In this document: in pieces, positions 1 through 64,000 of the stretch
Numbering within the stretch: position 1 is the first letter of the stretch
How the letters are laid out: every line of letters starts with the position of its first letter
Virus record (IMG/VR): IMGVR_UViG_3300045970_000382
Location: 92,224 to 156,223 of that record
Strand: one strand, 5' to 3'
Source of the DNA: a virus
DNA length: 64,000 nucleotides
The notes under the pieces: generated by a model
The model's input: the letters and a program-made list of their open reading frames with translations, nothing else
Told to the model about the DNA's origin: nothing
The model's database searches: none
Made by a program: the position numbers and the translations under genes

Positions 1-397
1 CTCTAGCATTTTCTAAGTTACCAGATTTTAATGCGCCAGCCGCTTCTATTATGGCTGTTTTCAATAACTGGGAGTTGATAAATTCTGTAATTTGAGATAA
101 GACATAAGTCTCGTTAACCGAATCTTGATTCTCAAATAAGGAATTTAAAGTAGAACTATAAACTCGTTCTGTTTTTGGATCATCAAGATGAGATTGTAAC
201 AGATCAGCAATATGATCCTTAGCTGGTTCTTTAAATTTTATATAGAATTCAATAGCCTGAATAGCAATAGTTTTATAAATTGTGTTATCCAAAAGTCCCG
301 GATCTAAAACATTGACTAAATATGGGGCAGCTGTATCTGAGAAGCAAAGTAAAACAAGTAGATTTTCTTGCAGCGAACCTGTTAAATTTTCATTCAT
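1..397 (-). CDS. N-terminal part of probable replicative (DnaB/gp41-like) helicase, runs off the window edge
   Basis: Open frame from ATG at 397 (MNENLTGSLQENLLVLLCFSD...) with no stop before position 1; lies in the replication operon; catalytic motifs not visible in the window. Confidence 0.45.
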   Translation of the reverse strand, partial: MNENLTGSLQENLLVLLCFSDTAAPYLVNVLDPGLLDNTIYKTIAIQAIEFYIKFKEPAKDHIADLLQSHLDDPKTERVYSSTLNSLFENQDSVNETYVLSQITEFINSQLLKTAIIEAAGALKSGNLENAR

Positions 398-400
398 AAT

Positions 401-1255
401 CTATCTAAACCACGAAAATGCTTCAGACATCTTATCTGTTACATGTATCCCTTGTGAGATAAGTAAACGATCTATTTTTGATTGAGAAGATTTGTGTTTT
501 AATAAAATATCTGAATCTAATTTATTAAATTCCATATTTGGATATGGTAGGGTTATTACTTTGTAAGCTAAATCAAAATGATCTTTGTAATCTCTTTTTG
601 TTTTAAAACTTAAATCAATATTAGATAATATTTTCCTAGCCCCTACATCACCAATTCCTTTTATACCTGGGAAACCATTATGCGTACCTACTAGTGAAGT
701 ATAATCAATCCAGTCTTTGGGTGACAGTGGATGATAATCTTTTTTGAACTCTTGTTGCCCATAAAGATAAGTTTTTGCACCCTTTCTTTTATAAATGTAA
801 AAATTGTTTTGATCTAAAATCTGGTATAGATCTGAATCATTAGATATGCAAATGATCTTATCAAAAACTTTTTCATATTTCTTTGTTAGTAGAGAGATCC
901 AGTCATCAGCTTCATATCCACGTTCTTTAATAATGGGAATATTCATTAATTCTAAAAGTTGAATACACAAGTCTTTGTTATAAGTTAGAGCTTCAAAGAA
1001 GGAGTTGCCATCTTCGTTTTTTCTACGATCTTTTTTATACTTTGCGTAAAAAGATTCCCTTAAATATGGTTTTCTATCATCTGTTACTATGATGTTGGTA
1101 GGTAGGGTAAAATTAATAACTGATGTAAGCATACCAATAAATCCGTATATGCCACCTGTGAGCTGTCCGTTGTAGGACAAATTCTTGTTAGCAGCAAGTC
1201 CTCTTATTAAAACATTATTAAAATCAATAAGTACAAGCGTTTTTTCATCTGTCAT
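401..1255 (-). CDS. 5'-3' exonuclease / flap endonuclease (T4 RNase H, T5 D15-like)
   Basis: LIDFNN, YEADD, SNDSDLYQ and helix-hairpin GIKGIG motifs. Confidence 0.9.
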   Translation of the reverse strand: MTDEKTLVLIDFNNVLIRGLAANKNLSYNGQLTGGIYGFIGMLTSVINFTLPTNIIVTDDRKPYLRESFYAKYKKDRRKNEDGNSFFEALTYNKDLCIQLLELMNIPIIKERGYEADDWISLLTKKYEKVFDKIICISNDSDLYQILDQNNFYIYKRKGAKTYLYGQQEFKKDYHPLSPKDWIDYTSLVGTHNGFPGIKGIGDVGARKILSNIDLSFKTKRDYKDHFDLAYKVITLPYPNMEFNKLDSDILLKHKSSQSKIDRLLISQGIHVTDKMSEAFSWFR

Positions 1256-2293
1256 TTATTCACCTTTAAAAAGTTTTAAACCTATATCAAGTAAACTACC
1301 TGATATTTTTTCAGTCTGTGCAAATTTTAATAATACATCTTTTGATGATAAAGATTTTATATTTGATTTTATATAATCCTTTATTTCATCCGATGCTTTT
1401 GTTTCAACTATTTTTTCCATACGGATATCGTGGAGTTCAATAGCATTATCTTTACAGTAATTAATAGTCTGTGCTTTTAATTCTGCCCACTTATGAATAA
1501 GATTTCTATCTAACAATAATGTTATTTTAACCTGATCTTCTTTTTTTAATTTCTTTAAGTCAACTAACAAATCATCAAAAGAATTAACTTCCTTTTTTAT
1601 ATGAGGTCTTTTTATTGTTTTAATATCTATAAATCTTAATTTACCATCTTCAATAACAGACATTCGTGGCTGGTAATCATCCCCGAATGACACGGGGTGC
1701 TGGGTGCCAGGATAATTTACTTTTCGTAATGTTTGAGGAACGTGAATATCACCACTTACTATCTTAGCTGATACATTTTTAAAAAAGTTTGGATCAAGAC
1801 CACAGTTGAGTTCATGAAAATTAGATACTTTTGATCCAATAATAGATTGGTGTATGAACAAAAATTTTAAATTTGGATCATTTATTATTGGTAGCCACTC
1901 TTCCCATTCAATTTCAGCAACTCTACTATGTGGAAGAAATAAAAACTGATCTCTTTTCCAATATGTTGGTTTATCTATAAATGTTATGTTTTCGTACTTG
2001 GATACGAAACGTAAGAAACAGTGATTTCGGTCTACTGTATAGTCGTGGTTGCCTCCCAGTATGGATATAGGGCAGTACTTGTCTCTAATTTCAAGGAACG
2101 AGTTGACAGTTCTATTAACCAACTGGGACTTATGCTTATCCTTCCTATCTAAAACATCCCCAAGGTGTAGGAAAAGATCATATCCACCTTTATCTAATTC
2201 AGCCTTAGCGAAATCAAATACCTTCCAACGATACTCATTACTTGGATTATCGTCGAGGTGCGTATCATTGATAATAAGAATTTTTCTAGTCAT
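1256..2293 (-). CDS. Mre11/SbcD-like metallophosphoesterase recombination nuclease
   Basis: DTH, GDVLD, GNHD, HQ and GDIH motifs. Confidence 0.9.
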   Translation of the reverse strand: MTRKILIINDTHLDDNPSNEYRWKVFDFAKAELDKGGYDLFLHLGDVLDRKDKHKSQLVNRTVNSFLEIRDKYCPISILGGNHDYTVDRNHCFLRFVSKYENITFIDKPTYWKRDQFLFLPHSRVAEIEWEEWLPIINDPNLKFLFIHQSIIGSKVSNFHELNCGLDPNFFKNVSAKIVSGDIHVPQTLRKVNYPGTQHPVSFGDDYQPRMSVIEDGKLRFIDIKTIKRPHIKKEVNSFDDLLVDLKKLKKEDQVKITLLLDRNLIHKWAELKAQTINYCKDNAIELHDIRMEKIVETKASDEIKDYIKSNIKSLSSKDVLLKFAQTEKISGSLLDIGLKLFKGE

Positions 2294-3029
2294 TAATATC
2301 CACCTTATAATTTATCATTGCTGATAGTATATCTGGATCTATTGTATCCTTAAATACATTTGCTAGTCTTTTAGCTTCAGCCTCTTTAGCGGCTTTATAA
2401 GCTAAATAAGCTTCTTGTTGTGTTTTAAAATAACCAAGATGTTCTTGTTTTCCTTTAATCCTGCAACTAGCCCTATATGGTGTTGATGTACCTTCATAAT
2501 AATTGACTCCAATACAACACTCACCTCTACTAGCATTACTTTTTTCTAAAAAATTATTCACTTCTTGTGGTACTAAACGACATGTTTCTGGTGAATAGAT
2601 TTTATTACCTTTAATAAGCCAATCTTTGTCCAGTTGGTAATTTAAATCAGAACCAAACATGAGTAAGTAATCATGAGCGAAGTTTTGAAAACACAACCAT
2701 CTTTCACAAACAGTACAATCTTTATAAGTAAGTTGTTTTTTCTGTGTAAATTCTGAATAACATCTTCGTAACATAGCAAGCCAACAATTATAAATTCTTA
2801 GATGCGACGTACAAGAATAATTTCCAATTCCAATAAATCCAATTCCATAAAATTTAAGACTTGGGTATTTAACATAACCATTTCTTAAAGCACCAGCTTC
2901 ACAAGTCGTTTCAGCCCCATCTTCAAATCTGACTCTTACATTGTGAGCATTTATATACTCTATAACAATGCAAGAGCCAGATTTGTTTGTTTTAAAGGCG
3001 TCACCAACTTTAATAGAAGGTAAAAGCAT
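2286..3029 (-). CDS. HNH-like/AP2 homing endonuclease, family copy 1
   Basis: W..ML.RCY, LDKD...YSPETC and C-terminal AP2-like (HLGYFKT..EA..AY) motifs shared with 8 paralogs. Confidence 0.8.
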   Translation of the reverse strand: MLLPSIKVGDAFKTNKSGSCIVIEYINAHNVRVRFEDGAETTCEAGALRNGYVKYPSLKFYGIGFIGIGNYSCTSHLRIYNCWLAMLRRCYSEFTQKKQLTYKDCTVCERWLCFQNFAHDYLLMFGSDLNYQLDKDWLIKGNKIYSPETCRLVPQEVNNFLEKSNASRGECCIGVNYYEGTSTPYRASCRIKGKQEHLGYFKTQQEAYLAYKAAKEAEAKRLANVFKDTIDPDILSAMINYKVDIND

Positions 3030-3898
3030 TAGGCATCTTCTTCTAGTTCTACTTCTGAGTGTGTCAATTTCTCTTCTTGTATTATGTCAAAAGTATCTCT
3101 GTCGTAATCACGGATTAATGATCTCTTACCATAAAAGATACTAGATATGAGACTGTCAGTTGATAATAACGAAGATGCTGTTTTGGATTCGTGTGTGGAG
3201 TAAGCTGTCAATATATTGTACAACGTCCATAAGTCACAAGGGAACAGATTTGGATCCAATAACGTTTCAAGTGTTTTGTCTGAAAACTTTTTCTCAAAGA
3301 GTTGGAGTGCTTCGTCGTAAGTGATTATGATTTCCCTCCAAGACATCCAAAGGTCATAAAGATATTTACTATCTTCTATTATTCTAGCTACCTTACCCTG
3401 TAGTGATGTTGGATTGAACCCTTCGTCAAGAAGCTGGCGGGAATTGAATCCAGCCACAGCCTGGCCGACTACAGCACCATTACTGCAAACTTGTCTGAAC
3501 ACACCTAACTGCAATTTAAATCCACTAGCATGAGCATAACTATTGTTGAGAAGTAAGTGAATTTTATTAGTGTCACCATTTCCTAAATCCACTTCAGGGA
3601 ATTGGTCAAGTGATATTTTAGCCCGTATAATAGCTCCTGATTTTATAGACGTCACTTCAATCTGTGGTTCAGCTCCAAACATCAAGTTTACACAATCACT
3701 TACAGTCTGCAACGCAGACTCGTGCCTAATCAGGAAGGATTTTGAACTGTGTATACCAAATAATAAGTCATGTTCTGAACTCAGAATTACCTTTTTCTCA
3801 TCGTATTCGTGGTGTTGTGCTAGTTCGGGGAATGCTTGTATATAAGGCAAGAATTCAACTTCACGCCTCCACAAATTGTTATTTTCAAGAATATTCAT
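3029..3898 (-). CDS. DUF932-like protein
   Basis: LLLNNSY...GVFRQVCSNG and LWTLYNILT motifs. Confidence 0.7.
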   Translation of the reverse strand: MNILENNNLWRREVEFLPYIQAFPELAQHHEYDEKKVILSSEHDLLFGIHSSKSFLIRHESALQTVSDCVNLMFGAEPQIEVTSIKSGAIIRAKISLDQFPEVDLGNGDTNKIHLLLNNSYAHASGFKLQLGVFRQVCSNGAVVGQAVAGFNSRQLLDEGFNPTSLQGKVARIIEDSKYLYDLWMSWREIIITYDEALQLFEKKFSDKTLETLLDPNLFPCDLWTLYNILTAYSTHESKTASSLLSTDSLISSIFYGKRSLIRDYDRDTFDIIQEEKLTHSEVELEEDA

Positions 3899-3963
3899 AA
3901 TAAAGATCTCTTTTTATTTTATTGGTTTTAAACGAGCTTGTATTATACAAAATATTAACTAAA

Positions 3964-4530
3964 TTAACAAGATGCTCTTTGACGTTTTTTAAAAATATAT
4001 TCAGGTTGGTTCTGTACCTTTTTTACATTAGCTTTACTTAAAAAGGTAGTTAAAGGCAGAAGATACAGATCTAAATAAAGAATATGGATTTCAACATCGT
4101 GGTGTAATTCAAAAATATCTATTCCATTTTTAGATAAACCTACTAAAATAGGTTTATTATTTTGACGGGCTATATATAAAGGGAGTTTATTATAGAACTC
4201 ACATTCTTTTAAAAGTTTATTCCAGTGCTCAATTATTCCACTCTTGCTTGTTCTAAAAATTAAACTTTCTAAATTTAGATTTTGATAATGCTTCACTTCT
4301 ATGTAAAACATATTGGTGAACTTATTACCTTCAAATGCGGCTGAAACAATATCTCCAGCTTGGCTGACAAAATTTTTACCTGTGTAAGATAGAACAGTGG
4401 CTCTACCGCCTGAATTTTGAGAACGAATCAGCACATCTTCACGTTTACCATTGGTTATCCAAAGTGATAGTTTTCGTGCAATTAGATTTTCCATCTGATT
4501 GCCCTTTTGTTTACTACCCCCTGAGCGCAT
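3964..4530 (-). CDS. Holliday junction resolvase (PD-(D/E)XK)
   Basis: N-terminal SKQKGNQME, SGG, GDI and IEVK motifs. Confidence 0.75.
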   Translation of the reverse strand: MRSGGSKQKGNQMENLIARKLSLWITNGKREDVLIRSQNSGGRATVLSYTGKNFVSQAGDIVSAAFEGNKFTNMFYIEVKHYQNLNLESLIFRTSKSGIIEHWNKLLKECEFYNKLPLYIARQNNKPILVGLSKNGIDIFELHHDVEIHILYLDLYLLPLTTFLSKANVKKVQNQPEYIFKKRQRASC

Positions 4531-4536
4531 GGTTCT

Positions 4537-5595
4537 TTAATACTTAGATGATTTTGGAAGGAAAGATTTTTCAATGTCTTGCCACAGGGTTACTATAGCA
4601 GAATTTAAAACAGTTCTAAGTTTTTTTGCTTCTTCTTTATCTTCCATTATTTTTTTGATACTTTTCAATTGAGCTGGAGTCAGTTTATCAGTGTCATTAA
4701 TTCCAATACCTAATTTTGCTGATACAGTATGTAATTCTTTACATGTTTCTAGAAAAGTTATTCCAGCTTCTATATCGTCAACTCCATAGCCAAAATATAC
4801 GGGATATTCGCAGGTACGAAAGGGTAGACCTATTTTATTTTTTTTACAATTGGCTTTTACCATGATACCTATAACACGATCTATACCTTTTATGGTCTTT
4901 TTTAATTTTTTTATCTCGGCTAACCATAGAATGTGTGTAGCATAAAAATCCATAGCTTTACCACCTGAACGTGTATATTTTTCACCAAAAGTCACACCTA
5001 TGTTTTCTCTAACTTGAGATATTATCATTAAGTGAATAGTGCTTTTTTCAAGTGGTTTAATTAAACGTCTAAACATTTCAGACATTTTCTTTTGTTTACC
5101 CATAGCGTATGTACCTTTATCAATTTCACGTTCTTTTTCAGAACGATCTGATAGAGCATCAAGTGAATCTACAATAAAAAGAGTAGGCACTTTTACTTTT
5201 AAAGTAATATCCATCAGATATTCGTGTAGAAATTCTACAGTATTATCTCCTTCACAATCTATAAAAGTTATGGAATCTACGGGCATACCGATAGCCTCAG
5301 CATAACCAAGATCAAAAGCTGCTTCTGCTTCTAAATAATACACTTGTCCATTAGAGTATTTATTTAAAAAATTAACACAAGCTTCTATAGCCAACAGAGT
5401 TTTTGAGCTAGATTTATCTCCAACAATATTAGACATTCGTCCTAATACCCAACCACCACCTAGAACACAATCTAATAACTGACAACCACTAGAAAACATT
5501 TCAATGCCTTCTTTATTAACTGTTGCAAAGTAATTAGATTTTTCTGGTAGAGTTATTGCAATAGTTGGTCTTGTTTTTTTAATTTCCTCAGACAT
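4537..5595 (-). CDS. recA: RecA/UvsX-like recombinase
   Basis: LDCVLGGG, Walker A GDKSSSKT, Walker B IVDS, ISQVR and SGGKAMDFYA. Confidence 0.92.
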   Translation of the reverse strand: MSEEIKKTRPTIAITLPEKSNYFATVNKEGIEMFSSGCQLLDCVLGGGWVLGRMSNIVGDKSSSKTLLAIEACVNFLNKYSNGQVYYLEAEAAFDLGYAEAIGMPVDSITFIDCEGDNTVEFLHEYLMDITLKVKVPTLFIVDSLDALSDRSEKEREIDKGTYAMGKQKKMSEMFRRLIKPLEKSTIHLMIISQVRENIGVTFGEKYTRSGGKAMDFYATHILWLAEIKKLKKTIKGIDRVIGIMVKANCKKNKIGLPFRTCEYPVYFGYGVDDIEAGITFLETCKELHTVSAKLGIGINDTDKLTPAQLKSIKKIMEDKEEAKKLRTVLNSAIVTLWQDIEKSFLPKSSKY

Positions 5596-5614
5596 AAATA
5601 ATTCCTAAGATAGG

Positions 5615-5641
5615 AAAAAGGGGCCTTTATTAGACCCCTTT
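5615..5641. terminator. Intrinsic terminator-like hairpin between the SSB and recA genes
   Basis: AAAAAGGGG...CCCCTTT inverted repeat. Confidence 0.55.
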
Positions 5642-5650
5642 GTGCGTATT

Positions 5651-6709
5651 TTATTTGTTGCGGTTACGGAGTCCTGCTAATCTGGAAGATGTTGATGGAG
5701 GTTTTGGTTTTTCTTCCTCTTCCTCTTCCTCTTCTTCTTGTTCTGGTTCAGGTTCCTTTATTACTGGTTTTTCAGGTTTAGCTCTTCCAGTTTTAGGTTT
5801 AAACATTTTTTTGAGTTCATCTGCAATATCAATAACCAAGTCATCCAGAGTTTCGTATTCACTGGGATCTATTTCAGAACCCATAGTTTCTATTACTTCT
5901 ATTAATTCATTTTCATCCATGTTTTGTAAATCTTTTTCAGTTAAAGATTCAAGATCAATTTTTTTAGCTTTCTTTTTCTCAGGAATTTCATTAGTTTTAA
6001 CTCCACTGGCAGGAGCTCCACTAAAAACAGCGGTCAGATAATCATAATCGTAGAAGATTAAATTTTCAGGTAATGAATTTTTACCGCTGATTTTGCTCCA
6101 TATTTCTTCTTCAAAATCTTCAATTGCAGAAGGTCGTCTAGCAACTTTAATTGCATATTTGGTAGTCAATGAAGTTCCTTCTCTGACAACATCCAAATCA
6201 TAACCTTCTTCAGGACAATCTACGGGTAATACTTCTCGTGTATCATCATCAACGGCTTGCATCATAATAGTTTTATCTAATGATGCGGGCATTGACCAAG
6301 CTTTTAAAACAGGTTTGGATTTGCCTTCCCGAACTAAAATATAGACCAGTACACGGCTAGCAGGTTTTAATGTTTTAGCATAATCAGGATCGTCAACAGC
6401 TACACGTTGTCTTTCCTCACAGATTGGGCAACGTAATTTGGTTTCTCCAGTATGAGGATTAACTGTATTGAAAGGACAGATGTAGGCATCATTATTTGGC
6501 CCTACTTGATAGTGGACGAAAATTCGGTAGCCATAATGATCTGCATTTTCCCAACCTGGAGGTAAAATTCTTACACGATTTGTTCCTTCCGCTGGTTTGA
6601 ATAAGGGTATGCTTGCAGTTAGATAACCGTCACGAATACCACTGTCTGCTTCACTGATCTGTGATTTGGTTTCTTCGTAGGTACGTTTTCTGTATGTAAA
6701 TTTAGCCAT
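5651..6709 (-). CDS. gp32-like single-stranded DNA-binding protein
   Basis: NRVRILPP, H..C..CPIC zinc ligands, EGYDL, acidic C-terminal region. Confidence 0.75.
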   Translation of the reverse strand: MAKFTYRKRTYEETKSQISEADSGIRDGYLTASIPLFKPAEGTNRVRILPPGWENADHYGYRIFVHYQVGPNNDAYICPFNTVNPHTGETKLRCPICEERQRVAVDDPDYAKTLKPASRVLVYILVREGKSKPVLKAWSMPASLDKTIMMQAVDDDTREVLPVDCPEEGYDLDVVREGTSLTTKYAIKVARRPSAIEDFEEEIWSKISGKNSLPENLIFYDYDYLTAVFSGAPASGVKTNEIPEKKKAKKIDLESLTEKDLQNMDENELIEVIETMGSEIDPSEYETLDDLVIDIADELKKMFKPKTGRAKPEKPVIKEPEPEQEEEEEEEEEKPKPPSTSSRLAGLRNRNK

Positions 6710-6822
6710 TGTAATTACCTTCTATTGTTTAGATTTAATTGATTATGTGTCGGTATGCGTTTTGGATTGCGTTTGACAGTTTATATACTATATTCTTTTT
6801 ATTTTCTCCTATTAGTTAAAAA

Positions 6823-7323
6823 TTATTCTGCTTTTCTACGGGTGCGGAGTTTGGATTTGTTTTTTTCATATTCTAGATCTGAAACTTTGTTTTCAGCAGT
6901 TTTTATGTTAGTAGATGTATAATATCCAGCTATAAAAAGATTACACAATTCTTTTAATAAAAAGCCTTTAGATTGAAACCCCTCTTTTAGTGCAGACCAT
7001 TCATCTGCTTCTTTTTTAGTATCAAGGTAGTATTTTTGGGCTAAAATATATTTCTCATCACTTTTGACCAATTGATCTATTAAAGCTTCAGTCATCTTAA
7101 TGGCTTTATCTTTTAAACATTCTTGTCTAATAGATAAAGATACTTCAGAATAAGATCGTTCAAGGTCATATTTTGCTGATTCCTTGTAATTTGATTTTAT
7201 AGCGGATATTTGAGCTACCTGAAAGAACAGCTCAGCTTGCTGAGATACCTCGGTATTGAGATCATTTTCATTAATAATTAATCTTTCTCTAAAAATTTCT
7301 AATTCTGCATTAGTTATCTTCAT
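6823..7323 (-). CDS. UvsY-like recombination mediator
   Basis: Helical protein with MTEALID motif, next to the SSB and recA genes. Confidence 0.5.
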   Translation of the reverse strand: MKITNAELEIFRERLIINENDLNTEVSQQAELFFQVAQISAIKSNYKESAKYDLERSYSEVSLSIRQECLKDKAIKMTEALIDQLVKSDEKYILAQKYYLDTKKEADEWSALKEGFQSKGFLLKELCNLFIAGYYTSTNIKTAENKVSDLEYEKNKSKLRTRRKAE

Positions 7324-8252
7324 AATAATAATTTTCCTAAAGCGAGTAAAAGTGGAGCCATTTTTTCAGATTGTCTAAATGGTTCAGAAAAAGCTTCAAC
7401 TATTGCAAGGACTTCTTCAGCTTGTTTTTGAGTCTTAGTTGATAAAAGGACTTTACTCATGTATGCTAAGATTACTAAACGAATTGATTCTGGATTATTT
7501 TCTGTTAGTTTTTTTATTATTTGAAGTACATCAATGTAACTGATTCCTTTTAATAAAGCTCTACACAGCTCGATAGTCTCCCCTTCTTCTGTATCAGGTT
7601 CTTGTAATACTAATCTAATTTCACTTATTTCAGTAAGACCACGACATTTTGAAAGCATTGTTAATGCTCTACGAGGTGATCCATAACAGGAATTAGCAAT
7701 AACAGATAAACCTTTTTCAGGTATATCAAGTTTTTCTTCTGAGTTTACAAGATCTATTAAATCAAAAATATCGTCTGCACTTACATCTGCTAAAGCATAA
7801 ACATGACATCGTGTTTTAATATTATCAGGAACTTTATCTGATTCAGTTGTACAAAACATAAAGTAAACATGCTTTGGCGGTTCTTCAATTATCTTTAGTA
7901 ATGATGCCCATGCAGGTTTGCTACAGAAATGGACTTCATCAAGTATAATTACTTTTACGGGGCTTATGCCAAAGGCCGAATATTGAAGGTTCTCTTGTAA
8001 ACTTCGCATAAAGTCTATGCCATTGTTTGAAGCGGCATCAATTTCTAAGATATTAGCAGCATCCGCACCCAATTTATGAGCAACAATACGTGCAAGGCTG
8101 GTTTTGCCGACTCCAGTACCTCCAACAAAAAGTAGAGCATGAGGCCATGCTTTTTTTCTTTCCAATTCTTTGAGTGATTTTATAACATGATCCTGACCAA
8201 TCACTTCGTCAAGATCTTGTGGTCTATAAGCTACGTGAAAATCAAGATTCAT
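7320..8252 (-). CDS. dnaX: DNA polymerase III gamma/tau-like clamp loader
   Basis: YRPQDLDEVIGQ, GVGKTS, EIDAASNNG, DEVH, IEEPP and TRC motifs. Confidence 0.92.
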   Translation of the reverse strand: MNLDFHVAYRPQDLDEVIGQDHVIKSLKELERKKAWPHALLFVGGTGVGKTSLARIVAHKLGADAANILEIDAASNNGIDFMRSLQENLQYSAFGISPVKVIILDEVHFCSKPAWASLLKIIEEPPKHVYFMFCTTESDKVPDNIKTRCHVYALADVSADDIFDLIDLVNSEEKLDIPEKGLSVIANSCYGSPRRALTMLSKCRGLTEISEIRLVLQEPDTEEGETIELCRALLKGISYIDVLQIIKKLTENNPESIRLVILAYMSKVLLSTKTQKQAEEVLAIVEAFSEPFRQSEKMAPLLLALGKLLL

Positions 8253-8498
8253 TTTTTCTCCTCTTTTTATTCTTTATACCCGCTTTAAATCCATTCACAA
8301 ATCCATGTAAATAATTTAGTAATTCTTCTTCATCTTTATTGAGATGATTTATTCCATCTCTTAGCGAGTCTTCAGTCTTTTCATGTAGAGCTTCAAGTGC
8401 TTTGATGACATTAAGTGTCTCATTCATAAAGATGGTATTATGGTTATTTTTGAAGCTATATTATACAAAATATAAAGTAATAATGCAAGGCTATTTTT

Positions 8499-11066
8499 TT
8501 ATAAATATTCACGATAAAAATCGTAATTTTCGTGTAATTTAGTAGGTACAGAACAAAACTCAGTAGAAGTAAAAACATCAATCTGCTCCTGTTCATACCA
8601 ATTTTTTCCATAACTCATTTCGCAAGTTAAAGGTATATTTAACCATGGGTAGGAAGAAGTATCTAGCATTAACTCTGCAACCAATAAACATGATTCTTCT
8701 AATTTAGAATCTTCAACATAGCATGTTAAATCATCATGGATCATCATAACTATTTCTAGTCCAGAATCACACAATTTATTCATAGCATTAACACAAAGTC
8801 TAGCAGCTAGACTTTGTATTGGAGTGTTAATTATTTCATTGAATGATAGAGGCCCATGTCTACGATGACCTAACATACTTTCAACATAACCATATTTTTT
8901 ATAAAATCCAACTAACCAGTTCTGCCATTTTTTTATACCATGAAAAACTTCCCAAAATTCTTCATTAATAGGTATTAAAATATCTATAGGTATATTTAAA
9001 CCTTTAGCAATATTATAAACAGATGCTCCATAAAATTGTGGGAAAGTCCATTGGTTTTTAATTTCGTTACGAAACTTCTTAATGGCTTTGGGATCATTTA
9101 AAAATTCTATACCTCCTACTGCTTGTGGATATGCTTTGGCAATTTTTTTGCACCATTCTAAATGCACATCATAATCTTCCCAAACCATTTTACAAAAGAC
9201 AGGATCTTGGGATGCTACAGCAATAAGACGTGCTTCAATTTGACCATAATCTGCACAGACCATCCAATGCTCTTCTGGTGCTTTTATGATACGTCTAATT
9301 TCTTTACCTTTACGATTTGGGAAGTTTTGGAGATTTGGGTTTTGAGAAGAAATCCGACCTGTACTAGTAAATAGATGACTAAATTGAGTATGAATCTTTT
9401 TATCTATAGTGTCACTGTGCTTAAAAATAGGATCAATATAAGTGCCTTTCTTTTTAGTTAATGTTCTATTTTCAAGTAACAGTTTTCCAATTGGATGTGT
9501 TATTCTTGCTAAGACGGATTCATCTGCTGACTCTTTTCCTATAAAGAATGATTTATCAAGATTACAGAAATTTTTAATAAAGACTAATACTTGGGCGGGA
9601 GAATCATAGTTAAATACTTTATATCTAGTTTCGTACTTCTTAACGTCAGGCAGTTCTTTTATTTGATTATGAATCTTATCTAATTTTTCACTAAGATCAT
9701 TAAAGATTTCTAAAGTGGCTTCTTCATCAGGAACAACTCCGTTAATTTGTGTAAGTACTAGAGTAGCACTTGATCTTTTTAGATCATTGTAAGGTTTTAA
9801 CATTCCTATTTCTTTTAGAATCTCAAGCTGTTTTTTATATAGCGAGTAAGTCCATTTAACATCTAGACCATTATAAGGAAGTATTTGTTTTAAAGAGTGT
9901 TTTTCTAAATCAGTTCTATCTAAATTTGATATAATCTTTAAATTGAATCCAAAGTATTGTCTTATCAAAAAATCTAATGAATGAGTCCGCATCAACTCAT
10001 TGATGCAGTAAGCCTGTGCCTGAGAACATTCCCATTTGTTCCAATCTTTTAATATCTCCTTACCGAAAATTACTCCAAGCCACTCTTGCTCGAACTTACT
10101 ATTATGGGCCACTAGTTTTTTAACATTTAAGAAAAACTCTTTAAGACGGTTATGTAAAGATTTAAATTGCTTGCTATTCCAAGTTCCTTCTCTGTACTGA
10201 TAAGGGAATGCAACGGTATGTTCAAATGTCCCAATAGATATGGAAAGTATTCTTGAATCCGGTTGGTAAGGACTCAATTGATTCGTTTCAATATCTAACG
10301 AAACTATATCTAGCTTTTCAAAATTATCTAGCCACTTAAACACGGTTTTAAGATTTTCATCTGTGGGAAGTTCAACCCATTCAATACCCAAAGTTAATTC
10401 TGATTTTTTAGGTATCCATGGAGGATTGTAAGAATTTAAAAAATTATCTAATTCATCAATATGACTTTGAAAATATCCATCCCATTCACTTGTTTGGGTG
10501 TATGAACTACCATCTTTCTTTCTTCTTTCCCTATGCTTGCTCATTATAAAAGCTGGATCATGGATTGGATATAGCCAACATCCATATGTGTCTATTTTTA
10601 CAGGAATAAACTTACCGGCATATAATCTTTCTCCACCTTCTAATCCAAACCAAACTAAGGCAGAAGTCCCTACAGCTATAATTATTTTAGGTCTGGATTC
10701 AAGAATATCTTTCTCTATTCGTAATCTACAACATGTTAGTTCTAATTCGTTTTCATCTTTCTTAGAATAGCAATTGAGTATAGAATTAAAACGCGATCTA
10801 TCAAAAACATCTTGTGTTAGTTTTTCTAGAAGAAACTCTATTGAATCTCCTTCTAAGTAGGATCCTATTTCATCTTGAATCCGTGTCATCTTAGGAAGTA
10901 AAAAATAAAAATCTGGATTTTTCACACCTTCAGCATCTAGTTTAGGAGACTTTAATTTAGCTCTATTCAGAGGACAAATTTTACATCCAAGTGCTCTAGC
11001 AGAATGGATCGGCATCTTTTTCGAGATGGTTTTGTTGTTTTTGGTATCATCAAAAAAAAAGGACAC
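8499..11066 (-). CDS. polA: Family A DNA polymerase with N-terminal family-4 uracil-DNA-glycosylase-like domain and 3'-5' exonuclease
   Basis: CKICPL...NC...CC/HDPA UDG4 features; DIET, HNSKFE and YNGLD exonuclease motifs; DYGQIEAR, R...K...YG and IHDD polymerase motifs. Likely start is GTG at 11066 after GGAG (ORF track start 11084 overlaps the upstream gene). Confidence 0.92.
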   Translation of the reverse strand: MSFFFDDTKNNKTISKKMPIHSARALGCKICPLNRAKLKSPKLDAEGVKNPDFYFLLPKMTRIQDEIGSYLEGDSIEFLLEKLTQDVFDRSRFNSILNCYSKKDENELELTCCRLRIEKDILESRPKIIIAVGTSALVWFGLEGGERLYAGKFIPVKIDTYGCWLYPIHDPAFIMSKHRERRKKDGSSYTQTSEWDGYFQSHIDELDNFLNSYNPPWIPKKSELTLGIEWVELPTDENLKTVFKWLDNFEKLDIVSLDIETNQLSPYQPDSRILSISIGTFEHTVAFPYQYREGTWNSKQFKSLHNRLKEFFLNVKKLVAHNSKFEQEWLGVIFGKEILKDWNKWECSQAQAYCINELMRTHSLDFLIRQYFGFNLKIISNLDRTDLEKHSLKQILPYNGLDVKWTYSLYKKQLEILKEIGMLKPYNDLKRSSATLVLTQINGVVPDEEATLEIFNDLSEKLDKIHNQIKELPDVKKYETRYKVFNYDSPAQVLVFIKNFCNLDKSFFIGKESADESVLARITHPIGKLLLENRTLTKKKGTYIDPIFKHSDTIDKKIHTQFSHLFTSTGRISSQNPNLQNFPNRKGKEIRRIIKAPEEHWMVCADYGQIEARLIAVASQDPVFCKMVWEDYDVHLEWCKKIAKAYPQAVGGIEFLNDPKAIKKFRNEIKNQWTFPQFYGASVYNIAKGLNIPIDILIPINEEFWEVFHGIKKWQNWLVGFYKKYGYVESMLGHRRHGPLSFNEIINTPIQSLAARLCVNAMNKLCDSGLEIVMMIHDDLTCYVEDSKLEESCLLVAELMLDTSSYPWLNIPLTCEMSYGKNWYEQEQIDVFTSTEFCSVPTKLHENYDFYREYL

Positions 11067-11067
11067 T

Positions 11068-11799
11068 TTAATCTCCGATATCAACGGTGCGATTCATTAG
11101 AGCTATATAAGCTCTTGGATCTATAGTATCTTTATAAACATTGGCTAGTCTTTTAAATTCAGCCTCTTTAGCTACTTTATAAACTTGTCTAGCTTCTTTT
11201 TCTGTTTTATAAGATCCAAGACGTTTTAATCTTCCTTCAATATGACATCTAGCCACATACGGATTTGGCTTACCTTCAACATAAGTAACTCCGAGGATAC
11301 GTTCACCTCTACTAGAATCACCTTTTTCTAAAACATAATTTATTTGTGGTGGAACTAAACAACATGTTTCCGGTGAATATATCTTATTTCCTTTAATAAG
11401 CCAATCTTTGTCCAGTTGGTAATTTAAATCTGAACCCACCATTTGTAAATAATCATGGCAAAAGTTTTGAAAATTAAACCATCTTTCATCTACAGTACAA
11501 CCACGATAAGTAGGCCGTTTTAATTGAGCAGCTTCGTGATAACATCTTTTTAACATATAAATCCAACAATAATAAATTCTTGGATGTGATGTACAAGAAT
11601 ACTCCCCAATACCAATAAATCCAATACCAAAAAATTTAAGTTTTGGGTTTTTAACTCTACCATTTCTTAACTGACCCGCTTGACAAATTTTTTCAGTTCC
11701 ATCTTCAAATCTGACTCTTACGTTAATAGCAGAATTATACTTTATAACAGTACAAAAACCAGATGTATTCGTTTCAAACCTATCTCCAACTTTAATCAT
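11068..11799 (-). CDS. HNH-like/AP2 homing endonuclease, family copy 2
   Basis: Same motifs as copy 1. Confidence 0.8.
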   Translation of the reverse strand: MIKVGDRFETNTSGFCTVIKYNSAINVRVRFEDGTEKICQAGQLRNGRVKNPKLKFFGIGFIGIGEYSCTSHPRIYYCWIYMLKRCYHEAAQLKRPTYRGCTVDERWFNFQNFCHDYLQMVGSDLNYQLDKDWLIKGNKIYSPETCCLVPPQINYVLEKGDSSRGERILGVTYVEGKPNPYVARCHIEGRLKRLGSYKTEKEARQVYKVAKEAEFKRLANVYKDTIDPRAYIALMNRTVDIGD

Positions 11800-11813
11800 A
11801 TTTTATTCCTTAA

Positions 11814-12911
11814 TTAAAAAGCCTTGGTTGAGATCAAGTGCAAGAAATTACCATTGCAACTCTTGCAGGCTATAATGCCACTTGTGTAGCTGATACAGAT
11901 GTGGGTCATTTTAGGTAAAACTCTATTCAATATTTCTGGATCAACTTGGAAACGGCCTGATTCAAGTAGAGTTGCAACTTCAAAGCTATCATCACTCCTT
12001 CCTGATTTAGAAAGTGTGTCGAAGAATATGGTTTTATCTTTGCTTTCAATCTTGGTTATCATTTTGTCTTCAGGGGATACCAAAATACAAGCTCTGCTTA
12101 TGATATTTTCTAATTCTTTTGTTACTTCTATAAAAGAAGTAAACTTATTTTCTAAGGTACCTATCAAGTTTACAAAGTCTGTCTTAGTATCAACGTCTAT
12201 TAAACGGGTAAATATAGTCGTATTTTCATCTATTTCTGCTATTAAGAATAAATTATCTTCATCTTCTGACACATAAAGATCTATATATTCTATATCCTCA
12301 TTATCTGTTGGTTTAGCTTTTATCAATCTAATAAGTTGTTCACAAAAAGTGCTTGGAATAATTACATCTATAACAATGTTATCCATGATATTGGGAGATT
12401 CGTACTTATATCTGCTGACAGTAATTCCATCAATTGAATAAAACTCTAATTTTCCTTCGTCAATAATTAGCCTTACCCCGCTCTTTTCAGGAGAAGATAA
12501 ATCTTGAGAAATACTTACCAGACAACTAGCTAGACCATCTATAACATCTAGTGGTAAAGATATTTTTTGACATGATATTATGTCTGGCATAGTGAAAATG
12601 AAATCCTCTTTAGGTAAGGTAGGGAAACTCATTTTTGTTCTACCACTCTTAAAGATAATTTCATCCATCTTTTTAACTATTTCAACATCATTGCCTGAAA
12701 TAGAATTCAGCATCTTTATAAGCAGAGCAGCGGGTATAGCACATTCTATATTATTTTTGTATTTTACTTCTATAGCCTGTAAATCATTGTAGGCTGTCAC
12801 TTTAGTAGAATCAAAACAAAAATGGGTTAAGATCGGGGCAAATGATCTAGTCATGATAAAGGGATAAGCTTTATCTAAAAGATTTGATAATTCATTTTTA
12901 TTCACTAGCAT
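11814..12911 (-). CDS. dnaN: DNA polymerase III beta-clamp-like processivity factor
   Basis: 365 aa; PILTHF, AIPAALL, SIDG and VIIP..F patterns typical of DnaN; next to polA and dnaX. Confidence 0.75.
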   Translation of the reverse strand: MLVNKNELSNLLDKAYPFIMTRSFAPILTHFCFDSTKVTAYNDLQAIEVKYKNNIECAIPAALLIKMLNSISGNDVEIVKKMDEIIFKSGRTKMSFPTLPKEDFIFTMPDIISCQKISLPLDVIDGLASCLVSISQDLSSPEKSGVRLIIDEGKLEFYSIDGITVSRYKYESPNIMDNIVIDVIIPSTFCEQLIRLIKAKPTDNEDIEYIDLYVSEDEDNLFLIAEIDENTTIFTRLIDVDTKTDFVNLIGTLENKFTSFIEVTKELENIISRACILVSPEDKMITKIESKDKTIFFDTLSKSGRSDDSFEVATLLESGRFQVDPEILNRVLPKMTHICISYTSGIIACKSCNGNFLHLISTKAF

Positions 12912-12913
12912 CT

Positions 12914-14437
12914 TTATTTTCCTTTAATTTTGGGTAAGATAATTTTATAATTTATTGAACCTAACAACTCTGTTATATTTTCGGTTACTAATAAATTAAT
13001 TTCATCTGTTGAAAGATTAATTGGGACTTTTAATTCCAAATCCAGTAATTTAATAATAGGTGAGACTTTTATTAATTTTGTTTCAGGTAATTGTTCAGTA
13101 GTTACTGTTATGGATAGTTCTTCTTCTGATTCCACTACAACAGTACTGGATTCATTAATGATTCTTGTTTGTTGTCTTTTTACCAGTTTGATTTCTTGTT
13201 TAACAGGAGTTATTTTTTCAACTTTAGTCTTTTTAAATATGGGATCTGAAGTAATTGATTGTTCTAGTTCCTTTAAAGTTAAATCTGTTAAATGAACTCT
13301 ATTTTTCAATACATGTTGGTAATTATTTTCAGAACTTTTTTGTATTATTATTAACTTTTTCTTAGCTAATACCATTTCAGGTAAAAAATCTTTATTAAAT
13401 TTGTCTTCAATAAAATAATCATTAATGGCTAAACAAGCAGAGGCATAATTATCGTAAGAATAAGATAAAAGAAATTTTAGATTGTCTTCTCTTTCAAAAA
13501 TTCTATCAATAACAGTATAGATTCCAGGAACAGTATTTGAAGATGACGAAGCAGTACCTGCTAAATAAATATTCCCACCTTGTTCATAATTAAAATTATC
13601 TTTATAGTGATTTTTTAATTCTTTTTCTGCATTAATGTAAAATAAGGCATTAACAGTATCGCGTTCTAAATATCCAACATTTTTTTCAGCAGACAATTTT
13701 TCTATAGATGAATTTAAAGATGAGATATATGAATCAATTATTTTTCTATTGGATGGAGTTAAACCATAATAATGACTTGGACTAATAACACGACCTGCTG
13801 TCACTGCTATGCTTTTTATTCTATGAGGAAAATAATCGTATTTAACGACTTCATTATTCTTAATTACAAAATTTGGTATTTGAATATGGCCTAGTCTAGC
13901 TCCAAATCCCCAAGTACTGGAATCACAACTATAAAATGGATATAGTTTTAATATATCAAGAGCAGTTGCAGCAAATCCATGAATCTTTACACGAGGTGAT
14001 CCATCAGGAAGTTGAATATACTGCTCAAATACTCTTTTAATCCATCCCTCATACGGAGCAGCGTAAGGTCCTTTATTGACACCCGCTACGCCTATGTATT
14101 CATAGGCATCTATCATTTTAGATAACCATTTGAAATCTTCAAATAAATGAAATGCAGGAATAGGATATAATCCATTTGATTCCATGTATTTAAGTATGTC
14201 CCAACTGTATCCAGGATGACCAATCACATCTAAAGTCACATAGAATGTAAGATTTTTAGATGCATGTAAGTATCCAATATACTTGTCAAGCATCGTTTTA
14301 AAAAATCTTGTTCTGATTATATTGTAATTTAGATTTGTATTACTTCTGAAGGATTTATCTTCGTAGTGCTGAATATAACGAGCAAAAACTGTATGTGCTC
14401 CACTATCGAGTGATAACCATAACTCTTTATCTTTCAT
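12914..14437 (-). CDS. dpdA: TGT-fold DpdA-like 7-deazaguanine DNA transglycosylase with long C-terminal extension
   Basis: LDSGA, TLDVIG, IPAFH, KIHGF and PFYSCDSSTW motifs; folE and a QueD-fold gene nearby. Confidence 0.75.
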   Translation of the reverse strand: MKDKELWLSLDSGAHTVFARYIQHYEDKSFRSNTNLNYNIIRTRFFKTMLDKYIGYLHASKNLTFYVTLDVIGHPGYSWDILKYMESNGLYPIPAFHLFEDFKWLSKMIDAYEYIGVAGVNKGPYAAPYEGWIKRVFEQYIQLPDGSPRVKIHGFAATALDILKLYPFYSCDSSTWGFGARLGHIQIPNFVIKNNEVVKYDYFPHRIKSIAVTAGRVISPSHYYGLTPSNRKIIDSYISSLNSSIEKLSAEKNVGYLERDTVNALFYINAEKELKNHYKDNFNYEQGGNIYLAGTASSSSNTVPGIYTVIDRIFEREDNLKFLLSYSYDNYASACLAINDYFIEDKFNKDFLPEMVLAKKKLIIIQKSSENNYQHVLKNRVHLTDLTLKELEQSITSDPIFKKTKVEKITPVKQEIKLVKRQQTRIINESSTVVVESEEELSITVTTEQLPETKLIKVSPIIKLLDLELKVPINLSTDEINLLVTENITELLGSINYKIILPKIKGK

Positions 14438-14455
14438 CTATTATCCATTTAAATT

Positions 14456-14555
14456 TTGCTGTTTAAGCCGTGTTTTTATACAGTGCTATGGTGGTATTAC
14501 CGCCACCATTTTCTAATCGTCAGCACGTTGTTTTAGTTGAATTTTTACAGGTTTT
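14456..14555. repeat. ~100-bp phased T-tract element, copy A
   Basis: TTTAAGCC...CAGGTTTT; resembles the elements at 21742, 32282, 39292 and 58657. Confidence 0.5.
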
Positions 14556-15119
14556 ATCGTGTACTTCATAATTCATTAAAACAATATAAACTCTTGAATC
14601 AAGATTCTTTTTATACATACGAGTTACTCTTTTTATTTCAGCTTCTTTAGCATTTTTATAAGCTAAAAATGCCAATTCAATTGTTGGAAAATGACCTAAT
14701 GATTTATTCTTTTTATTAATGTAACAAAGAGCCCTATAAGGGCTCTTTGTTCTATTTGACCAAGATACTCCAATTGGAAGATTATTATTTTTACTCTTAT
14801 AACATGTCATAATGCAGTTCAGTTCTTGGGGCAGTAATACACACGTATCTTTACTATAGATTTTATTATCTTTAATAAGAATATCTTTGTCAAGTTGCCA
14901 ATTTAAATTAGAACCATTCATAGCTAGATAATCATGACAAAAATTTTGAAAATTATGCCATCTTTCATCTACTGTACAACCAATGTAACTCTGTTGTTTA
15001 TCTTGAACCTTTTTAACATAACATCTAAAGAGCATTGTACTCCAAGTAAAATAGATTCGTCTATGAGACACCGACGAATATTGGCCTTCTCCAAGAATAC
15101 CTACACCATGTGCTGCCAT
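14520..15119 (-). CDS. HNH-like/AP2 endonuclease, N-terminally truncated copy 3
   Basis: Starts at the GVG..G segment, lacks the first ~55 aa, reads into the downstream repeat element. Confidence 0.7.
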   Translation of the reverse strand: MAAHGVGILGEGQYSSVSHRRIYFTWSTMLFRCYVKKVQDKQQSYIGCTVDERWHNFQNFCHDYLAMNGSNLNWQLDKDILIKDNKIYSKDTCVLLPQELNCIMTCYKSKNNNLPIGVSWSNRTKSPYRALCYINKKNKSLGHFPTIELAFLAYKNAKEAEIKRVTRMYKKNLDSRVYIVLMNYEVHDKTCKNSTKTTC

Positions 15120-15121
15120 AT

Positions 15122-16249
15122 TTATTCGTAATTCCTTACACAGATTCCTCTTGCATGAAACGGCACTTTATACTCTGTTAGGTTCTGGTAACGGACTGTC
15201 AAATATTTACCTATTAAGTTCTCTTTGTCTTTAAACCATCTTGTTCTTGTAGCAGCATCGCCTTTTGGCCTCACATTAAATTCAGCACCTAACTTTGTGG
15301 CACACGTAAAAATGATTTGATTTTCTTCTTTACCTACACCACAGTATCCACCTGTGATAATAAATTCTTCTTCAAAGTAATCCTTTAATTTTAACAAATC
15401 ATAAGATCGATAATCTACTTTGTATAAACCATCTTTGTTGCGTAACATACTACCTTCATACCCTTGTTCTACTGCTTGGATATGAAATTCTTGAATTTCA
15501 TCATAGCTATTTACTTTTATAGTCTCAACTAGATGTATATTTTCAGTAGAGCTACCAAACCATTTATTTAGCTCCTCAAATCTTTCATAATAAGGAACAT
15601 CGAGTCTCACAAAATCATAGATATGAAATTGTATAGGATTATCTGATATGTTTTCACGAGATGTTAAAACTCTTTTAATCCTACTTACTATTTGATTCAG
15701 TGGTAAGTTTGGATTATATAATTCTCCATCAAGTATTGTTCCGACAGGGCATTTTTCAAGTATCTGTTTGCTAAAAATATCTAAGGTAGTAAAAGGTTTG
15801 TTTTTTCGTGAAGTAAATTTAACTGTGTTATTAGGCATAACTTCTGCTAAACATCTAACCCCATCCAGCTTTCGTTGTACGTATGCGGGGTATTTAAGTC
15901 TATCAGGGTGTTTAAGATATGACTGTGCCAGCATTGGTAGTATTATCTTATTTTCATTACAATCCTGTAAATCTTTTCGATAACCTTCATCTCGTTTTTT
16001 TTCAGCAGTCGAATCTAATTCAGACCATGCCTGCATAAGTGGAGAAGTTTCATTGCTCTTACCAATATTTTTACCTGATCTAATATGTTTGACAGCTTGT
16101 TGTTTCTTACCGTCAATATATCCATGTTCTACTACAATGTCAGCACTTTTATCATCTTGACTTTCAATCCATCCTGACCAGACTTTAATTTTGCCTGTTG
16201 ATGACTTCCCAAATAGAGTTATTTTATTGCTTATTGTAATCATTGCCAC
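15122..16249 (-). CDS. ATP-dependent DNA ligase
   Basis: PMLA, KLDG, LDGELY, YD, EGSMLR and LLKLK motifs; C-terminal OB fold. Confidence 0.93.
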   Translation of the reverse strand: MAMITISNKITLFGKSSTGKIKVWSGWIESQDDKSADIVVEHGYIDGKKQQAVKHIRSGKNIGKSNETSPLMQAWSELDSTAEKKRDEGYRKDLQDCNENKIILPMLAQSYLKHPDRLKYPAYVQRKLDGVRCLAEVMPNNTVKFTSRKNKPFTTLDIFSKQILEKCPVGTILDGELYNPNLPLNQIVSRIKRVLTSRENISDNPIQFHIYDFVRLDVPYYERFEELNKWFGSSTENIHLVETIKVNSYDEIQEFHIQAVEQGYEGSMLRNKDGLYKVDYRSYDLLKLKDYFEEEFIITGGYCGVGKEENQIIFTCATKLGAEFNVRPKGDAATRTRWFKDKENLIGKYLTVRYQNLTEYKVPFHARGICVRNYE

Positions 16250-16274
16250 TCCTTTTATATTGCTTTAAAAACAT

Positions 16275-16303
16275 ATTATACATAAACTATACAGTCAAGT
16301 CAA
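16275..16303 (-). promoter_or_regulatory. sigma70-type promoter with extended AGTTT-N3-TATAAT box
   Basis: TTGACT-N17-TATAAT upstream of the ligase. Confidence 0.7.
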
Positions 16304-16320
16304 GAGTTATAACTTGTTAA

Positions 16321-17055
16321 TTAATCATTAAATTCTACTACACGATTCATTAAAGCAACATATACTCTTGATTCTAATAAATTTTTGTAAAAATTAGCCA
16401 GTCTTTTAAATTCAGTTTCTTTAGCTACTTTATAAGTTAGATATGCTTCTTGTTCTGTTTTGTAAGAACCAAGATATTTATATTTTCCTTTAATACTACA
16501 TTGAGCTATATATGGATTTATATAACGTTCATCATAAGTAACTCCAATACGAAATTCACCTCTATTAGCATTACATTTTTCTAAAACATTATTTATCTCT
16601 TGTGGTACTAAACAACATGTTTCTGGTGAATAGATTTTATTACCTTTAAATAATATATCTTTATCCAATTGCCAATTTAAATCTGAAATCATCATTAGTA
16701 AATAATCGTGACAAAAATTTTGAAAGTTCCACCATCTTTCACAAACAATACATCCAATATAAGATTGTTGTCTTGATTGAGTTTCTAAATCATAACACCT
16801 TCGTAACATTTGAAACCAAACCATATAAATTCTTGGATGTGATGTACGAGAATAATTTCCTACGCCAATATAACCAATTCCAGAAATACTAGGATGATTT
16901 GGATTTTTAACATGACCTCCTCTTAAATTACTTGCTTGACAAATTATTTCAAATCCATTTTCAAATCTAACTTTCACATTTCTTGAATCTATAAATTCTA
17001 TAACAGTACAAGATCCATAATTATCCGTTTTAAAAACATCTCCAATTTTAATCAT
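16321..17055 (-). CDS. HNH-like/AP2 homing endonuclease, family copy 4
   Basis: Same motifs as copy 1. Confidence 0.8.
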   Translation of the reverse strand: MIKIGDVFKTDNYGSCTVIEFIDSRNVKVRFENGFEIICQASNLRGGHVKNPNHPSISGIGYIGVGNYSRTSHPRIYMVWFQMLRRCYDLETQSRQQSYIGCIVCERWWNFQNFCHDYLLMMISDLNWQLDKDILFKGNKIYSPETCCLVPQEINNVLEKCNANRGEFRIGVTYDERYINPYIAQCSIKGKYKYLGSYKTEQEAYLTYKVAKETEFKRLANFYKNLLESRVYVALMNRVVEFND

Positions 17056-17272
17056 TTTTTAGTTTCTCTGAAGTGTTGATTATATTAACCCATTCTTTTA
17101 TAACACGCATTTTACTGTGGGGTGTCAAAACTGAATCAAAATGTAGACGAAATCGATCTATCTCATATTTCGTTACTTCGTTTAGACGAAAAATTCTTAA
17201 GACAGTCTCTTTTAACTCGAAAGGAGACGAATTCTTATTTCCATAAATAGATAGATTGTAACGAGGCATTTC

Positions 17273-17629
17273 TTATTTTAAAAAACCTTGTAGAACTATA
17301 GATCCATTTTCATTATCTTCTGAAACAGATACTTTATCTGCATTAAAGTGAGTTAAGATTAATTCAGCCAGTAATTCACAGCTTGTTGTACCCATATATG
17401 GTATGTTGTTTATTTTATTGGGGAAAATAGTAGTGAGAAAATCATTGACTCTATGTTTTAGTTCAATAAATTCAATATTACGATCTGAATGATAAACTGG
17501 AATTACTACTTCTATATGAAATATATGCCTGTGATAGTTTTTTAAATATTGGCATTCTTCTGTATCAAGTATATCTTTCCAACAATGAAGTCCCTCGAAT
17601 GTGGTTTTACAAAATATATATCTTTTCAT
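17273..17629 (-). CDS. T-fold QueD paralog, DpdL-like
   Basis: FEGLH, LKNYHRHIF (LxxxHRHxF instead of QueD CxxxHGH), SCE.LA and VSED motifs. Confidence 0.65.
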   Translation of the reverse strand: MKRYIFCKTTFEGLHCWKDILDTEECQYLKNYHRHIFHIEVVIPVYHSDRNIEFIELKHRVNDFLTTIFPNKINNIPYMGTTSCELLAELILTHFNADKVSVSEDNENGSIVLQGFLK

Positions 17630-18751
17630 TCAATTTAGCCTTGTCATAGAAGAAATAATATGATGGAACATATTGGGTATAGCAGCAGCACTTTTAGTTT
17701 CCACTTGTTCTCTATTAACGTTTATTAATTCAGATAAATAATTATTATCCATTTTTTGAAAAGTATCTAATAATTTTAGAGTGTATTGTGTAGAGTAATC
17801 AGTATTAGCAGGATATCTAAACAGGTCTAAGAATATTTCAGGATATGATAATGCATCAGGAACTATGGGGATGCAACCTGCAAAAAGTGATTCAATCATA
17901 CTGATTCCAAAAGTCTCTTGTTTGGCTAAAGATATACTGTATTTGCATTGGTTTAATAGAGTGTAAAACTCATCCTTAGTCTTAGTAAGATTTTGAGTAA
18001 TTTTTAATTCATAGCCACGATTCTTTAATTCTTTATTAAGGAAATCTAATGAACTTTTACTTTTTTCTTTACTAAGTCTATGTGGAAAAGCTACCCAATT
18101 TTTCTTATGTTCAAGTTTTGTATTGACTAAAGATATTGAATCATAAAACGGTAAAGATGTCACTTTGATTTTTTTATTAATAGATATATAATCTTTATCA
18201 TCTAATTGTGTTCTCACAAATTTAAGAATTAAATTTTTATGGAACTCCGTTGCTACGAAAATGGTATTTGAAATTAAAAGCCAACCTGTTTCAAAATTTT
18301 TTGACCAATTTTGGACACATTTTTGATAAGTTAAATCCCACTCGTCCCAAGTTCCAGCGTGCAATATGCCAAATATTTTTATTGATATTTCTAACATGGA
18401 TTCAATATATTTTAATTGCTCTATACCAGGATTCCACAAGTCGTGAAAAAACACTCCAAACTCAGTTTCACCCTCATAGTGGTGATGTTTAATAATTTTT
18501 ATTATTTCACACATCTGGGATGTTTTCCAAATGCCTGTATTTAATGGATTTAAAAAATGATGATTATCTATTGTATTTGAATCAAGTTTACTTCCATAAA
18601 CAGTTATATAAGTTATGCCATTTTTATCACCTGAAAGTATTTTATTTAGATAAGATCTAATCCATTCATCCCATTGTTTGCTATAACGGTTTTCTATCGG
18701 TTCGATTGGAGCATTGATTAAAAACATTGTTTTATTCCTTATTATAAACAT
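17630..18751 (-). CDS. GT-B (GT4-like) glycosyltransferase
   Basis: HAG, FPHRLSKEK and ETFGISMIE...GCIPIVP motifs. Confidence 0.85.
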   Translation of the reverse strand: MFIIRNKTMFLINAPIEPIENRYSKQWDEWIRSYLNKILSGDKNGITYITVYGSKLDSNTIDNHHFLNPLNTGIWKTSQMCEIIKIIKHHHYEGETEFGVFFHDLWNPGIEQLKYIESMLEISIKIFGILHAGTWDEWDLTYQKCVQNWSKNFETGWLLISNTIFVATEFHKNLILKFVRTQLDDKDYISINKKIKVTSLPFYDSISLVNTKLEHKKNWVAFPHRLSKEKSKSSLDFLNKELKNRGYELKITQNLTKTKDEFYTLLNQCKYSISLAKQETFGISMIESLFAGCIPIVPDALSYPEIFLDLFRYPANTDYSTQYTLKLLDTFQKMDNNYLSELINVNREQVETKSAAAIPNMFHHIISSMTRLN

Positions 18752-19029
18752 TTAGTATTTGAGTAGGCCAGTTTTGTATCTCTTTTTTTAATGATTCTTT
18801 ACCCGTGTCCCCACTCATGTAGAAATCGAAAAGGCGACATTGTTCTGAAATAATTTTCATATTTTCAGCTAATAATTCTATACCTTTTATTATTTCAATG
18901 TCTTCGTGTGTAATATCATAATCTATTATTCCTTTTACTGAATTATGTATATCTGATAACATTTCATCTGCTAAATTGCTGATCTGATAATGCACGTAAT
19001 TGTAGTGTCCTCCACTCATTTTGTTTCTC

Positions 19030-19599
19030 CTATCTTATTGAGTCAAAAAATTCTGTTCGAGAAACTAGGTTCTCAAAACAACCAAGGTATGCAGTTGTAG
19101 ATATAGTGCTGTTATGAGTTTTTACTCCCCTAATTTTCATACAAAGATGCTGTCCTGTAATATGCACTATACAGCCTTTTGATTTAAGACTTCTATCAAG
19201 AGTTTTAACAATATCTGTTGTTAATTGCTCTTGAAGAATTGGTCTAGCTGCTAGTAATTCAATAACTCGTGGTATTTTACTTAATCCAATAACTACATTA
19301 TTTGGAATATACGCAAAATTTATTTTCATCTCAACTGGGAGAAAATGGTGTGGGCAAACACTCCAAACATCTAAATTCCTGAACGTTATCATTTCGTTAT
19401 AATCTGCTGGAAATGTTGTATTAAGAATCTTTTCCATTTCTTTTTCAGAATCGGGACTTAATCCTCTAAATATCTCTTTGTATGATCTTGCTACTCTAGC
19501 AGGGGTTTGTGCAAAATTAGGATCATTTAAATCTAATCCTAGAGTTTCTAATATGGATTTAAAGTGTTGTTCAATATCTAATAATTGATTAGGTGTCAT
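19030..19599 (-). CDS. folE: GTP cyclohydrolase I
   Basis: TPARVA, CPHHFLP, GLSKIPR, LQEQLT and HLCMKIRG motifs. Confidence 0.95.
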   Translation of the reverse strand: MTPNQLLDIEQHFKSILETLGLDLNDPNFAQTPARVARSYKEIFRGLSPDSEKEMEKILNTTFPADYNEMITFRNLDVWSVCPHHFLPVEMKINFAYIPNNVVIGLSKIPRVIELLAARPILQEQLTTDIVKTLDRSLKSKGCIVHITGQHLCMKIRGVKTHNSTISTTAYLGCFENLVSRTEFFDSIR

Positions 19600-19655
19600 A
19601 TTATTTCCTTAAAGTATATCCGATTATTTTACATCGGATATACTTTAGTTATTTA

Positions 19656-20624
19656 TTACTCTGTTACTTGTTCTTTTTCCTGTTCTTTTAACAGTTTAGC
19701 TGCCTTACGCTCTTCATTCAATTTTTGTAATGGAGAAGTAGCACGTTTTATTTCTGTTTTTATATCCTCATTAAAGAAACAATGAAAACCAGCAGTATCA
19801 ATGAACGCAGAAACTATTGTTTCCAATTCTTCTTCTGATTTGGAATCTATTTTTATTAGTATATAATCATCTGGTATGGGGTGTTTTGGTCCTTGTATTT
19901 TTTCTTGTTCTTCTATCTCTTTTTCTTCTTGCAAAACTTCGTTGTGGTCTTTAACATCGTTTTTTCCAGTAGCCTTGTCAACATGCTTTTTCAATTCAGC
20001 TACAGACCACTTTTTATCCACTGCTTTTTGAGCCATAGCAAGTTGTTCTTCTTTGGGTAATGATAAAATATTTAAACCATGCCAATATTCCAATTCTTTC
20101 TTAGTAATCATTGTTTGGATAGCACTTTCAAGCTTTATAAGTCTCAAAGCATTAGCCACATGGGGTCGTGACTTACCAATTTGTTTGGCGAGTGTTTCTT
20201 GAGTAAACTTGCCTTTTTCCATAAGACTTCTCAAGGCGTATGCTTCTTCTATGGGCGATAAATCAGTCCGTTGTAAGTTTTCAATCAAAGCTAGTAACGA
20301 AGATTCATTTTCAGTATGAACAGATATGATTGCTTTAATGCGTTTTTTATCCAATAAAATATGTGCCCGCCAGCGACGTTCACCAGCAATCAGTTCATAT
20401 TCTTCTCCATCTTCAGCCGGTTCTTCTAACAAACGAACTGCTATGGGTTGAATCATGCCATTAACATCAATGGATTCAGCCAGCTCTTCTAACTCTTTTT
20501 GGTTAAAATCCTTTCGGGGTTGGTTCCGATTAGGGACGATGTTTGAAACTTCTACGAATTTCAATTCGTCAGTCAGAGTTTCAGTGACGGTTTTTCTTTT
20601 TAAAGCACTCATAATATTCTCCAA
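19656..20624 (-). CDS. parB: ParB/Spo0J-like protein
   Basis: NQPRKDF, GMIQPI, GERRWRA, ENLQR..LSPIEEA and HTH motifs. Confidence 0.9.
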   Translation of the reverse strand: MENIMSALKRKTVTETLTDELKFVEVSNIVPNRNQPRKDFNQKELEELAESIDVNGMIQPIAVRLLEEPAEDGEEYELIAGERRWRAHILLDKKRIKAIISVHTENESSLLALIENLQRTDLSPIEEAYALRSLMEKGKFTQETLAKQIGKSRPHVANALRLIKLESAIQTMITKKELEYWHGLNILSLPKEEQLAMAQKAVDKKWSVAELKKHVDKATGKNDVKDHNEVLQEEKEIEEQEKIQGPKHPIPDDYILIKIDSKSEEELETIVSAFIDTAGFHCFFNEDIKTEIKRATSPLQKLNEERKAAKLLKEQEKEQVTE

Positions 20625-20675
20625 TTGATAAGATTAATATGTTTTATAAATTACAAATAAATAAAATCATGGCTT

Positions 20676-20704
20676 ATTATATACAAACTAAAACCGCTTG
20701 TAAA
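20676..20704 (-). promoter_or_regulatory. sigma70-type promoter with extended -10
   Basis: TTTACA-N17-TATAAT, AGTTTGTATATAAT. Confidence 0.65.
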
Positions 20705-20790
20705 GTGTTTTATAAAACTTTTTTAGGGGAACAAGACCCCGTTTTAAACGGAGTCTTATCTTAAGATATGCACTTTAGAGTGCATTGAGA

Positions 20791-21396
20791 TTATTTTTTA
20801 GTAATAGAAAAGACTTCACCAGCTGCATTGACAATTTGGCCTTTTTTGACAGCAGCTTCAAGTATACGGAGACTGTTATACCAGATGATATGAGCAGAAG
20901 ATCTTTTTGCAACTACGTTAAGTTTTTCTAATTCATCCATTAGACAATCGAGAGTTAAATCAAAATGGTCAAGAATAATTTCCCGCATAATGCCACTGTT
21001 GCTGGGTGCTGAAACTTTAGGAGTTTTAGGAGTTTTAGGTTCTTTTGCAGTTTTAGGAACTTTAGGTTCTTTTGCAGCTTTAACAGGTTTTGGTTCTTTT
21101 TCAGTTTTTTCTTTGATTGAACGGATTCTGGCAGGTTTTGCAACAATTGGAGTGTAAGCAGCAATAACTTCATCTAGACCATCCAGTTCAGGTGGTACCC
21201 AATCATCATTATCAATATTATTCTCGAATCCATCTGCAAAAAGTATGTACCAATCTTGAGCTTCAGGATCTAACGCGTCCCAATCTTCTTCTGGAGCTTT
21301 TGACAGCAAGAGAGCAACTTCTTTTAAGTATTCAAGTTTATCTTCGCCTGCATAAGGCTTTTTTAAAAATTCTTCTATCTTATCATATACTGACAT
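20791..21396 (-). CDS. Hypothetical protein with acidic N-terminus and KEPK/PKT repeats
   Basis: Low-complexity Lys/Pro linker; hairpins at 20733-20785 downstream. Confidence 0.6.
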   Translation of the reverse strand: MSVYDKIEEFLKKPYAGEDKLEYLKEVALLLSKAPEEDWDALDPEAQDWYILFADGFENNIDNDDWVPPELDGLDEVIAAYTPIVAKPARIRSIKEKTEKEPKPVKAAKEPKVPKTAKEPKTPKTPKVSAPSNSGIMREIILDHFDLTLDCLMDELEKLNVVAKRSSAHIIWYNSLRILEAAVKKGQIVNAAGEVFSITKK

Positions 21397-21510
21397 AATT
21401 ATTTTCCTCTTATTAAAAGTTATTAGATTTTTAATTAAAAATCTTAATTAAAATGAGCGTGAATTGTAGTTCAAAAATCTTATAAAGTAAAGAGTTGATT
21501 TAAATTAATT

Positions 21511-21720
21511 TTACAGTTTAGTAAATGGATAATTCCCCTTAATTTCAGCATTTAAAAATTTGCCTTTTGAATCGGCATCTAAAAAGTCTTCAAAAATTTT
21601 TAATGGCACATGATTATACATATACTCGGAGCCATTTTTAAATTCAACAGTTAACTCCTTGCTTTCTTCATTGTAAGACAGACTTGCAATATTACTGGAT
21701 GATACCTCAATTTTTTTCAT
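21511..21720 (-). CDS. KTSC-domain protein
   Basis: VSSSNI..Y...L.VEF.NG..Y.Y..VP and SKGKF motifs. Confidence 0.9.
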   Translation of the reverse strand: MKKIEVSSSNIASLSYNEESKELTVEFKNGSEYMYNHVPLKIFEDFLDADSKGKFLNAEIKGNYPFTKL

Positions 21721-21741
21721 ATATTACTCCTATGTTAATAA

Positions 21742-21840
21742 TGTGTTTTAAGCGTGTTTAAATTTCAACGGTTATCAGTGCATAGCTATGTTTAAAACTA
21801 AGCTTAAAACGCATTTTTAGTGGTTATTTAACGGGATTTT
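21742..21840. repeat. ~100-bp phased T-tract element, copy B
   Basis: TGTGTTTTAAGC...CTAAGCTTAAA...TATTT..AC.GG aligns with copy C. Confidence 0.6.
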
Positions 21841-22574
21841 CAGTCATCAATATCGACTACGCGATTCATTAGTATTGTATATATTTCAGGATCTAAATCA
21901 TCTTTAAATAAATTACCTAACCTTTTAAATTCAGCTTCTTTAGCTGCTTTATAGGCTAGCCTAGCTTCTTCTTCTGTTTTGTAACTACCAAGGTACTTTA
22001 ATTTTCCTTCAACGTTACAAGCAGCTTTGTATGGATTTGTTTTACTACCAGAAGGAGAAACTCCAATACGAAATTCACCTCTACTAGCATCACTTTTTTC
22101 TAAAACAGTGTTTATCTGAGGTGGAACTAAGCAACAAGTTTCTGGTGAATATAGCTTGTTTCCTTTAATACGAAGATCTTTGTCTATTTGCCAAAATAAA
22201 GCAGATCCAAACATTGATAAGTAATCAGGAGCAAAATTCTGAAAATTCCACCAACGTTCACATACAGTACAAGCACTATAAGTAGGCCATACACCTCTAA
22301 TAGTTTCATTATAACATCTTCGTAACATCTGAATCCAACAATTATAAATTCTTGGATATAATTTACAAGAATAATTTCCAACTCCAATAAATGCAATACC
22401 ATAAATAATTGGATGATTTAGATTCTTAACCTGACCATTTCTTAAAGCGCCAGCATTACAAATTTTTTCAGTCCCATCTTTAAATCTAATTTTTACATTG
22501 TTATAATCTATATATTCCATAACAGTGCAATTACCAGATTTATTTGTTTTGAATACATCACCTATTTTAATCAT
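21840..22574 (-). CDS. HNH-like/AP2 homing endonuclease, family copy 5
   Basis: Same motifs as copy 1. Confidence 0.8.
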   Translation of the reverse strand: MIKIGDVFKTNKSGNCTVMEYIDYNNVKIRFKDGTEKICNAGALRNGQVKNLNHPIIYGIAFIGVGNYSCKLYPRIYNCWIQMLRRCYNETIRGVWPTYSACTVCERWWNFQNFAPDYLSMFGSALFWQIDKDLRIKGNKLYSPETCCLVPPQINTVLEKSDASRGEFRIGVSPSGSKTNPYKAACNVEGKLKYLGSYKTEEEARLAYKAAKEAEFKRLGNLFKDDLDPEIYTILMNRVVDIDD

Positions 22575-23704
22575 GCTGTCTCCTTTATTAAAGCTTTTGC
22601 CTGTGTTACTACTTTTGGTGCAAGAGTTTTACCAAGGAGTTGTATAACTTTGTCTTTGTTTTCAACTATATCTTCTAAAGTTTTTATTCCAGCAGCATCC
22701 AACTTCTTGGCTTTCACTATTCCAATTCCATCTAACGAAACTAATTCGGCTAGACCGGCTCTGACACCATGTTTTACACGGAGTGCAATAATAGTTAGTT
22801 CTTTAGAACTCTCCCAACCAAATAATCCATTCATCCACGTTAATGCTCCAATTATTCTATCAATATCAGATCGTAATTGTCGTGAGTAAATATGGATTCC
22901 TTCTTGTTCAGTTAGAACATCATATAAATCTGCAGCAATAGTACTTTTAGTTATAGATTTTGATACTAGTTGAGGAATTGTATCTAAAACAGCTTCAGAA
23001 TAATTCTCAACGAATTCTATATCTTTAGCAGCTATATAACCAGCCTGCATACTTGGAGTTGTTCCAAGAGTATAGGAAATAGCCAAATCACTAGACCAGA
23101 GATTATGATTATAGATATTCATAAAATTCATATACCAATGAAAAACATCTCTTGGATAAAAATAAAGAGTAGCACTTATTTTACCTAACGAAGTAATCTT
23201 AAACACACCAGTATCTGTAAGTGTTAACATTCTTATTTTAATAAGATCAGCTAATACTTGATCTATAAACCCATCTTCTAATTTTAACTGAATAGCTGCC
23301 AATGATCTTAAAAACCAATGTCTTAGTGTTTCCCTATTCCAAACCTCACCATTGGATATTTCAGCCAGTACATGAAATCCTAAAATGTCACTGTTAATCA
23401 AAGTAGATATGATATTTCGTGGATTATTTATTTTATATTGCCATGAAGAAACATTATCACAGATAAAATAACAACGACCTATATCAGACCAACCTAAACG
23501 ACCACAACGTCCAGCAGCCTGCAATATATCTAATTCATCTATTTGACTAAGACCACGTGTGTTACCTACAATAATAACATTGGTAGCACAGGTGTTGCAG
23601 TTATGTGTTAAGATTTTATTAGCAAAAAAGTTATGGTTCTTTTCTACAGATAAGTCTATATGGATATTTTCTGATTTTCGCTTCACAATAGATGTTATTT
23701 TCAT
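22571..23704 (-). CDS. C-terminal half of Ski2/Hel308-like helicase, preceded by a 35-aa split-intein C fragment
   Basis: MKITSI...DLSVEKNHNFFANKILTHN|C; helicase motif VI QAAGRCGR; C-terminal HhH. Confidence 0.9.
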   Translation of the reverse strand: MKITSIVKRKSENIHIDLSVEKNHNFFANKILTHNCNTCATNVIIVGNTRGLSQIDELDILQAAGRCGRLGWSDIGRCYFICDNVSSWQYKINNPRNIISTLINSDILGFHVLAEISNGEVWNRETLRHWFLRSLAAIQLKLEDGFIDQVLADLIKIRMLTLTDTGVFKITSLGKISATLYFYPRDVFHWYMNFMNIYNHNLWSSDLAISYTLGTTPSMQAGYIAAKDIEFVENYSEAVLDTIPQLVSKSITKSTIAADLYDVLTEQEGIHIYSRQLRSDIDRIIGALTWMNGLFGWESSKELTIIALRVKHGVRAGLAELVSLDGIGIVKAKKLDAAGIKTLEDIVENKDKVIQLLGKTLAPKVVTQAKALIKETA

Positions 23705-24548
23705 AATTTTTTAATATTTTTTTAATTTCAATTTGGAATTTATTAAGAACAGCTTGTGGAGAATCTTTCCTATAATTAAAAGGAATTCTTATAACATGCC
23801 ATCCTAATGATTGTAAAAATAAATCTTTTCTATTATCACTTTCTATTTTTTCAGGACTTGAGTGACATATATCTGAATCTATTTCAATAGCAATTTTAAA
23901 TTCAAGAATAGCAAAATCTATACAATATCCTCTATGACATTTACCATTATTATCAGGTTCAGGATAATTAAAATCTATTTTAAAAGGTAATTTAATAATG
24001 TTTATCCAAGAAATTATTTTCTTTTCAAATTTACTAGGCTCTTGATACATACCAAGATAATGCCAAGCTGTATGTTCACGTTGAAGTTTTTTTGATTCTT
24101 CAGTATGTTTTTTCCCATAAAAATGATTATCTTTACCTGATTCATTTTCATTTTTTACACGTCTTGGGAATGTTGGAGTATTTTGATAATGGGCTTTCAT
24201 TGTCTTGCTTATCTGTTGTTTTGTTTCATTTGTTTGTGCAGGTCTTAATGCAAAAGATGCTTTCATTTTTAATGAAAATTCTTCTGTTTTCCAAAGTTCT
24301 TTATTTTGTAAATTACGCTCTTTAACTTTGTCAGGATTAGCTTTGCAATAGGCTTTTGAAGTTTCTCTTTTATTATCTTTCCATTTTTGACTAACTAAAG
24401 GAGCGTTAGGATATTTAACTTTGTATTCAGTTAATTTATATCCATGCGTAAAAAATAAATGTCCATTAGTTATTTGTTTACATTGTTTACCACATTCTCT
24501 ACAAGAGATTGTTTCATATGTATCATTTTCAAACATTAGCTTCACCAT
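23631..24548 (-). CDS. Free-standing Vsr/DUF559-like endonuclease with zinc finger and NUMOD3-like repeats, between the split-intein halves
   Basis: CRECG...HL...H, NHFYGKKHTEESK, IDFA...AIEID...H and D..KD.FL...GW.VIRI motifs. Confidence 0.8.
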   Translation of the reverse strand: MVKLMFENDTYETISCRECGKQCKQITNGHLFFTHGYKLTEYKVKYPNAPLVSQKWKDNKRETSKAYCKANPDKVKERNLQNKELWKTEEFSLKMKASFALRPAQTNETKQQISKTMKAHYQNTPTFPRRVKNENESGKDNHFYGKKHTEESKKLQREHTAWHYLGMYQEPSKFEKKIISWINIIKLPFKIDFNYPEPDNNGKCHRGYCIDFAILEFKIAIEIDSDICHSSPEKIESDNRKDLFLQSLGWHVIRIPFNYRKDSPQAVLNKFQIEIKKILKNYENNIYCEAKIRKYPYRLICRKEP

Positions 24549-24579
24549 TAGCTTACCTTAGGATTAGCTTACATTAACA

Positions 24580-27500
24580 TTAACTAAAATCAGTGTCAAG
24601 ATTAAACAAATCTTCTTCCCCTGTAAGATTTTGTGCTTCAATTATTGAAAAAGAATTATCTTTATTTTTACAATAAAAAGGATGTTTTCTATCTACAATT
24701 ATTGTTTTTCCATTTTCTAATGTAATAACAAACTCATTAATAGGTCCATATTCTAAGACATTAAGAATATTATCTTGTTCTAAATATCCTTGTTCATTCC
24801 AAGATAAAATTTCATCATTGATTTTAATATCTTTAGCTAATTTTTCTGTCCCATTAGACATAGTTACTAATGTATCTTTTGATACAGAACCCCATGCCAA
24901 ACCGCTGGTGGAAATTAATACTTGTAAAGATTCTTTAGTATTTTCAGCAAAATCTTCTAAAAATTGTGTTCGGGAACTCATTTCTAAATCAGCATTATAA
25001 AATAAACAATCAATTTCTTGATCTTTAAATTTAGATTCAAGCATCCGTCCAGTATTTTTATCATGTACGAAGATTAGTGTTTTCTCATTTGGATTTTTAT
25101 AATAACATTCAAGAGCTAGATTCAATTTATCTTGCTGTTGGTCAGCATATCTTAAAGATGTGTCATATTCTAATAAATTCCATTGAATAACAGTGGGTCT
25201 CCAATTATTATTTATTACTTCTGTCGGTTTACCGTTTAGTGTTGTAAGCCAAGTCTTAAATTCAGATACATTTGGCATAGTAGCAGATAGCATCAATATC
25301 TTAGCTGATGGTACTAACTTTGAAAATCGCATGATTCCTACTTCAAGTGCATGTCCTCTATTTGTAGTAAGAAGTGATGATTCGTCGGTAATTATCAGCC
25401 CAATATCAAATAACCAATCTGATTTTTCAGATTTATAATTTCGTGAACGGGAGTTATGTAACATAATTCCACCTTGTCCGCCAATCCAATTTTGTATTGG
25501 GTATGAAACATTTTTAGGTTGTATTTCAAGATCATATACAATATCTTTTCTTAAAAATTCTATACTTTTAATTTTGACAAAATGTAAATGTGGATTGAGA
25601 TTGTTTCTTTGTCTTGGGTTATTTTCATTAATTCGTATATCCCATGTTAAATATTCTTTATCTTTGTATATTCTAGTATTTTTTATTACAAAACTAAATC
25701 TTCCAACTAATAGTGTTAAATTTTGAATATCTTTAGATAGTTGAAAAGATGCTGTTCTAAAAAGATGTCTATTTTTACTTGAGTTATCAAAAAACCCATC
25801 ACCGCAAAGCATTCCATTTAAAAAGGATTCTATTTTAGATGCTTCCCAAGTAAAAACAAAATCAGGAATAGATTTTTCACGAGATAATCCACCAAACAAA
25901 TGTCCTATGTATTGCCATAAAACTGAATTCACATGCAGTGTGTGTATTATTCCACCAATAGGTCTAATATCTGTTTTTGAAGTAATATTACCACCAAAAA
26001 CTTTTTGTGCCCGTTCTAAAAATTGTAAGTTGTCATTTTTTTGCTCTATGGTTAATCTTGGGCCACGAACACAGCATCCATCAGCAACAAAAAATCCCAA
26101 TGCCCATGCTAGATCATTGTCAACTTCAATTTTTGCTGGAAATTCTAATTTAGAATGATATGCTTTTACTTTTTTCATTTCATTTATATCTAATAAACCT
26201 AATCTAAATGAATTTTCAAGTAATATTAATGGGAGATAACCTCGTTTTCTCCAATCATTTATTCTTTGTGTTGTCTTACTTAGACGTTCGTTTTCATATT
26301 TTATTGATGGGACTGCGCTAATTAAATAAAAATCATTTGAAAAAAGATTTAGTATTTTATCACTTGTGAAAAATGTTCTAGTTTTATTTACTATAGGTAA
26401 ATCTAATAACAGTTCAGCAAACGGAATTATAGATTTAGTTGCTAAAGTTTCAAATCCAGTACTTATAGCAACTTGATCTTTTTCTATATCAATATCTTTT
26501 AATATTTTAGGTATTAGTTTCTTTGTAGTTTTATCTAAGATAAATAAATTATGGCATTCTGTCATTTCAACAGATCTTCCTCCAATTAAAGATACTTTAT
26601 AAATATCTTTTGGTTCTATTTTAATTCTTCCAGTTATTTCAGTCGGTAAGATTCCTTTTCCTTCATGGTAAGAAAATACTTCACAATCAATATTATCTTC
26701 AACTATGTTACCAATACAGTCTTTCCAAACATTGCCGTTTTTATAACAATAAAGCTCAGTTTCGTATGGATACGAGTCGGTCATTTCTGATGTACAACAA
26801 ATAATATCAGCTTCGTTTAGTTCTTTAGCTTTTGTTTCTGTTAGAACAAAGTCTCCAGTTAAAATACATATTTTATAATCTTGTCCAAATGATTTAGTCC
26901 AGTCGTTAAATTTTTCAAGAGTTAATGCTTTTAATGGTGAGACATAACAAATCTTCTTTTTGTGTACTTTTAATGTTTCCCAAACAAATAATTCAGCAGA
27001 TATAGTTTTTCCTGTTGATGTAGCTGTTCCTAATACTAAGTTACAATCTTGATGCCAATAACCGTGTTTTAAAATTGTGGATTGCACACGATTGAATTGC
27101 TTAAATCCATATTTAAAATGTGGAAAATAATTATTTAAATAACAATCTTCAATCTCAACTAAATCTGTCATCATTTCTTTTGATGCCAAGTCTTTTGTTG
27201 GTTTATAAACAGGTTCAATAGAACTTTGTACCGATTTAATTGTCGAATTTAAAGATCTTAAATGATGTTCTGTTTTTGTACCACAGTTAGGAAATGCAGC
27301 ACAACCCATGAATTTTACACCTGTAGCTTTAACAGTTCTTTCAACGGTATAAGAACCACATTTTTTACAGAATATAATCTCATTAGATATTTTAATCAGA
27401 TTATTTACTCGAAGAGTTATTCTTTCAAATACAGTAGTGTTACCCTCTGTTCGTAATACTTTAGGTTCCTGACATATAATTTTATTTGCAATAGTGTCGT

Positions 27501-27729
27501 ATAAAATGTTACGAATGGCGTCTTCACCAATATCTCTGGTTTTGCCAGTACCATCAACAGTGGTATAGATATGTATTTCAAGTGAAGGTTTAGATTTTAA
27601 AGTGGCACAGATGACTAACTCTGTTCCTCTCTTTGGAAGTTTAAATTCCCATTTTAAAAAATCGTGTTGAGGAGTAAAAAAAGTATCTGCCCAGTTTTCA
27701 AATTGATCTTTTGTTAGAGCAACAAACAT
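24580..27729 (-). CDS. N-terminal half of Ski2/Hel308-like SF2 helicase, containing a cis intein and ending in a split-intein N fragment
   Basis: Zinc ribbon, Q motif FNRVQ, TSTGKT, PLKAL, DESS, SAT and STSGLAWG motifs. Confidence 0.9.
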   Translation of the reverse strand: MFVALTKDQFENWADTFFTPQHDFLKWEFKLPKRGTELVICATLKSKPSLEIHIYTTVDGTGKTRDIGEDAIRNILYDTIANKIICQEPKVLRTEGNTTVFERITLRVNNLIKISNEIIFCKKCGSYTVERTVKATGVKFMGCAAFPNCGTKTEHHLRSLNSTIKSVQSSIEPVYKPTKDLASKEMMTDLVEIEDCYLNNYFPHFKYGFKQFNRVQSTILKHGYWHQDCNLVLGTATSTGKTISAELFVWETLKVHKKKICYVSPLKALTLEKFNDWTKSFGQDYKICILTGDFVLTETKAKELNEADIICCTSEMTDSYPYETELYCYKNGNVWKDCIGNIVEDNIDCEVFSYHEGKGILPTEITGRIKIEPKDIYKVSLIGGRSVEMTECHNLFILDKTTKKLIPKILKDIDIEKDQVAISTGFETLATKSIIPFAELLLDLPIVNKTRTFFTSDKILNLFSNDFYLISAVPSIKYENERLSKTTQRINDWRKRGYLPLILLENSFRLGLLDINEMKKVKAYHSKLEFPAKIEVDNDLAWALGFFVADGCCVRGPRLTIEQKNDNLQFLERAQKVFGGNITSKTDIRPIGGIIHTLHVNSVLWQYIGHLFGGLSREKSIPDFVFTWEASKIESFLNGMLCGDGFFDNSSKNRHLFRTASFQLSKDIQNLTLLVGRFSFVIKNTRIYKDKEYLTWDIRINENNPRQRNNLNPHLHFVKIKSIEFLRKDIVYDLEIQPKNVSYPIQNWIGGQGGIMLHNSRSRNYKSEKSDWLFDIGLIITDESSLLTTNRGHALEVGIMRFSKLVPSAKILMLSATMPNVSEFKTWLTTLNGKPTEVINNNWRPTVIQWNLLEYDTSLRYADQQQDKLNLALECYYKNPNEKTLIFVHDKNTGRMLESKFKDQEIDCLFYNADLEMSSRTQFLEDFAENTKESLQVLISTSGLAWGSVSKDTLVTMSNGTEKLAKDIKINDEILSWNEQGYLEQDNILNVLEYGPINEFVITLENGKTIIVDRKHPFYCKNKDNSFSIIEAQNLTGEEDLFNLDTDFS
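24583..24888 (-). mobile_element. Split intein N fragment (102 aa, Ser1)
   Basis: LAWG|SVSKDTLV...block B VDRKHPF...AQNL then stop. Confidence 0.85.
25453..26775 (-). mobile_element. Cis intein (441 aa) with LAGLIDADG endonuclease
   Basis: EMTD|SYPYET, TECH block B, LGFFVADG, FLNGMLCGDG, VYDLEI and LHN|S. Confidence 0.9.
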
Positions 27730-27801
27730 GCTTATGCCTTTTATGAATTAATTGGTATTTCATTATATAAAAACTATAATAAATAAGCTAGACTGTATTA
27801 A

Positions 27802-28803
27802 TCATTTATTTTGTTGGAATTCTAGATTATGGAGTCGTTCACGGATTAGAGTACAATATTCTGGATTTTTTTCTATAAGAACGTAATTTCTATTTGTGAA
27901 TAGACATGCTATTCCTGTTGAACCTGATCCAGCAAAAGGATCTAATACTGTGTCACCTTTTTTTGAAATCATTTTAACTAAATGCTCCATTAATTTTAAG
28001 GGTTTTACAGTAGGATGTTTATTACTTAAGATTGAATCTAGACCTAAATTTCTTTCACTCTTTACAGATTTTGTTGAGTAAAAATATCTAGATATTTCAA
28101 TATTTGGAAAAATAGATAAAACTTCATCTGATTCATCATGCATTACATTTGACGGATATCTTCCTAAATCATTGGGTATCCAAGTATCTTTAGGATTTAA
28201 ATAATAACTTGAAGCATGTTCTCTCCTTTTTTGTTTTGAATTATCTATTTTTACATTATCTACGTCTCCAAATCTAACATCATCTATATTAAGTGCTCCT
28301 GTTCCCCAACGAACGATGTTCTCTGTTATGGTATGATATAAAAGTGGCTTCCTAGCCAATGTTATAGGTTCAAGTGCTGGTTTTAAGCAAGAAGCAGAAC
28401 CTTCCCATTCACCTTTATCATCTAATATCTTATCTATACTTTTACCTAAATTGACTCCTTTTGGAAACCCACTACCATATAGCCAAATGAGCATATCTCT
28501 TATTTCAAAACCAGCATCTTCAATACGCACAGCCATTCTATGCTGAGTTTTAGTTCCTGAAAAAGATAATAGATGTCCTCCAGGTTTAAGTACCCGTAAA
28601 CATTCTTCCCATATATCTTGAGAAGGAACATCATAGTCCCATTTATTACACATAAATGAGATTCCATAAGGCGGATCTGTTATGATTGCATCAATAGAAT
28701 TTGAGGCAAAATTCTGCATTTCTAACAAACAATCTCCCTGATAGACTTTGTTAGTCTTAAATCTATTTTTGTAATTAGATTTTAATTCTTCAAACTTAGA
28801 CAT
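27802..28803 (-). CDS. Beta-class N6-adenine/N4-cytosine DNA methyltransferase
   Basis: TDPPY, HPTVKP and DPFAGSGST motifs. Confidence 0.92.
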   Translation of the reverse strand: MSKFEELKSNYKNRFKTNKVYQGDCLLEMQNFASNSIDAIITDPPYGISFMCNKWDYDVPSQDIWEECLRVLKPGGHLLSFSGTKTQHRMAVRIEDAGFEIRDMLIWLYGSGFPKGVNLGKSIDKILDDKGEWEGSASCLKPALEPITLARKPLLYHTITENIVRWGTGALNIDDVRFGDVDNVKIDNSKQKRREHASSYYLNPKDTWIPNDLGRYPSNVMHDESDEVLSIFPNIEISRYFYSTKSVKSERNLGLDSILSNKHPTVKPLKLMEHLVKMISKKGDTVLDPFAGSGSTGIACLFTNRNYVLIEKNPEYCTLIRERLHNLEFQQNK

Positions 28804-29014
28804 TATTTATCTAATAAAGAGGAATTATCAGTTCTACTTATATAACTCAAATCTGAGACATAATGTTGTATTTTGTTTTTTGAATCTAATTTAAATCTAG
28901 CTTCAAAATGATAATAACCTTCTCCTTCCTTAGTTAGTTTTTGTAAGGCTTTTATGATTTTTTGTTGAAGGTTATGTTCATCAAGATTAATTAAAGAATC
29001 ATCTGTTATAATTA

Positions 29015-29296
29015 TTACCATCTATTTTTAGGATTAAGATTTTCAATTAATTTTACTAAAATATCACCATGACAGGCTTTTGGTTTACAACAACACCCTA
29101 ATACTTTATCTTGTAAATTAGGTAACATTTCTCTAAGATGTTCAGCTTGTGGAGAATTAGTTATCCATTCTTCATATTTTTGAATAACTTCTTCTCTGTT
29201 ACCATCTTTACCTATGATAAATGGATTACCCCACTGACCTGGACGTCTTATATCTACATCATATTTACTATTATAGGCATTTACTACCTTAGTCAT
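29015..29296 (-). CDS. DUF4326-like protein
   Basis: WGNPF...LGCCCKPKACHGD motif. Confidence 0.8.
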   Translation of the reverse strand: MTKVVNAYNSKYDVDIRRPGQWGNPFIIGKDGNREEVIQKYEEWITNSPQAEHLREMLPNLQDKVLGCCCKPKACHGDILVKLIENLNPKNRW

Positions 29297-29302
29297 TTTA
29301 AT

Positions 29303-29644
29303 TTATTCCTTAAGAAAGATTTTCCAAGCGTTACGTTCATAAGAATCAGTTGTATAGCCATTTTTTAATAAATTTTTTAACAGATTTTTATCTAAAATAC
29401 TTTCTACATAAATTGTTTTTTTGAAAGATTCAAGATGTAGAATCATTCCTTTAAAATAACCTTGACCTTGATATTTTTCTGGTATAGAAACGTTAGCTAC
29501 ATCAATTGTGTTATAAATAACTCCACCCAAATTGTGATAACCATGCCGTAAATAGACCTTGATATGTTTAGTTTCAATCCAGGTATTTTTTACATGATTA
29601 TCTATAAAATAATCAATGAGTTTTAAAAGTGTCTTATCTTTCAT
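29303..29644 (-). CDS. GNAT-like acetyltransferase
   Basis: V.I..KYQGQG acetyl-CoA binding motif. Confidence 0.55.
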   Translation of the reverse strand: MKDKTLLKLIDYFIDNHVKNTWIETKHIKVYLRHGYHNLGGVIYNTIDVANVSIPEKYQGQGYFKGMILHLESFKKTIYVESILDKNLLKNLLKNGYTTDSYERNAWKIFLKE

Positions 29645-30222
29645 TATGAAACCTCAGCGTATTTAAAATTCTCAATTACGAACGGAGTGTCATTTCCGTA
29701 TTTCTTTTTATACTGTAGGTACTCGTTTTTATTCACTAAAAAATAGACGGCATCGTTTAACATTAATCCATTAAGACTAGCCCTTATTTCATAAAAGTTT
29801 TTATATATCTCGCTTTCTTTTGGTTTTAGATCAATAAAAGTTTCGTGATATTTTCCTTTATGCTGATTACTAAAGTGAGACTTAAACTTTTTAAGAGAAA
29901 TATTTTTACTGGGTAACACTGTGACATCTAAAATATTTTCAATTATTTCAGGATAATTGTTGAGTAAGAACGATAATGAATCTTTATTTACGTATCTTGT
30001 GTATGTTAAATAAAACCATTTAAAAACATCAGAATGGTTTTTTAAGTTATATAATCCATTTCTTGTTTTTGAGAATGGTACTTTGTCATTAAGAACTTTT
30101 GCTATTTTAAACAAAAGAATAATTTCATTATTCTTTATGGCTACATGTACTTGGAATATTGCTCTTTCATTAGGGATTATTGTTATAGTCTTTCCGTATT
30201 TTGTTCTCATAAATCCCCTTAA

Positions 30223-31077
30223 TCATCTTATTATTGAATTTTCACGTTCACCTTCGACTCTTCTTTTAACTTTTTCATAAAAGACTTTAATATCAGTAAA
30301 GGCTAAGTCAGCTATGCCTTGAAAACGACCTGCTATGAAAGCTGTTTGAATTGAATCATCGTCAGATATAACACATTCTTTAATACCATTACATGTAATT
30401 TCATAATTTTCTAAATCATTAAATACATTGTGAATTAATTCCCATTGAGATACATTAAAACGGCCTTTAAGTAGTTCTTTATCTACTAAATTAGTGTCAC
30501 CTGTTTTTATTTTGTTGATGATTTGTCTCTGCATAGCTTTATCGCCATTTGACTTGCGAATGATACCTAATGCGTCATTGGTCTTTAATTCACCACTTTT
30601 CATTGCTTCTTTTACAGAGTCATCAGCATTAAGAAGTGCTATGCGATTGCTTACGTGAGACAATGATTTACCAATTCTTTTAGCTATATCAGCTTGGCTC
30701 CAATTATAAGGATCATCACGGAGTCGTTGCAACATTTCAGCTTCTTCAAGCGGTAAAAAATGCTTACCATCATTAGATGTTATCATGTCGGCAAATATAT
30801 AGGCTTCTGATTCATTTTCATCTATTACTAGAGCAATAAAATCAGGAATAATTCCTTTTTCAACTAAACTCATACAGGCCATGTATCGTCTATGACCATC
30901 AATGAGTTGGTATTCACCATCTTTTAGTTGAACTCTACAAGGCTGTAACATGCCACGCTCTTTAATAGATTCAGCCAGTATCTTCAAGTCCCCAAAATCA
31001 AAGCGGGTGTTTCTTCCAGGAATTACTGTTACGTTTCGTGGATCTAATGTTTGAAAGTTATTATTTATAGGAGTCAT
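30223..31077 (-). CDS. Second ParB-like protein
   Basis: GMLQP, DGHRR, PLEEA and HTH SQADIAKRIGKS motifs; likely start ATG 31077 rather than 31155. Confidence 0.8.
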   Translation of the reverse strand: MTPINNNFQTLDPRNVTVIPGRNTRFDFGDLKILAESIKERGMLQPCRVQLKDGEYQLIDGHRRYMACMSLVEKGIIPDFIALVIDENESEAYIFADMITSNDGKHFLPLEEAEMLQRLRDDPYNWSQADIAKRIGKSLSHVSNRIALLNADDSVKEAMKSGELKTNDALGIIRKSNGDKAMQRQIINKIKTGDTNLVDKELLKGRFNVSQWELIHNVFNDLENYEITCNGIKECVISDDDSIQTAFIAGRFQGIADLAFTDIKVFYEKVKRRVEGERENSIIR

Positions 31078-31831
31078 AAGAGCGTATTGCAGAGTAGTCG
31101 TTGGTTGTGATGTCTTTAATTGAATTAAAAAACTGTTTAAGAGTTTCAGAATCAAATCCTTTTTTCAATAATGCTTGTCTAATTAAAGGAGCATCACAAT
31201 CTTCCTCTAAATAAGCATTGTCATCTTTCATATAAGAATATGAAGATATTTTATTTTCAATACCTAATACCATTAAATGACCTTTATTAATACGGAGCCA
31301 ACTGTGTCCAGGATCAGAATAAAATGTTAATGCTTTAGAATTAAGAGTTACGTTTTTACCATTTGTGATAATCATACTTATAGCCTTTTGTTTTTGTTTG
31401 GTAATATATTATACAAAAACTACACTTGTATGTAAAGATACAAAATCAATATATTTTTATCAAACGGTTGGAATCATCACCCACTTGAGTAGAAAGACGG
31501 ATGTGATATTGATTTGGATTATTTGCTTTGTGAATAACTAGGCGTACACAGTCGTAGTGTAAATGATATTGTTCTAGAATAGGTGAAGTTTCGTGATCTA
31601 AACACCAGATTATCTCGAGTTCGTCATCTTTTTCGATAAGACTTAAAATGGTCAGCCATTCAATGGATAGTGTAGCTGGATTTAAAATTACAGAAGCTTT
31701 ATATTTTCTAGATTTGATAGGATACTTATCTATAATCTCAGATAAAATGTAAAACATATATTCTCTAGGAGCACCTTTCTCAGTAGTGTACCTTAAATTG
31801 ATTCTAGATTTGTTTTCATTTGTGAGAGTAA

Positions 31832-32058
31832 AAGCAACAAAATCAGATCTTTTTAGATTAAGGATATCTAATTCTGATAGCAGAATCCTAGTTCCGAAAG
31901 TAAAGGCTTTTTGTTTTATCACGGAACTAGAATTAAAGATTAAGCAACAAAATCAGATCTTTTTAGATTAAGGATATCTAATTCTGATAGCAGAATCCTA
32001 GTTCCGAAAGTAAAGGCTTTTTGTTTTATCACGGAACTAGAATTAAAGATTAAGCAAC
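31832..32058. repeat. Perfect 110-bp tandem duplication bounded by AAGCAAC microhomology
   Basis: 31832-31941 equals 31942-32051; AAGCAAC recurs at 32052. Confidence 0.9.
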
Positions 32059-32281
32059 CTGTTCATAAGATTTTCTTACAGGTTGTTTTTTAGCAGGAAT
32101 CATTGTAAATAATTTCATATCTATGATATGTGGATTGGTTAAAGTTTTGGTCTTATTCACCAAGGCAACTATATTGGACTTTTTCATTCTAAATCTCCTC
32201 TTGTTTAAGTTCCAAATTTGACTCTGGATATTCGTACAAGTTCAGATTAGCATATCTTGAATGAAAGTCAATATTTAATTT

Positions 32282-32380
32282 TGTGTTTTAAGCACTGTTT
32301 TATTAACTTATGTCAGTATATCAAGCCAGTTGCTTTCTAAGCTTAAACAGCGTTTTTGGCGGCTATTTTAACAGGGTTTT
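32282..32380. repeat. ~100-bp phased T-tract element, copy C
   Basis: Aligns with copy B. Confidence 0.6.
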
Positions 32381-33113
32381 AGTCGTTTGGTTCGACCACA
32401 TAATTTATTAAAGCTAAATACACTTTTAGATCTAACTGATCTTTATAAAAGTTTGCTAATCTTCTAATTTCAGCTTCTTTAGATACTTTATAAGCTAGAT
32501 ATGCTTCTTGTTCTGTTTTGTAATAACCAAGATATTTATTTTTTCCTTTAATACTACATCGAGCTTGATATGGATTTGGTTTACCTTCATAATAAGTAAC
32601 TCCAATACAACATTCACCTCTATTAGCATCACGTTTTATTAAAAGTTTATTTATTTCTTGTGGAAGTAAACAACATGTTTCTGGTGAATATATCTCATTA
32701 TGTTTAAAAAGTATATCTTTATCTAGTTGCCAATCTAAATCTGATCCAAACATTTGTAAATAATCATGAGCAAAGTTTTGAAAATTCCACCATCTTTCAC
32801 AAACAGCACAACCAATATAAGAAGGTTGTTTTAATTGAGTATCTTCGTTATAACATCTTCCTAGCATAGACTTCCAACACTTATAAATTCTTAAATGTGT
32901 TTTAGGAAAATAAATTCCAATTCCAATAAAACCTATATTACAAACACTAGGATGATTTGGATTTTTAACTAGACCATTTCTTAATTGGCTTGCTTGACAA
33001 GTTGTTTCAGTCCCATCATCAAATCTGACTCTTACATCATTACAATCTATATACTTTATAACAATACAAGAACCAGAACTATTCGTTTCAAATCTGTCAC
33101 CTACCTTAATCAT
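32379..33113 (-). CDS. HNH-like/AP2 homing endonuclease, family copy 6
   Basis: Same motifs as copy 1. Confidence 0.8.
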   Translation of the reverse strand: MIKVGDRFETNSSGSCIVIKYIDCNDVRVRFDDGTETTCQASQLRNGLVKNPNHPSVCNIGFIGIGIYFPKTHLRIYKCWKSMLGRCYNEDTQLKQPSYIGCAVCERWWNFQNFAHDYLQMFGSDLDWQLDKDILFKHNEIYSPETCCLLPQEINKLLIKRDANRGECCIGVTYYEGKPNPYQARCSIKGKNKYLGYYKTEQEAYLAYKVSKEAEIRRLANFYKDQLDLKVYLALINYVVEPND

Positions 33114-33380
33114 TTTTTACCTATAAAACCTGAACAATGTTAAAATGAAAGCTTATTGTTTCTACAATAAACATTCTATGATTCATGAAAAGTTTAGTCT
33201 TAGGATCCCAAACAGAAGTCAAATTAAGAGTATCAGTTTTATTCTTTATATCACGAAGTATCTCATGGTAAGATACTTTATCAATGTATATGTAGAATTT
33301 TATATCTGTTTGGTTTGGATTGTTTTTTAATACTCTAGCTGTATCAGCACAAATCCTATTATAAAGATCATAAAATGTTA

Positions 33381-35009
33381 TCATAATAGTGAGAAAGAAG
33401 ATATTACAGCTGGAGTATTACTATCAAAACCAACAACATCTAACATATTGCTATCTAATGGGTCTGCTATTGTAAATCCATTTGATTCCATAGCAGTAAC
33501 AATTAATTTAGCATTAGGTTTATTCATAATTGTGCGGTATTTCTTAAGTAGCGTACTAGGATGTGATCCCTGATTTACTTCATTATCAGTATAACAAACA
33601 AATACATCCACATCCAGTTTATTGTCTATAGCGTATTCAAACATCAACCCTATATTGGTAGATCCAAAACTGGTATTATTTAATACATCAGTAACTTCTT
33701 TAAGACTCATAGTCTCATTTATAGCTAAAGGTTGTATCACGTTATGAAATCCAAGAATATAACATTTAGGTTCTGCTTTAATGGTAGTCATGGCAAGAAC
33801 AGCAGAAGCAACTCTTGGAGTAAATCCTGGAATACCACCAATATTGTTCCATGACATGGATGCCGACACATCTATACATAGTAAGTATTTTTTATTTGTG
33901 GGTTTAATATTTTCAAAGGCCATATAAAATGCTTTTTCAAGAGCAGTAACAATTCTATTTTCAGGATTCCAAATTAAGTTACCTTTTAAACCTCTACCTG
34001 ATTTATAGATATGGTAAGCCATTAAAATTTGTATAGGATGTTGACGAGAACGTTTAAGTTCTTCTTCATTGGTAATTCTACCAATAATATAATCCACATT
34101 ATCAGATAAAGGTTTTATATAACCATTAGCAGTAAGAACACCTAAATTACGCATCATGGCATCATACGGACTGTTTTTGATTAAAGAAGCCCAAATTTCT
34201 GGAATCTTCAACCAATCAGTAGGAATCATCTCCCTAGTTAAACCATAGCAATCAATAGCTTCTTTCTTTTCAGAAATAGTTGTTAGATGGTCATACTGAA
34301 ACGCTAGTTCATGTCCCACTAATATTCGTAATTCTTTATTAGCGCAATTTAGTTGGAAAGGTTTTTTAACAGCCCATGCAAAAAGGGTATTAATATCTTT
34401 GTTATCAGTCTTTGGTTTACAAAGACGAAGTACGTCTCGATGTGACCAACCATTTCTTGATTGGTATTTAACCAGTTGATAGGCTAATTTTGAAACATCT
34501 AAATCCAAATACCAGTTTTTAAGAGCATCAGAAAATAGTCTACCCCGACCACGGAAGTATTTAGAGTATTCAACAAAAGCAAACAAATGAGTTCCAATTC
34601 TACAAACCTCATTTAGTTTAGATAGTGCATATTTTCTTGTTTCTTTATTATCAACACTACCAGCATAAGCAAGAGCAAATATACAAGTTTCGTTTTTAAG
34701 ACAACGTCCTTCAGTTGAAATGTTGACAATAAGATCAATAGTTTCAATAGGATGTTTGAAGAGAGCTTTGTCTAAATCACTTACATTGTCTTTTGTAAGC
34801 TTTTTTTCTTTGACATAGTAGGTTCCGCCAGTTGTACCAAGAATAAGAAACCGTTCTACTTGTTTAAGTAATGGAGTTTCAAATATAAACCCACTTGTGT
34901 TATTTTCTACCATATCTGTACGACCAGCAATAGGTCTATCTACAGGTTGGTCGCCAACTATTTTTTTATGGGGGACGTGCTGCTCAAATTTGAAGGCCAT
35001 AATTTTCAT
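33381..35009 (-). CDS. rsr: Ro60/TROVE ribonucleoprotein (Rsr ortholog)
   Basis: RFLILGT.GGTYY, RIGTHLF, KYQSRNGWSHRDVLRL, AMMRNLG, HP; vWA MIDAS DVSASM and TDNE; DVVGFDS. Confidence 0.95.
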   Translation of the reverse strand: MKIMAFKFEQHVPHKKIVGDQPVDRPIAGRTDMVENNTSGFIFETPLLKQVERFLILGTTGGTYYVKEKKLTKDNVSDLDKALFKHPIETIDLIVNISTEGRCLKNETCIFALAYAGSVDNKETRKYALSKLNEVCRIGTHLFAFVEYSKYFRGRGRLFSDALKNWYLDLDVSKLAYQLVKYQSRNGWSHRDVLRLCKPKTDNKDINTLFAWAVKKPFQLNCANKELRILVGHELAFQYDHLTTISEKKEAIDCYGLTREMIPTDWLKIPEIWASLIKNSPYDAMMRNLGVLTANGYIKPLSDNVDYIIGRITNEEELKRSRQHPIQILMAYHIYKSGRGLKGNLIWNPENRIVTALEKAFYMAFENIKPTNKKYLLCIDVSASMSWNNIGGIPGFTPRVASAVLAMTTIKAEPKCYILGFHNVIQPLAINETMSLKEVTDVLNNTSFGSTNIGLMFEYAIDNKLDVDVFVCYTDNEVNQGSHPSTLLKKYRTIMNKPNAKLIVTAMESNGFTIADPLDSNMLDVVGFDSNTPAVISSFSLL

Positions 35010-35029
35010 TCCTTAATAGGATAAGATAA

Positions 35030-35284
35030 AAAGACCGTCCTTCCTACATTCCCATAGTTCACGGATCGGACTTATTTACTTAAGGTAATATTTTTTCCTT
35101 TGTAAGGTTTAAAGAATATGATACCTTCTCAGCCAGTCATGCCCGTCTACTCACACTTCAGTAGCAGAACACTGTTAGTAGAGCATATACCTCACCTTGA
35201 CAGTAACAAGGGCTACATTTGTTTTGCTGTAGCTTACATAGGTTTCTAAACCATTAGCCGTCTAACGCTCAGGCAGCGGGAATA
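35030..35284 (-). ncRNA. Candidate ~250-nt multibranch structured RNA / Ro60 leader
   Basis: At least 6 hairpins (GCUACA/UGUAGC, CCUUG/CAAGG, UCUACU/AGUAGA, AAGGU/ACCUU) and a closing CUAUUCCC/GGGAAUGUAG helix. Confidence 0.5.
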
Positions 35285-35287
35285 GGG

Positions 35288-35381
35288 TGTTGCTGTTCCG
35301 AATCGAACGGAATAAGCAAAATATAAAAGGAAAGGTGGCAACCTGCCATATTTAAACTTTAGAGTCATTACTCACAGCAAC
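35288..35381 (-). ncRNA. tRNA-like RNA with enlarged non-canonical anticodon arm
   Basis: Acceptor GUUGCUG/CAGCAAC, D arm GAGU/ACUC, T arm UUCCG-UUCGAUU-CGGAA; ~50-nt central arm; followed by ACCC, not CCA. Confidence 0.7.
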
Positions 35382-35384
35382 AAA

Positions 35385-35452
35385 AGAGCAAGTTAAATAA
35401 GATTCGGAGGAGTCATTTTCAAAGAAGTGATAACCAAATCTAATTCAGCTCT
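35385..35452 (-). ncRNA. Y RNA-like hairpin (Y-c)
   Basis: AGAGCUGA...GGUUAUC...CUUGCUCU Ro-binding bulged helix. Confidence 0.8.
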
Positions 35453-35603
35453 AATCCAGTAACAGTTTAGAGTCAATACTGGGAGACTTAAAGTTGCCGT
35501 GTATTTGTCCACACACGGCGTGTGTTCAGGCCAGGTATTTATTTGCGTGAGTTATCGGCACTGACGGTTTCCATCTCACATCCACCAACCACGGAGGATT
35601 TAA

Positions 35604-35669
35604 TTAGAGCAAGTTATTCAAAACTTGGAAGGATCATTATGAGGGATAACCAAGTCTTTTCAGCTCTAA
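35604..35669 (-). ncRNA. Y RNA-like hairpin (Y-b)
   Basis: UUAGAGCUGA-AAAGACUUGG-UUAUC...CCAAGUUUU...CUUGCUCUAA. Confidence 0.82.
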
Positions 35670-35676
35670 ATTGAGC

Positions 35677-35801
35677 GGTTACTGGTGGGACTCGAACCTA
35701 CGACAAACTGTGTTTTGATAATCTAATATCATCAGTTCAAAAGAACAAGATTGAATATTAGTATTTTATGACGGCTGTTCTACCGCTGAACTACAGTAAC
35801 C
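35677..35801 (-). ncRNA. tRNA-His-derived Y RNA (YrlA-like, circularly permuted)
   Basis: 8-bp acceptor GGUUACUG/CAGUAACC, canonical D and T arms; CUUGUUC-UUUU-GAACUGA...AUUAUC in place of the anticodon loop. Confidence 0.8.
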
Positions 35802-35896
35802 ATGTTCTTTTAAATAATTTACTATGGCTTATTAATTAATTATTTATTTAAAAATTAGAACTGTTTTGATTCTTTTAAGCAAAGAACAAAGACAGC

Positions 35897-35962
35897 AAAC
35901 AAGAAGCTTGAATCACAGGGAAAAACGGTGAGAAATAACCTGTGATTACTTTATTTCAGTTT
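35897..35962 (-). ncRNA. Y RNA-like hairpin (Y-a)
   Basis: AAACUGA...AAUCACAGG-UUAUU...CCUGUGAUU...CUUGUUU. Confidence 0.7.
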
Positions 35963-35987
35963 CAATCCGCAGCCACACAAGGCTGAC
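35959..35987 (-). CRISPR. Degenerate solitary CRISPR-repeat-like unit (not an array)
   Basis: GTCAGCCTTGTGTGGCTGCGGATTGAAAC: hairpin plus a 3' 12-mer identical to that of the repeat at 49398. Confidence 0.55.
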
Positions 35988-36015
35988 TTGGTACTGTTTT
36001 TCAGCACCAAAACAT

Positions 36016-36044
36016 ATTATATATTAAGTGAATTGATAAAACAA
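36016..36044 (-). promoter_or_regulatory. Promoter for the Y RNA-Ro60 operon
   Basis: TTGTTT-N17-TATAAT. Confidence 0.6.
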
Positions 36045-36064
36045 GATGCTATTTAAATTATTAA

Positions 36065-36093
36065 GTAGACCATCCAATAATTGGATGGTCTAC
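36065..36093. terminator. 13-bp perfect hairpin insulating the Ro operon from upstream genes
   Basis: GTAGACCATCCAA-TAA-TTGGATGGTCTAC. Confidence 0.6.
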
Positions 36094-36116
36094 AATAAAG
36101 TCTGGATTGCTGAAGT

Positions 36117-36557
36117 TTAAATCGGAGCAGATTCATTTAAGGTTGCGGAAACAGCTAAAGAAACAGCTTGACCTGCAATAACTTGAACTTCAAGTAAGCC
36201 TGCAAGTAGAGCTTCGCCTCCGCCAATAAGGGAATCGGCAATAACGTTGATAGTGGCAGAACCTATGCCTACTGGAGTGATTAAGCCTGATGCATCAACG
36301 GTAACAACAGCTTCATCTGTACTTGAGAAGCTAACATTTTCAACTGAAGCTGGATGGCCGTGGGCATCTACTGAACTTATAAAAATTGTAGCGGTTCTAT
36401 CATCTGGAAGTAATAGTGACATAAAATTAATACCTTTAAAAGTTGCCCCCAAATAATTTATTGAAAGAATAAGCCGGGGGTGTAACTTTTTCTTTCTCTT
36501 TTTTTTACAACAAACTTGATCTTCAATAAAAATCAGGATCGGTTTAAGTATTTTCAT
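36117..36557 (-). CDS. Ig-like (Big_2) domain protein
   Basis: FSSTDEAVVTVDASGLITPVGIGSATI; true start may be internal (MSLLLPDD). Confidence 0.7.
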   Translation of the reverse strand: MKILKPILIFIEDQVCCKKKRKKKLHPRLILSINYLGATFKGINFMSLLLPDDRTATIFISSVDAHGHPASVENVSFSSTDEAVVTVDASGLITPVGIGSATINVIADSLIGGGEALLAGLLEVQVIAGQAVSLAVSATLNESAPI

Positions 36558-37270
36558 TTTTATTCCTTTTATTCTCTAACGAGGATAGATTTATTTTTTG
36601 GTCTCCATCAAAAAAATGATCTAGACCTAAACGTTTACAATGAATCAGTGCATAAGAATATAAGCTATTAGAAGATAGTGGACTATTAGCTACAATCTTT
36701 GAGCTAGAATTAATTTCGTTTTTTGGAGCTAACAAATTAAAGACTATTACATCTCTTTTTTTGCTTTTACGGATTTCTTTAACTATTCTAACTTCTAACA
36801 TCTTTCTGAATTAAAAATTGAATATGAATATGAATATAAATTTAGCATAAAAATAGTGTCTGTACAATGATTCTTTAATATTATTTTTATAAAGATTTTT
36901 TGACTTTCTAATTGAGATATGGTCTAATCTCTTTTTATAATAAACTGGATTTAAAAAGAAAATGAATCTACTTGATTTTAATACTTTTTCAATAGATAAG
37001 TTCACGGATACTGACTGGCAGTTATGTACTGATATTGATGGATTTATTGATTTAGAATGTTTTTTAATACTGGTGAATAAGAAACTTAATATCCAGTTAA
37101 CTGATAGTAATGCTTTTCAAAAATCTATTTTAATTATTTTACAATTAGAACGATTATTGGGTCCTTTTTCTAAAGATCAAGCAATTGCTGTAGCAATCCA
37201 CTATTGTTTGTCCAAATAGCTTTATATGCTATTATAAAAAATATTAATCTTTATTTAGAGGAAAATTGTT

Positions 37271-38170
37271 ATGTCTACGAAAATAATTTTAACATTTAAA
37301 TCACCTGATGCTGATACGTTTCTTGTAAATACAAGAATTAAGTTGAGAGATCAAATGCATGGTTTACGAGGTATCAGTTATACTGATAATTCAGGTCAGG
37401 TTTCTTTTAACATGCCACCTACTATCATTACAGATATTAATGACAGAGCTATTGATTATCGTCATGGTATGTCTTGCTTTGTTGAAGGTATTGGTGAAGT
37501 GGGAAATTTCAATGTTCCCTATTCTGGAACTATAATGGGAGATATTGTTTTTAACGGCAGACCTTCTGAAATGGCCTATTCAGCCGTTTTTAACTGTATT
37601 CCTGGGGGAACTGTCACTATTACGGGTACAGCAACTTCGGGTCAAGTTTTAACTGCACATAATACTCTTACAGATGCTGATGGTATTCCTGTAACTGTTG
37701 AAAGTGTACCTATTTTTGGGTATAATTGGAAAGCTAATGGAACTAATATTGTGGGTGCTACTTCTGACACGTATACTCTTACTGATACTGAAATAGGTAA
37801 AACTATTACAGTAACTATCAGTTATACTGATAATAAGGGTAATTCCGAAGTTGTTTCTTCTTTACCTACAATAGCTGTTACTAGAATTCCAAATGTAGGC
37901 CCGACAGGTAGTGTTACTATTACAGGTACTGCTCAAGTTAGTCAAGTTTTGACTGCTCTAAATACTCTAGCTGATGCTGATGGACTTGGAACTTTAAATT
38001 ACCAATGGAGTGCTGACGACCATGCTATAACTGGGGCAACAACTAATACATATACAGTATTGGTTGGAGACCTAGGTAAATTTATTACTGTAACAATCAG
38101 CTATACAGATCTTAAAGGTACTTTTGAATCTGTTTCATCTGCACATACAGCCCATGTTATTGCTGCTTAA
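37271..38170 (+). CDS. Virion-surface-like protein with two Ig-like repeats
   Basis: Two GTVTITGTA...LTA.NTL.DADG...Y.W.A...GAT..TYT...G..ITVTISYTD repeats. Confidence 0.7.
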   Translation: MSTKIILTFKSPDADTFLVNTRIKLRDQMHGLRGISYTDNSGQVSFNMPPTIITDINDRAIDYRHGMSCFVEGIGEVGNFNVPYSGTIMGDIVFNGRPSEMAYSAVFNCIPGGTVTITGTATSGQVLTAHNTLTDADGIPVTVESVPIFGYNWKANGTNIVGATSDTYTLTDTEIGKTITVTISYTDNKGNSEVVSSLPTIAVTRIPNVGPTGSVTITGTAQVSQVLTALNTLADADGLGTLNYQWSADDHAITGATTNTYTVLVGDLGKFITVTISYTDLKGTFESVSSAHTAHVIAA

Positions 38171-38197
38171 TTTTTACTTCAACTTTGAGAACTTATT

Positions 38198-38530
38198 ATG
38201 TCTACTAAAATTGTTTTAAATATCCATTCCCCTGACGCTAATACGCATAAGGTAGATGCCTTGGTAAAGCTTCGAGATTCTTTAGGAGCTATTCATGGCA
38301 TTTCTTATACAGATACAGCAGGTGTTGCTACTTTTAATATGCCAGGTGGAAGCACAACTGACATTAGAGGAAATGTTATTGATTTAAAGAAGCACATGTG
38401 GGCTACAATTGACGGTCTAGGTCAAATTCCTAATTTCGATGTAGCAGACTCCGGCACAACAACAGGTGTTGTTGTCTTTGACTCCAGAGTGAATCAGATG
38501 GCCGCTAGTGCAACCTTTGTTGATAGCTAG
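38198..38530 (+). CDS. Paralog of the N-terminal domain of 37271-38170
   Basis: Shared MSTKI..SPDA..KLRD..GISYTD..FNMP..SGT. Confidence 0.75.
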   Translation: MSTKIVLNIHSPDANTHKVDALVKLRDSLGAIHGISYTDTAGVATFNMPGGSTTDIRGNVIDLKKHMWATIDGLGQIPNFDVADSGTTTGVVVFDSRVNQMAASATFVDS

Positions 38531-38533
38531 AAG

Positions 38534-39268
38534 CTAATCATCAAAATCTACCTTGTAATCAACAAGAGCTTGGTACACCCGTGGATCAAGCTCTTCTTTA
38601 TATAAATTTGCCAATCTTTTAATTTCAGCTTCTTTAGCAGGTTTATATACTAGATATGCTTCTTGTTCTGTTTTGAAACTACCAAGATGTTTTGTTTTTC
38701 CTTCAATATTACAACGGGCTTGGTATGGTTTTGTTCTACCTTCACGGTACGTAACTCCAATACGAAGTTCACCTCTGCTAGCATCACTTTTTGTTAAAAG
38801 ATAATTTATTTTAGATGGAACCAAACAACATGTTTCTCTTGAATATATCTTATTTCTTTTAAATAATATATCTTTGTCTAAATGCCAATCCAAATCTGAA
38901 CCCACCATTAGTAAATAATCATGAGCGAAGTTTTGAAAACTATGCCATCTAATATCTACAGTACATCCAATATAAGTAGGATATTTTCTCTGAATATCTT
39001 CGTTATAACATCTTTGTAGCATACAAATCCAAACCATATAAATCCTTTTATGTGATGTATAAGAATAAATTCCAATTCCAATAAAACCAACACCACTAAA
39101 TTTAAGACTTGGATATTTAACATTTCCATTTCTTAAATTTTGGGCTGTACAAATTTTTTCAGCTCCATCTTCAAATCTAATTCTTACATTATTACAATCT
39201 ATATACTCTATTACAACACAAGAACCATAATTATTTGTTTCAAATCTATCACCAACTTTTATTTGCAT
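38534..39268 (-). CDS. HNH-like/AP2 homing endonuclease, family copy 7
   Basis: Same motifs as copy 1. Confidence 0.8.
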   Translation of the reverse strand: MQIKVGDRFETNNYGSCVVIEYIDCNNVRIRFEDGAEKICTAQNLRNGNVKYPSLKFSGVGFIGIGIYSYTSHKRIYMVWICMLQRCYNEDIQRKYPTYIGCTVDIRWHSFQNFAHDYLLMVGSDLDWHLDKDILFKRNKIYSRETCCLVPSKINYLLTKSDASRGELRIGVTYREGRTKPYQARCNIEGKTKHLGSFKTEQEAYLVYKPAKEAEIKRLANLYKEELDPRVYQALVDYKVDFDD

Positions 39269-39291
39269 TCGTCGATACCTATTTATTATAA

Positions 39292-39392
39292 TTGCGTTTA
39301 AACCGCGAAAATTTTATCAGCAATACACTGACACTAGTTTATTTGAAAACGAGCCACTAGCACGGGATTTGGCGGCTTAAATAGCAGGTTTT
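39292..39392. repeat. ~100-bp phased T-tract element, copy D
   Basis: TTTAAACCGCG...ATTTGGCGGCTTAAAT aligns with the element at 58657. Confidence 0.5.
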
Positions 39393-40221
39393 AAGCTGTA
39401 CCATTAATGTTATTTTCGGTAAAAATACTAATACAAGGATCGTTTTCATGAATAGCTATCAGATTAATTCCTCTTTGCTCAATTTTATAGTCTAAATTAC
39501 TTAAAAATAATTTTAATTCATCTAAATCTGATTTGATCCATTCTATAATCAGAATAGGTTTGAATTTTTTTATGATCTCAATTCCGCTTCTTAAAGCGTC
39601 AATCTCCATACCTTCAATATCAAGTTTAATTAGATCTAATCTTTCTAAATTTAATTCTTCAACGAGAAAATGATCTAATGCTATGACACGTATTTTTTGT
39701 GAGTCTTTTCCATCTTCAATTGTATCTAGTAGGCTTAGATCTCCAAAGTTACAAGGTTGTGTATAATCAACTCTTCTTTGCACACTAAGAATAGGATATT
39801 CACCTATAGCTAAATTAAAGGCGATAGCATTGAAACAGTTGTTAATGCAAACATTACCCGCTAGTGCATAAAAGATCCTTACTTGTGGTTCAAAAGCGAA
39901 GACTTGACCCCAACCTGTCATGTGCTTTGCCCATTCAATTGTATGTGTACCTATATTTGCTCCACCATCAATAACGAATAGTCCACTTCCATAATGTTTT
40001 CTTCTAATATCCAATAATATTTTTACAAAATCAATCTCATTTTGTTCAAATGCCGATTCTTCAAGAATTTGATTACCTACTCCGTATCTATAATCATTAT
40101 TTGATCCGGGTGTGTACCACGGTTTAATATCTTCTGGTTTAGGAACCGAGTAATCATTTCTATTTACAATTAGAGTGCCATGATCTGTTGATGCCAGGAT
40201 AAAGGCAATGGGTCGTTTCAT
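39391..40221 (-). CDS. FkbM-family SAM-dependent methyltransferase
   Basis: IDGGANIG, AFEP and KLDIEGME motifs. Confidence 0.9.
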   Translation of the reverse strand: MKRPIAFILASTDHGTLIVNRNDYSVPKPEDIKPWYTPGSNNDYRYGVGNQILEESAFEQNEIDFVKILLDIRRKHYGSGLFVIDGGANIGTHTIEWAKHMTGWGQVFAFEPQVRIFYALAGNVCINNCFNAIAFNLAIGEYPILSVQRRVDYTQPCNFGDLSLLDTIEDGKDSQKIRVIALDHFLVEELNLERLDLIKLDIEGMEIDALRSGIEIIKKFKPILIIEWIKSDLDELKLFLSNLDYKIEQRGINLIAIHENDPCISIFTENNINGTA

Positions 40222-41107
40222 TTATACCTCCAATAGTGCTGTTTCAATTTCAAGATCCATTAATTTTGTTCTAATTTGTTGTAATGGATATTCAAATTGC
40301 TGATTATAAAAGTCTTTGTCATGTTCTTGAATATAGTGGTATCTATGATAATTTGATGCTGTGCATGTTAATCTGTAACTGACTAAGTTTTTAGATACAT
40401 AATAATTTAATGAGATCCAGCCGTCATAATAGCCATCTTGATTCATGCAGTGGAAGTTTATAGTACAAAGATAGCTGTTTTTTTGTTCTTCTACATACCA
40501 TTGCCCATCAAAGCCGCTGCCATGCAGATATTTTGTTAGCAGATCTTTTAGTTCAGCTTCTTTAATATTAGGTAATGGATTTGTTTTCCAATTAGGTACT
40601 TTCATAATATTCACCGTTTTACAGTTTAGAGTTAAAGCGTTCTTTAATTAATTTGTTATTCTTTTCTATATGATCTTCAAGATTATACAGAGTCATTAAT
40701 TTCTTGACCCAAGCGTATGAAATATCCAATTTTTGGCTAATAAAGTGGGCACCAATCTTCTCCTGTATAACCCATCTATGCATTAAATCTTTTATAGATG
40801 AGCCTAATCGAAGTTCAGCACTTTTTAATCTATCTTTAGATAAAGAGTGCCTTTTTGAGAATAAAGATTTCCAATCAGGTTCTAATTCACTCATAATAAA
40901 TTTGTTAACTGTTTTAATTTCTTTCAACGTAGGTTTTCATCCAATAACTTAAAATATCTCTTCCTTCGTTTTTAGATACACCAAATTCTTCAATTAAATA
41001 GGGTGTAGCAGAAAACATATTGCAATCACCAGATTCACGCAATTCATCTAAATACTCAAGATGTTCGTCTGTTATGTAATCGGGTTTTTCTTTCATAAAT
41101 TTTACCT

Positions 41108-41497
41108 TCAATATTCGCTTGGAAGTAATAACACATTGTTTGTGAGATAAAATTTCCACTCACCTTCAGGAGCGTCAGTGAATTCAATATTTTTAGTCCA
41201 AATAATTTTATCTTCACCATTTTTATTTTCAGACCGTACTGAAATAGTAGCCGTGTTCTTAGTTGAAACAGTTAATCTCAGTACAAAAAATTCATCGCCT
41301 TCATCAGCAGTCCATTTTTTGGCTTGGTTAATTATTTCTGTAAGAATAATAACTAAAAACCAGTAACATTCTGCTTTTTCTAAAAAGTATTTAAATCCAT
41401 CAGTGTATCGGATGTTTTTATTTAGAGCATTGTAATAATATTGTTCAGTGCCTGTAAATTGTTGCAATTCGCGTTCTAAATCTTGTGTTGCAATCAT
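41108..41497 (-). CDS. Conserved hypothetical protein (DUF6876-like)
   Basis: L.QFTGTE.YY, TDG...AECYW and LLLPSEY motifs. Confidence 0.6.
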   Translation of the reverse strand: MIATQDLERELQQFTGTEQYYYNALNKNIRYTDGFKYFLEKAECYWFLVIILTEIINQAKKWTADEGDEFFVLRLTVSTKNTATISVRSENKNGEDKIIWTKNIEFTDAPEGEWKFYLTNNVLLLPSEY

Positions 41498-42412
41498 ATT
41501 AATAGTCCTATTTAAGATGTTGTTTGAGTTCGGCTTTCAAAGCAGGAGCTTTGCCACCACGAAATGAACCTGCATTACTCAGAAAGTACAAAATAATACC
41601 AGGAGCATCATCAGCTCCATATTTGGATTTTTTGTCTGTTAATGCGGTCATTGCGAGAAGATAAGGTCTGGCAGTGTAATGGACATCTTTCCACTCATTA
41701 GCTATGTCTCTTGCGATCTCAGATATTGGTCTTAACATATTGACTCTCCTAAAATTTATAAATGGTTTAATTTATTGAGTTATCATTATATACAAACTAA
41801 AAACAAAATTAAAGACTTATTTTAAAATTTATTTTAAAATAGTTAGACTATTTTAGATGTTGCGTAGTAAAATTCCCAACCTTCAATAGTTTGAAGAATT
41901 TCTAATAGTAGTTCAGCTTTCCATTTTTCTGAAGCCTTACAGGTAATTGTTATAGACATATTACCTTCATGGTGTTCAGGTTTAAATTCTACATAGGTAT
42001 TAATTTTAATAGGATCCATTTTAATCTCCCGAATCAATCAGATACGAATCGTTACAAAATTTGCATGTATAGATATGGGTACATCGCCACTGACCCTTTT
42101 CATATCTATATTCATGAATGCATGGGCTGCCATCTTTGTTTAAAGGTACATAACCTAATGATTTTCCATACATTTTTTGACCCCCACAGTTAAGACAAGG
42201 AGTATTTATTTTGCCAATATTCCAGAGCCATTTTTTATCTTCTTCTTTGATAGGAACAACACCTGTACCGTTGCAAACTGGGCATTCACCTTGATTATCA
42301 GGGAGTTTTTCATAAATTTTATACATATTGTCCACCGTTTTGTTTAAAACAATATTATACATAATATCAAATTTAAAAAATAGAATAATTTGAAAATTTA
42401 TTTTAGGATAAC

Positions 42413-42931
42413 TTAATTTGGTACTCCTCTTAAACCATATAATTCTACTCTTTTACCCCAAACTTTTTTATTATTTTGTTTTTGTTCTTCAGTTCTTTTC
42501 TTTCCTTTATTAGCTTCAGATATTTTTTGTTTGTGTTCTGGAGTCTGTTTTTTACCTAAACAATATGTATTTCCTTTCTTTAATTCAGATATTTTTTTCT
42601 TAGTTTTTTCTGAACAGATGCATACTTCACCGCCTGTAGTAAGATTATATCCATTAGGAAATAAAGCATTGTAATATTCTATATAATATTGTTCTTTTAT
42701 TTGTGCTTCTTTTAAAGTAAGATTTTCTTCTAATATGTTATGTTCAAAAAGAATCCAACTATATTTTTTAATAGCGGATGCAAACCTGGTCTTACTCTTT
42801 GCCAATTTATGTTCATAACATCTTCGTTTATAACGCTTCGTAATTCCTATATAACATTTACCAGATGGTGATCTATGCATGTAAACTATATAATCTCTAA
42901 TAGTCTTTATCCTTTTTCTAAAAATTTCCAT
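42413..42931 (-). CDS. GIY-YIG endonuclease with NUMOD3-like repeats, copy 1
   Basis: YIVY...CYIGIT...R..EH and NGYNLTTGG motifs. Confidence 0.85.
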   Translation of the reverse strand: MEIFRKRIKTIRDYIVYMHRSPSGKCYIGITKRYKRRCYEHKLAKSKTRFASAIKKYSWILFEHNILEENLTLKEAQIKEQYYIEYYNALFPNGYNLTTGGEVCICSEKTKKKISELKKGNTYCLGKKQTPEHKQKISEANKGKKRTEEQKQNNKKVWGKRVELYGLRGVPN

Positions 42932-42951
42932 AATTAGATTCCTTCAAACAT

Positions 42952-43069
42952 AAAAAAGCCCAGCACCAGAATATAGTTGCGATATATTCTTAGAACTAGG
43001 CTTAGTAATAGCTGGATTACAGACTATTCAAATTAATATCGCAACTATAATTTGAATAAACTATTCCAG
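42952..43069 (-). promoter_or_regulatory. Two-hairpin leader with complementary loops (GUUGCGA/UCGCAAC)
   Basis: Hairpin, UAUUACU linker, terminator-like hairpin, U-tract. Confidence 0.65.
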
Positions 43070-43121
43070 TTTAAACTATTTTTAGTAATTGTAAAGAGTT
43101 TATTTTCAAGATATTTTAGAC

Positions 43122-43149
43122 AAAAAAAGCCCCAATACGTTTTTGGGGC
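43122..43149 (-). terminator. Intrinsic terminator
   Basis: GCCCCAA/TTGGGGC followed by T7 on the minus strand. Confidence 0.65.
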
Positions 43150-43219
43150 CGAAGAAGCCTAACATGGGAAGTAGGAATATGTTAATTATACCACCCATTT
43201 AATATGGGTGCAACATAAA

Positions 43220-43954
43220 TCAGTCATCAATTTCAACCTCATAATTCATTAAAGCTATATAAACTCTTGGATCTAATAAATCTTTGTAAAAATCAGCCAA
43301 TCGTTTTATTTCAGTCTCTTTAGCTATTTTGTAAGCTTGGTATGCTTCTTCTTGTGTTTTGAAATAACCAAGATTTTTATTTTTTCCTTTAATACTACAT
43401 TGAGACATATAAGGTTTTAATTTACCTTCAATATAAGTTACTCCAATCAATAATTCACCTCTACAAGATTCTTTTTTTATTAAAACCGAGTTTATTTGAG
43501 ATGGAACTAAACAACATTTTTCTGGTGAATAAACCTTATTATGTTTAAAAAGAATATCTTTATCCAGTTGCCAGCCTAAGTCTGAACCATACATTAATAA
43601 ATAATCGTGGACATAATTCTGAAAATTATACCATCTAATATCTACAGTACATCCAATATAGGTAGTATGTTTTAACTGGACATTTTCGTTATAACATCTT
43701 TTTAACATATTTCCCCAACAATTAGAAATTCTTGGATGTGATATTTTTGAATAAATTCCAATTCCAACAAAACCAACACCACAAACAATTGGATGATTTG
43801 GATTTTTAACATTTCCTCTTCTTAAATCACCCGCTCTGCAAGACATTTCATAACCATCTTCAAATCTAACTCTTATATTATTCCAACTAATATACTCTAT
43901 AACAGTACAAAAACCAGATTTAGTTGTTTCAAATCTATCTCCAACTTTTATCAT
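43220..43954 (-). CDS. HNH-like/AP2 homing endonuclease, family copy 8
   Basis: Same motifs as copy 1. Confidence 0.8.
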   Translation of the reverse strand: MIKVGDRFETTKSGFCTVIEYISWNNIRVRFEDGYEMSCRAGDLRRGNVKNPNHPIVCGVGFVGIGIYSKISHPRISNCWGNMLKRCYNENVQLKHTTYIGCTVDIRWYNFQNYVHDYLLMYGSDLGWQLDKDILFKHNKVYSPEKCCLVPSQINSVLIKKESCRGELLIGVTYIEGKLKPYMSQCSIKGKNKNLGYFKTQEEAYQAYKIAKETEIKRLADFYKDLLDPRVYIALMNYEVEIDD

Positions 43955-46900
43955 AGTTGTGTACGTCCTGACATCTGATGTCTATTGAAGTTTGTTCCCT
44001 TTTTAGAATTAGGGTTCCATCTTAATTGGTTTCTAAAGTCTTCACTCTGAATTAGTAAAAATTTCTCACCAGTATACCCAATATAACCATTACCTTGTTC
44101 TATTACAGCATCACATCCCTCTATGTGGAATAAAATAAATAGCATCAAATCTTTTCTTAAGCTGTGAGGTAGAGCGATAGACCATTTTTGTCCATGACTC
44201 TGATTCCAGTTTGGCTGCATGTCAAGATTTTTGACACCGAAGAATTGTTCCAGTAACTCTTTTCCTTGATCTGTTACATCATAAAGCATACGAAGACAAT
44301 ATGGATCAATTTCTCCAGTAAGATAAATAAGGCCATAGTTTCTTAATTTTTCTGTTGAATCTAACATAATAGACTCAATTGTTTTCACTTTCATGAGATT
44401 TCACCGTTTTGGTTTGTTTATAAAGTGTTATTATATACAATGTAAACTTATAATGCGAGAGTTAATGTTATTAATTTTTTAATGAATCTGAAATTCTTTT
44501 GTTATAGAGTTCTATCAGTTGATTTTTAGTAGGTAATAAAGACCTGTTTTTGTTTTGGAAAATCAAGCAAGAATAAAAGCAGCCATTTAGATCATTATCT
44601 GATTGTGACCTAGTATCTAAAGGGCATTTACAATTTTTTGTTCTATCTAAAGGTGCTATTCGGTCTTGTTTAAGGAATTGATCCGGCCATTTATGGTCTT
44701 GTGCGTCAGGCCATAATGCCACTGAATTATTGCATAGACCTATACTACAATCTATATATTTGTTACCAGGTTCAGTATTATCTACATAATTTAAAGGTCG
44801 GTCATTTTCAATAAGATTTAACATCCTTTGCATAGCTAAAATATATCTGTGCCTGGGTAAATAGGTTACTTTATTTCGTGTAAAAGGATGTTTGTAGTGA
44901 GTCATTGTTAATTTTAAACAGGTATTTTTAACATCCAGAAACCATCATTACCAAAACCTTTATAAAGAGTTTTAGTAATTGGACTTCTAGCTACGTCAAT
45001 GAGTGGAACTAACACGTTCAGTAATTTTAACAATTGGTCTACATCTATGCCAAATTCTTGATATAGAGCTTGTTCAATAACATAATCCACATCGTCATTG
45101 GTAAATTCATCTTCATCTATATTAAGAATATGCAACAGTAGTTCTTGTGCATCTAAAAAATCTATTTTCTTAGTCATTGTATTTAGTAAGATCAAGTAAA
45201 ACTTCAGCTAGCCTACAACCTAGTTTATGGTCTTGGTTATCAGGAAGCTATCCTGATTCATCAGAGCCAGAGCCAGGTTTAATGCCTTTACATAAAGGAC
45301 AGCAAGGCAACCAGTGCAGTAGCTATATACTTCACTCCACTCTAAATCTTTCAGTAACTTATAAAGCTTGTACTGGGTAAAATTGGTAACTTCAGTCATT
45401 CTGCTAAAGAAAGAATAGTTCTATTAGAAATAGTACCTCTATAAATACGATCTTCTAAAGGAACTTCATCTAATTCATAGTAAAGAACATACCATTGGTT
45501 ATCAAGAGCGAAGCTGGCAGATATTCTAGCTTCAATATGATCCTCTCCTTCGCTAATAAAATAACCTGGATAATGAGGTTGTCCAACATCTAAAGTGACA
45601 TAGTATTTGTTCATTTGGATCTCTTTTATGAAGTGTGATTAATATTTACATTATAACAAAACTACAAACGAAATGAAAGACTCATTCAAATTTAAAATAC
45701 AAAAACAATAATAGGATAAGAATATTTAGATCTGTCCATATTGACATAATTAGATTCATCTTTGTTTATCTTTGTTCATAATGGTTTATTCTAATCTTGG
45801 GTTCCTTAAATTCAAGATAATTTTTAAAAACTTGTAAATCTAAATATAAAGCATCCAGAAATTCAAAATTGGTGTAGGCCGAAGCTTCAATTCCATGATT
45901 ACTTAAAATTTCTATAGATGTTCCACCTCCTAGCAATCCACCTTGATTATCTCCTTTAAGCAAACTTCCATATAGAACAAATCCATCATTAAGATCAACT
46001 AAATTCTTTCCTGAATTAGTGACAACCACTTTTTTAAAATCCATAAATTTCACCTATTTAATTAAAATTAATTTAGACAGTTTAATAATCAAATCCTCAA
46101 CACGATTTAAAGGAAGGTAACAAGAATAATCTTCTTCCAATTCATTAGAATAATTGTCTCCATCATCAAGATAGTCACAAATGATGCAGCCATTTTTATC
46201 TACTACTGTCACGAAATAAAGATGTTGTAGATCATCGTCCTCTTTATCTTTCTGAGTAATAGTCATAACTAGATCGTTGATGAAGGTAACTTCAGCAATC
46301 TTCGCAACATTAGAAGATTTATCTTTCCAACGTATAAGGACTTTTTTATATCTTCTTGCCATAAAAAGAGTTTAGAAAACAGCCTCGTAAGCATTTTTGA
46401 TGACACATACCAAATCTTGGTCACTTGCTGTTATGATTCCATCAAATTCACAATACCAGATTGGTGGTGTGTGACCTCTTTTAACGAAGTTGTAGTTATT
46501 TTCTAATAACTGACAATACTGGTCATAGATTCTCAATTTAGATTCAGCATTTAGATATTCATATACTGATCCATAAGCCATGTCTAAAAAGTTGTTGAAT
46601 TCCATAGTATCAATATCTACATCATCTTCTTCATCTTCTTCATCTTCCGAGACATCTTCGTAATAGAATCCATCATTGAGATTCACTACCAGACCTGTAT
46701 CATTATCATGAAGAAAGAGTTTTGGACTATCTTGTTCAAGATTTTCAATAATTATATCTTTTAACTCTTCACAAGATAAATTCCAATACGTAACATCACC
46801 TTTATAACTCACCCTTGTTTTAGTTTGCATGAAAAAAATCCTAAAAAGTAAAATTAATATTATACATTAACTAAAGTAGAAAGTCAAGACTGTAATTTTC

Positions 46901-47140
46901 AAAATCGGTCACGAAAATTTCATTTCTTGCCAATCTATTTTATCAGGATTAATTCTCAATTTTAATTTCGTATGCAGTAAAGGTAGACTTAGAGTCGAAG
47001 TAAATCCACAATTTGGATATTTTTTTACAGCCAAAGAATGACTGTCCAGAATAATTTCTTTTGACAATTTTACCTTTACAAAAAGGACAGTCACCATAAG
47101 TGAAAAAATTAGGTTGTTTTAGTGGATTTGGCATAGTTTA

Positions 47141-47464
47141 TTACTCATATTCAGGACAGTGAATCCAAGTTTCTATAGTTTCAGTTGTAATAGTTTTAAC
47201 TCTTTTTATTAATCTCATTTGGGATTCTTTTTTACGAAAATCTGTCTCATCCCGATTACCTTGTTTACCAATATGGCAGTCTTCACAGAGAGGTTGAAGA
47301 TTATTAATATCAAGTGATAATTCTGGATATTTTTTTCTTGGTTTAATATGTGACACAATAATTTTTGTATCACTCCCACAACATAAACATCGTTTACTAT
47401 AGAGCGATAATACTTCTGAAGCAAGTTTTTTCCAAATATGGGTTTTAAAAAATTTGTGTTTCAT
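47141..47464 (-). CDS. Small HNH endonuclease
   Basis: CLCCG, HIKP and NLQPLCEDCH motifs. Confidence 0.85.
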   Translation of the reverse strand: MKHKFFKTHIWKKLASEVLSLYSKRCLCCGSDTKIIVSHIKPRKKYPELSLDINNLQPLCEDCHIGKQGNRDETDFRKKESQMRLIKRVKTITTETIETWIHCPEYE

Positions 47465-47615
47465 AATTTTATAGATTTTAAGTTAAGTGTGGTTATTAAT
47501 TTTAAATTTAGTTTATTTGTATTAGAAATACCAGATTTTATTTAAAATAAATATGTTGTAACTAGATTTATTACGAAACTTCATAACTTCTTGATTTTCT
47601 TAGATTTTTTTCCTA

Positions 47616-47640
47616 TATTATATTATATTATATTATATTA
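47616..47640. repeat. (TATTA)5 microsatellite
   Basis: Read directly from the sequence. Confidence 0.9.
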
Positions 47641-47649
47641 TAAGATATT

Positions 47650-48470
47650 ATAAACATAAAAATATCTGAATGGCGTAATACAAGAGGCGTCCCCAGGACT
47701 CCACAGTTTCACTAACCAATTTCCGATTACACTAATAAAAATCTCAAAATTGAAATTTTTAAAATCCTGTCTAAACCTAATCTAAGAAACACAATTTCAC
47801 GAATTATCAGGAGGTTTATTACCCAGTCCCACATCTGGTAAAGTATCACAAGCCAAGCTTACACTTGAGATAGTCCTTCATTTATTTTATAAAACACCCA
47901 AAAGTTTCGTACTGAGTTGTAAATCATCCTTGGGTTTAGCTTTTAAAACTTATTAATTCTCAGTCTATGAAGGAAAAGTTTACATTTTAAAAATCTAAAT
48001 TACTTACCTTTGTTTTTGTAATACAGCTTTATTTGTTCTTGATCTTTTTACTCGGTCGTTATCGAGCCTCTCCGGATCAGGGCTAGTGGTTGCCACCCAC
48101 TCCTATTTCTATCTTCAACATTGGATATGTTAAAGATTCCTACGCCATTAACTCCCAGGTCTATCACTGACTTTCGGTTGGAATGCTTTTTAGGCTATGA
48201 AATCTTTAATAAACTAGACTTTAAATTGTCTGGGTTACATATAGAACCGCACGTAGGCCGTTAGGGCGTTTAGTTCCATAATTCCTGTAAAAGTTAAAGT
48301 TTTAAGACATAACTTATCTAGATTTACAATTCAGTTTTTTCATACTGGGTTGGTATAAGTCATCCTTCAGTAGTTCAATAAGATACTACGTGTAAGTTCC
48401 TTTTCCCCTTCGACGATGTCTACAAGGCTCTTCGTACCCAGATTCTATAGGTCACTACTTTATTCGTTTA
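47650..48470 (-). ncRNA. Candidate large ornate ncRNA
   Basis: No ORF of 60 aa or more; nested long-range helices and many hairpins; upstream minus-strand promoter. Confidence 0.5.
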
Positions 48471-48516
48471 AAAGATTATTTTTTTTCGACTTAGGATAAG
48501 TCAGGATGAGGTTTAA

Positions 48517-48630
48517 ACTATTTGAGTAACCATGCTATTAGGTTAAAACGGTAAAACTATTTGAATAATGTGGGGCAGAATTCGGTAAAAAAGTTAAATC
48601 TTAGATACATAGCATGGTTACTCAAATAGT
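48517..48630. repeat. Perfect 22-bp inverted repeat with 70-bp spacer
   Basis: ACTATTTGAGTAACCATGCTAT at 48517-48538 and its reverse complement at 48609-48630. Confidence 0.9.
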
Positions 48631-48840
48631 CTAACCTATTTGATTATCTAAAATTTAATTTAATTACCCAGCCCCTGCCCCCAAGAACTTATTTTGCCTT
48701 ACCAAGATTGATAAGACGAGTACAGCATATTACATTTTTCAACAAAAATCAAGGCCAAATTTTCAATTATTTTTAAAAGCCTTTACTGTCAAGTTTATAT
48801 CATGTATAATGCAATATAAACAAATAGTTACGAGGCAGTT

Positions 48841-49158
48841 ATGTTTAAATTTAATCCCAATGACATTAATTCATTACAAATAACAGTCACGCACTCATCT
48901 CAATCAGTAGAAGTTATTTACAATGACGGGTCAAAAAGAATTTACAATAACAAAGCAGCACCTGTTAATGAGACTAGAGACATGAGAATAAACCTTCTTG
49001 TTCTATTCAAGGATAAGGATAAAGCGAAAGCAAAAGGAGCTAAATGGGACCCAGGAAGGAAAACTTGGTATATAGAAAATGTAGAGGACTTAGAGCCATT
49101 TTTAGAGTGGGTTCCTAAGCACTTATTAAAGCCTTACCGTGCTTTAAACACTTTGTAG
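48841..49158 (+). CDS. DUF5710-like protein
   Basis: L.V.F.DKD.AK..GAKWD...K.WY motif. Confidence 0.7.
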   Translation: MFKFNPNDINSLQITVTHSSQSVEVIYNDGSKRIYNNKAAPVNETRDMRINLLVLFKDKDKAKAKGAKWDPGRKTWYIENVEDLEPFLEWVPKHLLKPYRALNTL

Positions 49159-49397
49159 GGAATTATTTATGAGTTTTATAGGTGTATTAGTACTATCTGC
49201 ATTAGCCATTTTTGTGGTAGGCTACTTGTTCATCTATAGTAGCCCATTCATTAGATTTTTAAATCAAGATGAAAATGACAGGAATTAGATATGGATTTTT
49301 TGGATGTAGTAGTAAGTATACTAACGATTCTAAGTATTGCTGGGCTTCTTGCTGTGGTTTGGTGGTTAGGTCGTTAATTTAGTTGTCCTTTTTAAGG

Positions 49398-49434
49398 GTA
49401 TCTCCCGGCCTAACCGCCGGGAGCGGATTGAAAC
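49398..49434 (+). CRISPR. Solitary 37-bp CRISPR repeat unit (RNA anti-CRISPR candidate)
   Basis: GTATCTCCCGGCCTAACCGCCGGGAGCGGATTGAAAC: GT start, 8-bp hairpin, ATTGAAAC end; no neighbouring repeat. Confidence 0.8.
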
Positions 49435-49463
49435 ATTTTTATTATTTTTTTAGGATGTCAATT

Positions 49464-49733
49464 ATGAGTAAAATATACAAAGAGTCACCTTTCGGTTCTA
49501 TTTTCAATTCATTTGAGGTATCAGATGAAGGGGAACATAATCTAGAATTGTTTTTTAACGAGGGTGGGGAGTTGGAGTTATGCAGAAAGGCTGAAAAGGC
49601 AGAGGATGGGTCTGTTTATCAGAGTGTAGATCTTCATTTAGAGTTCGAGGAGGTTGTGCGATTGAAAAACTTTTTAATTTTCGCTCTTAAACCCTTCCGG
49701 GAAAACGAAGAAGATCTCTATTCAGAGGATTAG
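49464..49733 (+). CDS. Small acidic hypothetical protein directly after the solitary repeat
   Basis: AGGA RBS then ATG 49464; very Glu/Asp-rich. Confidence 0.6.
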   Translation: MSKIYKESPFGSIFNSFEVSDEGEHNLELFFNEGGELELCRKAEKAEDGSVYQSVDLHLEFEEVVRLKNFLIFALKPFRENEEDLYSED

Positions 49734-50262
49734 AGATGGCTTTTCATGTCCCCGAAGAATTTTATTGCCTCCGAGAGATTTTGTATGAAGAATGCGAGTA
49801 AAAATTGTGAGATAGATATATTAAAAAAAATCTTTCCTAATTGTAAACCACAAGGTAGCTCAAAAACAATAACTTGGACTCTGATAGAGGGTACAAGATT
49901 GGATGTTTGCTGCACTATTAAAAATGCGGGTTGGATCGAAACAAATGAATTACGGCACAGTGAGGCTGCATTTGTCCATAAAAAGTACCCTAATTTAAGA
50001 ATAGCTCTTGACTATTCTAGTCTGAAACCTGGATGGATGAATGTAATGGTAGTGACTCCTACGGAATCTAAAGTATGACAGGTTACGAGTTACAGTCTGT
50101 TTTAAAAGCCTATGTCACCTTACTTGAAGGAGAAAATCCGTTTGAACTAAATCTCTTTAAGCCGAGCATCACTGTGAAGGAAGCAACAGAGATGATGGAG
50201 TTACTACCTAAAGTACGGGAATATTTAGCAAAAAATAAAGTTAGGAAGCCTATGACTTCATC

Positions 50263-50398
50263 TTGACATTGTATAAAATAGCGTATATAATTAAGATGTT
50301 ATTGGCGTACTATGAGTAAGATATTAAGCCAATAACATCTGTGTTATTACTGAAACCCAGCTCTAGTGTACTTACTCTACATTATCTGGGTTTCTTTT
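50263..50398 (+). promoter_or_regulatory. Consensus promoter plus two-hairpin leader with complementary loops (GAGUAAG/CUUACUC)
   Basis: TTGACA-N17-TATAAT; 13-bp stem; GAAACCCAG/CTGGGTTTC followed by T-tract. Confidence 0.75.
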
Positions 50399-50414
50399 AT
50401 TTAGGTTTAAAAAG

Positions 50415-51155
50415 ATGAAAACTATATCAAGAGGAGATGTTTTTGAAACGAACATATCTGGTTTTTGTACTGTTGTAGAGTATATAGATTCACGAAATGT
50501 GAAAGTTAGATTTGAAGATGGATTTGAAACAATTTGTCAATCTGGTCAATTAAGAAATGGTCAGGTTAAGAATCCAAATAATCCAATTATTTATGGTGTT
50601 GGTTTTATAGGAGTTGGAAATTATTCTCATAAATCACATCCAAGAATTTATTACTGTTGGAGGGACATGATAGGAAGATGTTATCACAAAGTTACTCAAT
50701 TAAAACATCGATCTTATATTGGTTGTACTGTATGTGAAAGATGGTGGAATTTTCAAAATTTTTGTTATGATTACTTGATAATGGTAGGTTCAGATTTAAA
50801 TTATCATTTAGATAAAGATTTATTATTTAAAGGAAATAAGATATATTCACCAGAAACATGTTGCTTAGTTCCACGTCAAGTAAATAACGTTTTAGAAAAA
50901 TGTGATGCTAATAGAGGTGAATGTTGTATTGGAGTTAATTACTATGAAGATAAAATAAATCCATACAAAGCTACTTGTAACGTTGAAGGAAAACAAAAAT
51001 ATCTTGGTATTTACAAAACAGAACAAGAAGCACGACAAGTCTATAAAGTAGCTAAAGAAGCTGAATTTAAAAGACTGGCTAATTTATACAAAGATACATT
51101 AGATTCAAGAGCTTATATAGCTTTAATGAATCGCACGGTTGATGAAGATGATTAG
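50415..51155 (+). CDS. HNH-like/AP2 homing endonuclease, family copy 9
   Basis: Same motifs as copy 1. Confidence 0.8.
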   Translation: MKTISRGDVFETNISGFCTVVEYIDSRNVKVRFEDGFETICQSGQLRNGQVKNPNNPIIYGVGFIGVGNYSHKSHPRIYYCWRDMIGRCYHKVTQLKHRSYIGCTVCERWWNFQNFCYDYLIMVGSDLNYHLDKDLLFKGNKIYSPETCCLVPRQVNNVLEKCDANRGECCIGVNYYEDKINPYKATCNVEGKQKYLGIYKTEQEARQVYKVAKEAEFKRLANLYKDTLDSRAYIALMNRTVDEDD

Positions 51156-52845
51156 GGGTGACTTATGAATGATTCTTACAATGCAGATTCAATAAAGATA
51201 TTAACACCAGAAGAAGTCTTAGATAAATTCAGATGGGTTGAGATAGAGTCCTTATCACATAAATACCATAAGCCTAAGAAATTTATAGAGAATGGCTTTG
51301 AGGCTTGTAGACGTGCTGGTGTAGATAAAGAGTATTTCGTTCAGTATTATTTAGAAAAAAATCCAGATTATGTAAGAAATCCTTTAGTAGAAGATGCTTA
51401 CAAAGATCTAATCAGAGAACAACTTTAATAAATTTAGGAGTATAAGAATGAACAAAAAGATTGAAATTATTGAGAATGAAGGTTTAATAGAGCTTAGAGT
51501 ACAGACAACCAAGATCGAACACACTTTTCTTATTCTAGAAAAGGAAGTCGCTAAAGAATTAGCTGATTCATTGATAGAACATTTTAAAAATCCAAAGATA
51601 GTGGAGTCATTTATAATAGATGACGACGGGTTATGCTAAAAATTGAACGGACTTATTGTTTTTCATTTTCAGTTTGTATATAATGATTACTCATTCAAAA
51701 CAAATTAAAAATGGTGAAAAAAATGAAAACCAAAATAGCCGCCGCTCTATTGATGGCAGCAATATCAGCGTCAGCGTCAGCCGAGTGGAGCACCGGAGGC
51801 CCGTTTCAACTTAACGAATATCCGACTAAGGAAGAGGGACAAAGGCATACCTGTAGTAATTATGCTATTGCTATCAAGGACTTTGATACACGAACCAGAG
51901 CAGGAGATCACAGTCAAGACGAACTTCTTAAATTATATTTGGAAGCTTATTTTAAGGAGTGTAGATTACCAACTCACGCCCGTGACATAAATGAAGAGCA
52001 CATGAAATAGAGATGATTAAATGATAAAAATTCCTAAGATGGAAGATTATTGGATCTATTTTGAAAAAGCAGCAATAGATTCAGATGTTTCTAAAGAACT
52101 TAAACTGGATTTCAAAAAGGCATTTTTTGCGGGCATTCAGGCGTTAATGTGTGGTCAGATAATTGTCGTGCAGAATTTTCCTTCAGAAGAGGATTATTTT
52201 AAAGCTATGAATAATTGGAGAGAAGAGTGTGAAGAGTTTTTTAATTCATTTAGGGAATTCCCTGCTGATTTTAACCGTATGCATTGATTAGGTAATTTAT
52301 GACACGATCTAAAAACAATACTATTTCTCAATTTTTAGACAGATTAACTCTGGATTTATCAAAACCCTTAAAAGATTTACATTTTTATTATCTTCATGAA
52401 AGAGATGCAGGAACACATAGTAGATATTATGAACAAAAAATGGTTGAGATGTGTTTCTCTGTATTAGAAGATTTTACAATTTTAGGATTTAGAATAATCA
52501 GGCCAACATTTAGACCTTTTGGTTTTATCTTCACTATTGAATTTTCCAATTATGAGAATCAGATGTATCAAATTTATTTGACGTTAAAAGATTATGGTTG
52601 GAGAGAAATAAAGTGACTAAAATTAGTATTAATGGCTTGGATTTTGAAATTCCTCAAGGTTTCATTCATGTTAAGTGGCAAGATGTTGAACTTTCCCAGA
52701 CTGTGTACATGATAGGTCAGCATAGAGGTAAACCTTTTGCTTATGGCCCTTATGTTGTTTTTGATAAAATTAATAGGTTATTAGTCAGTAACAATAATAG
52801 GCCTTTTCACGAATATGTAGAATCACTTCTTATTAGGGGATAGAT

Positions 52846-53115
52846 TTGAAGACAGATAAATTTGCCAGAGGAGTATACGTTTTTGAATCTGTTTTAGAAG
52901 GTAAATCTTATCAAGATATAGGTAATGAAATAGGACTGTCACTTAGCACTGTTAAGCAAATTTTAGTTGAAATAGAACAGGAAGTTTTAAAATTGATCCC
53001 TTATAGGGACAGACCTCATGACAATTATGGAAAAACTTCTCCAGATAGATTAAGAGAATTTCGCCCACTTTGGATTAATTATTTAGAAATATTTAAAAAT
53101 AAGAATAATATTTAA
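52846..53115 (+). CDS. Small HTH protein
   Basis: GKSYQDIGNEIGLSLSTVKQI. Confidence 0.6.
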   Translation: MKTDKFARGVYVFESVLEGKSYQDIGNEIGLSLSTVKQILVEIEQEVLKLIPYRDRPHDNYGKTSPDRLREFRPLWINYLEIFKNKNNI

Positions 53116-53317
53116 TATGACTGATTTTGAATCTAGGTGTTTCTCATGCCGTTTTATGCGAAGAATAACAAGTTCTTCGCATATAAGATGTGCAAATCCA
53201 GATCTTACTTTGACTGGTGACGAAGATGCAATAGAGAAAGGTTATTTTCAATATCCATACAATTTCAATCCTATTTGGATTAAATCTATTTGTAAAAAAT
53301 TTAAGGAGAAAATCTGA

Positions 53318-53773
53318 ATGTTAGACACCCATTCGTTGGTGTTTTTACATCATAAGATATTTAAAGATACAATCGTTCGTTATCCATTTATAACAGATGC
53401 TAGATTATTGTTTCATGGCACTTTTTCAGAGGAAAGTATTCAGACTTTTATACGACCAGCTTGGGGTTTTTATGTGACTCCTTTGTATTCTTGGGCTAGA
53501 GAATATTATACGGGTTTAAATAGAGAATTTGGTGATGACTATGCGGGAAAAGGGTATGTGTATGCTCTATATGCAGATGTAAAAAATACATATCTTTGTT
53601 CAGATAAAGAGTCTGATATTTTTTATGCTAGGGATTATGATGAAATGGAAAATTTTATTGCTAGATTAGATAAATATGGATTTGACAGCATTAAGTATAG
53701 AGGTGAATCTGAGTCTATGGTTTTGTTTAAAGATGTCTTGATTATTAACGCTCTGACTGGACGACCTATGTGA
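53318..53773 (+). CDS. Possible ADP-ribosyltransferase-fold protein
   Basis: FHGT...GFYVT....AREY pattern. Confidence 0.4.
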   Translation: MLDTHSLVFLHHKIFKDTIVRYPFITDARLLFHGTFSEESIQTFIRPAWGFYVTPLYSWAREYYTGLNREFGDDYAGKGYVYALYADVKNTYLCSDKESDIFYARDYDEMENFIARLDKYGFDSIKYRGESESMVLFKDVLIINALTGRPM

Positions 53774-54195
53774 TTGATTTTAATGAGTCTTAACTTTAAA
53801 ATACAGTTTGTATATAATGTATTTTTTAATAAGTAGTTTTAAGTTGTTTAAGAAAATAGGAATAAAGATATGAAAGATTATTATCCACAAGTTGAACTTG
53901 AAATAGGTCTTTTAAAGTATGGAATAAAAGTTCTTGATTTATGTGCTTATGTTGGATATAGTTTTGTTTTTGAAGGTGATGAAGATTCTTTTAAAGAATC
54001 TCTTAGTAATTTTATGCAGGAGTATGGTTGGGAAGTTCAAGATGAGGATTGGTTTCCTGGTGATCCTGGTTATTTTGGTGAACCTGCATATTTTATTATG
54101 AAGAAATTGGATGGTCAATGTTTTGAGGTCTCTTTAGATTTTCAAAATAAAATATTAACTAATGTTATATAATCAATAAGATAGGAATAAATAAA

Positions 54196-54585
54196 ATGGG
54201 AACAAGATCTTTAACGTACGTTTATCAAGGTAATAAATGTTTAGTGTGCATGTATCGATAAATGGATGGATATTCATCAGGACATGGATTACAGTTGGCT
54301 AATTTTTTAACTCCAATCGAGCTGGTTAATGGTCTATCTTTAGATGATGAAGGTAAAAGAGTGGCAAATGGTATGCCTTGTTTAGCGGATCAGTTAGTGG
54401 CACATTTTAAAACAGGAGTCGGAGGCATTTATTTGGAAGCCATTGGTCTTGAAAAAGATTACGGGCAAGAGTATGAATACTATATCTTCGACAACACTGT
54501 ACGAGTTTTTGAGATAGATCCTACAAGGAAAGTAATTTTTCAGGGAACATGGAAGGAGTTTTTAACTTTTTGTGAGACAGTCTGA
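54196..54585 (+). pseudogene. Conserved-looking hypothetical gene interrupted by an in-frame TAA
   Basis: MGTRSLTYV...MYR*MDGYSSGHG; TAA at 54259-54261. Confidence 0.6.
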
Positions 54586-54898
54586 AGCTAAGGAATTACC
54601 ATGCTACCGTCTATAGAATCAGAATGGCAGAGTTTTAAAGACCTTGTCATAGATCCTGAAGCCCCAGAATATCAGATCATTGACATGAAGAATGCTTTTT
54701 ATGCGGGTGTCAAAAGTTTAATGATGTTGGAGTCAGGTTTGGTTAAATCCAACTTATCTAAAGAAAAAAAGAGTAAGGTATTCGATTCATGGAATTTTGA
54801 GGTAGATCAATATTTTGTAGATCTTGTGAAATATTACCTGAAGGAACATCTTGAAGAGCAGCCTAAGGAACAAAGGTCTAAATTAAATTAGTTGAGTC

Positions 54899-54927
54899 TT
54901 GACTTGAAGTTTTAGTTTATGTATAAT
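54899..54927 (+). promoter_or_regulatory. sigma70-type promoter with extended -10
   Basis: TTGACT-N17-TATAAT, AGTTTATGTATAAT. Confidence 0.7.
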
Positions 54928-54958
54928 GTTACTTTAATAACAAAAATGCGAGCTAACT

Positions 54959-55435
54959 ATGAAGATTAAAGAAAAAATTGTAAATTATTCAATAACTTAT
55001 GAAGATGAGATTATCAATCAGGCGCTAGCTATTTTGAAAAAGCGGATTAGGAAGCCAGGGGTCTTTTTTACCGAACCAGCCATAGTAACGGACTATTTAA
55101 CTCTGACTTTAGCTGAACGAGATATTGAGGTGTTTATGGTTCTGTTACTGGATAACAAGCACGGTCTTATTCATGAAGAGATTTTATTCAGAGGAACAAT
55201 ATGCGAATGTACAGTTTATCCGAGAGAAGTAGCCCGATTGGTTCTTAAGTACAATGCCTCTACTTTGATCTTAGTTCATAATCACCCCTCCGGCAGTATT
55301 GAACCATCACCAGATGATCTTCTCATTACCAAGCGAATAAAGGAAGCACTAGAGTTAATAGATGTGCAGTTGCTGGATCATATACTGATAGCACAGACTA
55401 CCACTATATCAATGAGGAGTGAAGGTCTATTTTAA
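54959..55435 (+). CDS. radC: RadC-like JAB/MPN domain protein
   Basis: E.F..L.LD, VYPREV, HNHPSG...S..D and LLDH motifs. Confidence 0.92.
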   Translation: MKIKEKIVNYSITYEDEIINQALAILKKRIRKPGVFFTEPAIVTDYLTLTLAERDIEVFMVLLLDNKHGLIHEEILFRGTICECTVYPREVARLVLKYNASTLILVHNHPSGSIEPSPDDLLITKRIKEALELIDVQLLDHILIAQTTTISMRSEGLF

Positions 55436-55453
55436 TATGATTAGGATAAGAAT

Positions 55454-55774
55454 ATGATATACAAAGAGAAGTGGCTGTATCCTAAAACTGGATTTATCAG
55501 TATTCCCAAATCATTATTATATAATCAGGCTAAACTAGAGCTAACATCATCAGATCTTGTAGTTTTATTATACTTAATTAGATTTTGGTCAGGAGATTTT
55601 TCTCAATATCCATCACTGCATGTTTTATCAGAAGAGACAGGTTTGTCATTGGAAAAGATATTCAAAATACTTTTAAAATTAGAAAAACATCAGTTAATGG
55701 ATGTTGAAGAACGAAATGGAAATATTTATTATAATCTATCCCCACTAGCCAATAAATTGAAGGATTTACTATGA
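55454..55774 (+). CDS. Winged-HTH protein
   Basis: YPSL..LSEETGLS......L..LE pattern. Confidence 0.6.
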   Translation: MIYKEKWLYPKTGFISIPKSLLYNQAKLELTSSDLVVLLYLIRFWSGDFSQYPSLHVLSEETGLSLEKIFKILLKLEKHQLMDVEERNGNIYYNLSPLANKLKDLL

Positions 55775-55986
55775 AAGACCAGAAATGTCCCACATGCCAA
55801 GCACCTATGCAAGGATCTTTTGATGACGAAGGCAATGAAATAAAACCCAATCCTTATGCTTTTGGAGTATGCTTCACTTGCGGAGCACAGTTTAGGTATG
55901 ACGAGGATTTAGAGCCACAAGAAATGACAGTAGAAGACATCTTATCCATGCCAGATGAACTCCGGATGTTATTATCTATGATAAGC

Positions 55987-56259
55987 AAAAAGGTATTAAA
56001 GGCTAAGAAATGAAAGAGATAAATTTAAAGATATGGACTATTTTTTTCAGTCCATTAGATTTTCCCAACGAATACGTGGCTAGACAGTTTGATGTGGATC
56101 GACCCACTAATTTTCTTTTGAGAGGAGACAGTTTGGATGATTTACGAGTTAAGATTCAGAATAATTCGGAAAATCAATTAGTTAGGATAAACCGTTGCGA
56201 AGAAGACCATATTAGCGTTATTTAGAGTTGGATATAAAAAGGTATTAAAGGCTAAGAAA
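55987..56259 (+). mobile_element. Small gene cassette flanked by 24-bp direct repeats
   Basis: AAAAAGGTATTAAAGGCTAAGAAA at 55987-56010 and 56236-56259. Confidence 0.65.
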
Positions 56260-56284
56260 GCTTAATTGAGAGAGGTAAATTCAT

Positions 56285-56809
56285 ATGAACTATGGCGATC
56301 TAACAATAATAGCCGAGATCCCTAGAATAAACAACCAAAGGAGAGTTTTGGTAAAATGCGTATGCGGTAATAGAACAGAAGTCTACCTACACCATTTAAA
56401 ATCAGGAAAGACGCGATCCTGTGGCAACCACAAATTACTACCTAATGGATCCTACCAAATTATAAATAAAAAGGAAAAAGAACCACATAGACAATCAAAA
56501 TCAAGGACTTACGCTTCGTATGCAGCCATGAAAGATCGTTGTCTCAATCCAAATTCCGACTCTTTTCAAGACTACGCAGGCAGAGGCATCACTTTAGATC
56601 CAAGATGGATAGAGTCATTCAGTTCTTTTGTAGAAGATATGGGAATAAGACCAGAAAACACTACACTAGATAGAATAGACAATAATGAAGGCTATACAAA
56701 GTCTAATTGCCGTTGGGCTACCGACATAGAACAAAACAATAACAAGAGAACCCAAGGACTAACAAAACTTCACAGGATTTTCGGCCAAATTAGAGAGGAA
56801 AAGAAATGA
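56285..56809 (+). CDS. HNH-like endonuclease (DRID subtype)
   Basis: C.CG, M..RC, Y.GRGI and TLDRIDN..GY...NCRWAT..Q..N motifs. Confidence 0.8.
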   Translation: MNYGDLTIIAEIPRINNQRRVLVKCVCGNRTEVYLHHLKSGKTRSCGNHKLLPNGSYQIINKKEKEPHRQSKSRTYASYAAMKDRCLNPNSDSFQDYAGRGITLDPRWIESFSSFVEDMGIRPENTTLDRIDNNEGYTKSNCRWATDIEQNNNKRTQGLTKLHRIFGQIREEKK

Positions 56810-57168
56810 CATACTACGATTATTTAAAAAGTATTATAAACCAATGGAATTTTTTAGATATTTTTCTAATTATTCTATTTTGTGGACTGACACTTGGATT
56901 ATTAATCCACCACGATAACAAGGACTAAGATTTATGATATTCACTAACGAAAGAAAACTTCAGTACACAAGCTACTGGCTAGCCCAATCTCAGGCTGGTA
57001 TCGCTGAAGAATTACTTGAAAAAGAACTGGATTCAATTCACACTACGAATTTAGATGCAGTAGCCCAAGGTCTGTTAATCGGTTTAGCCTCATTTTTAAA
57101 TTATGTAGAAGATCATGACTTGGACAGCCACCACATATCAGAATTAAAGAAAATGAGAAAGTAAACAC

Positions 57169-57319
57169 TTGACAGATATAAGAGAAGTTTATATAATGAC
57201 AGACAGTTATTGAAATAGGAGAAAGTTGGAGCTCCAATAATTTCAATAACTTAAAAAGTTATTACTGAACCCTTGCTTTTAGATCGTACTCCAACACGAT
57301 CTATTTCAAGGGTTCTTTT
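57169..57319 (+). promoter_or_regulatory. Consensus promoter plus two-hairpin leader with complementary loops (GUUGGAG/CUCCAAC)
   Basis: TTGACA-N17-TATAAT; AGTTATTGAAAT stem; GAACCCTTG/CAAGGGTTC followed by T-tract. Confidence 0.75.
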
Positions 57320-57333
57320 ACGAGGAAAAGAAG

Positions 57334-57531
57334 ATGAATTTAACAAAAAGAACAAGAACAGAATTCTTAGTCAAAATAGAAGAACGAAGAATTGATAAGA
57401 AATTAATCCCTACCATCAATGCTAGAGACTTGTGGAGCAAATTAAGAAGTAAACAACATTTTTCAGATTGGATTAAAAACAGAATAGACAAGTATGATTT
57501 CGTAAAAGGAGTTGATTATGGAATTAATTAA
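57334..57531 (+). CDS. Short AntA/AntB antirepressor-like domain
   Basis: INARDLW..L..KQHFSDWIKNRI.KYDF..G.DY. Confidence 0.75.
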   Translation: MNLTKRTRTEFLVKIEERRIDKKLIPTINARDLWSKLRSKQHFSDWIKNRIDKYDFVKGVDYGIN

Positions 57532-58252
57532 GAGAACCAAAACTGATAAGAGGACATTTGAGTCCTTAAATTATAAGAAGTATGATGGATATGGGTATAT
57601 TTACATTATTGAGTTTGAATCAGGAGCTATAAAGGTAGGAATGACAACAAATTTTAACCAGAGATTAAAAACACATAGAACTACATTGGGAAGAGTATCT
57701 CCTGTTTTACGTTTTTGGGTATCAGTTTTACATAGTAATTATTTGGAAAATGAGAAAGAGTTAATAGAGTTTATTTCTTATGACGAAAGATCAGAAGTGA
57801 CTTTCAAATCTTCTTTTGACGTTGTTAGACGTGAAGCTGAATTACTTGATTTTGAACAGGAAAGTAGATTACAATATTTAATGAGAGTAGATACAGCGAT
57901 AGAATCAAAACCAAAAGATATTATAAGTTACTTAGATTACATTAGTTCTGATTTCAGTAATCATGTAGCAATTTCAGAATGGTTAGTGGAGGAATCTAAT
58001 TCTAAAGATTTGAAACAATTAAAAATGGATTTATTTTTAGTAATGGATAATGATCTATATTCATATTTAGATAATTACTTTTTGGATCTTTGTTCTGATA
58101 ACGGAGGAGGTATAAATTTAGTAGGTAAAGGATGGAATAAAGAAGATAAAGATCCTGTAATTTTTAATATGTACCCAAAAGATTTATTAGATGATATTAT
58201 TCCAGAAATAAGACCTATTGTAAATTATAGGTTGAGACAGGTAACTTCGTAA
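57512..58252 (+). CDS. GIY-YIG-like (T5orf172-type) domain protein
   Basis: GYIYII...IKVGMT...QRL...E motifs. Confidence 0.65.
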   Translation: MIMELIKRTKTDKRTFESLNYKKYDGYGYIYIIEFESGAIKVGMTTNFNQRLKTHRTTLGRVSPVLRFWVSVLHSNYLENEKELIEFISYDERSEVTFKSSFDVVRREAELLDFEQESRLQYLMRVDTAIESKPKDIISYLDYISSDFSNHVAISEWLVEESNSKDLKQLKMDLFLVMDNDLYSYLDNYFLDLCSDNGGGINLVGKGWNKEDKDPVIFNMYPKDLLDDIIPEIRPIVNYRLRQVTS

Positions 58253-58656
58253 GAGTTACTCATACAAATAATCTTATAACTCCAGAGTTTCGATTAAGAA
58301 GAAACAAATAGTACATTGGATCCAGGTAGCACTTTTAATTTTTGTGTTATCGGGATACTGGGAGTTCGGAGAGAGAGATCCAAATCCAAGTGTTTTTGAA
58401 CTTTCCTGGGAAGTGTTTTTTAAGAGATCCAAATCTATCTTTATTGTTAAGAAGAAAATCCAAATCCATTTAAGAATTACATGTTTGTAAGAAGATGGGA
58501 TTTATCAAGAAATAAATCCATTTTAAGCTAGATTACTTCCCAGAACTGGCCTTCTAGACATAATATGCCTCGAAATCCCAGTCTGAGTTTGCCCAGGACT
58601 ATCCTTGCACCTTGATCTATCCAAACCTTATCAATTAATCACTGTCAAGAATCTTT

Positions 58657-58756
58657 GATTTAAGCAACGATAATTTTTTACTGCTACCATTGCATTGCTA
58701 GTAAAGGACTCTAGTCACTATCAGCTTATTTGGTGGCTTAAATTGCGTATTTTTGG
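58657..58756. repeat. ~100-bp phased T-tract element, copy E
   Basis: TTTAAGCAACG...ATTTGGTGGCTTAAAT. Confidence 0.5.
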
Positions 58757-59466
58757 CTAGTTGTTAGTTACATGGTAGCAATAATGAAAGCATATTGCAA
58801 GACGCGATTGAAAATAAATTGTCAGACCAAAATCTAGCATAAAACAATAAGCTGAAATGATGTTCTAAAAATAAGACATAGTGGTGTATATCACTTGACT
58901 CTGTTTAGTGCCAAAAATAAGCATAAATCCATCTAATTAAAGATAGAAGCACGACATATCGATCTAGATCATACTTATGAACAATCCAGAATAAATCTAG
59001 ATTTAATTGAGAAGAAACCTAGGCAAAAGGCCGTTAGAGACGTTAGGGTTTTAGCAACTTCGTAAGCCTTTATTTATAAAAGGATGGATTAAATCCAATA
59101 AAACAGGACAAAAAGTTATTTTCGCCACTGGTGGGAATTTTGAAATTACAAAACTCTATCATTTTTTATGGATTTGGAAGCCACTGAGTTAGTCTAGATT
59201 GAGTGGCTTCTAGAATTGAAAAACAGATATGGATATACTGGGTGTGCCAAAATATATGAATCTAGATTTGCTAGCCCCTTGCTCTGACCTGCTGAAAATA
59301 TTGTTAATCTAGATAATACTTGCCCAGAGCTTATCTAGGTTTAGTATTAAGCCAAAAAGAGAGTCAGATAATAAATATCTGACTCTTGAGTTGAGCCATT
59401 ACAGCCCATCGGTGTACAACATGACATTGTGGAATAAAATCTTTTATTAAAATCTTATTCCACAAC

Positions 59467-59484
59467 CAGCACGTCCATGTGCTG
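59467..59484 (-). promoter_or_regulatory. CsrA/RsmA-type GGA hairpin, copy 1
   Basis: CAGCACAUGGACGUGCUG. Confidence 0.5.
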
Positions 59485-59780
59485 TAGCCATTAAATACTG
59501 ATTAGATATATGAAGTAATGCTCTTCATTGTATTTTGCCACGGTATGACCTGAACTTTTAAACGTATCATATACTTCAGGCATATACAGTCTTAAGTTAT
59601 CAGCACCTTCTGACGAATCATATCTACCAATGCCAATTCTACTTTTGCCATTTTCAGCAATCTTGTCAGTAATAAGTGCAGTGAGTGACTCTACAATAAA
59701 CTTTCGTTTTACTTGTGGAGTCGGTTCAGTTTCACTTTGTTCGAGCCGTATACCGTATTGAAGATCGTATTTCATGTTGT

Positions 59781-60110
59781 TCACCAGTCAATTGATCTAG
59801 TTATATTCTCTTCGTAGTTCCAAGGGTTGCCTTGAACTTCTAAGTCATCAAAGTCTTCACCAATTCTTATGAAGCCATATTTTTCATCATCCATATCTTC
59901 AAGCATTTTCATGATTGAATCTACTTCAGCAAAGCCTGGTGTGTTCATGTACCACTTGATACCTGATACGTAAAAAAGTATACCTTCATGGCTGCACTCA
60001 CGAGGTGTCGGTTCAGTAAACACTTCGTTAATCATGTTCTTTTGTTCGGCATCCAATTCGTCATAAATTGATTCATCTAAAACCAGTGCCACATCACTTC
60101 TGTAACCCAT
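59781..60110 (-). CDS. Conserved phage hypothetical protein
   Basis: MGYRSDV...IKWY...FIRIGED motif pattern. Confidence 0.65.
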   Translation of the reverse strand: MGYRSDVALVLDESIYDELDAEQKNMINEVFTEPTPRECSHEGILFYVSGIKWYMNTPGFAEVDSIMKMLEDMDDEKYGFIRIGEDFDDLEVQGNPWNYEENITRSIDW

Positions 60111-60129
60111 GTTATGTACTCCCGATAGT

Positions 60130-60147
60130 AAGCACGTCCATGTGCTT
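60130..60147 (-). promoter_or_regulatory. CsrA/RsmA-type GGA hairpin, copy 2
   Basis: AAGCACAUGGACGUGCUU. Confidence 0.5.
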
Positions 60148-60159
60148 GATTGTTATGGT

Positions 60160-61080
60160 TTAAGCCGCAGCTTGTTCTTGGTTTTTGCGTACACCACGTT
60201 TGGCTTTAGCCACCACTTCTACCAGTTCAGCAGCGATGGTCTCAACTGTTTCAACATCTCGTTGTAACGATGTTTCAACGGCTGGTTCTACTACTGGCTC
60301 TGGTACAGCCGTGATTTCAGTCTTCACTGTGTTGAATAGTGCATTGTTATGAAACCACTCAGTCCATGCAGCTTGTTGATGCTTTTTAAAGCTGGGGCCG
60401 ATGTTTGAATACACTCCGGTACTCATGGCTGGTTCTCTTTCAGTCATCACCGCCATGCCTAATAAAGCGTATGACAACTTGTTGGGGAATGGTTGCCATA
60501 CACGTTTCGTGACTTCACTCACAGTCTGCTTGCTGACATGGTATGACAAGCCGATCTCAATGAAAGTTCTCAATGAAATCAATGGTGCCCAGTTACGTAA
60601 ATGTTTCTTACCAGCACGTTCGCCGTACGATCTTTCAAAAAAGTTAGTGCCTGGTTTTAACCATTGTGCCGCAATCAATCCAGCTTTTGCCGATGCTGTG
60701 TATACTTGGTACGAAGTGGTAACTCCGAGTTTGTTCACAAACTCTTCAACTTCATTAACATCTGGCATAACAATAACCAGTGCTGGAGGTGCTGGTAATT
60801 GTGCCGGTAATACTTCACCTTTTAATTCAGCATCTGATTTTTCAATCATTTTGTCAATTTTAGCAACGACACCCTCAATGGTTGGCTGTGCGACTGGTTC
60901 TTCAACCACTTCGACAGCCACTTCTACAGCTGGTACATCTTCAATCACTTCAACCACTGGTTCTTCAAAATGCAATTCGGTAGCCAATGTGGTCTCAGCT
61001 TCAATTGTTTCAGCCACGTCTACGATAGTTTCAACTACAACTACTGGTTCTTGTTTGGTTTGTTTTGTATTCTTTTTCAT
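60160..61080 (-). CDS. Early-type protein with Glu/Val/Ala-rich termini
   Basis: 306-aa ORF, visibly more GC-rich than the rest of the window, GGTG RBS. Confidence 0.75.
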   Translation of the reverse strand: MKKNTKQTKQEPVVVVETIVDVAETIEAETTLATELHFEEPVVEVIEDVPAVEVAVEVVEEPVAQPTIEGVVAKIDKMIEKSDAELKGEVLPAQLPAPPALVIVMPDVNEVEEFVNKLGVTTSYQVYTASAKAGLIAAQWLKPGTNFFERSYGERAGKKHLRNWAPLISLRTFIEIGLSYHVSKQTVSEVTKRVWQPFPNKLSYALLGMAVMTEREPAMSTGVYSNIGPSFKKHQQAAWTEWFHNNALFNTVKTEITAVPEPVVEPAVETSLQRDVETVETIAAELVEVVAKAKRGVRKNQEQAAA

Positions 61081-61371
61081 TTCAGTTCACCGTTTAAGTT
61101 AAAAAATTGTTTTACTGTTTTGATACAGTGAAGCTAGTATACATTTTATAAAAGTTAAACGCAATAGCAAATTGAAGATATTTTTAATTTATTTTTATAT
61201 CATTATATACAGCCACAAAACGAATTTTCTAGTAGAAATAAGAAGTTATCTACGAATGATTTAGGTTGAATTTAGATTGAATCTAGATTATTTGTGGGTT
61301 TTATTTACGTTACTATCTTGATTTGTCAGTAGTGATATGATAGACTGGTTTTAATTTATATACAATATAAG

Positions 61372-62076
61372 ATGGAACTAATTAAGAGAAAGAAGACTGT
61401 TTATAGGAAGAGGAAAAAGACTGTTTATAGGAAGAGGAAAAAGACTGTTAGAGATTATATAGTCTACTTACATAGATCACCATCTGGTAAGTGTTATGTG
61501 GGATTAACTAAAGATTATGATAGAAGATGTCTAGAGCATAAAAAGGATAATAGGTGTAGATTATTTGCTAGAGCTATTGAGAAGTATGGGTGGGATAATT
61601 TAGAACATACCATACTTGAATCTGGATTGACTTTAAAAGAAGCTAAAGATAAAGAATCATATTATATAGAGAAGTACAACACATTCGTACCAAATGGGTA
61701 TAATTTAACTACGGGAGGCGAAGGTTACATAGTTTCGGATGAAACAAGGAAGAATATGTCTCAAGCTCATAAAGGAGAAGTAAGGGAATATTTAAGGGGA
61801 AAAAATCTATCTGAAGAGCATAAAAGAAAGATATCTGAAGCTATGAAGAATATAACTAAGGAGACACGAGAAAAACTTTCTTATCGTGCTAAAAATAAGA
61901 CTGAGGAACATCAGAGGAAGATAACTGAAGCGTTAACAGGTCAGAAAAGATCTGACGAAACTCGTCAGAGGCAAGCAGCTTCAGCTAAGAGGCGTAAGAA
62001 AAGAGAAAGAGATAAAAGATTGTTAGAAGCAATTCAACAGTGTAAGCACCTAAAGTCTAGATCAATTCTAGAGTGA
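61372..62076 (+). CDS. GIY-YIG endonuclease with NUMOD3-like repeats, copy 2
   Basis: Paralog of 42413 and 63217; 24-bp tandem repeat near the 5' end. Confidence 0.85.
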   Translation: MELIKRKKTVYRKRKKTVYRKRKKTVRDYIVYLHRSPSGKCYVGLTKDYDRRCLEHKKDNRCRLFARAIEKYGWDNLEHTILESGLTLKEAKDKESYYIEKYNTFVPNGYNLTTGGEGYIVSDETRKNMSQAHKGEVREYLRGKNLSEEHKRKISEAMKNITKETREKLSYRAKNKTEEHQRKITEALTGQKRSDETRQRQAASAKRRKKRERDKRLLEAIQQCKHLKSRSILE

Positions 62077-62859
62077 TAAAGACAGAAGATGTCAATTTGG
62101 ATCGATAATAACGCAATCTAAATCTATAATCATTCGTGGTGGAATGAATGTAAATAAGAGTGACTCCATTCACTCCATTTACTATGTGGTAGTGAATCAA
62201 CTTTTAGAGTGGTCGTAATTGCAAAACAGATACATTTCGTTCATCTTTAATGACTCTAATGCATCTGTATCTCAGTTTAATGACACGAAAAAACGAATTA
62301 ATATCTTCGGCATCGCTGTGATCTACTGATAACCAAATATCGAATATATCCATCAGTTCTGGTGCGTAGCAGATTGTTGAAATACTACCTGCTTCTATTT
62401 CCCAAATGCCATTGTCATCGACATCTAAGCATTCTTCTATCATTGTTCTTACTTGTTTTATTTCTACAGCATTATAGCTTGCGATATTACTCATCTTATT
62501 TTCCTCAGTGTGTGCTACCGCCGTTCTATAAACGAAGTGTAACACACTCTTGTTAAGTTGTCAATTAACTCCAACGATTCAAATACTTACACACTCTTGC
62601 AGCTTCAGCTCTAGTCAAGTATGGGTCTTTGTCTTGTTCGTTACTTAGATTTCCGTAGTAATCTCTTTGGCTGTCCCATATTTTGAAAGCTGGAATAACC
62701 AAATTGGGTTCAATCAACGTGGTTGACATTTCTACTGTGTATCTTTTCTTCATTGTCTTTACTCCGTAAAGTGCTAATGATTGATCCATTTCTTGTTCTG
62801 CAACATTCATTTCTTCTTGAGTCATCATGATTTTTACACCGTGGTTGGTTGGGGTTAAA

Positions 62860-62873
62860 GCACATCCATGTGC
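62860..62873 (-). promoter_or_regulatory. CsrA/RsmA-type GGA hairpin, copy 3
   Basis: GCACAUGGAUGUGC. Confidence 0.55.
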
Positions 62874-63081
62874 GGTGGTTGGTTAGTGTTGTGGAGTAGC
62901 TTCAATCAGTATCATGTAGACTTGACGAAGTTTATCATTCAGTTCAAGCCATGTTTTACAACCACGTCGTGTGGCTTGCATTAAACCGCGTATTTTGTGG
63001 ATTTCACGACTTTTGTTATCAATTTTTTTCATTTTATACACCGTTAGATTATTGTTGCTGGCGTTATTACCAACAAATTAT

Positions 63082-63110
63082 ATTATATATAAACTAAACT
63101 TGTAAGTCAA
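63082..63110 (-). promoter_or_regulatory. sigma70-type promoter with extended -10
   Basis: TTGACT-N17-TATAAT, AGTTTATATATAAT. Confidence 0.7.
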
Positions 63111-63216
63111 AGACTATTTTCAGTAGAAACAAGAGGTTACTGAGAATTATTTCAGATGTGATCTAGACAAGTTGGCGGGGATATGTTACAATTTTTAATT
63201 TATATACAATGTTAAG

Positions 63217-63825
63217 ATGGAACTAATTAAGAGACAGAAGACTGTTAGAGATTATGTAGTCTATGTACATAGATCACCTTCTGGAAAGTGTTATGTTGGA
63301 ATAACTAAACACTATGCTAGGCGATGTTTAGCACATCAGCATGAAAGTAATAGATGTAGATTATTTGCTAGAGTTGTTAAGAAATATGGATGGGAGAATA
63401 TAGAACATATCATACTTGAATCTGGACTAACTTTAAAAGAAGCTAAAGAGAAAGAACAATATTACATAGAGTATTATAATTCATTTGCACCACATGGCTA
63501 TAATCTAACTACGGGAGGTGAAGGTTACACAGTTTCGGATGAAACTAGGCAAAAACAATCTAATTCATTGAAAGGACATAAACATACAGATGAAACTAGA
63601 CAAATAATGACTCAATCTAATAAGAATAAAGGTTCTAAAAGATCAGAAGAATTTAAGAAGATGATCTCTCAAATTAATAAAGGTAGAAATCCTTCTAGAG
63701 AGCAAAAAGTAAAAGCATCTGAATCTAATAAAGGTAAGAAAAGAACTGAAGAACAAAAACAAAATCATAAAGCAGCATGGATTAAAAGAGTAGAGTTGTA
63801 TGGTTTAAGGGGTGTCAAACAGTAG
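63217..63825 (+). CDS. GIY-YIG endonuclease with NUMOD3-like repeats, copy 3
   Basis: VYVHRSPSGKCYVGIT, GYNLTTGG; C-terminus nearly identical to copy 1 (KRVELYGLRGV). Confidence 0.85.
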   Translation: MELIKRQKTVRDYVVYVHRSPSGKCYVGITKHYARRCLAHQHESNRCRLFARVVKKYGWENIEHIILESGLTLKEAKEKEQYYIEYYNSFAPHGYNLTTGGEGYTVSDETRQKQSNSLKGHKHTDETRQIMTQSNKNKGSKRSEEFKKMISQINKGRNPSREQKVKASESNKGKKRTEEQKQNHKAAWIKRVELYGLRGVKQ

Positions 63826-64000
63826 GTATTTTTGTGAGCTATACTAGCACACCAAGGCATTGTGGAGCGTGTTACCAAGACGATTTTTTGGGGCTTAAAG
63901 ATGGTGTTTTGATGGTTTGCCAAGATGGTATTTAGGCGCTGTCTAGACAAGCAATTTTGTAACTAGATTTGATCTAGGTTTGAGAATCGAGATTGCTTGT

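What the first reader, a model, noticed from the sequence alone, without database searches (positions are those of the whole stretch)
33381..36044. Phage Ro60 operon preceded by a polycistronic array of Y RNAs and tRNA mimics
Seen on the minus strand, in order: promoter (36044-36016), CRISPR-like repeat, Y-a, tRNA-His/Y hybrid, Y-b, hairpin cluster, Y-c, second tRNA mimic, ~250-nt structured RNA, Ro60 ORF. Four modules share the helix NNC-U-GA...(G/A)UUAU(C/U)...CUUG-NN with compensatory changes (GAGC/GCUC twice, GAAC/GUUC, AAAC/GUUU). Known: this matches the Ro-binding bulged helix and UUAUC of Y RNAs (human GUCCGA...GUUAUC...CUUGAC). Bacterial rsr loci usually have one or two Y RNAs, often near rtcB, and tether Ro to effectors such as PNPase. 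No rtcB lies in this window. Inference: a modular phage RNP system in which one Ro60 ring loads interchangeable RNA adaptors, released by tRNA-like processing. Possible roles are decoying host anticodon nucleases or CRISPR proteins, or redirecting RNA decay.
Basis: partly seen in the sequence, partly recalled or inferred. Interest (0 to 1): 0.95.

Follow-up and report, generated by a model that had tools for sequence, protein, structure and literature searches.

The report
Phage Ro60 gene with Y-RNA array
An uncultured 156-kb phage encodes the ring-shaped RNA-binding protein Ro60 and, just upstream on the same strand, at least three of its likely partner RNAs, one of them built as a complete tRNA whose anticodon end carries the Ro60-docking helix, a wiring I found in no paper I could search.

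Summary
The core observation holds. ORF 35009-33381 (-) is a full-length Ro60. The 1-kb non-coding stretch before it holds two simple Y RNAs: Y-b (35667-35606) and Y-c (35452-35385). A covariance model built only from other phages' Ro60 loci finds these two and nothing else in the 156-kb genome.

It also holds a 125-nt tRNA-shaped RNA (35801-35677). In this RNA the anticodon loop is replaced by a loop-closed copy of the same bulged helix. This is the circular permutation of the known YrlA.

I found the same hybrids in at least 9 other viral Ro60 loci, with strong covariation. They often alternate with simple Y RNAs at 5-7 nt spacing, which suggests release by tRNA-processing enzymes.

Parts that did not hold:
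- "Y-a" fails the models.
- The "250-nt structured RNA" folds no better than shuffles.
- The second tRNA mimic is supported only by a descriptor.
- The promoter and the decoy roles are untested.

The CRISPR-like hairpin is real, but other arrays lack it.

Rfam Y_RNA and YrlA models do not hit the window, and the bulged base is U rather than C.

Verdict: a new variant of a known kind. Earlier follow-ups of this scan reported the same tRNA-shaped design on other DNA.

The parts
36065..36093 (-). Perfect palindromic hairpin followed by a U-rich tail. Likely terminator of the upstream Ig-domain gene (36557-36117).
   Evidence: Read from the sequence. Palindrome picked up on both strands. Not listed by the terminator scan.
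36016..36044 (-). Candidate sigma-70-type promoter TTGTTT-17 nt-TATAAT.
   Evidence: Sequence only. The -35 matches 3 of 6, so it is below the scan threshold. Unverified.
35959..35987 (-). CRISPR-repeat-like hairpin (SRU1): a CAGCC/GGCUG stem followed by the tail GCGGAUUGAAAC.
   Evidence: The 12-nt tail recurs at 49423-49434, against 0.13 expected. The same tail ends genuine CRISPR repeats in more than 100 genomes. Other phage Ro60 loci have no counterpart.
35897..35962 (-). 'Y-a': a look-alike with a 9-bp hairpin followed by GGUUAU. Its lower helix has only 4 bp and its spacer is long.
   Evidence: The pattern matches, but the covariance models reject it: 4.2 bits, E 2.3 for the upper stem only, and no hit with R3.
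35677..35801 (-). tRNA-shaped Y RNA (hybrid). It has a 7-bp acceptor stem with free ends, D arm, T arm and an extended anticodon arm. That arm ends in a loop-closed bulged helix: CUUGUUC, a UUUU loop, then GAAC-U-GA, followed by AUUAUC.
   Evidence: Rfam tRNA 39.7 bits with a 59-nt insert. Seed of model R1. Non-seed relatives score 62-83 bits. Covariation: 94.6% of cells paired, 27 of 32 pairs changed on both sides.
35606..35667 (-). Simple Y RNA Y-b: 6-bp lower stem, bulged U, G-U and A-U pairs, 9-bp upper stem, GGUUAUC.
   Evidence: R2 37.8 bits, E 1e-7. R3 45.0 bits. Fold z-score -2.55.
35453..35605 (-). Unassigned spacer with hairpins (45% GC).
   Evidence: Fold z-score -2.05. No homologue. 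No model hit.
35385..35452 (-). Simple Y RNA Y-c, a paralogue of Y-b with changes in the upper stem.
   Evidence: R2 25.9 bits, E 1.6e-4. R3 40.6 bits. Fold z-score -3.79.
35288..35384 (-). tRNA-like element 2: perfect 7-bp acceptor, T arm with a UUCGAUU loop, small D-like hairpin, irregular fourth arm. It starts 3 nt after Y-c.
   Evidence: Strict descriptor. Fold z-score -3.51 with a cloverleaf-like MFE structure. Not hit by Rfam tRNA or R1.
35010..35287 (-). Non-coding leader before Ro60 (40.6% GC). No evidence of a defined structure. AAGGA ribosome-binding site 8 nt before the ATG.
   Evidence: Fold z-score -0.27. No homologue. No terminator-like site found here.
33381..35009 (-). Ro60 gene (TROVE ring plus vWA domain).
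33121..33384 (-). 87-aa ORF whose start overlaps the Ro60 stop (ATGA). The same position after Ro60 is conserved in L042.
   Evidence: tblastn 33% identity, E 1e-9 at L042 5122-5388. No family found.

Best explanation
This is a phage-borne Ro60 ribonucleoprotein cassette.

**Proposed transcription and processing**
- One transcript probably starts after the terminator of the upstream gene.
- It carries, in order: a CRISPR-repeat-like hairpin, a tRNA-shaped Y RNA, simple Y RNA Y-b, a spacer, simple Y RNA Y-c, a second tRNA-like element, a leader, Ro60 and a small conserved ORF.
- The tRNA-shaped elements give host RNase P and 3'-end tRNA-processing enzymes sites at which to cut the transcript. 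This would free the neighbouring Y RNAs. This step is inferred.

**Proposed assembly**
- Each released RNA offers the same docking site: a lower stem, one bulged pyrimidine, then G-U and A-U pairs, followed after an upper stem by UUAUC.
- The phage Ro60 ring binds that site. This is inferred by homology with Ro60-Y RNA complexes.
- The variable part of each RNA then recruits a different partner. The simple Y RNAs may recruit an exonuclease such as PNPase, as in Deinococcus and Thermus phage phiLo. The tRNA-shaped one may recruit a tRNA-recognising protein, as proposed for YrlA.

**The hybrid**
It has the same parts as YrlA, but its ends lie in the acceptor stem and its Ro helix is closed by a loop.

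**Shown versus inferred**
Shown: the gene, the RNAs' conserved structures and their linkage to Ro60. Inferred: expression, processing, binding and biological role.
For: **The gene**
Ro60 is identified by Pfam and by PDB sequence matches.

**Simple Y modules**
- Y-b and Y-c are detected by a model trained only on other phages, and they are the only hits in the genome.
- All 62 simple-Y hits in 69 sources lie on the Ro60 strand and next to the gene.
- 95.1% of cells are paired and 14 of 16 pairs changed on both sides; slid controls reach at most 53%.

**Hybrids**
- The closest locus, L042 (Ro60 58% identical), carries 2 simple Y RNAs and 3 hybrids upstream of Ro60. Their helix sequences differ: GAGC/GCUC, GAAC/GUUC, GGGAC/GUCCC, GUGAC/GUCAC.
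- Non-seed hybrids occur in L016, L017, L022, L004, L198 and L197 at 62-83 bits.
- Covariation: 94.6% of cells paired, 27 of 32 pairs changed on both sides.
- Rfam YrlA matches across the junction of two tandem hybrids in L017. This is the result expected if the two designs are circular permutations of each other.

**Match to published Ro60-binding features**
- The motif fits the published Ro-contact motif GNCGAA(N)G / GGUCCGA, and the YUAY that starts the V loop of YrlA (PMC4201824).
- Mycobacterium smegmatis YrlA is cut by RNase P and receives CCA.

**Layout**
- Y-H-Y-H-Y alternation with 5-7 nt spacers in L016 and L022.
- The window shows spacers of 3 and 8 nt.
- No terminator-like site was found by the scan between the array and Ro60.
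Against: - No expression or binding data exist.
- Rfam Y_RNA, YrlA and stem-bulge RNA models give no hit in the window at E<=10. Cultured actinophage controls do hit YrlA, at 36-42 bits.
- The bulged base is U, not the C of characterised Ro sites. U is the minority form: 6 of 62 simple modules and 4 of 18 hybrids.
- The covariation counts come from alignments fitted to the models.
- Only one close relative (L042) was available.
- Y-a, the spacer and the 278-nt leader remain unexplained.
- The promoter is weak on consensus.
Confidence: 0.75

Rival explanations
1. The modules stay within the Ro60 mRNA and act as an autoregulatory leader. Ro60 would bind its own 5' untranslated region to control stability or translation, and no free small RNAs would be made.
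For: The array and the ORF share a strand, and the scan found no terminator-like site between them. A 278-nt leader with no assigned function lies directly before the start codon.
Against: In L016, L017 and L022 the modules lie downstream of Ro60. In L042 an ORF separates the array from Ro60. tRNA-shaped units with intact acceptor and T arms at 3-8 nt spacing are the classic layout of processed transcripts. Known Y RNAs are free small RNAs (PMC4201824).
Confidence: 0.1
2. The 125-nt element is an ordinary decoding tRNA gene (His-like, G-1:C73) interrupted by an intron or insertion that is removed to give a working tRNA.
For: Rfam tRNA scores 39.7 bits, above the cut-off. G at -1 can pair with C73. 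D-loop GG and T-loop UUCGA are intact.
Against: The insert is not random. It carries the same helix, bulge and UUAUC as Y-b and Y-c, and it covaries across at least 15 hybrids in unrelated phages. At 59 nt it is far too short for a group I intron, and no intron family hits. No 7-nt anticodon loop with U33 can be drawn. Other hybrids lack G-1:C73. ARAGORN rejects it. The phage has no other tRNA.
Confidence: 0.03
3. The head of the array is an RNA-based anti-CRISPR or mini-array device. The repeat-like hairpin would be bound or cut by a host Cas6/Cas5d-type nuclease. That would either sequester the nuclease or create a crRNA-like 5' handle on the downstream RNA. The Ro60 system would be incidental.
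For: The 12-nt tail is shared with a second solitary repeat in the window. That second repeat is 36 of 37 identical to a genuine CRISPR repeat. The tail ends real repeats in many bacterial arrays.
Against: SRU1 shares only the tail and the hairpin shape with real repeats, 15-20 of 37 positions. No other Ro60 array carries such an element. It explains none of the conserved Y and tRNA modules.
Confidence: 0.1

Closest known systems
YrlA (Rfam RF02553; Chen et al. 2014, PMC4201824; structure preprint 10.1101/312249)
   Same: Encoded next to Ro60 on the same strand. Carries a Ro-contact motif, then YUAY/UUAUC, and a tRNA-like domain with conserved T and D arms and an acceptor-type stem. Found in bacteria and phages. 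M. smegmatis YrlA is cut by RNase P and gets CCA.
   Different: In YrlA the free ends lie in the Ro stem and the acceptor stem is closed by a loop. Here the acceptor stem has the free ends, as in a real tRNA, and the Ro helix is closed by a UUUU loop. An anticodon-stem remnant is kept. The bulged base is U. The RF02553 model does not hit the window.
Simple bacterial and phage Y RNAs (Salmonella/Mycobacterium YrlB; Thermus phage phiLo Yrl1/Yrl2, PMC12135203)
   Same: Short stem-bulge-stem RNAs upstream of Ro60 with a CGAA-type motif. phiLo Ro60 binds two such RNAs and forms complexes with host PNPase in vitro.
   Different: Here the motif is UGAA, not CGAA. There are two or more copies, and they are interleaved with tRNA-shaped elements. 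No binding data exist.
Metazoan Y RNAs and nematode stem-bulge RNAs (Rfam RF00019, RF01656)
   Same: Lower stem with a single bulged pyrimidine followed by G-U and A-U pairs. Upper stem followed by UUAUC. Length 60-70 nt, similar to the shortest animal forms.
   Different: No Rfam hit at E<=10. Bulged U instead of C. Not a polymerase III gene. The resemblance partly rests on recalled sequences.
Deinococcus radiodurans Yrn1
   Same: A Y RNA with tRNA-like T-arm features. Its orientation differs from YrlA, which shows that more than one wiring exists.
   Different: Yrn1 still has its ends in the Ro-binding stem and lacks a full D arm.
Solitary CRISPR repeat units / RNA anti-CRISPRs of phages (recalled from the literature, not checked here)
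   Same: A single repeat-like hairpin with a conserved 3' handle, carried by a phage outside any array.
   Different: SRU1 matches real repeats only in its last 12 nt. It sits at the head of a Y-RNA transcript. Its function is untested.

Membership tests
Ro60/TROVE protein | TROVE (HEAT-repeat ring) domain followed by a vWA domain, at full length | tested here: met
   Pfam TROVE 2.4e-34 and vWA_Ro60 1.8e-50. Aligns over residues 33-541 to Xenopus Ro60 1YVP at E 2e-101.
YrlA (RF02553) | Match to the family covariance model | tested here: not met
   No hit in 34900-36200 at E<=10. Controls: Cashline 42.2 bits and LinStu 36.1 bits; the gathering score is 69.
YrlA (RF02553) | Free 5'/3' ends in the Ro-binding stem, with the acceptor-type stem closed by a loop | tested here: not met
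   The hybrid has an open 7-bp acceptor stem, and its Ro helix is closed by UUUU. The YrlA model matches only across the junction of tandem hybrids in L017.
YrlA (RF02553) | tRNA-like domain with conserved T and D arms | tested here: met
   Rfam tRNA 39.7 bits. D stem 4 of 4 and T stem 4 of 5 paired, with GG and UUCGA loops.
YrlA and Y RNAs in general | Ro-contact motif (GNCGAA(N)G / GGUCCGA) in a bulged helix | tested here: inconclusive
   The helix geometry and the G-U/A-U pairs are kept, but the motif reads GCUGAA or ACUGA, with U for C. C is the majority form in relatives.
YrlA and Y RNAs in general | Encoded beside Ro60 on the same strand | tested here: met
   All modules lie 0.4-0.8 kb upstream on the minus strand. 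62 of 62 family hits are on the Ro60 strand.
YrlA and Y RNAs in general | Bound by Ro60 in vivo or in vitro | not testable with these tools
   Needs RIP-seq or EMSA.
Metazoan Y_RNA (RF00019) | Match to the family covariance model | tested here: not met
   No hit at E<=10.
Decoding tRNA | 7-nt anticodon loop on a 5-bp stem; accepted by tRNA finders | tested here: not met
   A 59-nt insert replaces the loop. ARAGORN finds no tRNA in the window.
CRISPR repeat | Regularly spaced identical copies separated by spacers | tested here: not met
   Only two copies of the 12-nt tail, 13.4 kb apart and on opposite strands. Both are solitary.
CRISPR repeat | Sequence match to a repeat of a genuine array | tested here: inconclusive
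   SRU1 matches in its last 12 nt only. The other solitary copy (49398-49434) matches 36 of 37.

The most novel reading that the evidence does not exclude
The cassette is a multi-pronged RNA counter-defence device. One phage Ro60 ring is loaded with interchangeable adaptors. The tRNA-shaped adaptor has a free, CCA-capable acceptor end and a possible His-type G-1:C73. It would act as bait that draws tRNA-targeting host nucleases or tRNA-binding enzymes onto Ro60 and an attached exonuclease. The co-transcribed CRISPR-repeat mimic would engage the host's crRNA-processing nuclease. A corollary is that these open-ended hybrids are the evolutionary intermediate between true tRNAs and YrlA.
Probability: 0.12. 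Interest if true: 0.9.

Novelty: new variant of a known kind. Interest (0 to 1): 0.66.

Why it matters
Ro60 and its Y RNAs are conserved from bacteria to humans, yet what the tRNA-like part of bacterial Y RNAs binds is still unknown.

These tRNA-shaped versions have a normal, open acceptor end. They can therefore be tested directly as substrates of RNase P, the CCA-adding enzyme, synthetases and tRNA-targeting defence nucleases.

They also suggest how YrlA could have arisen from a tRNA: by insertion of a Ro helix, followed by permutation.

Phage loci with up to seven adaptors around one Ro60 gene argue that the ring is a general platform re-aimed by exchangeable RNAs. A Ro60-like phage protein has already been reported to counter a bacterial defence system (preprint 10.1101/2024.10.10.617714). 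The partner RNAs named here make that kind of mechanism testable.

There is a practical point too. These RNAs are missed by ARAGORN, or called tRNAs with introns by Rfam, and they are unannotated in phage genomes.

Tried and rejected
- **Literal motif counting.** The loose helix pattern is common in AT-rich DNA. A looser two-helix descriptor gave about 20 false hits per shuffle. I relied on covariance models instead.
- **RNAalifold on the MAFFT alignment.** It found only the lower stem, because the upper 3' strand was out of register. I solved this by seeding with a same-register subset.
- **Pairing of UUAUC with the loop.** Only a weak enrichment over shuffles, so I dropped the idea.
- **Y-a as a fourth module.** Rejected by R2 and R3.
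- **The 250-nt RNA.** No excess stability, no homologue by blastn or nhmmer in 73 loci, and only noise-level Rfam hits (TPP at E 3.1).
- **Second copy elsewhere.** A 28-nt match at genome position 86730 lies inside an HD-GYP-type coding gene and is a chance match.
- **Closer relatives.** The metagenome scan gave only two distant loci. Scans with P0004 and P0006 added nothing closer than L042.
- **Loose acceptor/T-arm descriptor.** Not discriminating. I replaced it with a strict one.
- **CRISPR type of the matching array.** No cas genes lie in the 8 kb fetched.
- **RNA-repair partners in the phage.** No RtcB, CCA-adding enzyme or Rnl-type ligase was found.
- **Two review papers** could not be read.
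Full report
**Source and setting**

The window is bases 92224-156223 of a 156,223-bp IMG/VR virus record that CheckV rates as complete. It is AT-rich, at 31.9% GC.

The finding lies on the minus strand between an Ig-domain structural-type gene (36557-36117; Big_2) and an HNH endonuclease gene (33113-32379).

**The protein**

ORF 35009-33381 encodes 542 aa with Pfam TROVE (2.4e-34) and vWA_Ro60 (1.8e-50).
- It aligns end to end with Xenopus Ro60 (1YVP, 2e-101), human RO60 and Deinococcus Rsr.
- Relatives occur in 359 cultured phage records, mostly actinophages annotated 'Ro-like RNA binding protein'.
- The closest proteins in the large collection are 51-58% identical.

It is a genuine Ro60.

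**The modules as described**

That pattern alone means little. A loose form occurs hundreds of times in this genome, and a two-helix descriptor still gives about 20 hits per shuffled data set.

Rfam gives only one hit. It is a tRNA at 35800-35677 (39.7 bits, cut-off 29) with 59 nt in place of the anticodon loop. No Y_RNA, YrlA or stem-bulge RNA family hits, even at E<=10. ARAGORN finds no tRNA.

**Comparative evidence**

I collected 71 viral Ro60 loci and later a few more.

The only close relative is L042 (Ro60 58% identical). Upstream of its Ro60 it carries a very similar array:
- two simple modules;
- three tRNAs with inserts;
- one further tRNA-like element.

The same motifs are present but the helix sequences differ: GAGC/GCUC, GAAC/GUUC, GGGAC/GUCCC and GUGAC/GUCAC.

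*Simple Y RNAs.* Model R2 was built from ten modules of eight other phages, with none from the window or L042.
- It finds Y-b (35667-35606; 37.8 bits, E 1e-7) and Y-c (35452-35385; 25.9 bits, E 1.6e-4) as the only real hits in the window.
- It finds nothing in the remaining 92 kb of the genome.
- Over 69 sources it gives 62 hits. All lie on the Ro60 strand and beside the gene.
- On that alignment 95.1% of cells pair and 14 of 16 pairs show changes on both sides. Slid controls reach 37-53%.
- The G-U and A-U pairs next to the bulge hardly vary, as expected of a protein-contact site.

The consensus reads as follows: a 5-bp stem, a bulged C (56 of 62) or U (6 of 62), then GA, a 9-bp upper stem ending GG, then UUAUC or UUACC, a loop, a spacer, and CUUG plus the returning stem.

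This agrees with two features named by Chen et al. 2014 (PMC4201824). One is the Ro-contact motif GNCGAA(N)G, which they compare with the Xenopus GGUCCGA. The other is the conserved YUAY.

*Y-a.* It fails. Only its upper hairpin plus GGUUAU aligns (4.2 bits, E 2.3). The wider model R3 was trained on all 62 hits, including Y-b and Y-c, yet does not report it with filters off. Its lower helix has 4 bp, and its 5' strand overlaps the CRISPR-like tail.

*tRNA-shaped hybrid.* The 125-nt element has these parts:
- a 7-bp acceptor stem with free ends;
- a D arm with GG;
- a T arm with UUCGA;
- an anticodon-stem remnant;
- a 7-bp helix;
- the Ro-type helix closed by UUUU (CUUGUUC, loop, GAAC-U-GA), with AUUAUC following the returning strand.

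The order of elements equals that of a simple Y RNA opened in its loop and closed at its ends.

Model R1 was seeded with six such RNAs. It finds non-seed members at 62-83 bits:
- L017/L071 (three in tandem);
- L016 (three);
- L022 (two);
- L004;
- L198;
- L197.

Fifteen sequences, one of them an ordinary tRNA, give 94.6% paired cells. 27 of 32 pairs changed on both sides, including all pairs of the insert's upper helix and 4 of 6 in the Ro helix. Slid controls reach at most 47%. These alignments are fitted to the models, which inflates pairing somewhat. The double changes and the independence of R2 from the window are the stronger points.

**Relation to YrlA**

Rfam does hold YrlA. It hits upstream of Ro in Gordonia phage Cashline (42.2 bits) and mycobacteriophage LinStu (36.1 bits). 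Both are below the gathering score of 69 but significant.

In L017 the YrlA model matches across the junction of two tandem hybrids: T arm and acceptor 3' strand of one, then acceptor 5' strand and D arm of the next. That is the expected result if the hybrids are circular permutations of YrlA.

Chen et al. describe YrlA with its ends in the Ro stem and a loop-closed acceptor stem. They note that Deinococcus Yrn1 is wired differently again, and that M. smegmatis YrlA is cut by RNase P and receives CCA.

I found no paper describing the open-acceptor form. The nearest statement is a remark that some annotated tRNAs beside the Ro60-like gp130 of phage Bas63 might be Y RNAs. Two reviews could not be read, so prior description cannot be excluded.

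Moderate R1 hits of 139-168 nt also lie beside TROVE genes, on the same strand, in 3 of 12 bacterial loci sampled. The design is therefore not confined to phages.

**Layout and processing (inference)**

- In L016 and L022, simple Y RNAs and hybrids alternate Y-H-Y-H(-H)-Y with 5-7 nt between them.
- In L042, each simple Y RNA is followed within about 10 nt by a hybrid.
- In the window, the hybrid ends 8 nt before Y-b, and Y-c ends 3 nt before tRNA-like element 2.
- In cultured Gordonia phage Mareelih, an unannotated simple Y RNA sits between the tmRNA and tRNA-Arg genes.

This is the layout of transcripts cut by RNase P and 3' tRNA-processing enzymes. I think it the likeliest route of release.

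The phage itself encodes no ordinary tRNA, RtcB, CCA-adding enzyme or Rnl-type ligase. Processing and any effector must therefore come from the host.

**Other claimed parts**

- *tRNA-like element 2* (35384-35288). It has a perfect acceptor stem and T arm. A strict descriptor gives 3 hits per genome against 0.46 expected, and two of them lie in this array. Its MFE structure is cloverleaf-like with z -3.5. No model recognises it and no homologue was found. L042 has an analogous but unrelated element with an encoded CCA.
- *Hairpin cluster.* Modestly stable, z -2.05.
- *The 278-nt stretch before the start codon.* It folds no better than shuffles (z -0.27) and has no homologue. I treat it as an unexplained leader.
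- *Promoter.* It has a perfect -10 box and a 3-of-6 -35 box, after a strong hairpin ending the upstream gene.
- *Terminator.* No terminator-like site separates the array from Ro60.

**CRISPR-like hairpin**

The element at 35987-35959 is a 5-bp GC-rich hairpin followed by GCGGAUUGAAAC. The same 12 nt end a 37-nt solitary repeat at 49398-49434.

That solitary repeat is 36 of 37 identical to the repeat of a 19-copy array in a marine gammaproteobacterial genome. This gives a lead to the host. That genome has no TROVE gene.

The tail ends genuine repeats in many phyla. SRU1 itself matches real repeats only in the tail, and no other Ro60 array has such an element. It may be a Cas-nuclease site or a decoy. 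It is not part of the conserved design.

**Verdict**

| Element | Status |
|---|---|
| Ro60 gene | Real |
| Y-b and Y-c | Real |
| tRNA-shaped Y RNA | Real |
| tRNA-like element 2 | Plausible |
| Y-a | Not supported |
| 250-nt structured RNA | Not supported |

The system is a Ro60-Y RNA cassette, which is a known kind. It has two features I could not find described: the unpermuted, tRNA-ended counterpart of YrlA, and multi-adaptor arrays punctuated by tRNA shapes. The U-bulge variant is a further local difference.

Earlier follow-ups of this scan reached the same reading on other genomes. Those are AI notes and not independent evidence.

Noticed in passing
window 49398-49434 (+): Solitary 37-nt CRISPR repeat in an intergenic spot, followed by a T-run. 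It is 36 of 37 identical to the repeat of a 19-copy array in Gammaproteobacteria bacterium 50_400_T64 (L121). This is a lead to the host and possibly an RNA anti-CRISPR.
   Followed up: partly
window 32379-33113 (-) and 38534-39268 (-): Two paralogous 244-aa HNH endonuclease genes (PHROG 953, E 1e-65; about 78-80% nt identity), 6155 bp apart. They bracket the Ro60 cassette and three neighbouring genes.
   Followed up: partly
window 31832-32051: Perfect tandem duplication of a 110-nt unit.
   Followed up: no
window 33121-33384 (-); L042 5122-5388: An 87-aa ORF overlaps the Ro60 stop codon. It is conserved directly after Ro60 in the closest relative (33% identity, E 1e-9). No known family. It may be a partner of the Ro60 system.
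   Followed up: partly
L232 5902-5961 (Gordonia phage Mareelih, OP820470.1): Unannotated simple Y module (36.4 bits, E 3.6e-7) between the annotated tmRNA and tRNA-Arg genes, 0.8 kb after the Ro gene. Streptomyces phage Sham has a weaker one (L231 2583-2643).
   Followed up: no
L013 1190-3477: About ten Ro-helix modules in one viral locus. They include true YrlA-type units (T arm, loop-closed acceptor, D arm between the two Ro strands) mixed with simple Y RNAs.
   Followed up: partly
L237 391-529 (-), L240 2733-2878 (+), L236 2460-2627 (-): tRNA-ended RNAs of 139-168 nt with large inserts, beside TROVE genes in bacterial genomes of the phylum sampled (R1 28-34 bits). One carries GGCGAAUG.
   Followed up: partly
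genome C1:86730-86757 (outside the window): A 28-nt match to the 3' part of Y-b lies inside an HD-GYP-type coding gene, an unusual gene for a phage. The match looks like chance.
   Followed up: partly

What the first reader, a model, noticed from the sequence alone, without database searches (positions are those of the whole stretch)
35677..35801. tRNA-His body with a circularly permuted Ro-binding helix grafted into the anticodon arm
Seen: GGUUACUG-UA-GUUC-AGCGGUA-GAAC...UUGUC-GUAGG-UUCGAGU-CCCAC-CAGUAACC, an 8-bp acceptor with G-1:C73 and a UUGUC variable loop. The anticodon loop is replaced by CUAAUAU..CUUGUUC-UUUU-GAACUGA..AUAUUAG-AUUAUC. Known: G-1:C73 is the tRNA-His identity element. 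In characterised YrlA RNAs the free ends lie in the Ro stem and the acceptor stem is closed by a loop. Here the topology is reversed, with free acceptor ends and the Ro stem closed by UUUU. Inference: a possibly chargeable Y RNA and a plausible evolutionary intermediate between tRNA and YrlA.
Basis: partly seen in the sequence, partly recalled or inferred. Interest (0 to 1): 0.85.

Follow-up and report, generated by a model that had tools for sequence, protein, structure and literature searches.

The report
tRNA-shaped Y RNA beside phage Ro60
A 125-base gene next to a phage's Ro60 gene folds as a complete tRNA whose anticodon loop is replaced by the hairpin that Ro60 proteins bind; this wiring of the known Ro60/Y-RNA partnership is common in phages and bacteria, but I could not find it described.

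Summary
The element is a full cloverleaf that passes the Rfam tRNA threshold. It has G-1:C73 and all the nucleotides needed for the tRNA elbow. In place of a 7-nt anticodon loop it carries 59 nt and no anticodon. That insert is a loop-closed copy of the Ro60-binding module of Y RNAs. A Ro60/Rsr gene lies 668 nt downstream on the same strand, and two ordinary-topology Y RNAs sit in between. All three RNAs share the same unusual bulged U.

The layout is a conserved family, not a one-off. A covariance model finds it in 40 of 160 phage/metagenome rsr loci and in 42 of 80 bacterial rsr loci. Compensatory changes occur in all six helices. Rfam's YrlA model misses single units but matches across the junction of tandem units, as expected for a circular permutation.

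G-1:C73 is enriched in the family (33-48% against 3-8% in neighbouring tRNAs) but is not universal. Charging with histidine is therefore possible but untested.

I found no description in the literature I could search. Earlier runs of this scan noted the same layout on other DNA. Verdict: a new variant of a known kind (YrlA-type Y RNA in unpermuted tRNA topology).

The parts
35677..35801 (-). Whole tRNA-topology Y RNA (125 nt, from G-1 to C73)
   Evidence: Rfam tRNA 39.7 bits; model R1 53.4 bits, E about 1e-13
35794..35801 (-). Acceptor stem 5' strand including G-1
   Evidence: Pairs with 35677-35684. All 8 pairs covary in the family.
35777..35791 (-). D arm (GUUC / AGCGGUA / GAAC)
   Evidence: The family consensus equals the D arm of the Rfam YrlA consensus.
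35771..35775 (-). Anticodon-stem 5' strand (GCCGU), pairs with 35707-35711 (ACAGU; one C.A mismatch)
   Evidence: helix 3 covaries
35712..35770 (-). 59-nt insert replacing the anticodon loop: the Ro60-binding module
35755..35761 (-). Stem S1 5' strand (CUAAUAU), pairs with 35723-35729 (AUAUUAG)
   Evidence: Helix 4; 7 of 7 pairs show double changes in the family.
35730..35749 (-). Ro-type bulged hairpin: C-UU-GUUC, loop UUUU, GAAC-[U]-GA-[U]-G
   Evidence: Helix 5 covaries. Same architecture as the GGUC-C-GA/UUGACC helix of Y RNAs (Chen 2014). The bulged U is shared with Y2 and Y3.
35717..35722 (-). AUUAUC motif (the conserved YUAY of YrlA)
   Evidence: Invariant block; Chen 2014, Fig. 2 legend
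35702..35706 (-). Variable loop UUGUC (C48 available for a G15:C48 pair)
35685..35701 (-). T arm (GUAGG / UUCGAGU / CCCAC; one A.C mismatch)
35677..35684 (-). Acceptor stem 3' strand ending in C73; no CCA encoded (GCU follows)
35604..35669 (-). Y2: ordinary-topology Y RNA. Terminal helix UUAGAGC-[U]-GA / UUGCUCUAA, inner stem ACUUGG/CCAAGU, then UUAUC. Its terminal helix starts 7 nt after C73 of the tRNA-shaped RNA.
   Evidence: (MFE -15.6, z -2.9)
35385..35452 (-). Y3: second ordinary-topology Y RNA with the same AGAGC-[U]-GA / UUGCUCU helix and UUAUC
   Evidence: (MFE -16.1, z -2.35)
33381..35009 (-). rsr: Ro60 orthologue, 542 aa (TROVE ring + vWA domain)
   Evidence: Pfam vWA_Ro60 1.8e-50 and TROVE 2.4e-34; phrog_850

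Best explanation
This is a Y RNA, a partner RNA of the phage's own Ro60/Rsr protein, built in normal tRNA order.

Shown here:
- The gene encodes a complete tRNA cloverleaf whose anticodon loop is replaced by a closed hairpin.
- That hairpin carries the Ro60-binding module: a bulged helix, an inner stem and the YUAUC motif.
- It sits upstream of rsr on the same strand, at the head of an array with at least two ordinary Y RNAs.
- It belongs to a large family with a covarying structure.

Inferred:
- The array is transcribed together.
- Host RNase P cuts to leave G-1 on an 8-bp acceptor stem.
- 3' trimming frees the next Y RNA, and CCA is added.
- The mature L-shaped RNA docks through its extended anticodon arm on the Rsr ring.
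- The tRNA body serves as the stable effector end. It either recruits a tRNA-binding host factor or an exoribonuclease such as PNPase, or protects the RNA from nucleases, as proposed for YrlA.

Functionally it would be a single-chain equivalent of the RNase P-cleaved, CCA-tailed YrlA of M. smegmatis.
For: - The Ro60 gene is 668 nt downstream on the same strand.
- The element is the only tRNA-like hit in the 156-kb genome.
- The same layout sits beside rsr in 40 of 160 phage/metagenome loci and in 42 of 80 bacterial loci. It is almost always on the rsr strand.
- Covariation across 42 copies: 94% of cells are paired against 66% in shuffles. 34 of 37 pairs show double changes. The covariation score is 0.649, against 0.18 shuffled and 0.09-0.14 for slid controls.
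- RNAalifold on an independent MAFFT alignment recovers the same helices.
- The hairpin's 3' strand and the following YUAUC equal the 5' motifs of YrlA.
- The bulged base co-varies by locus between tRNA-shaped and ordinary Y RNAs. It is U in all 3 in the window, in all 5 rsr-proximal modules of L001 and in all 3 of L083. It is C in L015, L019, L059 and L074.
- The closest retrievable relative (Rsr 59% identical) has three such RNAs plus ordinary Y RNAs upstream of rsr, and every one I read carries the U bulge.
- Searching RNA-first, 4 of 5 new viral records with the RNA encode Rsr. The exception is a 15%-complete fragment.
- The Rfam YrlA model aligns full-length across two tandem units (L154 272-447).
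Against: - There are no expression, end-mapping or binding data.
- This copy has A.C mismatches in the anticodon and T stems.
- Its bulged helix departs from the strict GNCGAAN0-1G motif (C-U-G-A-U-G).
- No sigma-70-like promoter was found upstream.
- No RtcB or Band-7 gene is in the genome to hint at an effector.
- The pair counts come from an alignment fitted to the model.
Confidence: 0.85

Rival explanations
1. Processing punctuation. The tRNA shape mainly serves as an RNase P / RNase Z cutting signal that releases the flanking Y RNAs from a polycistronic transcript, as tRNAs punctuate other operons. Its own Ro hairpin would be secondary.
For: Y2's terminal helix begins 7 nt after C73 in the window. 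In many loci an ordinary Y RNA (GGGCCGA...) starts 4-10 nt after the tRNA-shaped unit (3' flanks).
Against: Each unit carries a complete Ro-binding module that covaries and matches the locus-specific bulge. Units also occur in tandem with each other and far from rsr. The two roles are not exclusive.
Confidence: 0.08
2. An interrupted tRNA(-His) gene. The insert would be an intron or mobile insertion that is removed to give a decoding tRNA.
For: The element passes the Rfam tRNA threshold. G-1:C73 is the tRNA-His identity pair.
Against: - No GUG and no U33 are present, and no 7-nt loop can be restored.
- The junction sequences (AAAAU, YUAUC) are conserved motifs rather than variable anticodons.
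- The insert is 52-59 nt, far too short for a bacterial group I intron, and has no bulge-helix-bulge motif.
- The insert's helices are under compensatory selection.
Confidence: 0.03
3. A decaying pseudogene or a chance resemblance.
For: Two A.C mismatches; the single-sequence fold z-score is only -2.2; no close orthologue was available to test selection on this particular copy.
Against: E about 1e-13 against a model from an unrelated phage. All tertiary-contact nucleotides are intact. The bulge variant is shared with Y2 and Y3 and with relative L268. It is the sole tRNA-like element in the genome and lies next to rsr.
Confidence: 0.03

Closest known systems
YrlA (Y RNA-like A; Rfam RF02553; Chen et al. 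2014, PMC4201824; Wang et al. 2018, 10.1101/312249)
   Same: It is encoded near rsr on the same strand. It has a tRNA-like D arm and T arm; the family D arm equals the YrlA consensus UAGCUCA..GGUAGAGC. The Ro-binding 5'-strand motif is followed by YUAY. It has an L-shape with tRNA tertiary contacts.
   Different: - YrlA is a circularly permuted tRNA: the T arm precedes the D arm, the acceptor stem is closed by a loop with no free CCA end, and the RNA's own 5' and 3' ends form the Ro stem.
- Here the order is that of a normal tRNA, the acceptor ends are free and the Ro stem is closed by a loop.
- RF02553 finds nothing in this genome at E<=10.
[quoted passage not shown] 2014)
   Same: It has a 7-bp acceptor stem with free ends, is a substrate for tRNA end-processing, and aminoacylation has been considered possible.
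   Different: That RNA becomes two pieces held together by base pairing, and its Ro stem stays open-ended. The RNA here is one chain.
Metazoan Y RNAs, D. radiodurans Yrn1 and nematode sbRNAs (RF01656)
   Same: Both strands of the bulged Ro helix are recognisable (CUUG.../...C-pyrimidine-GA). Ordinary Y RNAs in sister loci reach the RF01656 gathering score.
   Different: Those RNAs have their termini at the Ro helix and lack a full cloverleaf. Here the strand order is swapped, and in this phage clade the bulge is U rather than C.
b7a-tRNA (Burroughs and Aravind 2016, as cited in 10.1101/312249)
   Same: It is a predicted ncRNA that looks like an authentic tRNA and is sometimes encoded next to Rsr.
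   Different: The paper is not held in the library, so I could not check whether b7a-tRNA carries a Ro hairpin. No Band-7 gene exists in this genome.
tmRNA and viral tRNA-like structures
   Same: They are tRNA mimics with a free, chargeable acceptor end joined to a non-tRNA functional module.
   Different: They are unrelated modules with no Ro60 link. Charging is demonstrated for them and untested here.

Membership tests
tRNA (RF00005) | Cloverleaf scoring above the curated threshold | tested here: met
   39.7 bits against 29, full model
tRNA (RF00005) | 7-nt anticodon loop with U33 and an anticodon | tested here: not met
   59 nt between the anticodon-stem strands; no U33; ARAGORN finds no gene
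tRNA-His | G-1 paired with C73 | tested here: met
   Read directly from the sequence. Family-wide it occurs in 29 of 61 and 26 of 79 copies, against 1 of 33 and 5 of 62 ordinary tRNAs.
tRNA-His | GUG anticodon | tested here: not met
   No GUG anywhere in the 59-nt insert
tRNA-His | Aminoacylation by HisRS | not testable with these tools
   Needs an in vitro charging assay
YrlA (RF02553) | Match to the Rfam covariance model at the gathering score (69 bits) | tested here: not met
   No match at E<=10 in the region or the whole genome
YrlA (RF02553) | Within 4 kb of rsr on the same strand (criterion of Chen 2014) | tested here: met
   668 nt upstream of rsr, same strand
YrlA (RF02553) | T arm 5' of D arm, acceptor stem closed by a loop, RNA ends in the Ro stem | tested here: not met
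   The D arm precedes the T arm, the acceptor ends are free and the Ro helix is closed by UUUU. The YrlA model fits only across tandem units.
YrlA (RF02553) | GNCGAAN0-1G motif followed by YUAY | tested here: inconclusive
   YUAY is present (AUUAUC). The window has GAAC-U-GAUG, which is not a literal match. Most family members have GCCGA(A/U)G.
Y RNA (Ro60 ligand, general) | Bulged helix of the GGUC-C-GA / UUGACC type | tested here: met
   4 bp, a one-pyrimidine bulge, then G.U and A-U pairs; the helix covaries
Y RNA (Ro60 ligand, general) | Physical binding by Ro60/Rsr | not testable with these tools
   Needs EMSA or co-immunoprecipitation
Intron-bearing tRNA | Group I intron core or bulge-helix-bulge splice motif, with a restorable anticodon loop | tested here: not met
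   No intron family was among the matches at E<=10 in the Rfam scan of the region. By my own reading of the sequence, the 59-nt insert is too short for a group I core, has no bulge-helix-bulge motif and leaves no restorable anticodon loop.

The most novel reading that the evidence does not exclude
The RNA matures with true tRNA ends (G-1, C73, an added CCA) and is charged with histidine by the host HisRS. The phage Ro60 particle would then carry an aminoacyl-tRNA-like handle able to engage EF-Tu, ribosomes or other readers of charged tRNA. That would be a direct physical link between Ro60 RNA surveillance and the translation apparatus.
Probability: 0.12. Interest if true: 0.9.

Novelty: new variant of a known kind. 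Interest (0 to 1): 0.68.

Why it matters
**Effector end.** The known bacterial Y RNA, YrlA, is described in print as a tRNA mimic that lacks a free CCA end, which argued against charging or normal tRNA processing. A widespread sister form with ordinary tRNA ends, often carrying the histidine identity pair, reopens that question. It also gives simple substrates for testing it: RNase P, the CCA-adding enzyme and HisRS.

**Origin of YrlA.** This form offers a concrete route for the proposed origin of YrlA from dimeric tRNA transcripts. In a tandem pair of these units, the stretch from one hairpin's 3' strand to the next hairpin's 5' strand already has YrlA's order of parts, and Rfam's YrlA model aligns to exactly that stretch. 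Some published 'YrlA with long acceptor stems' may therefore be tandem units read across the junction. That is my inference and I could not check it.

**Annotation.** These genes will be called odd tRNAs or pseudo-tRNAs unless they are recognised.

Tried and rejected
The Rsr relatives at 56-58% identity found by the protein search therefore could not be fetched that way.
- blastn of the locus against GenBank phages found nothing.
- A single-protein scan of viral contigs found nothing.
- The sigma-70 promoter scan was uninformative.
- The short motif CTGA..TTATC alone is not above chance in the window, with 16 matches against 10.6 expected. Only its clustering and context carry weight.
- A strict RNA pattern found few contigs.
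- Of 37 hits to the hairpin pattern, only L268 gave a match to the tRNA-shaped model; the rest are most likely chance.
- Encoded CCA is no more frequent than in neighbouring tRNAs, so it is not diagnostic.
- Four cultured actinophage and rhizobiophage rsr loci showed only sub-threshold ordinary YrlA hits and none of this type.
- These papers were not held: Sim and Wolin 2018, Sim et al. 2020, Burroughs and Aravind 2016 and the Chen 2014 supplements.
- One cmsearch was wasted through a mistyped E-value.
- I could not run RF02553 on an in-silico re-permuted copy, because the tools take only references.
- I did not test tRNA-His ancestry beyond G-1:C73. The resemblance of UUGUC to the E. coli tRNA-His variable loop is from memory only.

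Full report
**What is there**

Read on the minus strand, window 35677-35801 is a 125-nt cloverleaf. It consists of:
- G-1 plus a 7-bp acceptor stem that closes on C73;
- U8 and A9, then a 4-bp D stem with loop AGCGGUA;
- a 5-bp anticodon stem (one C.A mismatch);
- variable loop UUGUC;
- a 5-bp T stem (one A.C mismatch) with loop UUCGAGU.

The nucleotides for the tRNA elbow and core contacts are all in place: U8:A14, G15:C48, G18:U55, G19:C56 and G53:C61. Rfam's tRNA model scores it 39.7 bits (gathering score 29) over the whole model, but with 59 nt where the 7-nt anticodon loop should be. ARAGORN calls nothing. The 59 nt contain no GUG and no U33. They fold as a 7-bp stem that encloses a short bulged hairpin (CUUGUUC, loop UUUU, GAAC-U-GAUG), followed by AUUAUC.

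**Surroundings**

The window is the last 64 kb of a 156,223-bp IMG/VR virus record that CheckV rates complete. This element is its only match to the tRNA model.

A 542-aa Ro60/Rsr orthologue lies 668 nt downstream on the same strand (33381-35009; vWA_Ro60 1.8e-50, TROVE 2.4e-34; phrog_850). The 1.1 kb between the upstream gene and rsr has no ORF of 60 aa or more.

Two further RNAs of ordinary Y-RNA topology lie in that spacer on the same strand:
- Y2, 35604-35669;
- Y3, 35385-35452.

In each, the two ends pair as AGAGC-U-GA with UUGCUCU, an inner 6-8-bp stem follows, and the central loop opens with UUAUC. Y2's terminal helix begins 7 nt after C73 of the tRNA-shaped RNA.

The genome has no RtcB gene, no Band-7 gene and no match to Rfam YrlA even at E<=10.

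**Is the hairpin a Ro-binding module?**

Four lines of evidence say yes.

1. *Architecture.* The helix has 4 bp, one bulged pyrimidine, then a G.U and an A-U pair and an internal loop. This is the helix that Ro60 contacts in vertebrate Y RNAs. Its 3' strand plus the following YUAY correspond to the GNCGAAN0-1G and YUAY motifs at the 5' end of YrlA (Chen 2014; Rfam consensus).
2. *Side-by-side modules.* In sister loci the same module occurs in both wirings next to each other. L015 2960-3450 has four ordinary Y RNAs (GGGC-C-GAAG ... GUUAUC ... CUUGCCC) and one tRNA-shaped unit that carries the same pieces in swapped order, closed by a 2-nt loop.
3. *Locus-specific bulge.* The bulged base varies by locus and co-varies between the two wirings. 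It is U in all three RNAs of the window, in all five rsr-proximal modules of L001 and in all three of L083. It is C throughout L015, L019, L059 and L074.
4. *Closest relative.* L268 is the closest relative I could retrieve; its Rsr is 59% identical over the part held. Upstream of rsr it carries three tRNA-shaped units and at least two ordinary Y RNAs, and every one I read has the U bulge.

In other loci, ordinary Y RNAs even reach the gathering score of the nematode sbRNA (Y RNA homologue) family RF01656.

**It is a family**

*Detection.* An Rfam scan of 19 viral rsr loci showed 126-156-nt 'tRNA' hits just upstream of rsr in four of them. I built a covariance model from a single copy (L019 3159-3288) with a hand-drawn structure. 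That model finds the window element at 53.4 bits, E about 1e-13.

*Frequency.* At E<=1e-3, long same-strand hits (100-160 nt) occur in:
- 17 of 80 viral rsr loci and 23 of 80 metagenome rsr loci, often in tandem arrays of two to four;
- 42 of 80 rsr loci from GTDB genomes, 79 copies in all. These include Chloroflexota, Myxococcota (among them the isolate Polyangium jinanense), Armatimonadota, Verrucomicrobiota and Brocadia.

*Covariation.* On 42 aligned copies, 94.0% of pair cells are standard pairs against 65.9% in shuffles. Double changes occur in 34 of 37 pairs. The covariation score is 0.649, against 0.181 for shuffles (0 of 500 reach it) and 0.09-0.14 when partners are slid. All six helices show compensatory changes, including the inner stem and the Ro helix. 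That alignment is fitted to the model. However, RNAalifold on an independent MAFFT alignment of five copies recovers the acceptor, D, inner-stem, Ro and T helices, with compensatory changes in 19 of 29 pairs.

*RNA-first search.* A D-arm / Ro-strand / GGUUAUC / T-loop pattern hit 8 viral contigs. Of five new records, four encode Rsr and the fifth is a 15%-complete fragment. In L168 the RNA lies 290 nt upstream of rsr.

**Relation to YrlA**

The literature describes YrlA as a circularly permuted tRNA. Its T arm comes before its D arm, its acceptor stem is closed by a loop, it has no free CCA end, and its ends lie in the Ro stem (10.1101/312249).

Rfam's YrlA model misses the window element. It does align over its full length (1-114; 36.3 bits, below its threshold of 69) to L154 272-447. 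That stretch runs from the hairpin's 3' strand of one unit, through its T arm and acceptor 3' strand, over the spacer, into the acceptor 5' strand, D arm and hairpin 5' strand of the next unit. This is the behaviour expected if the two forms are circular permutations of one another. The D-arm consensus is the same in both.

The window has only one unit, so no YrlA-order RNA can be assembled here. The tRNA order is the only reading.

**The histidine-like end**

| Set | tRNA-shaped copies with G-1:C73 | Ordinary tRNAs of the same loci | Fisher p |
|---|---|---|---|
| Phage/metagenome | 29 of 61 | 1 of 33 | 4e-6 |
| Bacterial | 26 of 79 | 5 of 62 | 4e-4 |

The pair is therefore a real family tendency, but it is not universal. 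The three copies in the closest relative have U:G, U:A and C:G. CCA is encoded about as rarely as in neighbouring tRNAs. Charging by HisRS is thus conceivable for this copy but is unlikely to be the family's defining function.

**Mechanism**

The anatomy, the genomic association and the covariation are shown. The following steps are inferred. The array is co-transcribed. RNase P leaves G-1 on an 8-bp stem, as it does for bacterial tRNA-His. 3' trimming releases Y2, and CCA is added. The extended anticodon arm docks on the Rsr ring. The tRNA body acts as the stable effector or tether end, as proposed for YrlA and shown for Yrn1 with PNPase (Chen 2014). A Thermus phage Ro60 has been shown to bind phage Y-like RNAs and host PNPase (PMC12135203).

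The rival readings are less likely:
- *Pure processing punctuation.* This is compatible with the flanks but does not explain a fully conserved Ro module in every unit.
- *Interrupted tRNA.* This is contradicted by the missing anticodon, the conserved junction motifs and the small size of the insert.
- *Pseudogene or chance.* This is contradicted by the statistics above.

**Novelty**

The papers I could read describe only the permuted YrlA, the two-piece M. smegmatis product, Yrn1 and ordinary phage Y-like RNAs.
- Chen 2014 discarded candidates that overlapped annotated tandem tRNAs. It also reported 'longer acceptor stems' in cyanobacteria and delta-proteobacteria. Both are compatible with this family having been met but not recognised (my inference).
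- The b7a-tRNA of Burroughs and Aravind 2016 is the nearest idea in print. I could not read that paper.
- Earlier runs of this scan noted the same layout in other phages. Those are unchecked AI notes, and I did not use them as evidence.

I class the element as a new variant of a known kind.

**Limits**

There are no expression or binding data. This copy has two A.C mismatches, and no promoter was identified.

Noticed in passing
window 35604-35669 (-) and 35385-35452 (-): Two ordinary-topology Y RNAs (Y2, Y3) lie between the tRNA-shaped RNA and rsr. They share the helix AGAGC-U-GA / UUGCUCU and a UUAUC loop start. Neither is matched by any Rfam family at E<=10.
   Followed up: partly
window 35458-35596 (-): A 139-nt stretch between Y2 and Y3 contains a G+C-rich 9-bp hairpin (CCGUGUGUG.../...CACACGG). 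It has no Rfam match and its fold is no better than shuffles (z -0.45). Its function is unknown. L268 has a different odd tRNA-like element at the equivalent place.
   Followed up: partly
window 35010-35384 (-): A 375-nt non-coding leader lies between Y3 and the rsr start codon. It has a terminator-like hairpin at 35336-35348 directly after Y3. This suggests the Y-RNA array and rsr may be separate transcription units.
   Followed up: no
window 32379-33113 (-) and 38534-39268 (-): Two paralogous 244-aa HNH endonuclease genes (both phrog_953, about 1e-66) lie on either side of the rsr / Y-RNA / Ig-domain structural gene block. They may be homing endonucleases.
   Followed up: no
window 36065-36093: A perfect 11-bp inverted repeat (GTAGACCATCC...GGATGGTCTAC) lies just after the stop of the upstream Big_2-domain gene. 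It is a likely bidirectional terminator that separates that gene from the RNA array.
   Followed up: no
L154 206-673; also L117, L083, L001, L002, L053: tRNA-shaped Y RNAs often form tandem arrays with near-identical acceptor stems. Rfam YrlA, tmRNA and permuted-tmRNA models give sub-threshold matches across their junctions. Published YrlAs with 'long acceptor stems' may be such junction readings.
   Followed up: partly
L094 3331-3394, L026 3184-3257, L083 3178-3247: Ordinary Y RNAs next to phage rsr reach or approach the gathering score of the nematode stem-bulge RNA family RF01656 (a Y RNA homologue). This shows how metazoan-like their Ro helix is.
   Followed up: no
L252 4825-4950 (Polyangium jinanense SDU13) and 41 other GTDB rsr loci: The same tRNA-shaped Y RNA occurs in cellular genomes of many phyla, often at the head of a tRNA gene array next to rsr. 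It is therefore not phage-specific.
   Followed up: partly
L268 about 1560-1840 (-): Between Y-RNA units, the closest relative carries a ~105-nt element with a T arm and an acceptor-like end followed by an encoded CCA. Its 5' half is not a standard cloverleaf, and I did not resolve it.
   Followed up: no

Follow-up and report, generated by a model that had tools for sequence, protein, structure and literature searches.

At the head of a Ro60/Y-RNA locus in an uncultured phage we identified a solitary, repeat-like hairpin, hereafter element A, and we consider the chances about even that it is a minimised mimic of a type I-C CRISPR repeat and, as such, a candidate RNA anti-CRISPR of the Racr type that would occupy the processing nuclease Cas5c. 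Read in this way, it is a known kind of element (a type I-C solitary repeat unit, or Racr) in a new form and an unreported setting, being shortened and carried on a Y-like RNA at a Ro60 locus. The window analysed here is the whole 64,000-nt stretch, bases 92224-156223 of a 156,223-bp IMG/VR record that is estimated to be 100% complete and has a GC content of 32.7%; positions refer to this window throughout, and the features on which the argument rests are collected in Table 1.

Table 1 Positions of element A and its surroundings, of repeat B and of comparable features in other viral loci. Positions are those of the window unless preceded by the label of another locus.
Feature	Position	Strand	Basis or context
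Perfect 12-bp hairpin	36093..36065	minus	After Big_2-domain (Ig-like) gene, ORF 36557..36117
Predicted promoter, TTGTTT-N17-TATAAT	36044..36016	minus	Read by eye; start near 36009
5'-terminal 9-bp hairpin, one G-U pair, AAAAA loop	36010..35988	minus	At predicted transcript start
Element A, 29 nt	35987..35959	minus	Read from window sequence
Element A, 5' overhang GT (GU in RNA)	35987-35986	minus	
Element A, stem CAGCC / GGCTG, perfect 5 bp	35985-35981 with 35974-35970	minus	
Element A, loop TTGTGT (RNA UUGUGU), 6 nt	35980-35975	minus	
Element A, tail CGGATTGAAAC (RNA CGGAUUGAAAC), 11 nt	35969-35959	minus	
Y-a, divergent Y-like module	35962..35897	minus	Alignment, descriptor, weak covariance score
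Long interrupted hairpin, then U-rich run	35896..35860	minus	Fold prediction
Phage Ro60 gene, TROVE and Ro60 vWA domains	35009..33381	minus	Pfam PF05731 2.4e-34, PF25045 1.8e-50
Element B, full 37-nt solitary repeat	49398-49434	plus	Rfam DR9 match, near-identity to array repeat
Solitary I-C repeats ending GCGGATTGAAAC	L138:106-124, L139:3577-3595, L140:793-811, L243:919-934		One each, viruses of 47-68% GC
Y-like modules and tRNA/Y hybrids, gene-free stretch	L123:2480-3720, L126:3035-4000, L127:1970-4000		Related phage Ro60 loci

An earlier note on this DNA had described a CRISPR-repeat-like hairpin fused directly onto a Y RNA, and both the hairpin and its tail are indeed present, but on the minus strand. 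In isolation element A folds with a free energy of -8.9 kcal/mol, and its hairpin (-7.7 kcal/mol) is equalled by only 0.045% of the 18-mers in the genome, while the loosest rule for a stem in the same register is satisfied at 7% of positions. By our own count 15 of its 29 bases are G or C.

Element A is tied by its 3' end to a second, full-length solitary repeat in the same genome, element B. The 12-mer GCGGATTGAAAC, with which element A ends, has exactly two copies, both in the window and in the whole virus record, the other one lying at 49423-49434 on the plus strand, 13.4 kb away and in the opposite orientation; the previously claimed identity between the last 12 nt of the hairpin and the end of the repeat at 49398 was thus recovered at 12 of 12 positions. 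From base composition this 12-mer would be expected 0.0086 times per genome. Among the 50 genome sites with the sequence ATTGAAA[C/G/T], a stable hairpin in register is found at A and B only, and the end of the stem directly before CGGATTGAAAC falls in the same register in A, in B and in canonical 32-nt I-C repeats. Multiplying the expectation for the exact 12-mer (0.0086) by that for a stable in-register hairpin (0.00045 by energy, 0.07 by the loosest rule) gives a joint chance of about 4e-6 to 6e-4, and we therefore regard the relation of element A to B as non-chance. A genome-wide search with the 12-mer and with hairpin plus ATTGAAAC recovered no second repeat at spacer distance from element A and no other hairpin plus ATTGAAAC site except B. 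Element A is accordingly solitary, and it constitutes neither a CRISPR array nor a mini-array, for which at least two repeats and a spacer are needed.

Element B itself has an 8-bp stem, a 6-nt loop and the same 11-nt tail as A, folds in isolation at -16.4 kcal/mol, and is matched by the Rfam family CRISPR-DR9 with 39.4 bits (E 3e-7); the same family scores 15.7 bits against element A (E 3.7), which is not significant by itself. To place B among natural repeats, we scanned a set of genomes in which each prokaryotic species is represented once, looking for GCGGATTGAAAC twice at array spacing, and obtained at least 120 matches. The best among the matches listed was an array repeat identical to B at 36 of 37 positions, in Gammaproteobacteria bacterium 50_400_T64 (MAAS01000031.1). 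This array has 20 repeats and adjoins the genes cas2-cas1-cas4-cas7c-cas8c-cas5c-cas3, a complete type I-C operon in which each cas gene scores above or near its type I-C NCBIfam cut-off. By sequence, then, B is a copy of a type I-C repeat, and because the corresponding array repeat adjoins a complete type I-C operon, Cas5c is the relevant processing nuclease. Element B thereby connects this uncultured phage (156 kb, 33% GC) with hosts whose type I-C repeats belong to one particular family. Solitary repeats of the same I-C family are also carried by unrelated viruses in IMG/VR (L138-L140 and L243); in L138 the tail of the repeat additionally pairs with an upstream anti-tail, so that the whole forms one long palindrome. 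About 20 nt after B an ORF of 92 aa begins with an ATG at 49455 (49455-49733, plus strand) and is without a PHROG match; an acr-like partner role for this ORF is possible and unsupported.

In a canonical I-C repeat, a 7-bp stem closed by a pentaloop is flanked by overhangs of 2 nt on the 5' side and 11 nt on the 3' side (PMC8524198). Compared with the form that we used as a criterion (2-nt overhang, 7-bp stem, 4-5-nt loop, and an 11-nt 3' overhang ending in ...AUUGAAAC), element A agrees in both overhangs and departs in its 5-bp stem and 6-nt loop, which are, respectively, 2-3 bp shorter and 1-2 nt longer than in natural repeats; unlike these repeats it also lies outside an array, without a spacer and without a downstream repeat. 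The 28 natural 32-nt repeats that we aligned, all of them preselected for the 12-mer, have the same 13 invariant bases at the 3' end (CG plus CGGATTGAAAC), and their 5' halves could not be aligned with MAFFT, the stems and loops being variable. In every natural repeat examined the stem was 7-8 bp long, as against 5 bp in element A.

The features in which element A departs from these repeats are nevertheless of a particular kind. What Cas5c recognises is mainly the base of the stem together with the 3' overhang, in which the three nucleotides directly past the cut matter most; the loop and the 5' overhang go unread, and removal of 7 nt from the 5' end of a repeat leaves cleavage at the correct position (PMC8524198). 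Element A keeps the hairpin, the C-G base of the stem and the whole 11-nt 3' tail, and differs from B in the loop and the distal stem. Judged by this published precedent, the features common to A and B are those that Cas5c would read, and the differing features are those that it would ignore; the predicted cut in element A falls between G35970 and C35969. The assignment made in the earlier note, to the hairpins cut by Cas5d/Cas6, therefore agrees as regards Cas5d (Cas5c) with what we found, in that B is 36/37 identical to the repeat of a type I-C array and A retains the published Cas5c determinants. A search of the metagenome collection for arrays with the A-type stem and tail yielded none, only eight single chance matches in GC-rich coding DNA. 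Since element A has neither a significant Rfam match nor an array bearing its stem, it is best described as a derived mimic and not as a copy of a known repeat.

The surroundings of element A have the appearance of a small transcription unit. The perfect 12-bp hairpin that follows the Ig-like gene is a palindrome, matched in Rfam by chance on both strands, and is probably a terminator that isolates the unit behind it. The predicted promoter places the start of transcription 22 nt before element A, close to the distance of about 25 nt given in the earlier note; this promoter was read by eye, however, and the consensus promoter scan did not list it, its -35 hexamer agreeing at 3 of 6 positions. 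A similar motif, TTGTAT-N17-TATAAT, occurs in the related locus L127, where the non-coding stretch upstream of Ro60 opens with it and a tRNA follows. The leader formed by the 5'-terminal hairpin and element A (35959-36014, 56 nt) has a predicted fold of -20.7 kcal/mol with z = -3.6, and none of 200 shuffled sequences folded as well. Downstream, the segment 35801-35900 folds at -16.2 kcal/mol (z = -2.4), and the long interrupted hairpin within it, which is not listed by a terminator scan that allows no bulges, may be an intrinsic terminator according to this fold prediction. If that terminator is real, promoter, element A and Y-a would make up a stand-alone RNA gene of about 160 nt. The order on the minus strand after element A is Y-a, the long hairpin, a tRNA-like RNA, further modules and Ro60.

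Bacteria and phages are known to encode Y RNAs and tRNA-like RNAs next to Ro60 (YrlA family; Chen et al. 2014, PMC4201824), and the locus described here resembles theirs (PMC4201824) in having small structured and tRNA-like RNAs in the orientation of Ro60 and no more than 4 kb upstream of it. Y-a itself lies within 4 kb of Ro60 in the same orientation. The modules in the three nearest Ro60 loci follow a common scheme, which begins with GAGCUGAA, then has an upper stem and GGUUAyC, and continues with a loop, the second strand of that stem and AACUUGCUC. In a difference from the YrlA-family Y RNAs, no module is matched by an Rfam Y-RNA family or by any other family in Rfam. Y-a has a lower helix AAAC/GUUU, a CUGAA motif, an 8-bp upper stem followed by UUAUU, and a CUUG motif; aligned with nine other modules, it keeps CUGAA, GGUUAU and CUUG. 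Its AAAC/GUUU helix takes the place of GAGC/GCUC, which amounts to two replacements of G-C by A-U pairs with both sides changed. Module helices vary by compensatory changes elsewhere as well, for example as GAAC/GUUC in L127:3718-3773.

The first four nucleotides of Y-a are the last four of element A (AAAC), with no spacer between them, and "fused directly", as the junction had been described, is hence an accurate account of it. That AAAC also forms the 5' strand of the Y-a helix, as previously proposed, is favoured by the alignment and by a descriptor of two stems plus motifs, drawn up with Y-a already known, whose matches in the 156-kb genome are Y-a, Y-b and Y-c alone, where a random genome would give 0.05. 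The nine other modules also served to build a covariance model confined to the lower stem, but this model gave Y-a only 5.8 bits (E 0.46) and a different 3' partner. Weighing these results, we conclude from the sequence comparisons that Y-a appears to be a genuine third copy of the Y-like module, though a divergent one. We infer that the modules would bind Ro60, on the strength of their position and of the precedent of Y RNAs with Ro60 in bacteria and phages (PMC4201824).

Two further parts of the non-coding stretch have features of their own. The tRNA-like RNA (35677-35800, minus strand) is matched by the Rfam tRNA family with 39.7 bits and has intact acceptor, D and T arms, but a 59-nt insertion replaces the anticodon loop and the RNA is not called by ARAGORN; the insertion (35739..35693) is the third-best match of the module covariance model in the window (13.7 bits), and similar tRNA/Y hybrids are found in L123, L126 and L127. 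Between the last Y-like module and the start codon of Ro60, about 370 nt (35010-35380, minus strand) are richer in G+C and apparently structured, non-coding and without a match to any Rfam family. We know of no Y RNA described so far in which a CRISPR repeat forms the 5' end.

We then compared the locus with other viral Ro60 loci. Querying the IMG/VR viral contigs with an alignment recovered 80 loci, and a query with a single Ro60 protein recovered none. In the three nearest loci, whose Ro60 proteins are 51-58% identical in amino acid sequence, long gene-free stretches lie upstream of Ro60, and each contains two to about seven modules of the same scheme together with tRNA-like hybrids; ordinary tRNAs are also present in the stretches of L126 and L127. 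A ATTGAAAC-type hairpin was absent from all three. When 85 other phage Ro60 loci, 610 kb in total, were searched for [A/G]TTG[A/C]AA[C/G] accompanied in register by a stable hairpin, ten scattered matches came up, none of them a repeat-like hairpin in a transcript leader. The earlier note had itself listed a lack of the hairpin in homologous Ro60 loci as one half of what would refute its reading, and this lack is what the 85 other loci show; nothing indicates that the Y-RNA operon needs a Cas nuclease to mature, the three closest and 80 further Ro60 loci having like arrays without the hairpin. The absence of the hairpin from other Ro60 loci points to a lineage-specific addition that is not part of Ro60/Y-RNA biology, and it is also what would be expected of a host-specific addition in an arms race.

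Other searches returned little that resembles element A. Nucleotide patterns for the element gave no match in viral contigs, and the junction of the tail with CTGAA gave 25 matches, none related, which were mostly chance or coding matches and included one unrelated solitary repeat and one array. A phage BLAST of the region 33000-37000 had no match; a second contig with an identical Ro60 exists. The virus record contains no match to Cas5c, Cas7c or Cas6 models, and in a phage lacking cas5c, cas7c and cas6 any Cas partner of element A must be supplied by the host. The alternative of repeats that serve a system carried by the phage itself is thereby ruled out. We rejected the genome of MAAS01000031.1 as a host as unsafe, its GC content being about 51% against 32.7% for the phage and its spacers missing the phage, and we regard it instead as a genome in which this repeat family is present. 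Among about 2,100 spacers from the 120 array loci listed, none had a credible protospacer in the phage, the best match being 18 of 19 nt.

Viral solitary repeat units are an established class whose members often follow closely on a promoter. They have given rise to RNA anti-CRISPRs, which trap Cas proteins in aberrant complexes; one of these, the type I-C representative RacrIC1, has been experimentally validated and blocks I-C immunity (Camara-Wilpert et al. 2023, Nature, PMC10651486). If element A acts similarly, the Cas5c of the host would recognise its stem-loop, the C-G base of the stem and the 11-nt tail, would bind it and probably cut it after G35970, and would stay on the 5' handle CGGAUUGAAAC. 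Where a spacer and a further repeat would otherwise follow, this handle would be continued by a structured Y-like RNA, on which the Cascade backbone could not be assembled, and the product would be a dead-end complex of Cas5c, possibly with a few Cas7 subunits, that competes with the pre-crRNA and crRNA of the host. The full-length repeat B, in the early-gene region, would act in the same way. The transcription of element A, its binding and cleavage by Cas5c and an inhibition of CRISPR immunity are all inferred parts of this scheme. Part of the reading given in the earlier note, an RNA anti-CRISPR tethering Cas to Ro60, hence survives, in that an RNA anti-CRISPR fits the known Racr class including its I-C member, whereas nothing indicates a tether between Cas and Ro60.

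Element A shares with RacrIC1 and other solitary repeat units a single repeat-like hairpin with a handle in a virus without cas5c, cas7c and cas6, and with RacrIC1 also the CRISPR type (I-C) and the processing enzyme (Cas5c); the phage studied here additionally has the full-length solitary repeat B. The layout is likewise that of a Racr, with a predicted promoter, a repeat, a short structured RNA that is not a spacer and a terminator-like hairpin, although the promoter, sought within about 250 bp upstream under the Racr criterion, is for element A one read by eye only. Against this, element A has 29 nt and a 5-bp stem, as against 32-37 nt and a stem of 7-8 bp, its likeness to a known repeat is confined to the architecture and the 12-nt tail, and it is joined seamlessly to the Y-like RNA that heads a Ro60 locus; no acr gene was recognised next to it. 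Two further points speak against a decoy: pairing of AAAC in the Y-a helix would leave the handle partly not single-stranded, and the genome with the best-matching array has a GC content of about 51% against 32.7% for the phage, with no phage match among the roughly 2,100 spacers. Should element A be active, a repeat of about 29 nt with a 5-bp stem and a handle would suffice for Cas5c and would represent a minimal decoy, the second and differently built one in a phage that already carries a full-length one, and its place at the head of a Ro60/Y-RNA unit would join two poorly understood phage RNA systems.

Several other readings account for parts of these observations. Element A may be a decaying repeat fragment, either a partial duplicate of B or a recombinant from a host array, that now lies functionless in the leader of a Y RNA. 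Its stem, shorter than in any natural repeat seen, its insignificant Rfam score and its absence from all other Ro60 loci would be expected of such a relic, but exactly the Cas5c determinants survive, the GU overhang and the C-G base beneath a stem of 5 perfect pairs among them, and its 15 G+C of 29 bases persist in a 32.7% GC genome where drift should erode them. The element also sits 22 nt after the predicted promoter start, as functional solitary repeats often do (PMC10651486), and the 3' strand of the Y-a helix has both of the changes needed to pair with the AAAC of the repeat; we therefore consider a relic unlikely. A chance likeness, in which the two 5' hairpins simply stabilise the transcript or act in transcription independently of Cas, would agree with the frequency of stable 5' hairpins in small RNAs, with the z of -3.6 for the 56-nt leader and with the start of the Y module itself, ...CUGAA, which resembles the junction. 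This reading is very unlikely in view of the joint chance of about 4e-6 to 6e-4 for the 12-mer and stable hairpin, and of the fact that the only bona fide repeat of the phage ends in the same 12-mer.

The remaining readings give the downstream RNA a role. Cleavage by Cas5c could create the 5' end of Y-a, in maturation or sensing, or the Cas5c-bound handle could link Cas subunits to Ro60. The overlap of the repeat tail with the lower helix of Y-a by 4 nt without a spacer, the two G-C to A-U changes that preserve the helix while matching the end of the repeat, and the recovery of Y-a along with Y-b and Y-c by one two-stem descriptor all accord with such a coupling. It is made rather improbable by the 85 other Ro60 loci, whose Y-RNA arrays manage without the hairpin, by the covariance score of Y-a (only 5.8 bits), by the two positions at which its 5' strand differs from the strand presumed to be contacted by Ro60 (PMC4201824), and by the mutual exclusion of Cas5c on the handle and pairing of AAAC. 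In its strongest form, a functional fusion, the Cas5c-bound handle on a Ro60-ligand RNA would couple Cascade subunits or pre-crRNA of the host to the Ro60/Y-RNA ribonucleoprotein. The Deinococcus Ro60/Y-RNA particle tethers Ro60 to an exoribonuclease, and a fusion of this sort, if true, would mean that the phage destroys or senses CRISPR RNA-protein complexes and does not merely soak them up; we regard it as very improbable indeed. A Cracr-type guide, in which the handle and the sequence behind it direct the Cascade of the host to repress cas genes or a CRISPR-guarding toxin, has its precedent in viral crRNA-like regulators, of which type I-C examples exist and which depend on a pseudo-spacer that agrees with a cas or toxin promoter at 9 or more PAM-proximal positions (bioRxiv 10.1101/2024.10.29.618823). 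Element A resembles a Cracr as a phage-borne, repeat-derived RNA with a predicted engagement of Cas, and it supplies a complete 5' handle. The RNA downstream of it, however, is a structured Y-like module. For the 35 nt after element A, neither the cas locus of MAAS01000031.1 nor the flank of its array contains a PAM-flanked seed match, their sole long match is to the phage itself, an 8-bp stem takes up the would-be spacer, and no second repeat or pseudo-repeat follows. For the pseudo-spacer of B, the comparison with the same cas locus gave only a 9-nt AT-rich seed without a PAM. A guide of this type is thus extremely unlikely, and the earlier description of the product as a crRNA whose spacer is a Y RNA was overstated, there being no second repeat and no pseudo-spacer target in the one cas locus compared.

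Among the ORFs flanking A and B, PHROGs and Pfam provided no acr or other annotation apart from HNH endonucleases and an Ig-like domain. The HNH endonuclease ORFs, of 244 and 246 aa (phrog_953, E about 1e-64), lie just downstream of the Ro60 unit (32379-33113, minus strand) and near repeat B (50415-51155, plus strand). Four more ORFs of exactly 244 aa are present in the window (16321-17055, 21840-22574, 38534-39268 and 43220-43954), and the 244-aa ORFs together suggest a homing endonuclease gene family spread through the genome.

What the first reader, a model, noticed from the sequence alone, without database searches (positions are those of the whole stretch)
47650..48750. Candidate ~800-1000-nt ornate non-coding RNA at the strand-switch point
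Seen: 1.37 kb without an ORF of 60 aa or more in a gene-dense genome. Nested complementary segments: AATGGCGTA 47669-77 with 48141-49 encloses ATTTTTAAAAT ~47755 with ~47984, which encloses CCTTCAT 47875 with 47967, which encloses CCCAA/TTGGG. A second domain is closed by TCTGGGT 48229 with ACCCAGA ~48436. There are many local hairpins and a minus-strand TTGATT-N17-TATGCT promoter at ~48724-48752. An HNH gene lies downstream. Known: phages encode giant RNAs such as GOLLD and ROOL, and HEARO/omega RNAs associate with HNH proteins. Inference: a large structured RNA of unknown class. An origin function is the alternative.
Basis: partly seen in the sequence, partly recalled or inferred. Interest (0 to 1): 0.75.

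Follow-up and report, generated by a model that had tools for sequence, protein, structure and literature searches.

The report
Conserved 1.4-kb non-coding phage gap
The largest gene-free stretch of a 156-kb pond phage is truly non-coding and is kept nearly unchanged in related phages.

Summary
**Observation.** The ORF-free gap 47465-48840 is real. It is the largest gap in a complete 156-kb orphan phage and lies at the leftward/rightward strand switch.

Their number is no higher than in shuffled sequence.
- Whole-region folding energies match shuffles (z +0.3 and -0.35). The best sub-domain reaches only z -1.5 and -2.05.
- Rfam (GOLLD, ROOL, HEARO, introns) gives nothing.
- The cited promoter matches only 8 of 12 consensus positions.
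- The neighbouring HNH gene encodes 107 aa with an HNH domain only. It is not IscB, and it seems to be missing from a relative.

**Signs of function.**
- The region shows no coding signal and no protein similarity.
- Short contigs from four other freshwater metagenomes cover parts of it at 92-100% identity. The flanking genes are at 81-97% or absent.
- Conserved islands alternate with variable patches. One hairpin keeps its pairing through a compensatory change.
- The 840-nt core has coding-level GC and the strand composition of the leftward transcription unit.
- The right 350 bp is a separate module: a 26-bp inverted repeat plus clustered CAAATAGT boxes.

**Limits.** Family-level relatives (polymerase 42% identical) lack the region. 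No full sequences of close relatives and no RNA data could be obtained.

**Verdict.** This is a lineage-specific conserved non-coding control region, probably with a leftward untranslated transcript. An "ornate RNA" is unsupported. The scan holds no earlier look-alike on other DNA.

The parts
47141..47464 (-). Stand-alone HNH endonuclease gene (107 aa). It is the left neighbour, is probably a mobile insertion, and is not part of the element.
   Evidence: It matches PF01844 at 1.3e-8 and phrog_144. An X4 contig that matches from 47500 rightwards carries 180 nt of unlike sequence to the left.
47465..47660 (.). AT-rich spacer (14.8% GC). It holds a (TATAT)x7.8 microsatellite at 47614-47652 and a promoter-like TTTATA-N16-TATAAT pointing left (47654-47627).
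   Evidence: The identical Logan contig L008 breaks at 47614.
47661..48500 (-). Conserved, unique, non-coding core of 840 nt with 34.9% GC. The minus-strand assignment is inferred from composition only.
   Evidence: Relatives are 94-100% identical over 47664-48386. There is no repeat excess, no protein hit and no Rfam hit. On the plus strand the GC skew is -0.13 and purines are 44.8%, matching the leftward gene block (-0.09 +/- 0.08; 45.7 +/- 2.2%) and not the rightward block.
47669..47677 (.). AATGGCGTA, the 9-nt partner of 48141-48149. The pair closes the 47664-48154 domain in the predicted folds of both strands.
   Evidence: A single 9-mer pair is expected by chance.
48141..48149 (.). TACGCCATT, the partner of 47669-47677. 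The alignments of two relatives end at 48152, just after it.
47819..47830 (+). TTACCCAGTCCC, one of only two copies of TTACCCAGYCCC in the whole genome. Unexplained.
   Evidence: family D4.
48664..48675 (+). TTACCCAGCCCC, the second copy, 845 nt from the first in the same orientation. On the minus strand it lies in a G-rich tract, GGGGGCAGGGGCTGGG.
48157..48173 (+). Small hairpin AGGTC-TATCACT-GACTT at the start of a variable patch. In the X6 relative it reads GAAGAC-TTTGACT-GTCTTT. U-A has become A-U (compensatory) and G.U has become A-U. The pairing is complete only when read on the plus strand.
   Evidence: (loose end behind 48152). This is one case only, so the evidence is weak.
48513..48634 (.). 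Large inverted repeat with 26-nt arms (25 of 26 complementary; the odd pair is G.U on the minus strand) and a 70-nt spacer. Alternative inverted repeats overlap it (48545-68/48618-41 and 48584-607/48645-68).
   Evidence: Window z-scores are -3.7 (plus) and -4.6 (minus)..
48511..48646 (.). Cluster of boxes with the core CAAATAGT / ACTATTTGA at 48517(-), 48556(-) and 48623(+), and a weaker copy at 48635. They are candidate protein-binding sites (operators or iterons).
   Evidence: There are 13 cores in 156 kb and 4 of them lie within 310 bp here.
48724..48752 (-). It matches 8 of 12 positions and is weak.
48782..48828 (+). Rightward promoter-like TTTACT-N17-TATAAT, followed by a fifth CAAATAGT box (48821-48828) ahead of the DUF5710 gene. 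The box is not kept in the X6 relative.
   Evidence: loose end before 48830.
48841..49158 (+). First gene of the rightward block of small genes. It encodes a 105-aa DUF5710 protein and is the right neighbour.
   Evidence: The X6 relative is 89% identical over 48830-48955.

Best explanation
The gap is a composite, lineage-specific non-coding control region between the phage's leftward replication block and its rightward block of small genes.

1. The right 350 bp (48500-48840) is a DNA-level control module. It holds divergent promoter-like sites, a 26-bp inverted repeat and four or five CAAATAGT boxes that a regulator or initiator could bind.
2. The left 200 bp is an AT-rich promoter and microsatellite spacer.
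3. The 840-nt core between them is a conserved, unique sequence. It is most likely copied leftward as a long untranslated RNA, either a leader of the leftward operon or a separate non-coding RNA. Its function would depend on sequence or on modest local structure, not on an ornate global fold.

Shown: the region is non-coding, conserved, composite in anatomy, compositionally like the leftward unit, and outside every known RNA family. Inferred: transcription, strand and function.
For: - Non-coding.
- Largest gap of the genome, at the strand switch.
- Conservation: X4 contigs match 47664-47814 with 1/151 mismatches, 47816-47976 with 6/161 and 47973-48273 with 17/303. X3 matches 48129-48386 with 0/258. 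X6 matches 48234-48384 with 3/151. X5 shows islands at 92-97%.
- Flanks in the same runs are less conserved: 46062-46607 at 84-88% and 48830-48955 at 89%. X5 and X6 have almost no left-flank contigs at 80% or better.
- Conserved islands alternate with unlike patches at 48153-48277 and 48586-48658.
- Core GC is 34.9% against 14.8% in the adjacent spacer and 32.7% genome-wide.
- Core strand composition equals that of the leftward block. It lies 3-5 sd from the rightward block.
- The boxes and the inverted repeat are confined to the right module.
- The phage uses RNA-level leaders elsewhere and carries a Ro60-like gene with a tRNA-like RNA.
- Precedent: the most abundant ICP1 transcript is an ~800-nt RNA in a 1-kb ORF-less gap (PMC7567579).
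Against: - No strong promoter points into the core, and no terminator ends it.
- Folding is no better than shuffles.
- The one hairpin with a compensatory change pairs fully only on the plus strand. The 47664-48154 domain also scores slightly better on the plus strand.
- The runs were found through words of this region, so its identity to relatives is biased upward.
- Identity in X4 peaks next to the HNH site, as gene conversion around a homing endonuclease would also produce.
- The strand composition could also be a replication effect or a relic of old minus-strand genes.
Confidence: 0.4

Rival explanations
1. The region is a DNA-level cis-acting site and the core is never used as RNA. It could be a replication origin, with CAAATAGT boxes as iterons, the inverted repeat, and the AT-rich (TATAT)n tract as the unwinding element. 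Alternatively it could be a large conserved untranslated repeat region like the injection-stop (iss) region of phage T5.
For: - There are three direct box copies and one inverted copy, plus overlapping inverted repeats.
- An 85% AT tract is present.
- The local cumulative GC-skew minimum is at ~48.8-49.0 kb.
- T5 Repeat Region 3 is a 1.2-kb untranslated stretch. It is conserved far better than the neighbouring ORFs, has a 131-bp inverted repeat with spacer, and has an HNH gene inserted beside a repeat region (Davison, bioRxiv 10.1101/866236).
- The gap lies 15 kb (9.7%) from the right end of a record whose first and last 195 nt are the same.
Against: - The 840-nt core has no repeat excess, and unique sequence is unusual for binding-site DNA.
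- There are no DnaA boxes in the gap.
- The boxes and the AT tract are 850 bp apart.
- No initiator gene was recognised nearby.
- The skew switch coincides with the switch of gene orientation, so it is not independent evidence.
- The 48821 box is not kept in the X6 relative.
- The terminal repeat is only 195 bp, whereas the T5-like phage BF23 is cited with ~9.7-kb terminal repeats (abstract of PMC10644984).
Confidence: 0.3
2. The region is a large, ornate structured RNA of a new class, about 0.8-1 kb long.
For: - The region is conserved and non-coding with an island/variable-patch pattern.
- One hairpin is kept by a compensatory change.
- The domain 47664-48154 closed by a 9-bp helix scores z -1.5 and -2.05.
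- Phages are known to carry GOLLD and ROOL (PMC5737381; bioRxiv 10.1101/2024.12.08.627333).
Against: - Global and most local folding energies equal shuffles.
- Complementary segments are at chance level.
- There is no Rfam match even at E <= 10.
- No look-alike appears among 50,697 phage records or in three family-level relatives.
- Those relatives have no comparable gap. In G007 the leftward-to-rightward switch (61627/61717) is 90 nt wide; its correspondence to this junction is inferred from gene order only.
Confidence: 0.12
3. The region is DNA without a function of its own. It is either a decayed remnant of small early genes or a spacer. It stays similar among relatives through recent recombination, or through gene conversion around the neighbouring homing endonuclease site.
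For: - The region sits in a hypervariable, homing-endonuclease-rich neighbourhood.
- None of the flanking small genes is found in family-level relatives.
- X4 identity falls with distance on both sides of the HNH site: 99, 96 and 94% rightwards, and 93-97% then 84-88% leftwards.
- The minus-type composition could be a relic of old minus-strand genes.
Against: - Five of the six frames have about the number of stops expected of random sequence. The sixth, plus frame 0, has fewer (22). The expectation of about 35 is my own estimate from base composition.
- No open segment resembles a protein.
- In X5 and X6 identity is patchy, not a gradient. 97-98% islands lie further from the HNH site than 94% islands, with sharp unlike patches between them.
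- Phage genomes rarely keep 1 kb of useless DNA. This genome is 91% coding.
Confidence: 0.15

Closest known systems
ICP1 ~800-nt non-coding transcript in the ~1-kb ORF-less gap between gp139 and gp140 (PMC7567579)
   Same: Both are ORF-less gaps of about 1 kb in a large lytic phage. Neither has tRNA neighbours or belongs to a known RNA family.
   Different: In ICP1 the transcript is demonstrated and is the most abundant one. Here no RNA data exist. There is no sequence similarity to any GenBank phage.
Phage T5 untranslated Repeat Region 3 / injection stop signal (Davison, bioRxiv 10.1101/866236)
   Same: Both are untranslated regions of about 1.2-1.4 kb that are conserved better than the flanking ORFs. 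Both have a large inverted repeat with a spacer (131 bp in T5, 122 bp here). Both have an HNH endonuclease gene inserted beside them, and both are bordered by a block of small genes. That the block here is early is inferred from gene size and position only.
   Different: T5 has eight paired DnaA boxes and many nested repeats and lies in a long terminal repeat. Here there are no DnaA boxes, repeats occur only in the right 350 bp, the terminal overlap is 195 bp, and the phage is unrelated to T5.
GOLLD and ROOL large ornate RNAs of phages and bacteria
   Same: Similar size range and a phage setting.
   Different: There is no match to the Rfam models, no adjacent tRNAs, and no thermodynamic sign of extensive structure.
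HEARO / omega RNA with IscB
   Same: An HNH-domain gene is adjacent.
   Different: The protein is 107 aa with an HNH domain only and no RuvC. There is no HEARO model match. The HNH gene is apparently absent from a relative.
Transcript-primed origins (ColE1 RNA II; T4 oriF/oriG; T7 primary origin). This comparison rests on my own knowledge.
   Same: A promoter-like site is followed by a long conserved untranslated stretch that runs into a very AT-rich tract.
   Different: Nothing here shows priming or an R-loop. The promoter is weak.

Membership tests
GOLLD / ROOL | Match to the Rfam covariance model | tested here: not met
   cmscan found nothing at the gathering score on the whole window. At E <= 10 on 47300-49000 it gave only miRNA-like hairpin noise.
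GOLLD / ROOL | Frequent neighbourhood of tRNA genes | tested here: not met
   ARAGORN finds no tRNA in the window. The only Rfam tRNA-like hit is 12 kb away.
HEARO / omega RNA | Adjacent IscB (RuvC plus HNH, about 400-500 aa) and a match to the HEARO model | tested here: not met
   The neighbour is 107 aa and matches PF01844 only. There is no HEARO hit.
Group I / II intron | Match to the intron covariance models and a split host gene | tested here: not met
   There is no Rfam hit. The flanks are complete, divergent genes.
Structured non-coding RNA in general | Folding energy clearly below shuffled sequence | tested here: not met
   z is +0.31 and -0.35 over 851 nt. The best sub-domain gives -1.51 and -2.05.
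Structured non-coding RNA in general | Covariation in an alignment of homologues | not testable with these tools
   Relatives exist only as 150-300-nt contigs whose sequences cannot be fetched. One hairpin shows one compensatory change.
Structured non-coding RNA in general | A stable transcript | not testable with these tools
   No RNA data were available for this region.
T5-type iss untranslated repeat region | Large untranslated region conserved better than the flanking ORFs, with a large inverted repeat plus spacer | tested here: met
   compared with the description.
T5-type iss untranslated repeat region | Paired DnaA boxes | tested here: not met
   No TTATCCACA with up to 1 mismatch occurs in 47465-48840.
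T5-type iss untranslated repeat region | Position inside a long terminal repeat | tested here: not met
   The record's ends share only 195 nt.
Iteron-type replication origin | Three or more repeated binding boxes | tested here: met
   There are three direct copies and one inverted copy within 48511-48646.
Iteron-type replication origin | Adjacent AT-rich unwinding element and an adjacent initiator gene | tested here: inconclusive
   The AT-rich tract lies 850 bp from the boxes. No initiator was recognised among the neighbours.

The most novel reading that the evidence does not exclude
The 840-nt core, with or without the 26-bp hairpin, is a new ~1-kb phage non-coding RNA restricted to one lineage. 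It would be unrelated to GOLLD, ROOL or any Rfam family and would act in early infection. One possible role is as a pre-primer transcript that runs into the AT-rich tract, an origin of the ColE1 RNA II kind. Another is as an anti-defence or regulatory RNA, in a phage that already carries Y RNAs and CRISPR-repeat decoys.
Probability: 0.15. Interest if true: 0.65.

Novelty: new variant of a known kind. Interest (0 to 1): 0.35.

Why it matters
Large conserved non-coding stretches are rare in phage genomes. Where they have been studied they proved important: the T5 injection stop region, the most abundant ICP1 transcript, GOLLD and ROOL. This one sits at the early control point of an orphan 156-kb freshwater phage. 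The phage also invests unusually heavily in RNAs. If the core is transcribed it would add a new large phage RNA. If not, it marks an origin or another cis-acting site in a phage group with no cultured member. As it stands it is a candidate, not a discovery.

Tried and rejected
**Homologue hunt, mostly empty**
- blastn against 50,697 phage records found no match.
- Exact-pattern scans of IMG/VR with three conserved 23-25-mers found nothing.
- One scan of GTDB genomes found nothing.
- The JGI metagenome scan with a 22-mer gave two hits, L010 and L011. Both share only the 22-mer, so they are chance matches.
- Flank proteins have no relatives with complete genes and sit in single-member clusters.
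- The loci found through the DUF5710 and HNH proteins (L004-L007, L009) are unrelated phages.
- L008 is 100% identical to the window, so it shows no variation.
- The longest open frame of the gap has no protein look-alike.

**Family-level relatives**
- Relatives found through a DNA polymerase profile carry no similar DNA. They have no comparable gap and none of the flanking small genes.

**Other readings tested**
- Recoding or an alternative genetic code is rejected, because every frame has all three stop types.
- Small ORFs with a ribosome-binding site: none is convincing.
- Pseudogene: no Pfam or PHROG hit in ten open segments.
- Paralogues inside the genome: none.
- A TTATTAC + CCCAG resemblance to the three leader hairpin elements of this phage was examined. 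It was judged too short to count.
- A GNRA-receptor-like CCUAAG/UAUGG pair seen by eye was judged chance.

**Data not available**
- No RNA holder is listed among the sequencing runs.
- Parts of the stretch without contig cover in runs X3-X6 were not interpreted.
- The scan's own notes hold no look-alike on other DNA.

Full report
**Setting.** The window is the last 64 kb of a 156,223-bp IMG/VR phage record. The first and last 195 nt of the record are the same apart from one mismatch, so the genome is complete: a circular assembly or a short terminal repeat.

The phage is an orphan.
- Its family A DNA polymerase is only 30% identical to that of any GenBank phage.
- It is 41-44% identical to the nearest of 1.8 billion protein cluster representatives.

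Genes run rightward over 3-88 kb. A leftward block follows over 88-139.7 kb and holds the replication genes. Rightward small genes begin at 141.06 kb. The finding is the gap between the last two blocks.

**Checking the observation.** 47465-48840 (1376 nt) has no ORF of 60 aa or more and is the largest gap in a 91%-coding genome.
- Each frame carries 22-46 stop codons of all three kinds, so recoding is excluded.
- Ten open segments hit no Pfam or PHROG family.
- The longest open frame has no look-alike among 5.8 billion protein clusters.
- No small ORF has a convincing ribosome-binding site.

The structural argument fails the chance test.
- Outside one large inverted repeat, complementary k-mers are no more frequent than in dinucleotide shuffles (k=9: 7 against 3.3 +/- 2.5).
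- MFE z-scores are +0.31 and -0.35 for 47650-48500, and +0.91 and -0.46 for 48155-48500.
- The best values are -1.51 (minus) and -2.05 (plus), for the 47664-48154 domain closed by the 9-bp pair.
- The block best conserved in relatives, 47664-47813, scores -0.6 and -0.4.
- Rfam 15 gives nothing at gathering thresholds. At E <= 10 it gives only miRNA-like noise on the inverted repeat.
- The promoter matches 8 of 12 positions, whereas the phage's evident early promoters are perfect TTGACA-N17-TATAAT.

**Anatomy.** The gap has three parts.
1. *47465-47660.* This part is 14.8% GC. It has a (TATAT)x7.8 microsatellite and a leftward TTTATA-N16-TATAAT.
2. *47661-48500, the core.* It is 840 nt of unique sequence at 34.9% GC, above the genome mean of 32.7%. 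Its plus strand has GC skew -0.13, AT skew -0.09 and 44.8% purines. These are the values of the leftward gene block (-0.09 +/- 0.08; -0.085; 45.7 +/- 2.2%). They lie 3-5 sd from the rightward block. Compositionally the core belongs to the leftward unit, and the switch falls at about 48.8-49.0 kb.
3. *48500-48840, a repeat-rich module.*
   - It has a 26-nt-arm inverted repeat (48513-38/48609-34) with a 70-nt spacer, and two overlapping alternative inverted repeats.
   - It has a cluster of boxes with the core CAAATAGT. Four of the genome's 13 copies lie within 310 bp, and there is also a weaker copy.
   - It has a rightward TTTACT-N17-TATAAT.

A 12-mer, TTACCCAGYCCC, occurs only twice in the genome, at 47819 and 48664. 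I have no explanation for it.

**Relatives.** No sequence of a close relative could be fetched.
- The flank proteins have no relatives with complete genes.
- Exact-pattern scans of IMG/VR, JGI metagenomes and GTDB genomes gave nothing or chance hits.

Word-based run search did find four freshwater or sediment metagenomes from other studies that hold parts of the gap. Laying their contigs on 45000-51000 gave these identities.

| Run | Region | Mismatches or identity |
|---|---|---|
| X4 | 47664-47814 | 1/151 |
| X4 | 47816-47976 | 6/161 |
| X4 | 47973-48273 | 17/303 |
| X4 | 46062-46607 (flank) | 84-88% |
| X4 | 46724-47143 (flank) | 93-97% |
| X3 | 48129-48386 | identical |
| X6 | 48026-48152 | 94% |
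| X6 | 48234-48384 | 98% |
| X6 | 48830-48955 (DUF5710 gene) | 89% |
| X5 | 48034-48152, 48278-48336, 48439-48585, 48659-48777 | islands at 92-97% |

- The X5 islands are separated by stretches the aligner could not follow.
- X5 and X6 show almost no left-flank contigs.
- Two relatives stop aligning at exactly 48152.
- The X6 sequence just beyond that point keeps a 5-6-bp hairpin (48157-48173) through one compensatory change and one G.U-to-A-U change. The pairing is complete only on the plus strand.
- An X4 contig that matches from 47500 rightwards is unlike for 180 nt to the left. The HNH gene is therefore probably a mobile insertion that this relative lacks.

Caveats apply. The runs were chosen through words of this very region, which biases its identity upward. 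Contigs from one run may come from several strains. The X4 identities fall with distance from the HNH site, as gene conversion would produce. Even so, the patchy pattern in X5 and X6 argues for uneven constraint and against a simple conversion gradient.

**Deeper relatives.** A polymerase profile found IMG/VR phages at 42-43% polymerase identity. Three of them (111, 97 and 65 kb) were read whole.
- They hold no DNA similar to the gap.
- None of the small genes flanking the gap is present.
- They have no comparable gap. In G007 a leftward-to-rightward switch, which looks like the corresponding junction by gene order, is 90 nt wide.

The region is therefore specific to this lineage and lies in a hypervariable neighbourhood rich in homing endonucleases.

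**Interpretation.** The region is non-coding and very probably functional. The right-hand module looks like DNA-level control: operators or iterons, with promoters.

The core is harder to place. An RNA product is suggested by these points:
- It is unique sequence.
- Its GC is at coding level.
- Its composition is of the sense-strand type for the leftward unit.
- It is conserved in islands.
- There is a precedent in the ~800-nt ICP1 transcript from a 1-kb ORF-less gap (PMC7567579).

No result supports an elaborate fold. The strand hints conflict, since composition points to minus while one hairpin and the z-score point to plus. No good promoter or terminator frames the core.

The T5 injection-stop region shows that a phage can keep 1.2 kb of untranslated DNA better than the genes around it, for a DNA-level role. 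Unlike this core, that region is full of repeats and DnaA boxes, and the gap here has no DnaA boxes.

My odds are:
- Leftward untranslated transcript within a composite control region: 0.40.
- Purely DNA-level site (origin or iss-like): 0.30.
- Ornate structured RNA as proposed: 0.12.
- Functionless DNA kept similar by recombination: 0.15.

**Comparison with known families.** It is not GOLLD, ROOL, HEARO/omega RNA or an intron: the models do not match, there are no tRNAs nearby, and the HNH protein is not IscB. It shares the general character of the ICP1 gap RNA and of the T5 untranslated repeat region, but has neither sequence similarity nor their defining details.

**Verdict.** The gap is real, and its conservation makes it worth a follow-up. 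The claim of a giant ornate RNA is not supported by any test that could be run. Interest is moderate to low until relatives are reassembled for a covariation test or RNA data become available.

Noticed in passing
genome record ends (G000:C1:1-195 and 156029-156223; the latter is window 63806-64000): The first 195 nt equal the last 195 nt apart from one mismatch, although the record is labelled linear without end repeats. The genome is complete: a circular assembly or a short direct terminal repeat.
   Followed up: partly
window 58433-59490: This is the second-largest ORF-free gap of the genome (1058 nt, 34% GC). It has no Rfam hit at the gathering score and no similarity to the gap studied here.
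   Followed up: no
window 38534-39268 (-), 43220-43954 (-), 50415-51155 (+), 42413-42931 (-), 47141-47464 (-): There are three paralogous phrog_953 HNH-type endonuclease genes, a GIY-YIG homing endonuclease and a small HNH within 13 kb. The neighbourhood is rich in homing endonucleases.
   Followed up: partly
window 33381-35009 (-) and 35677-35800 (-); G005:C1:93837-97455: A Ro60-like gene (phrog_850) lies next to an Rfam tRNA-like hit. The family-level relative G005 also has a Ro60 homologue (39% identical) among several 500-900-nt ORF-free gaps. The Ro60 gene with neighbouring non-coding DNA may therefore be conserved across this phage family, though no RNA was searched for in the G005 gaps.
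   Followed up: partly
window 49394-49439: Contigs of three other metagenomes (X3, X5, X6) repeat this stretch every ~70 nt with different inserts. They are CRISPR arrays that share the repeat carried singly by the phage (tables 5 and 5c).
   Followed up: no
window 43069-43080 (-) and 48511-48522 (-): The 12-mer AATAGTTTAAAC occurs only twice in the genome: at the foot of the large inverted repeat and at the start of the leader upstream of the GIY-YIG gene. It may be a shared regulator site or a chance match.
   Followed up: partly
window 12914-14437 (-): A DpdA/queuine tRNA-ribosyltransferase-like gene (phrog_887) hints that the phage DNA is modified with a 7-deazaguanine.
   Followed up: no
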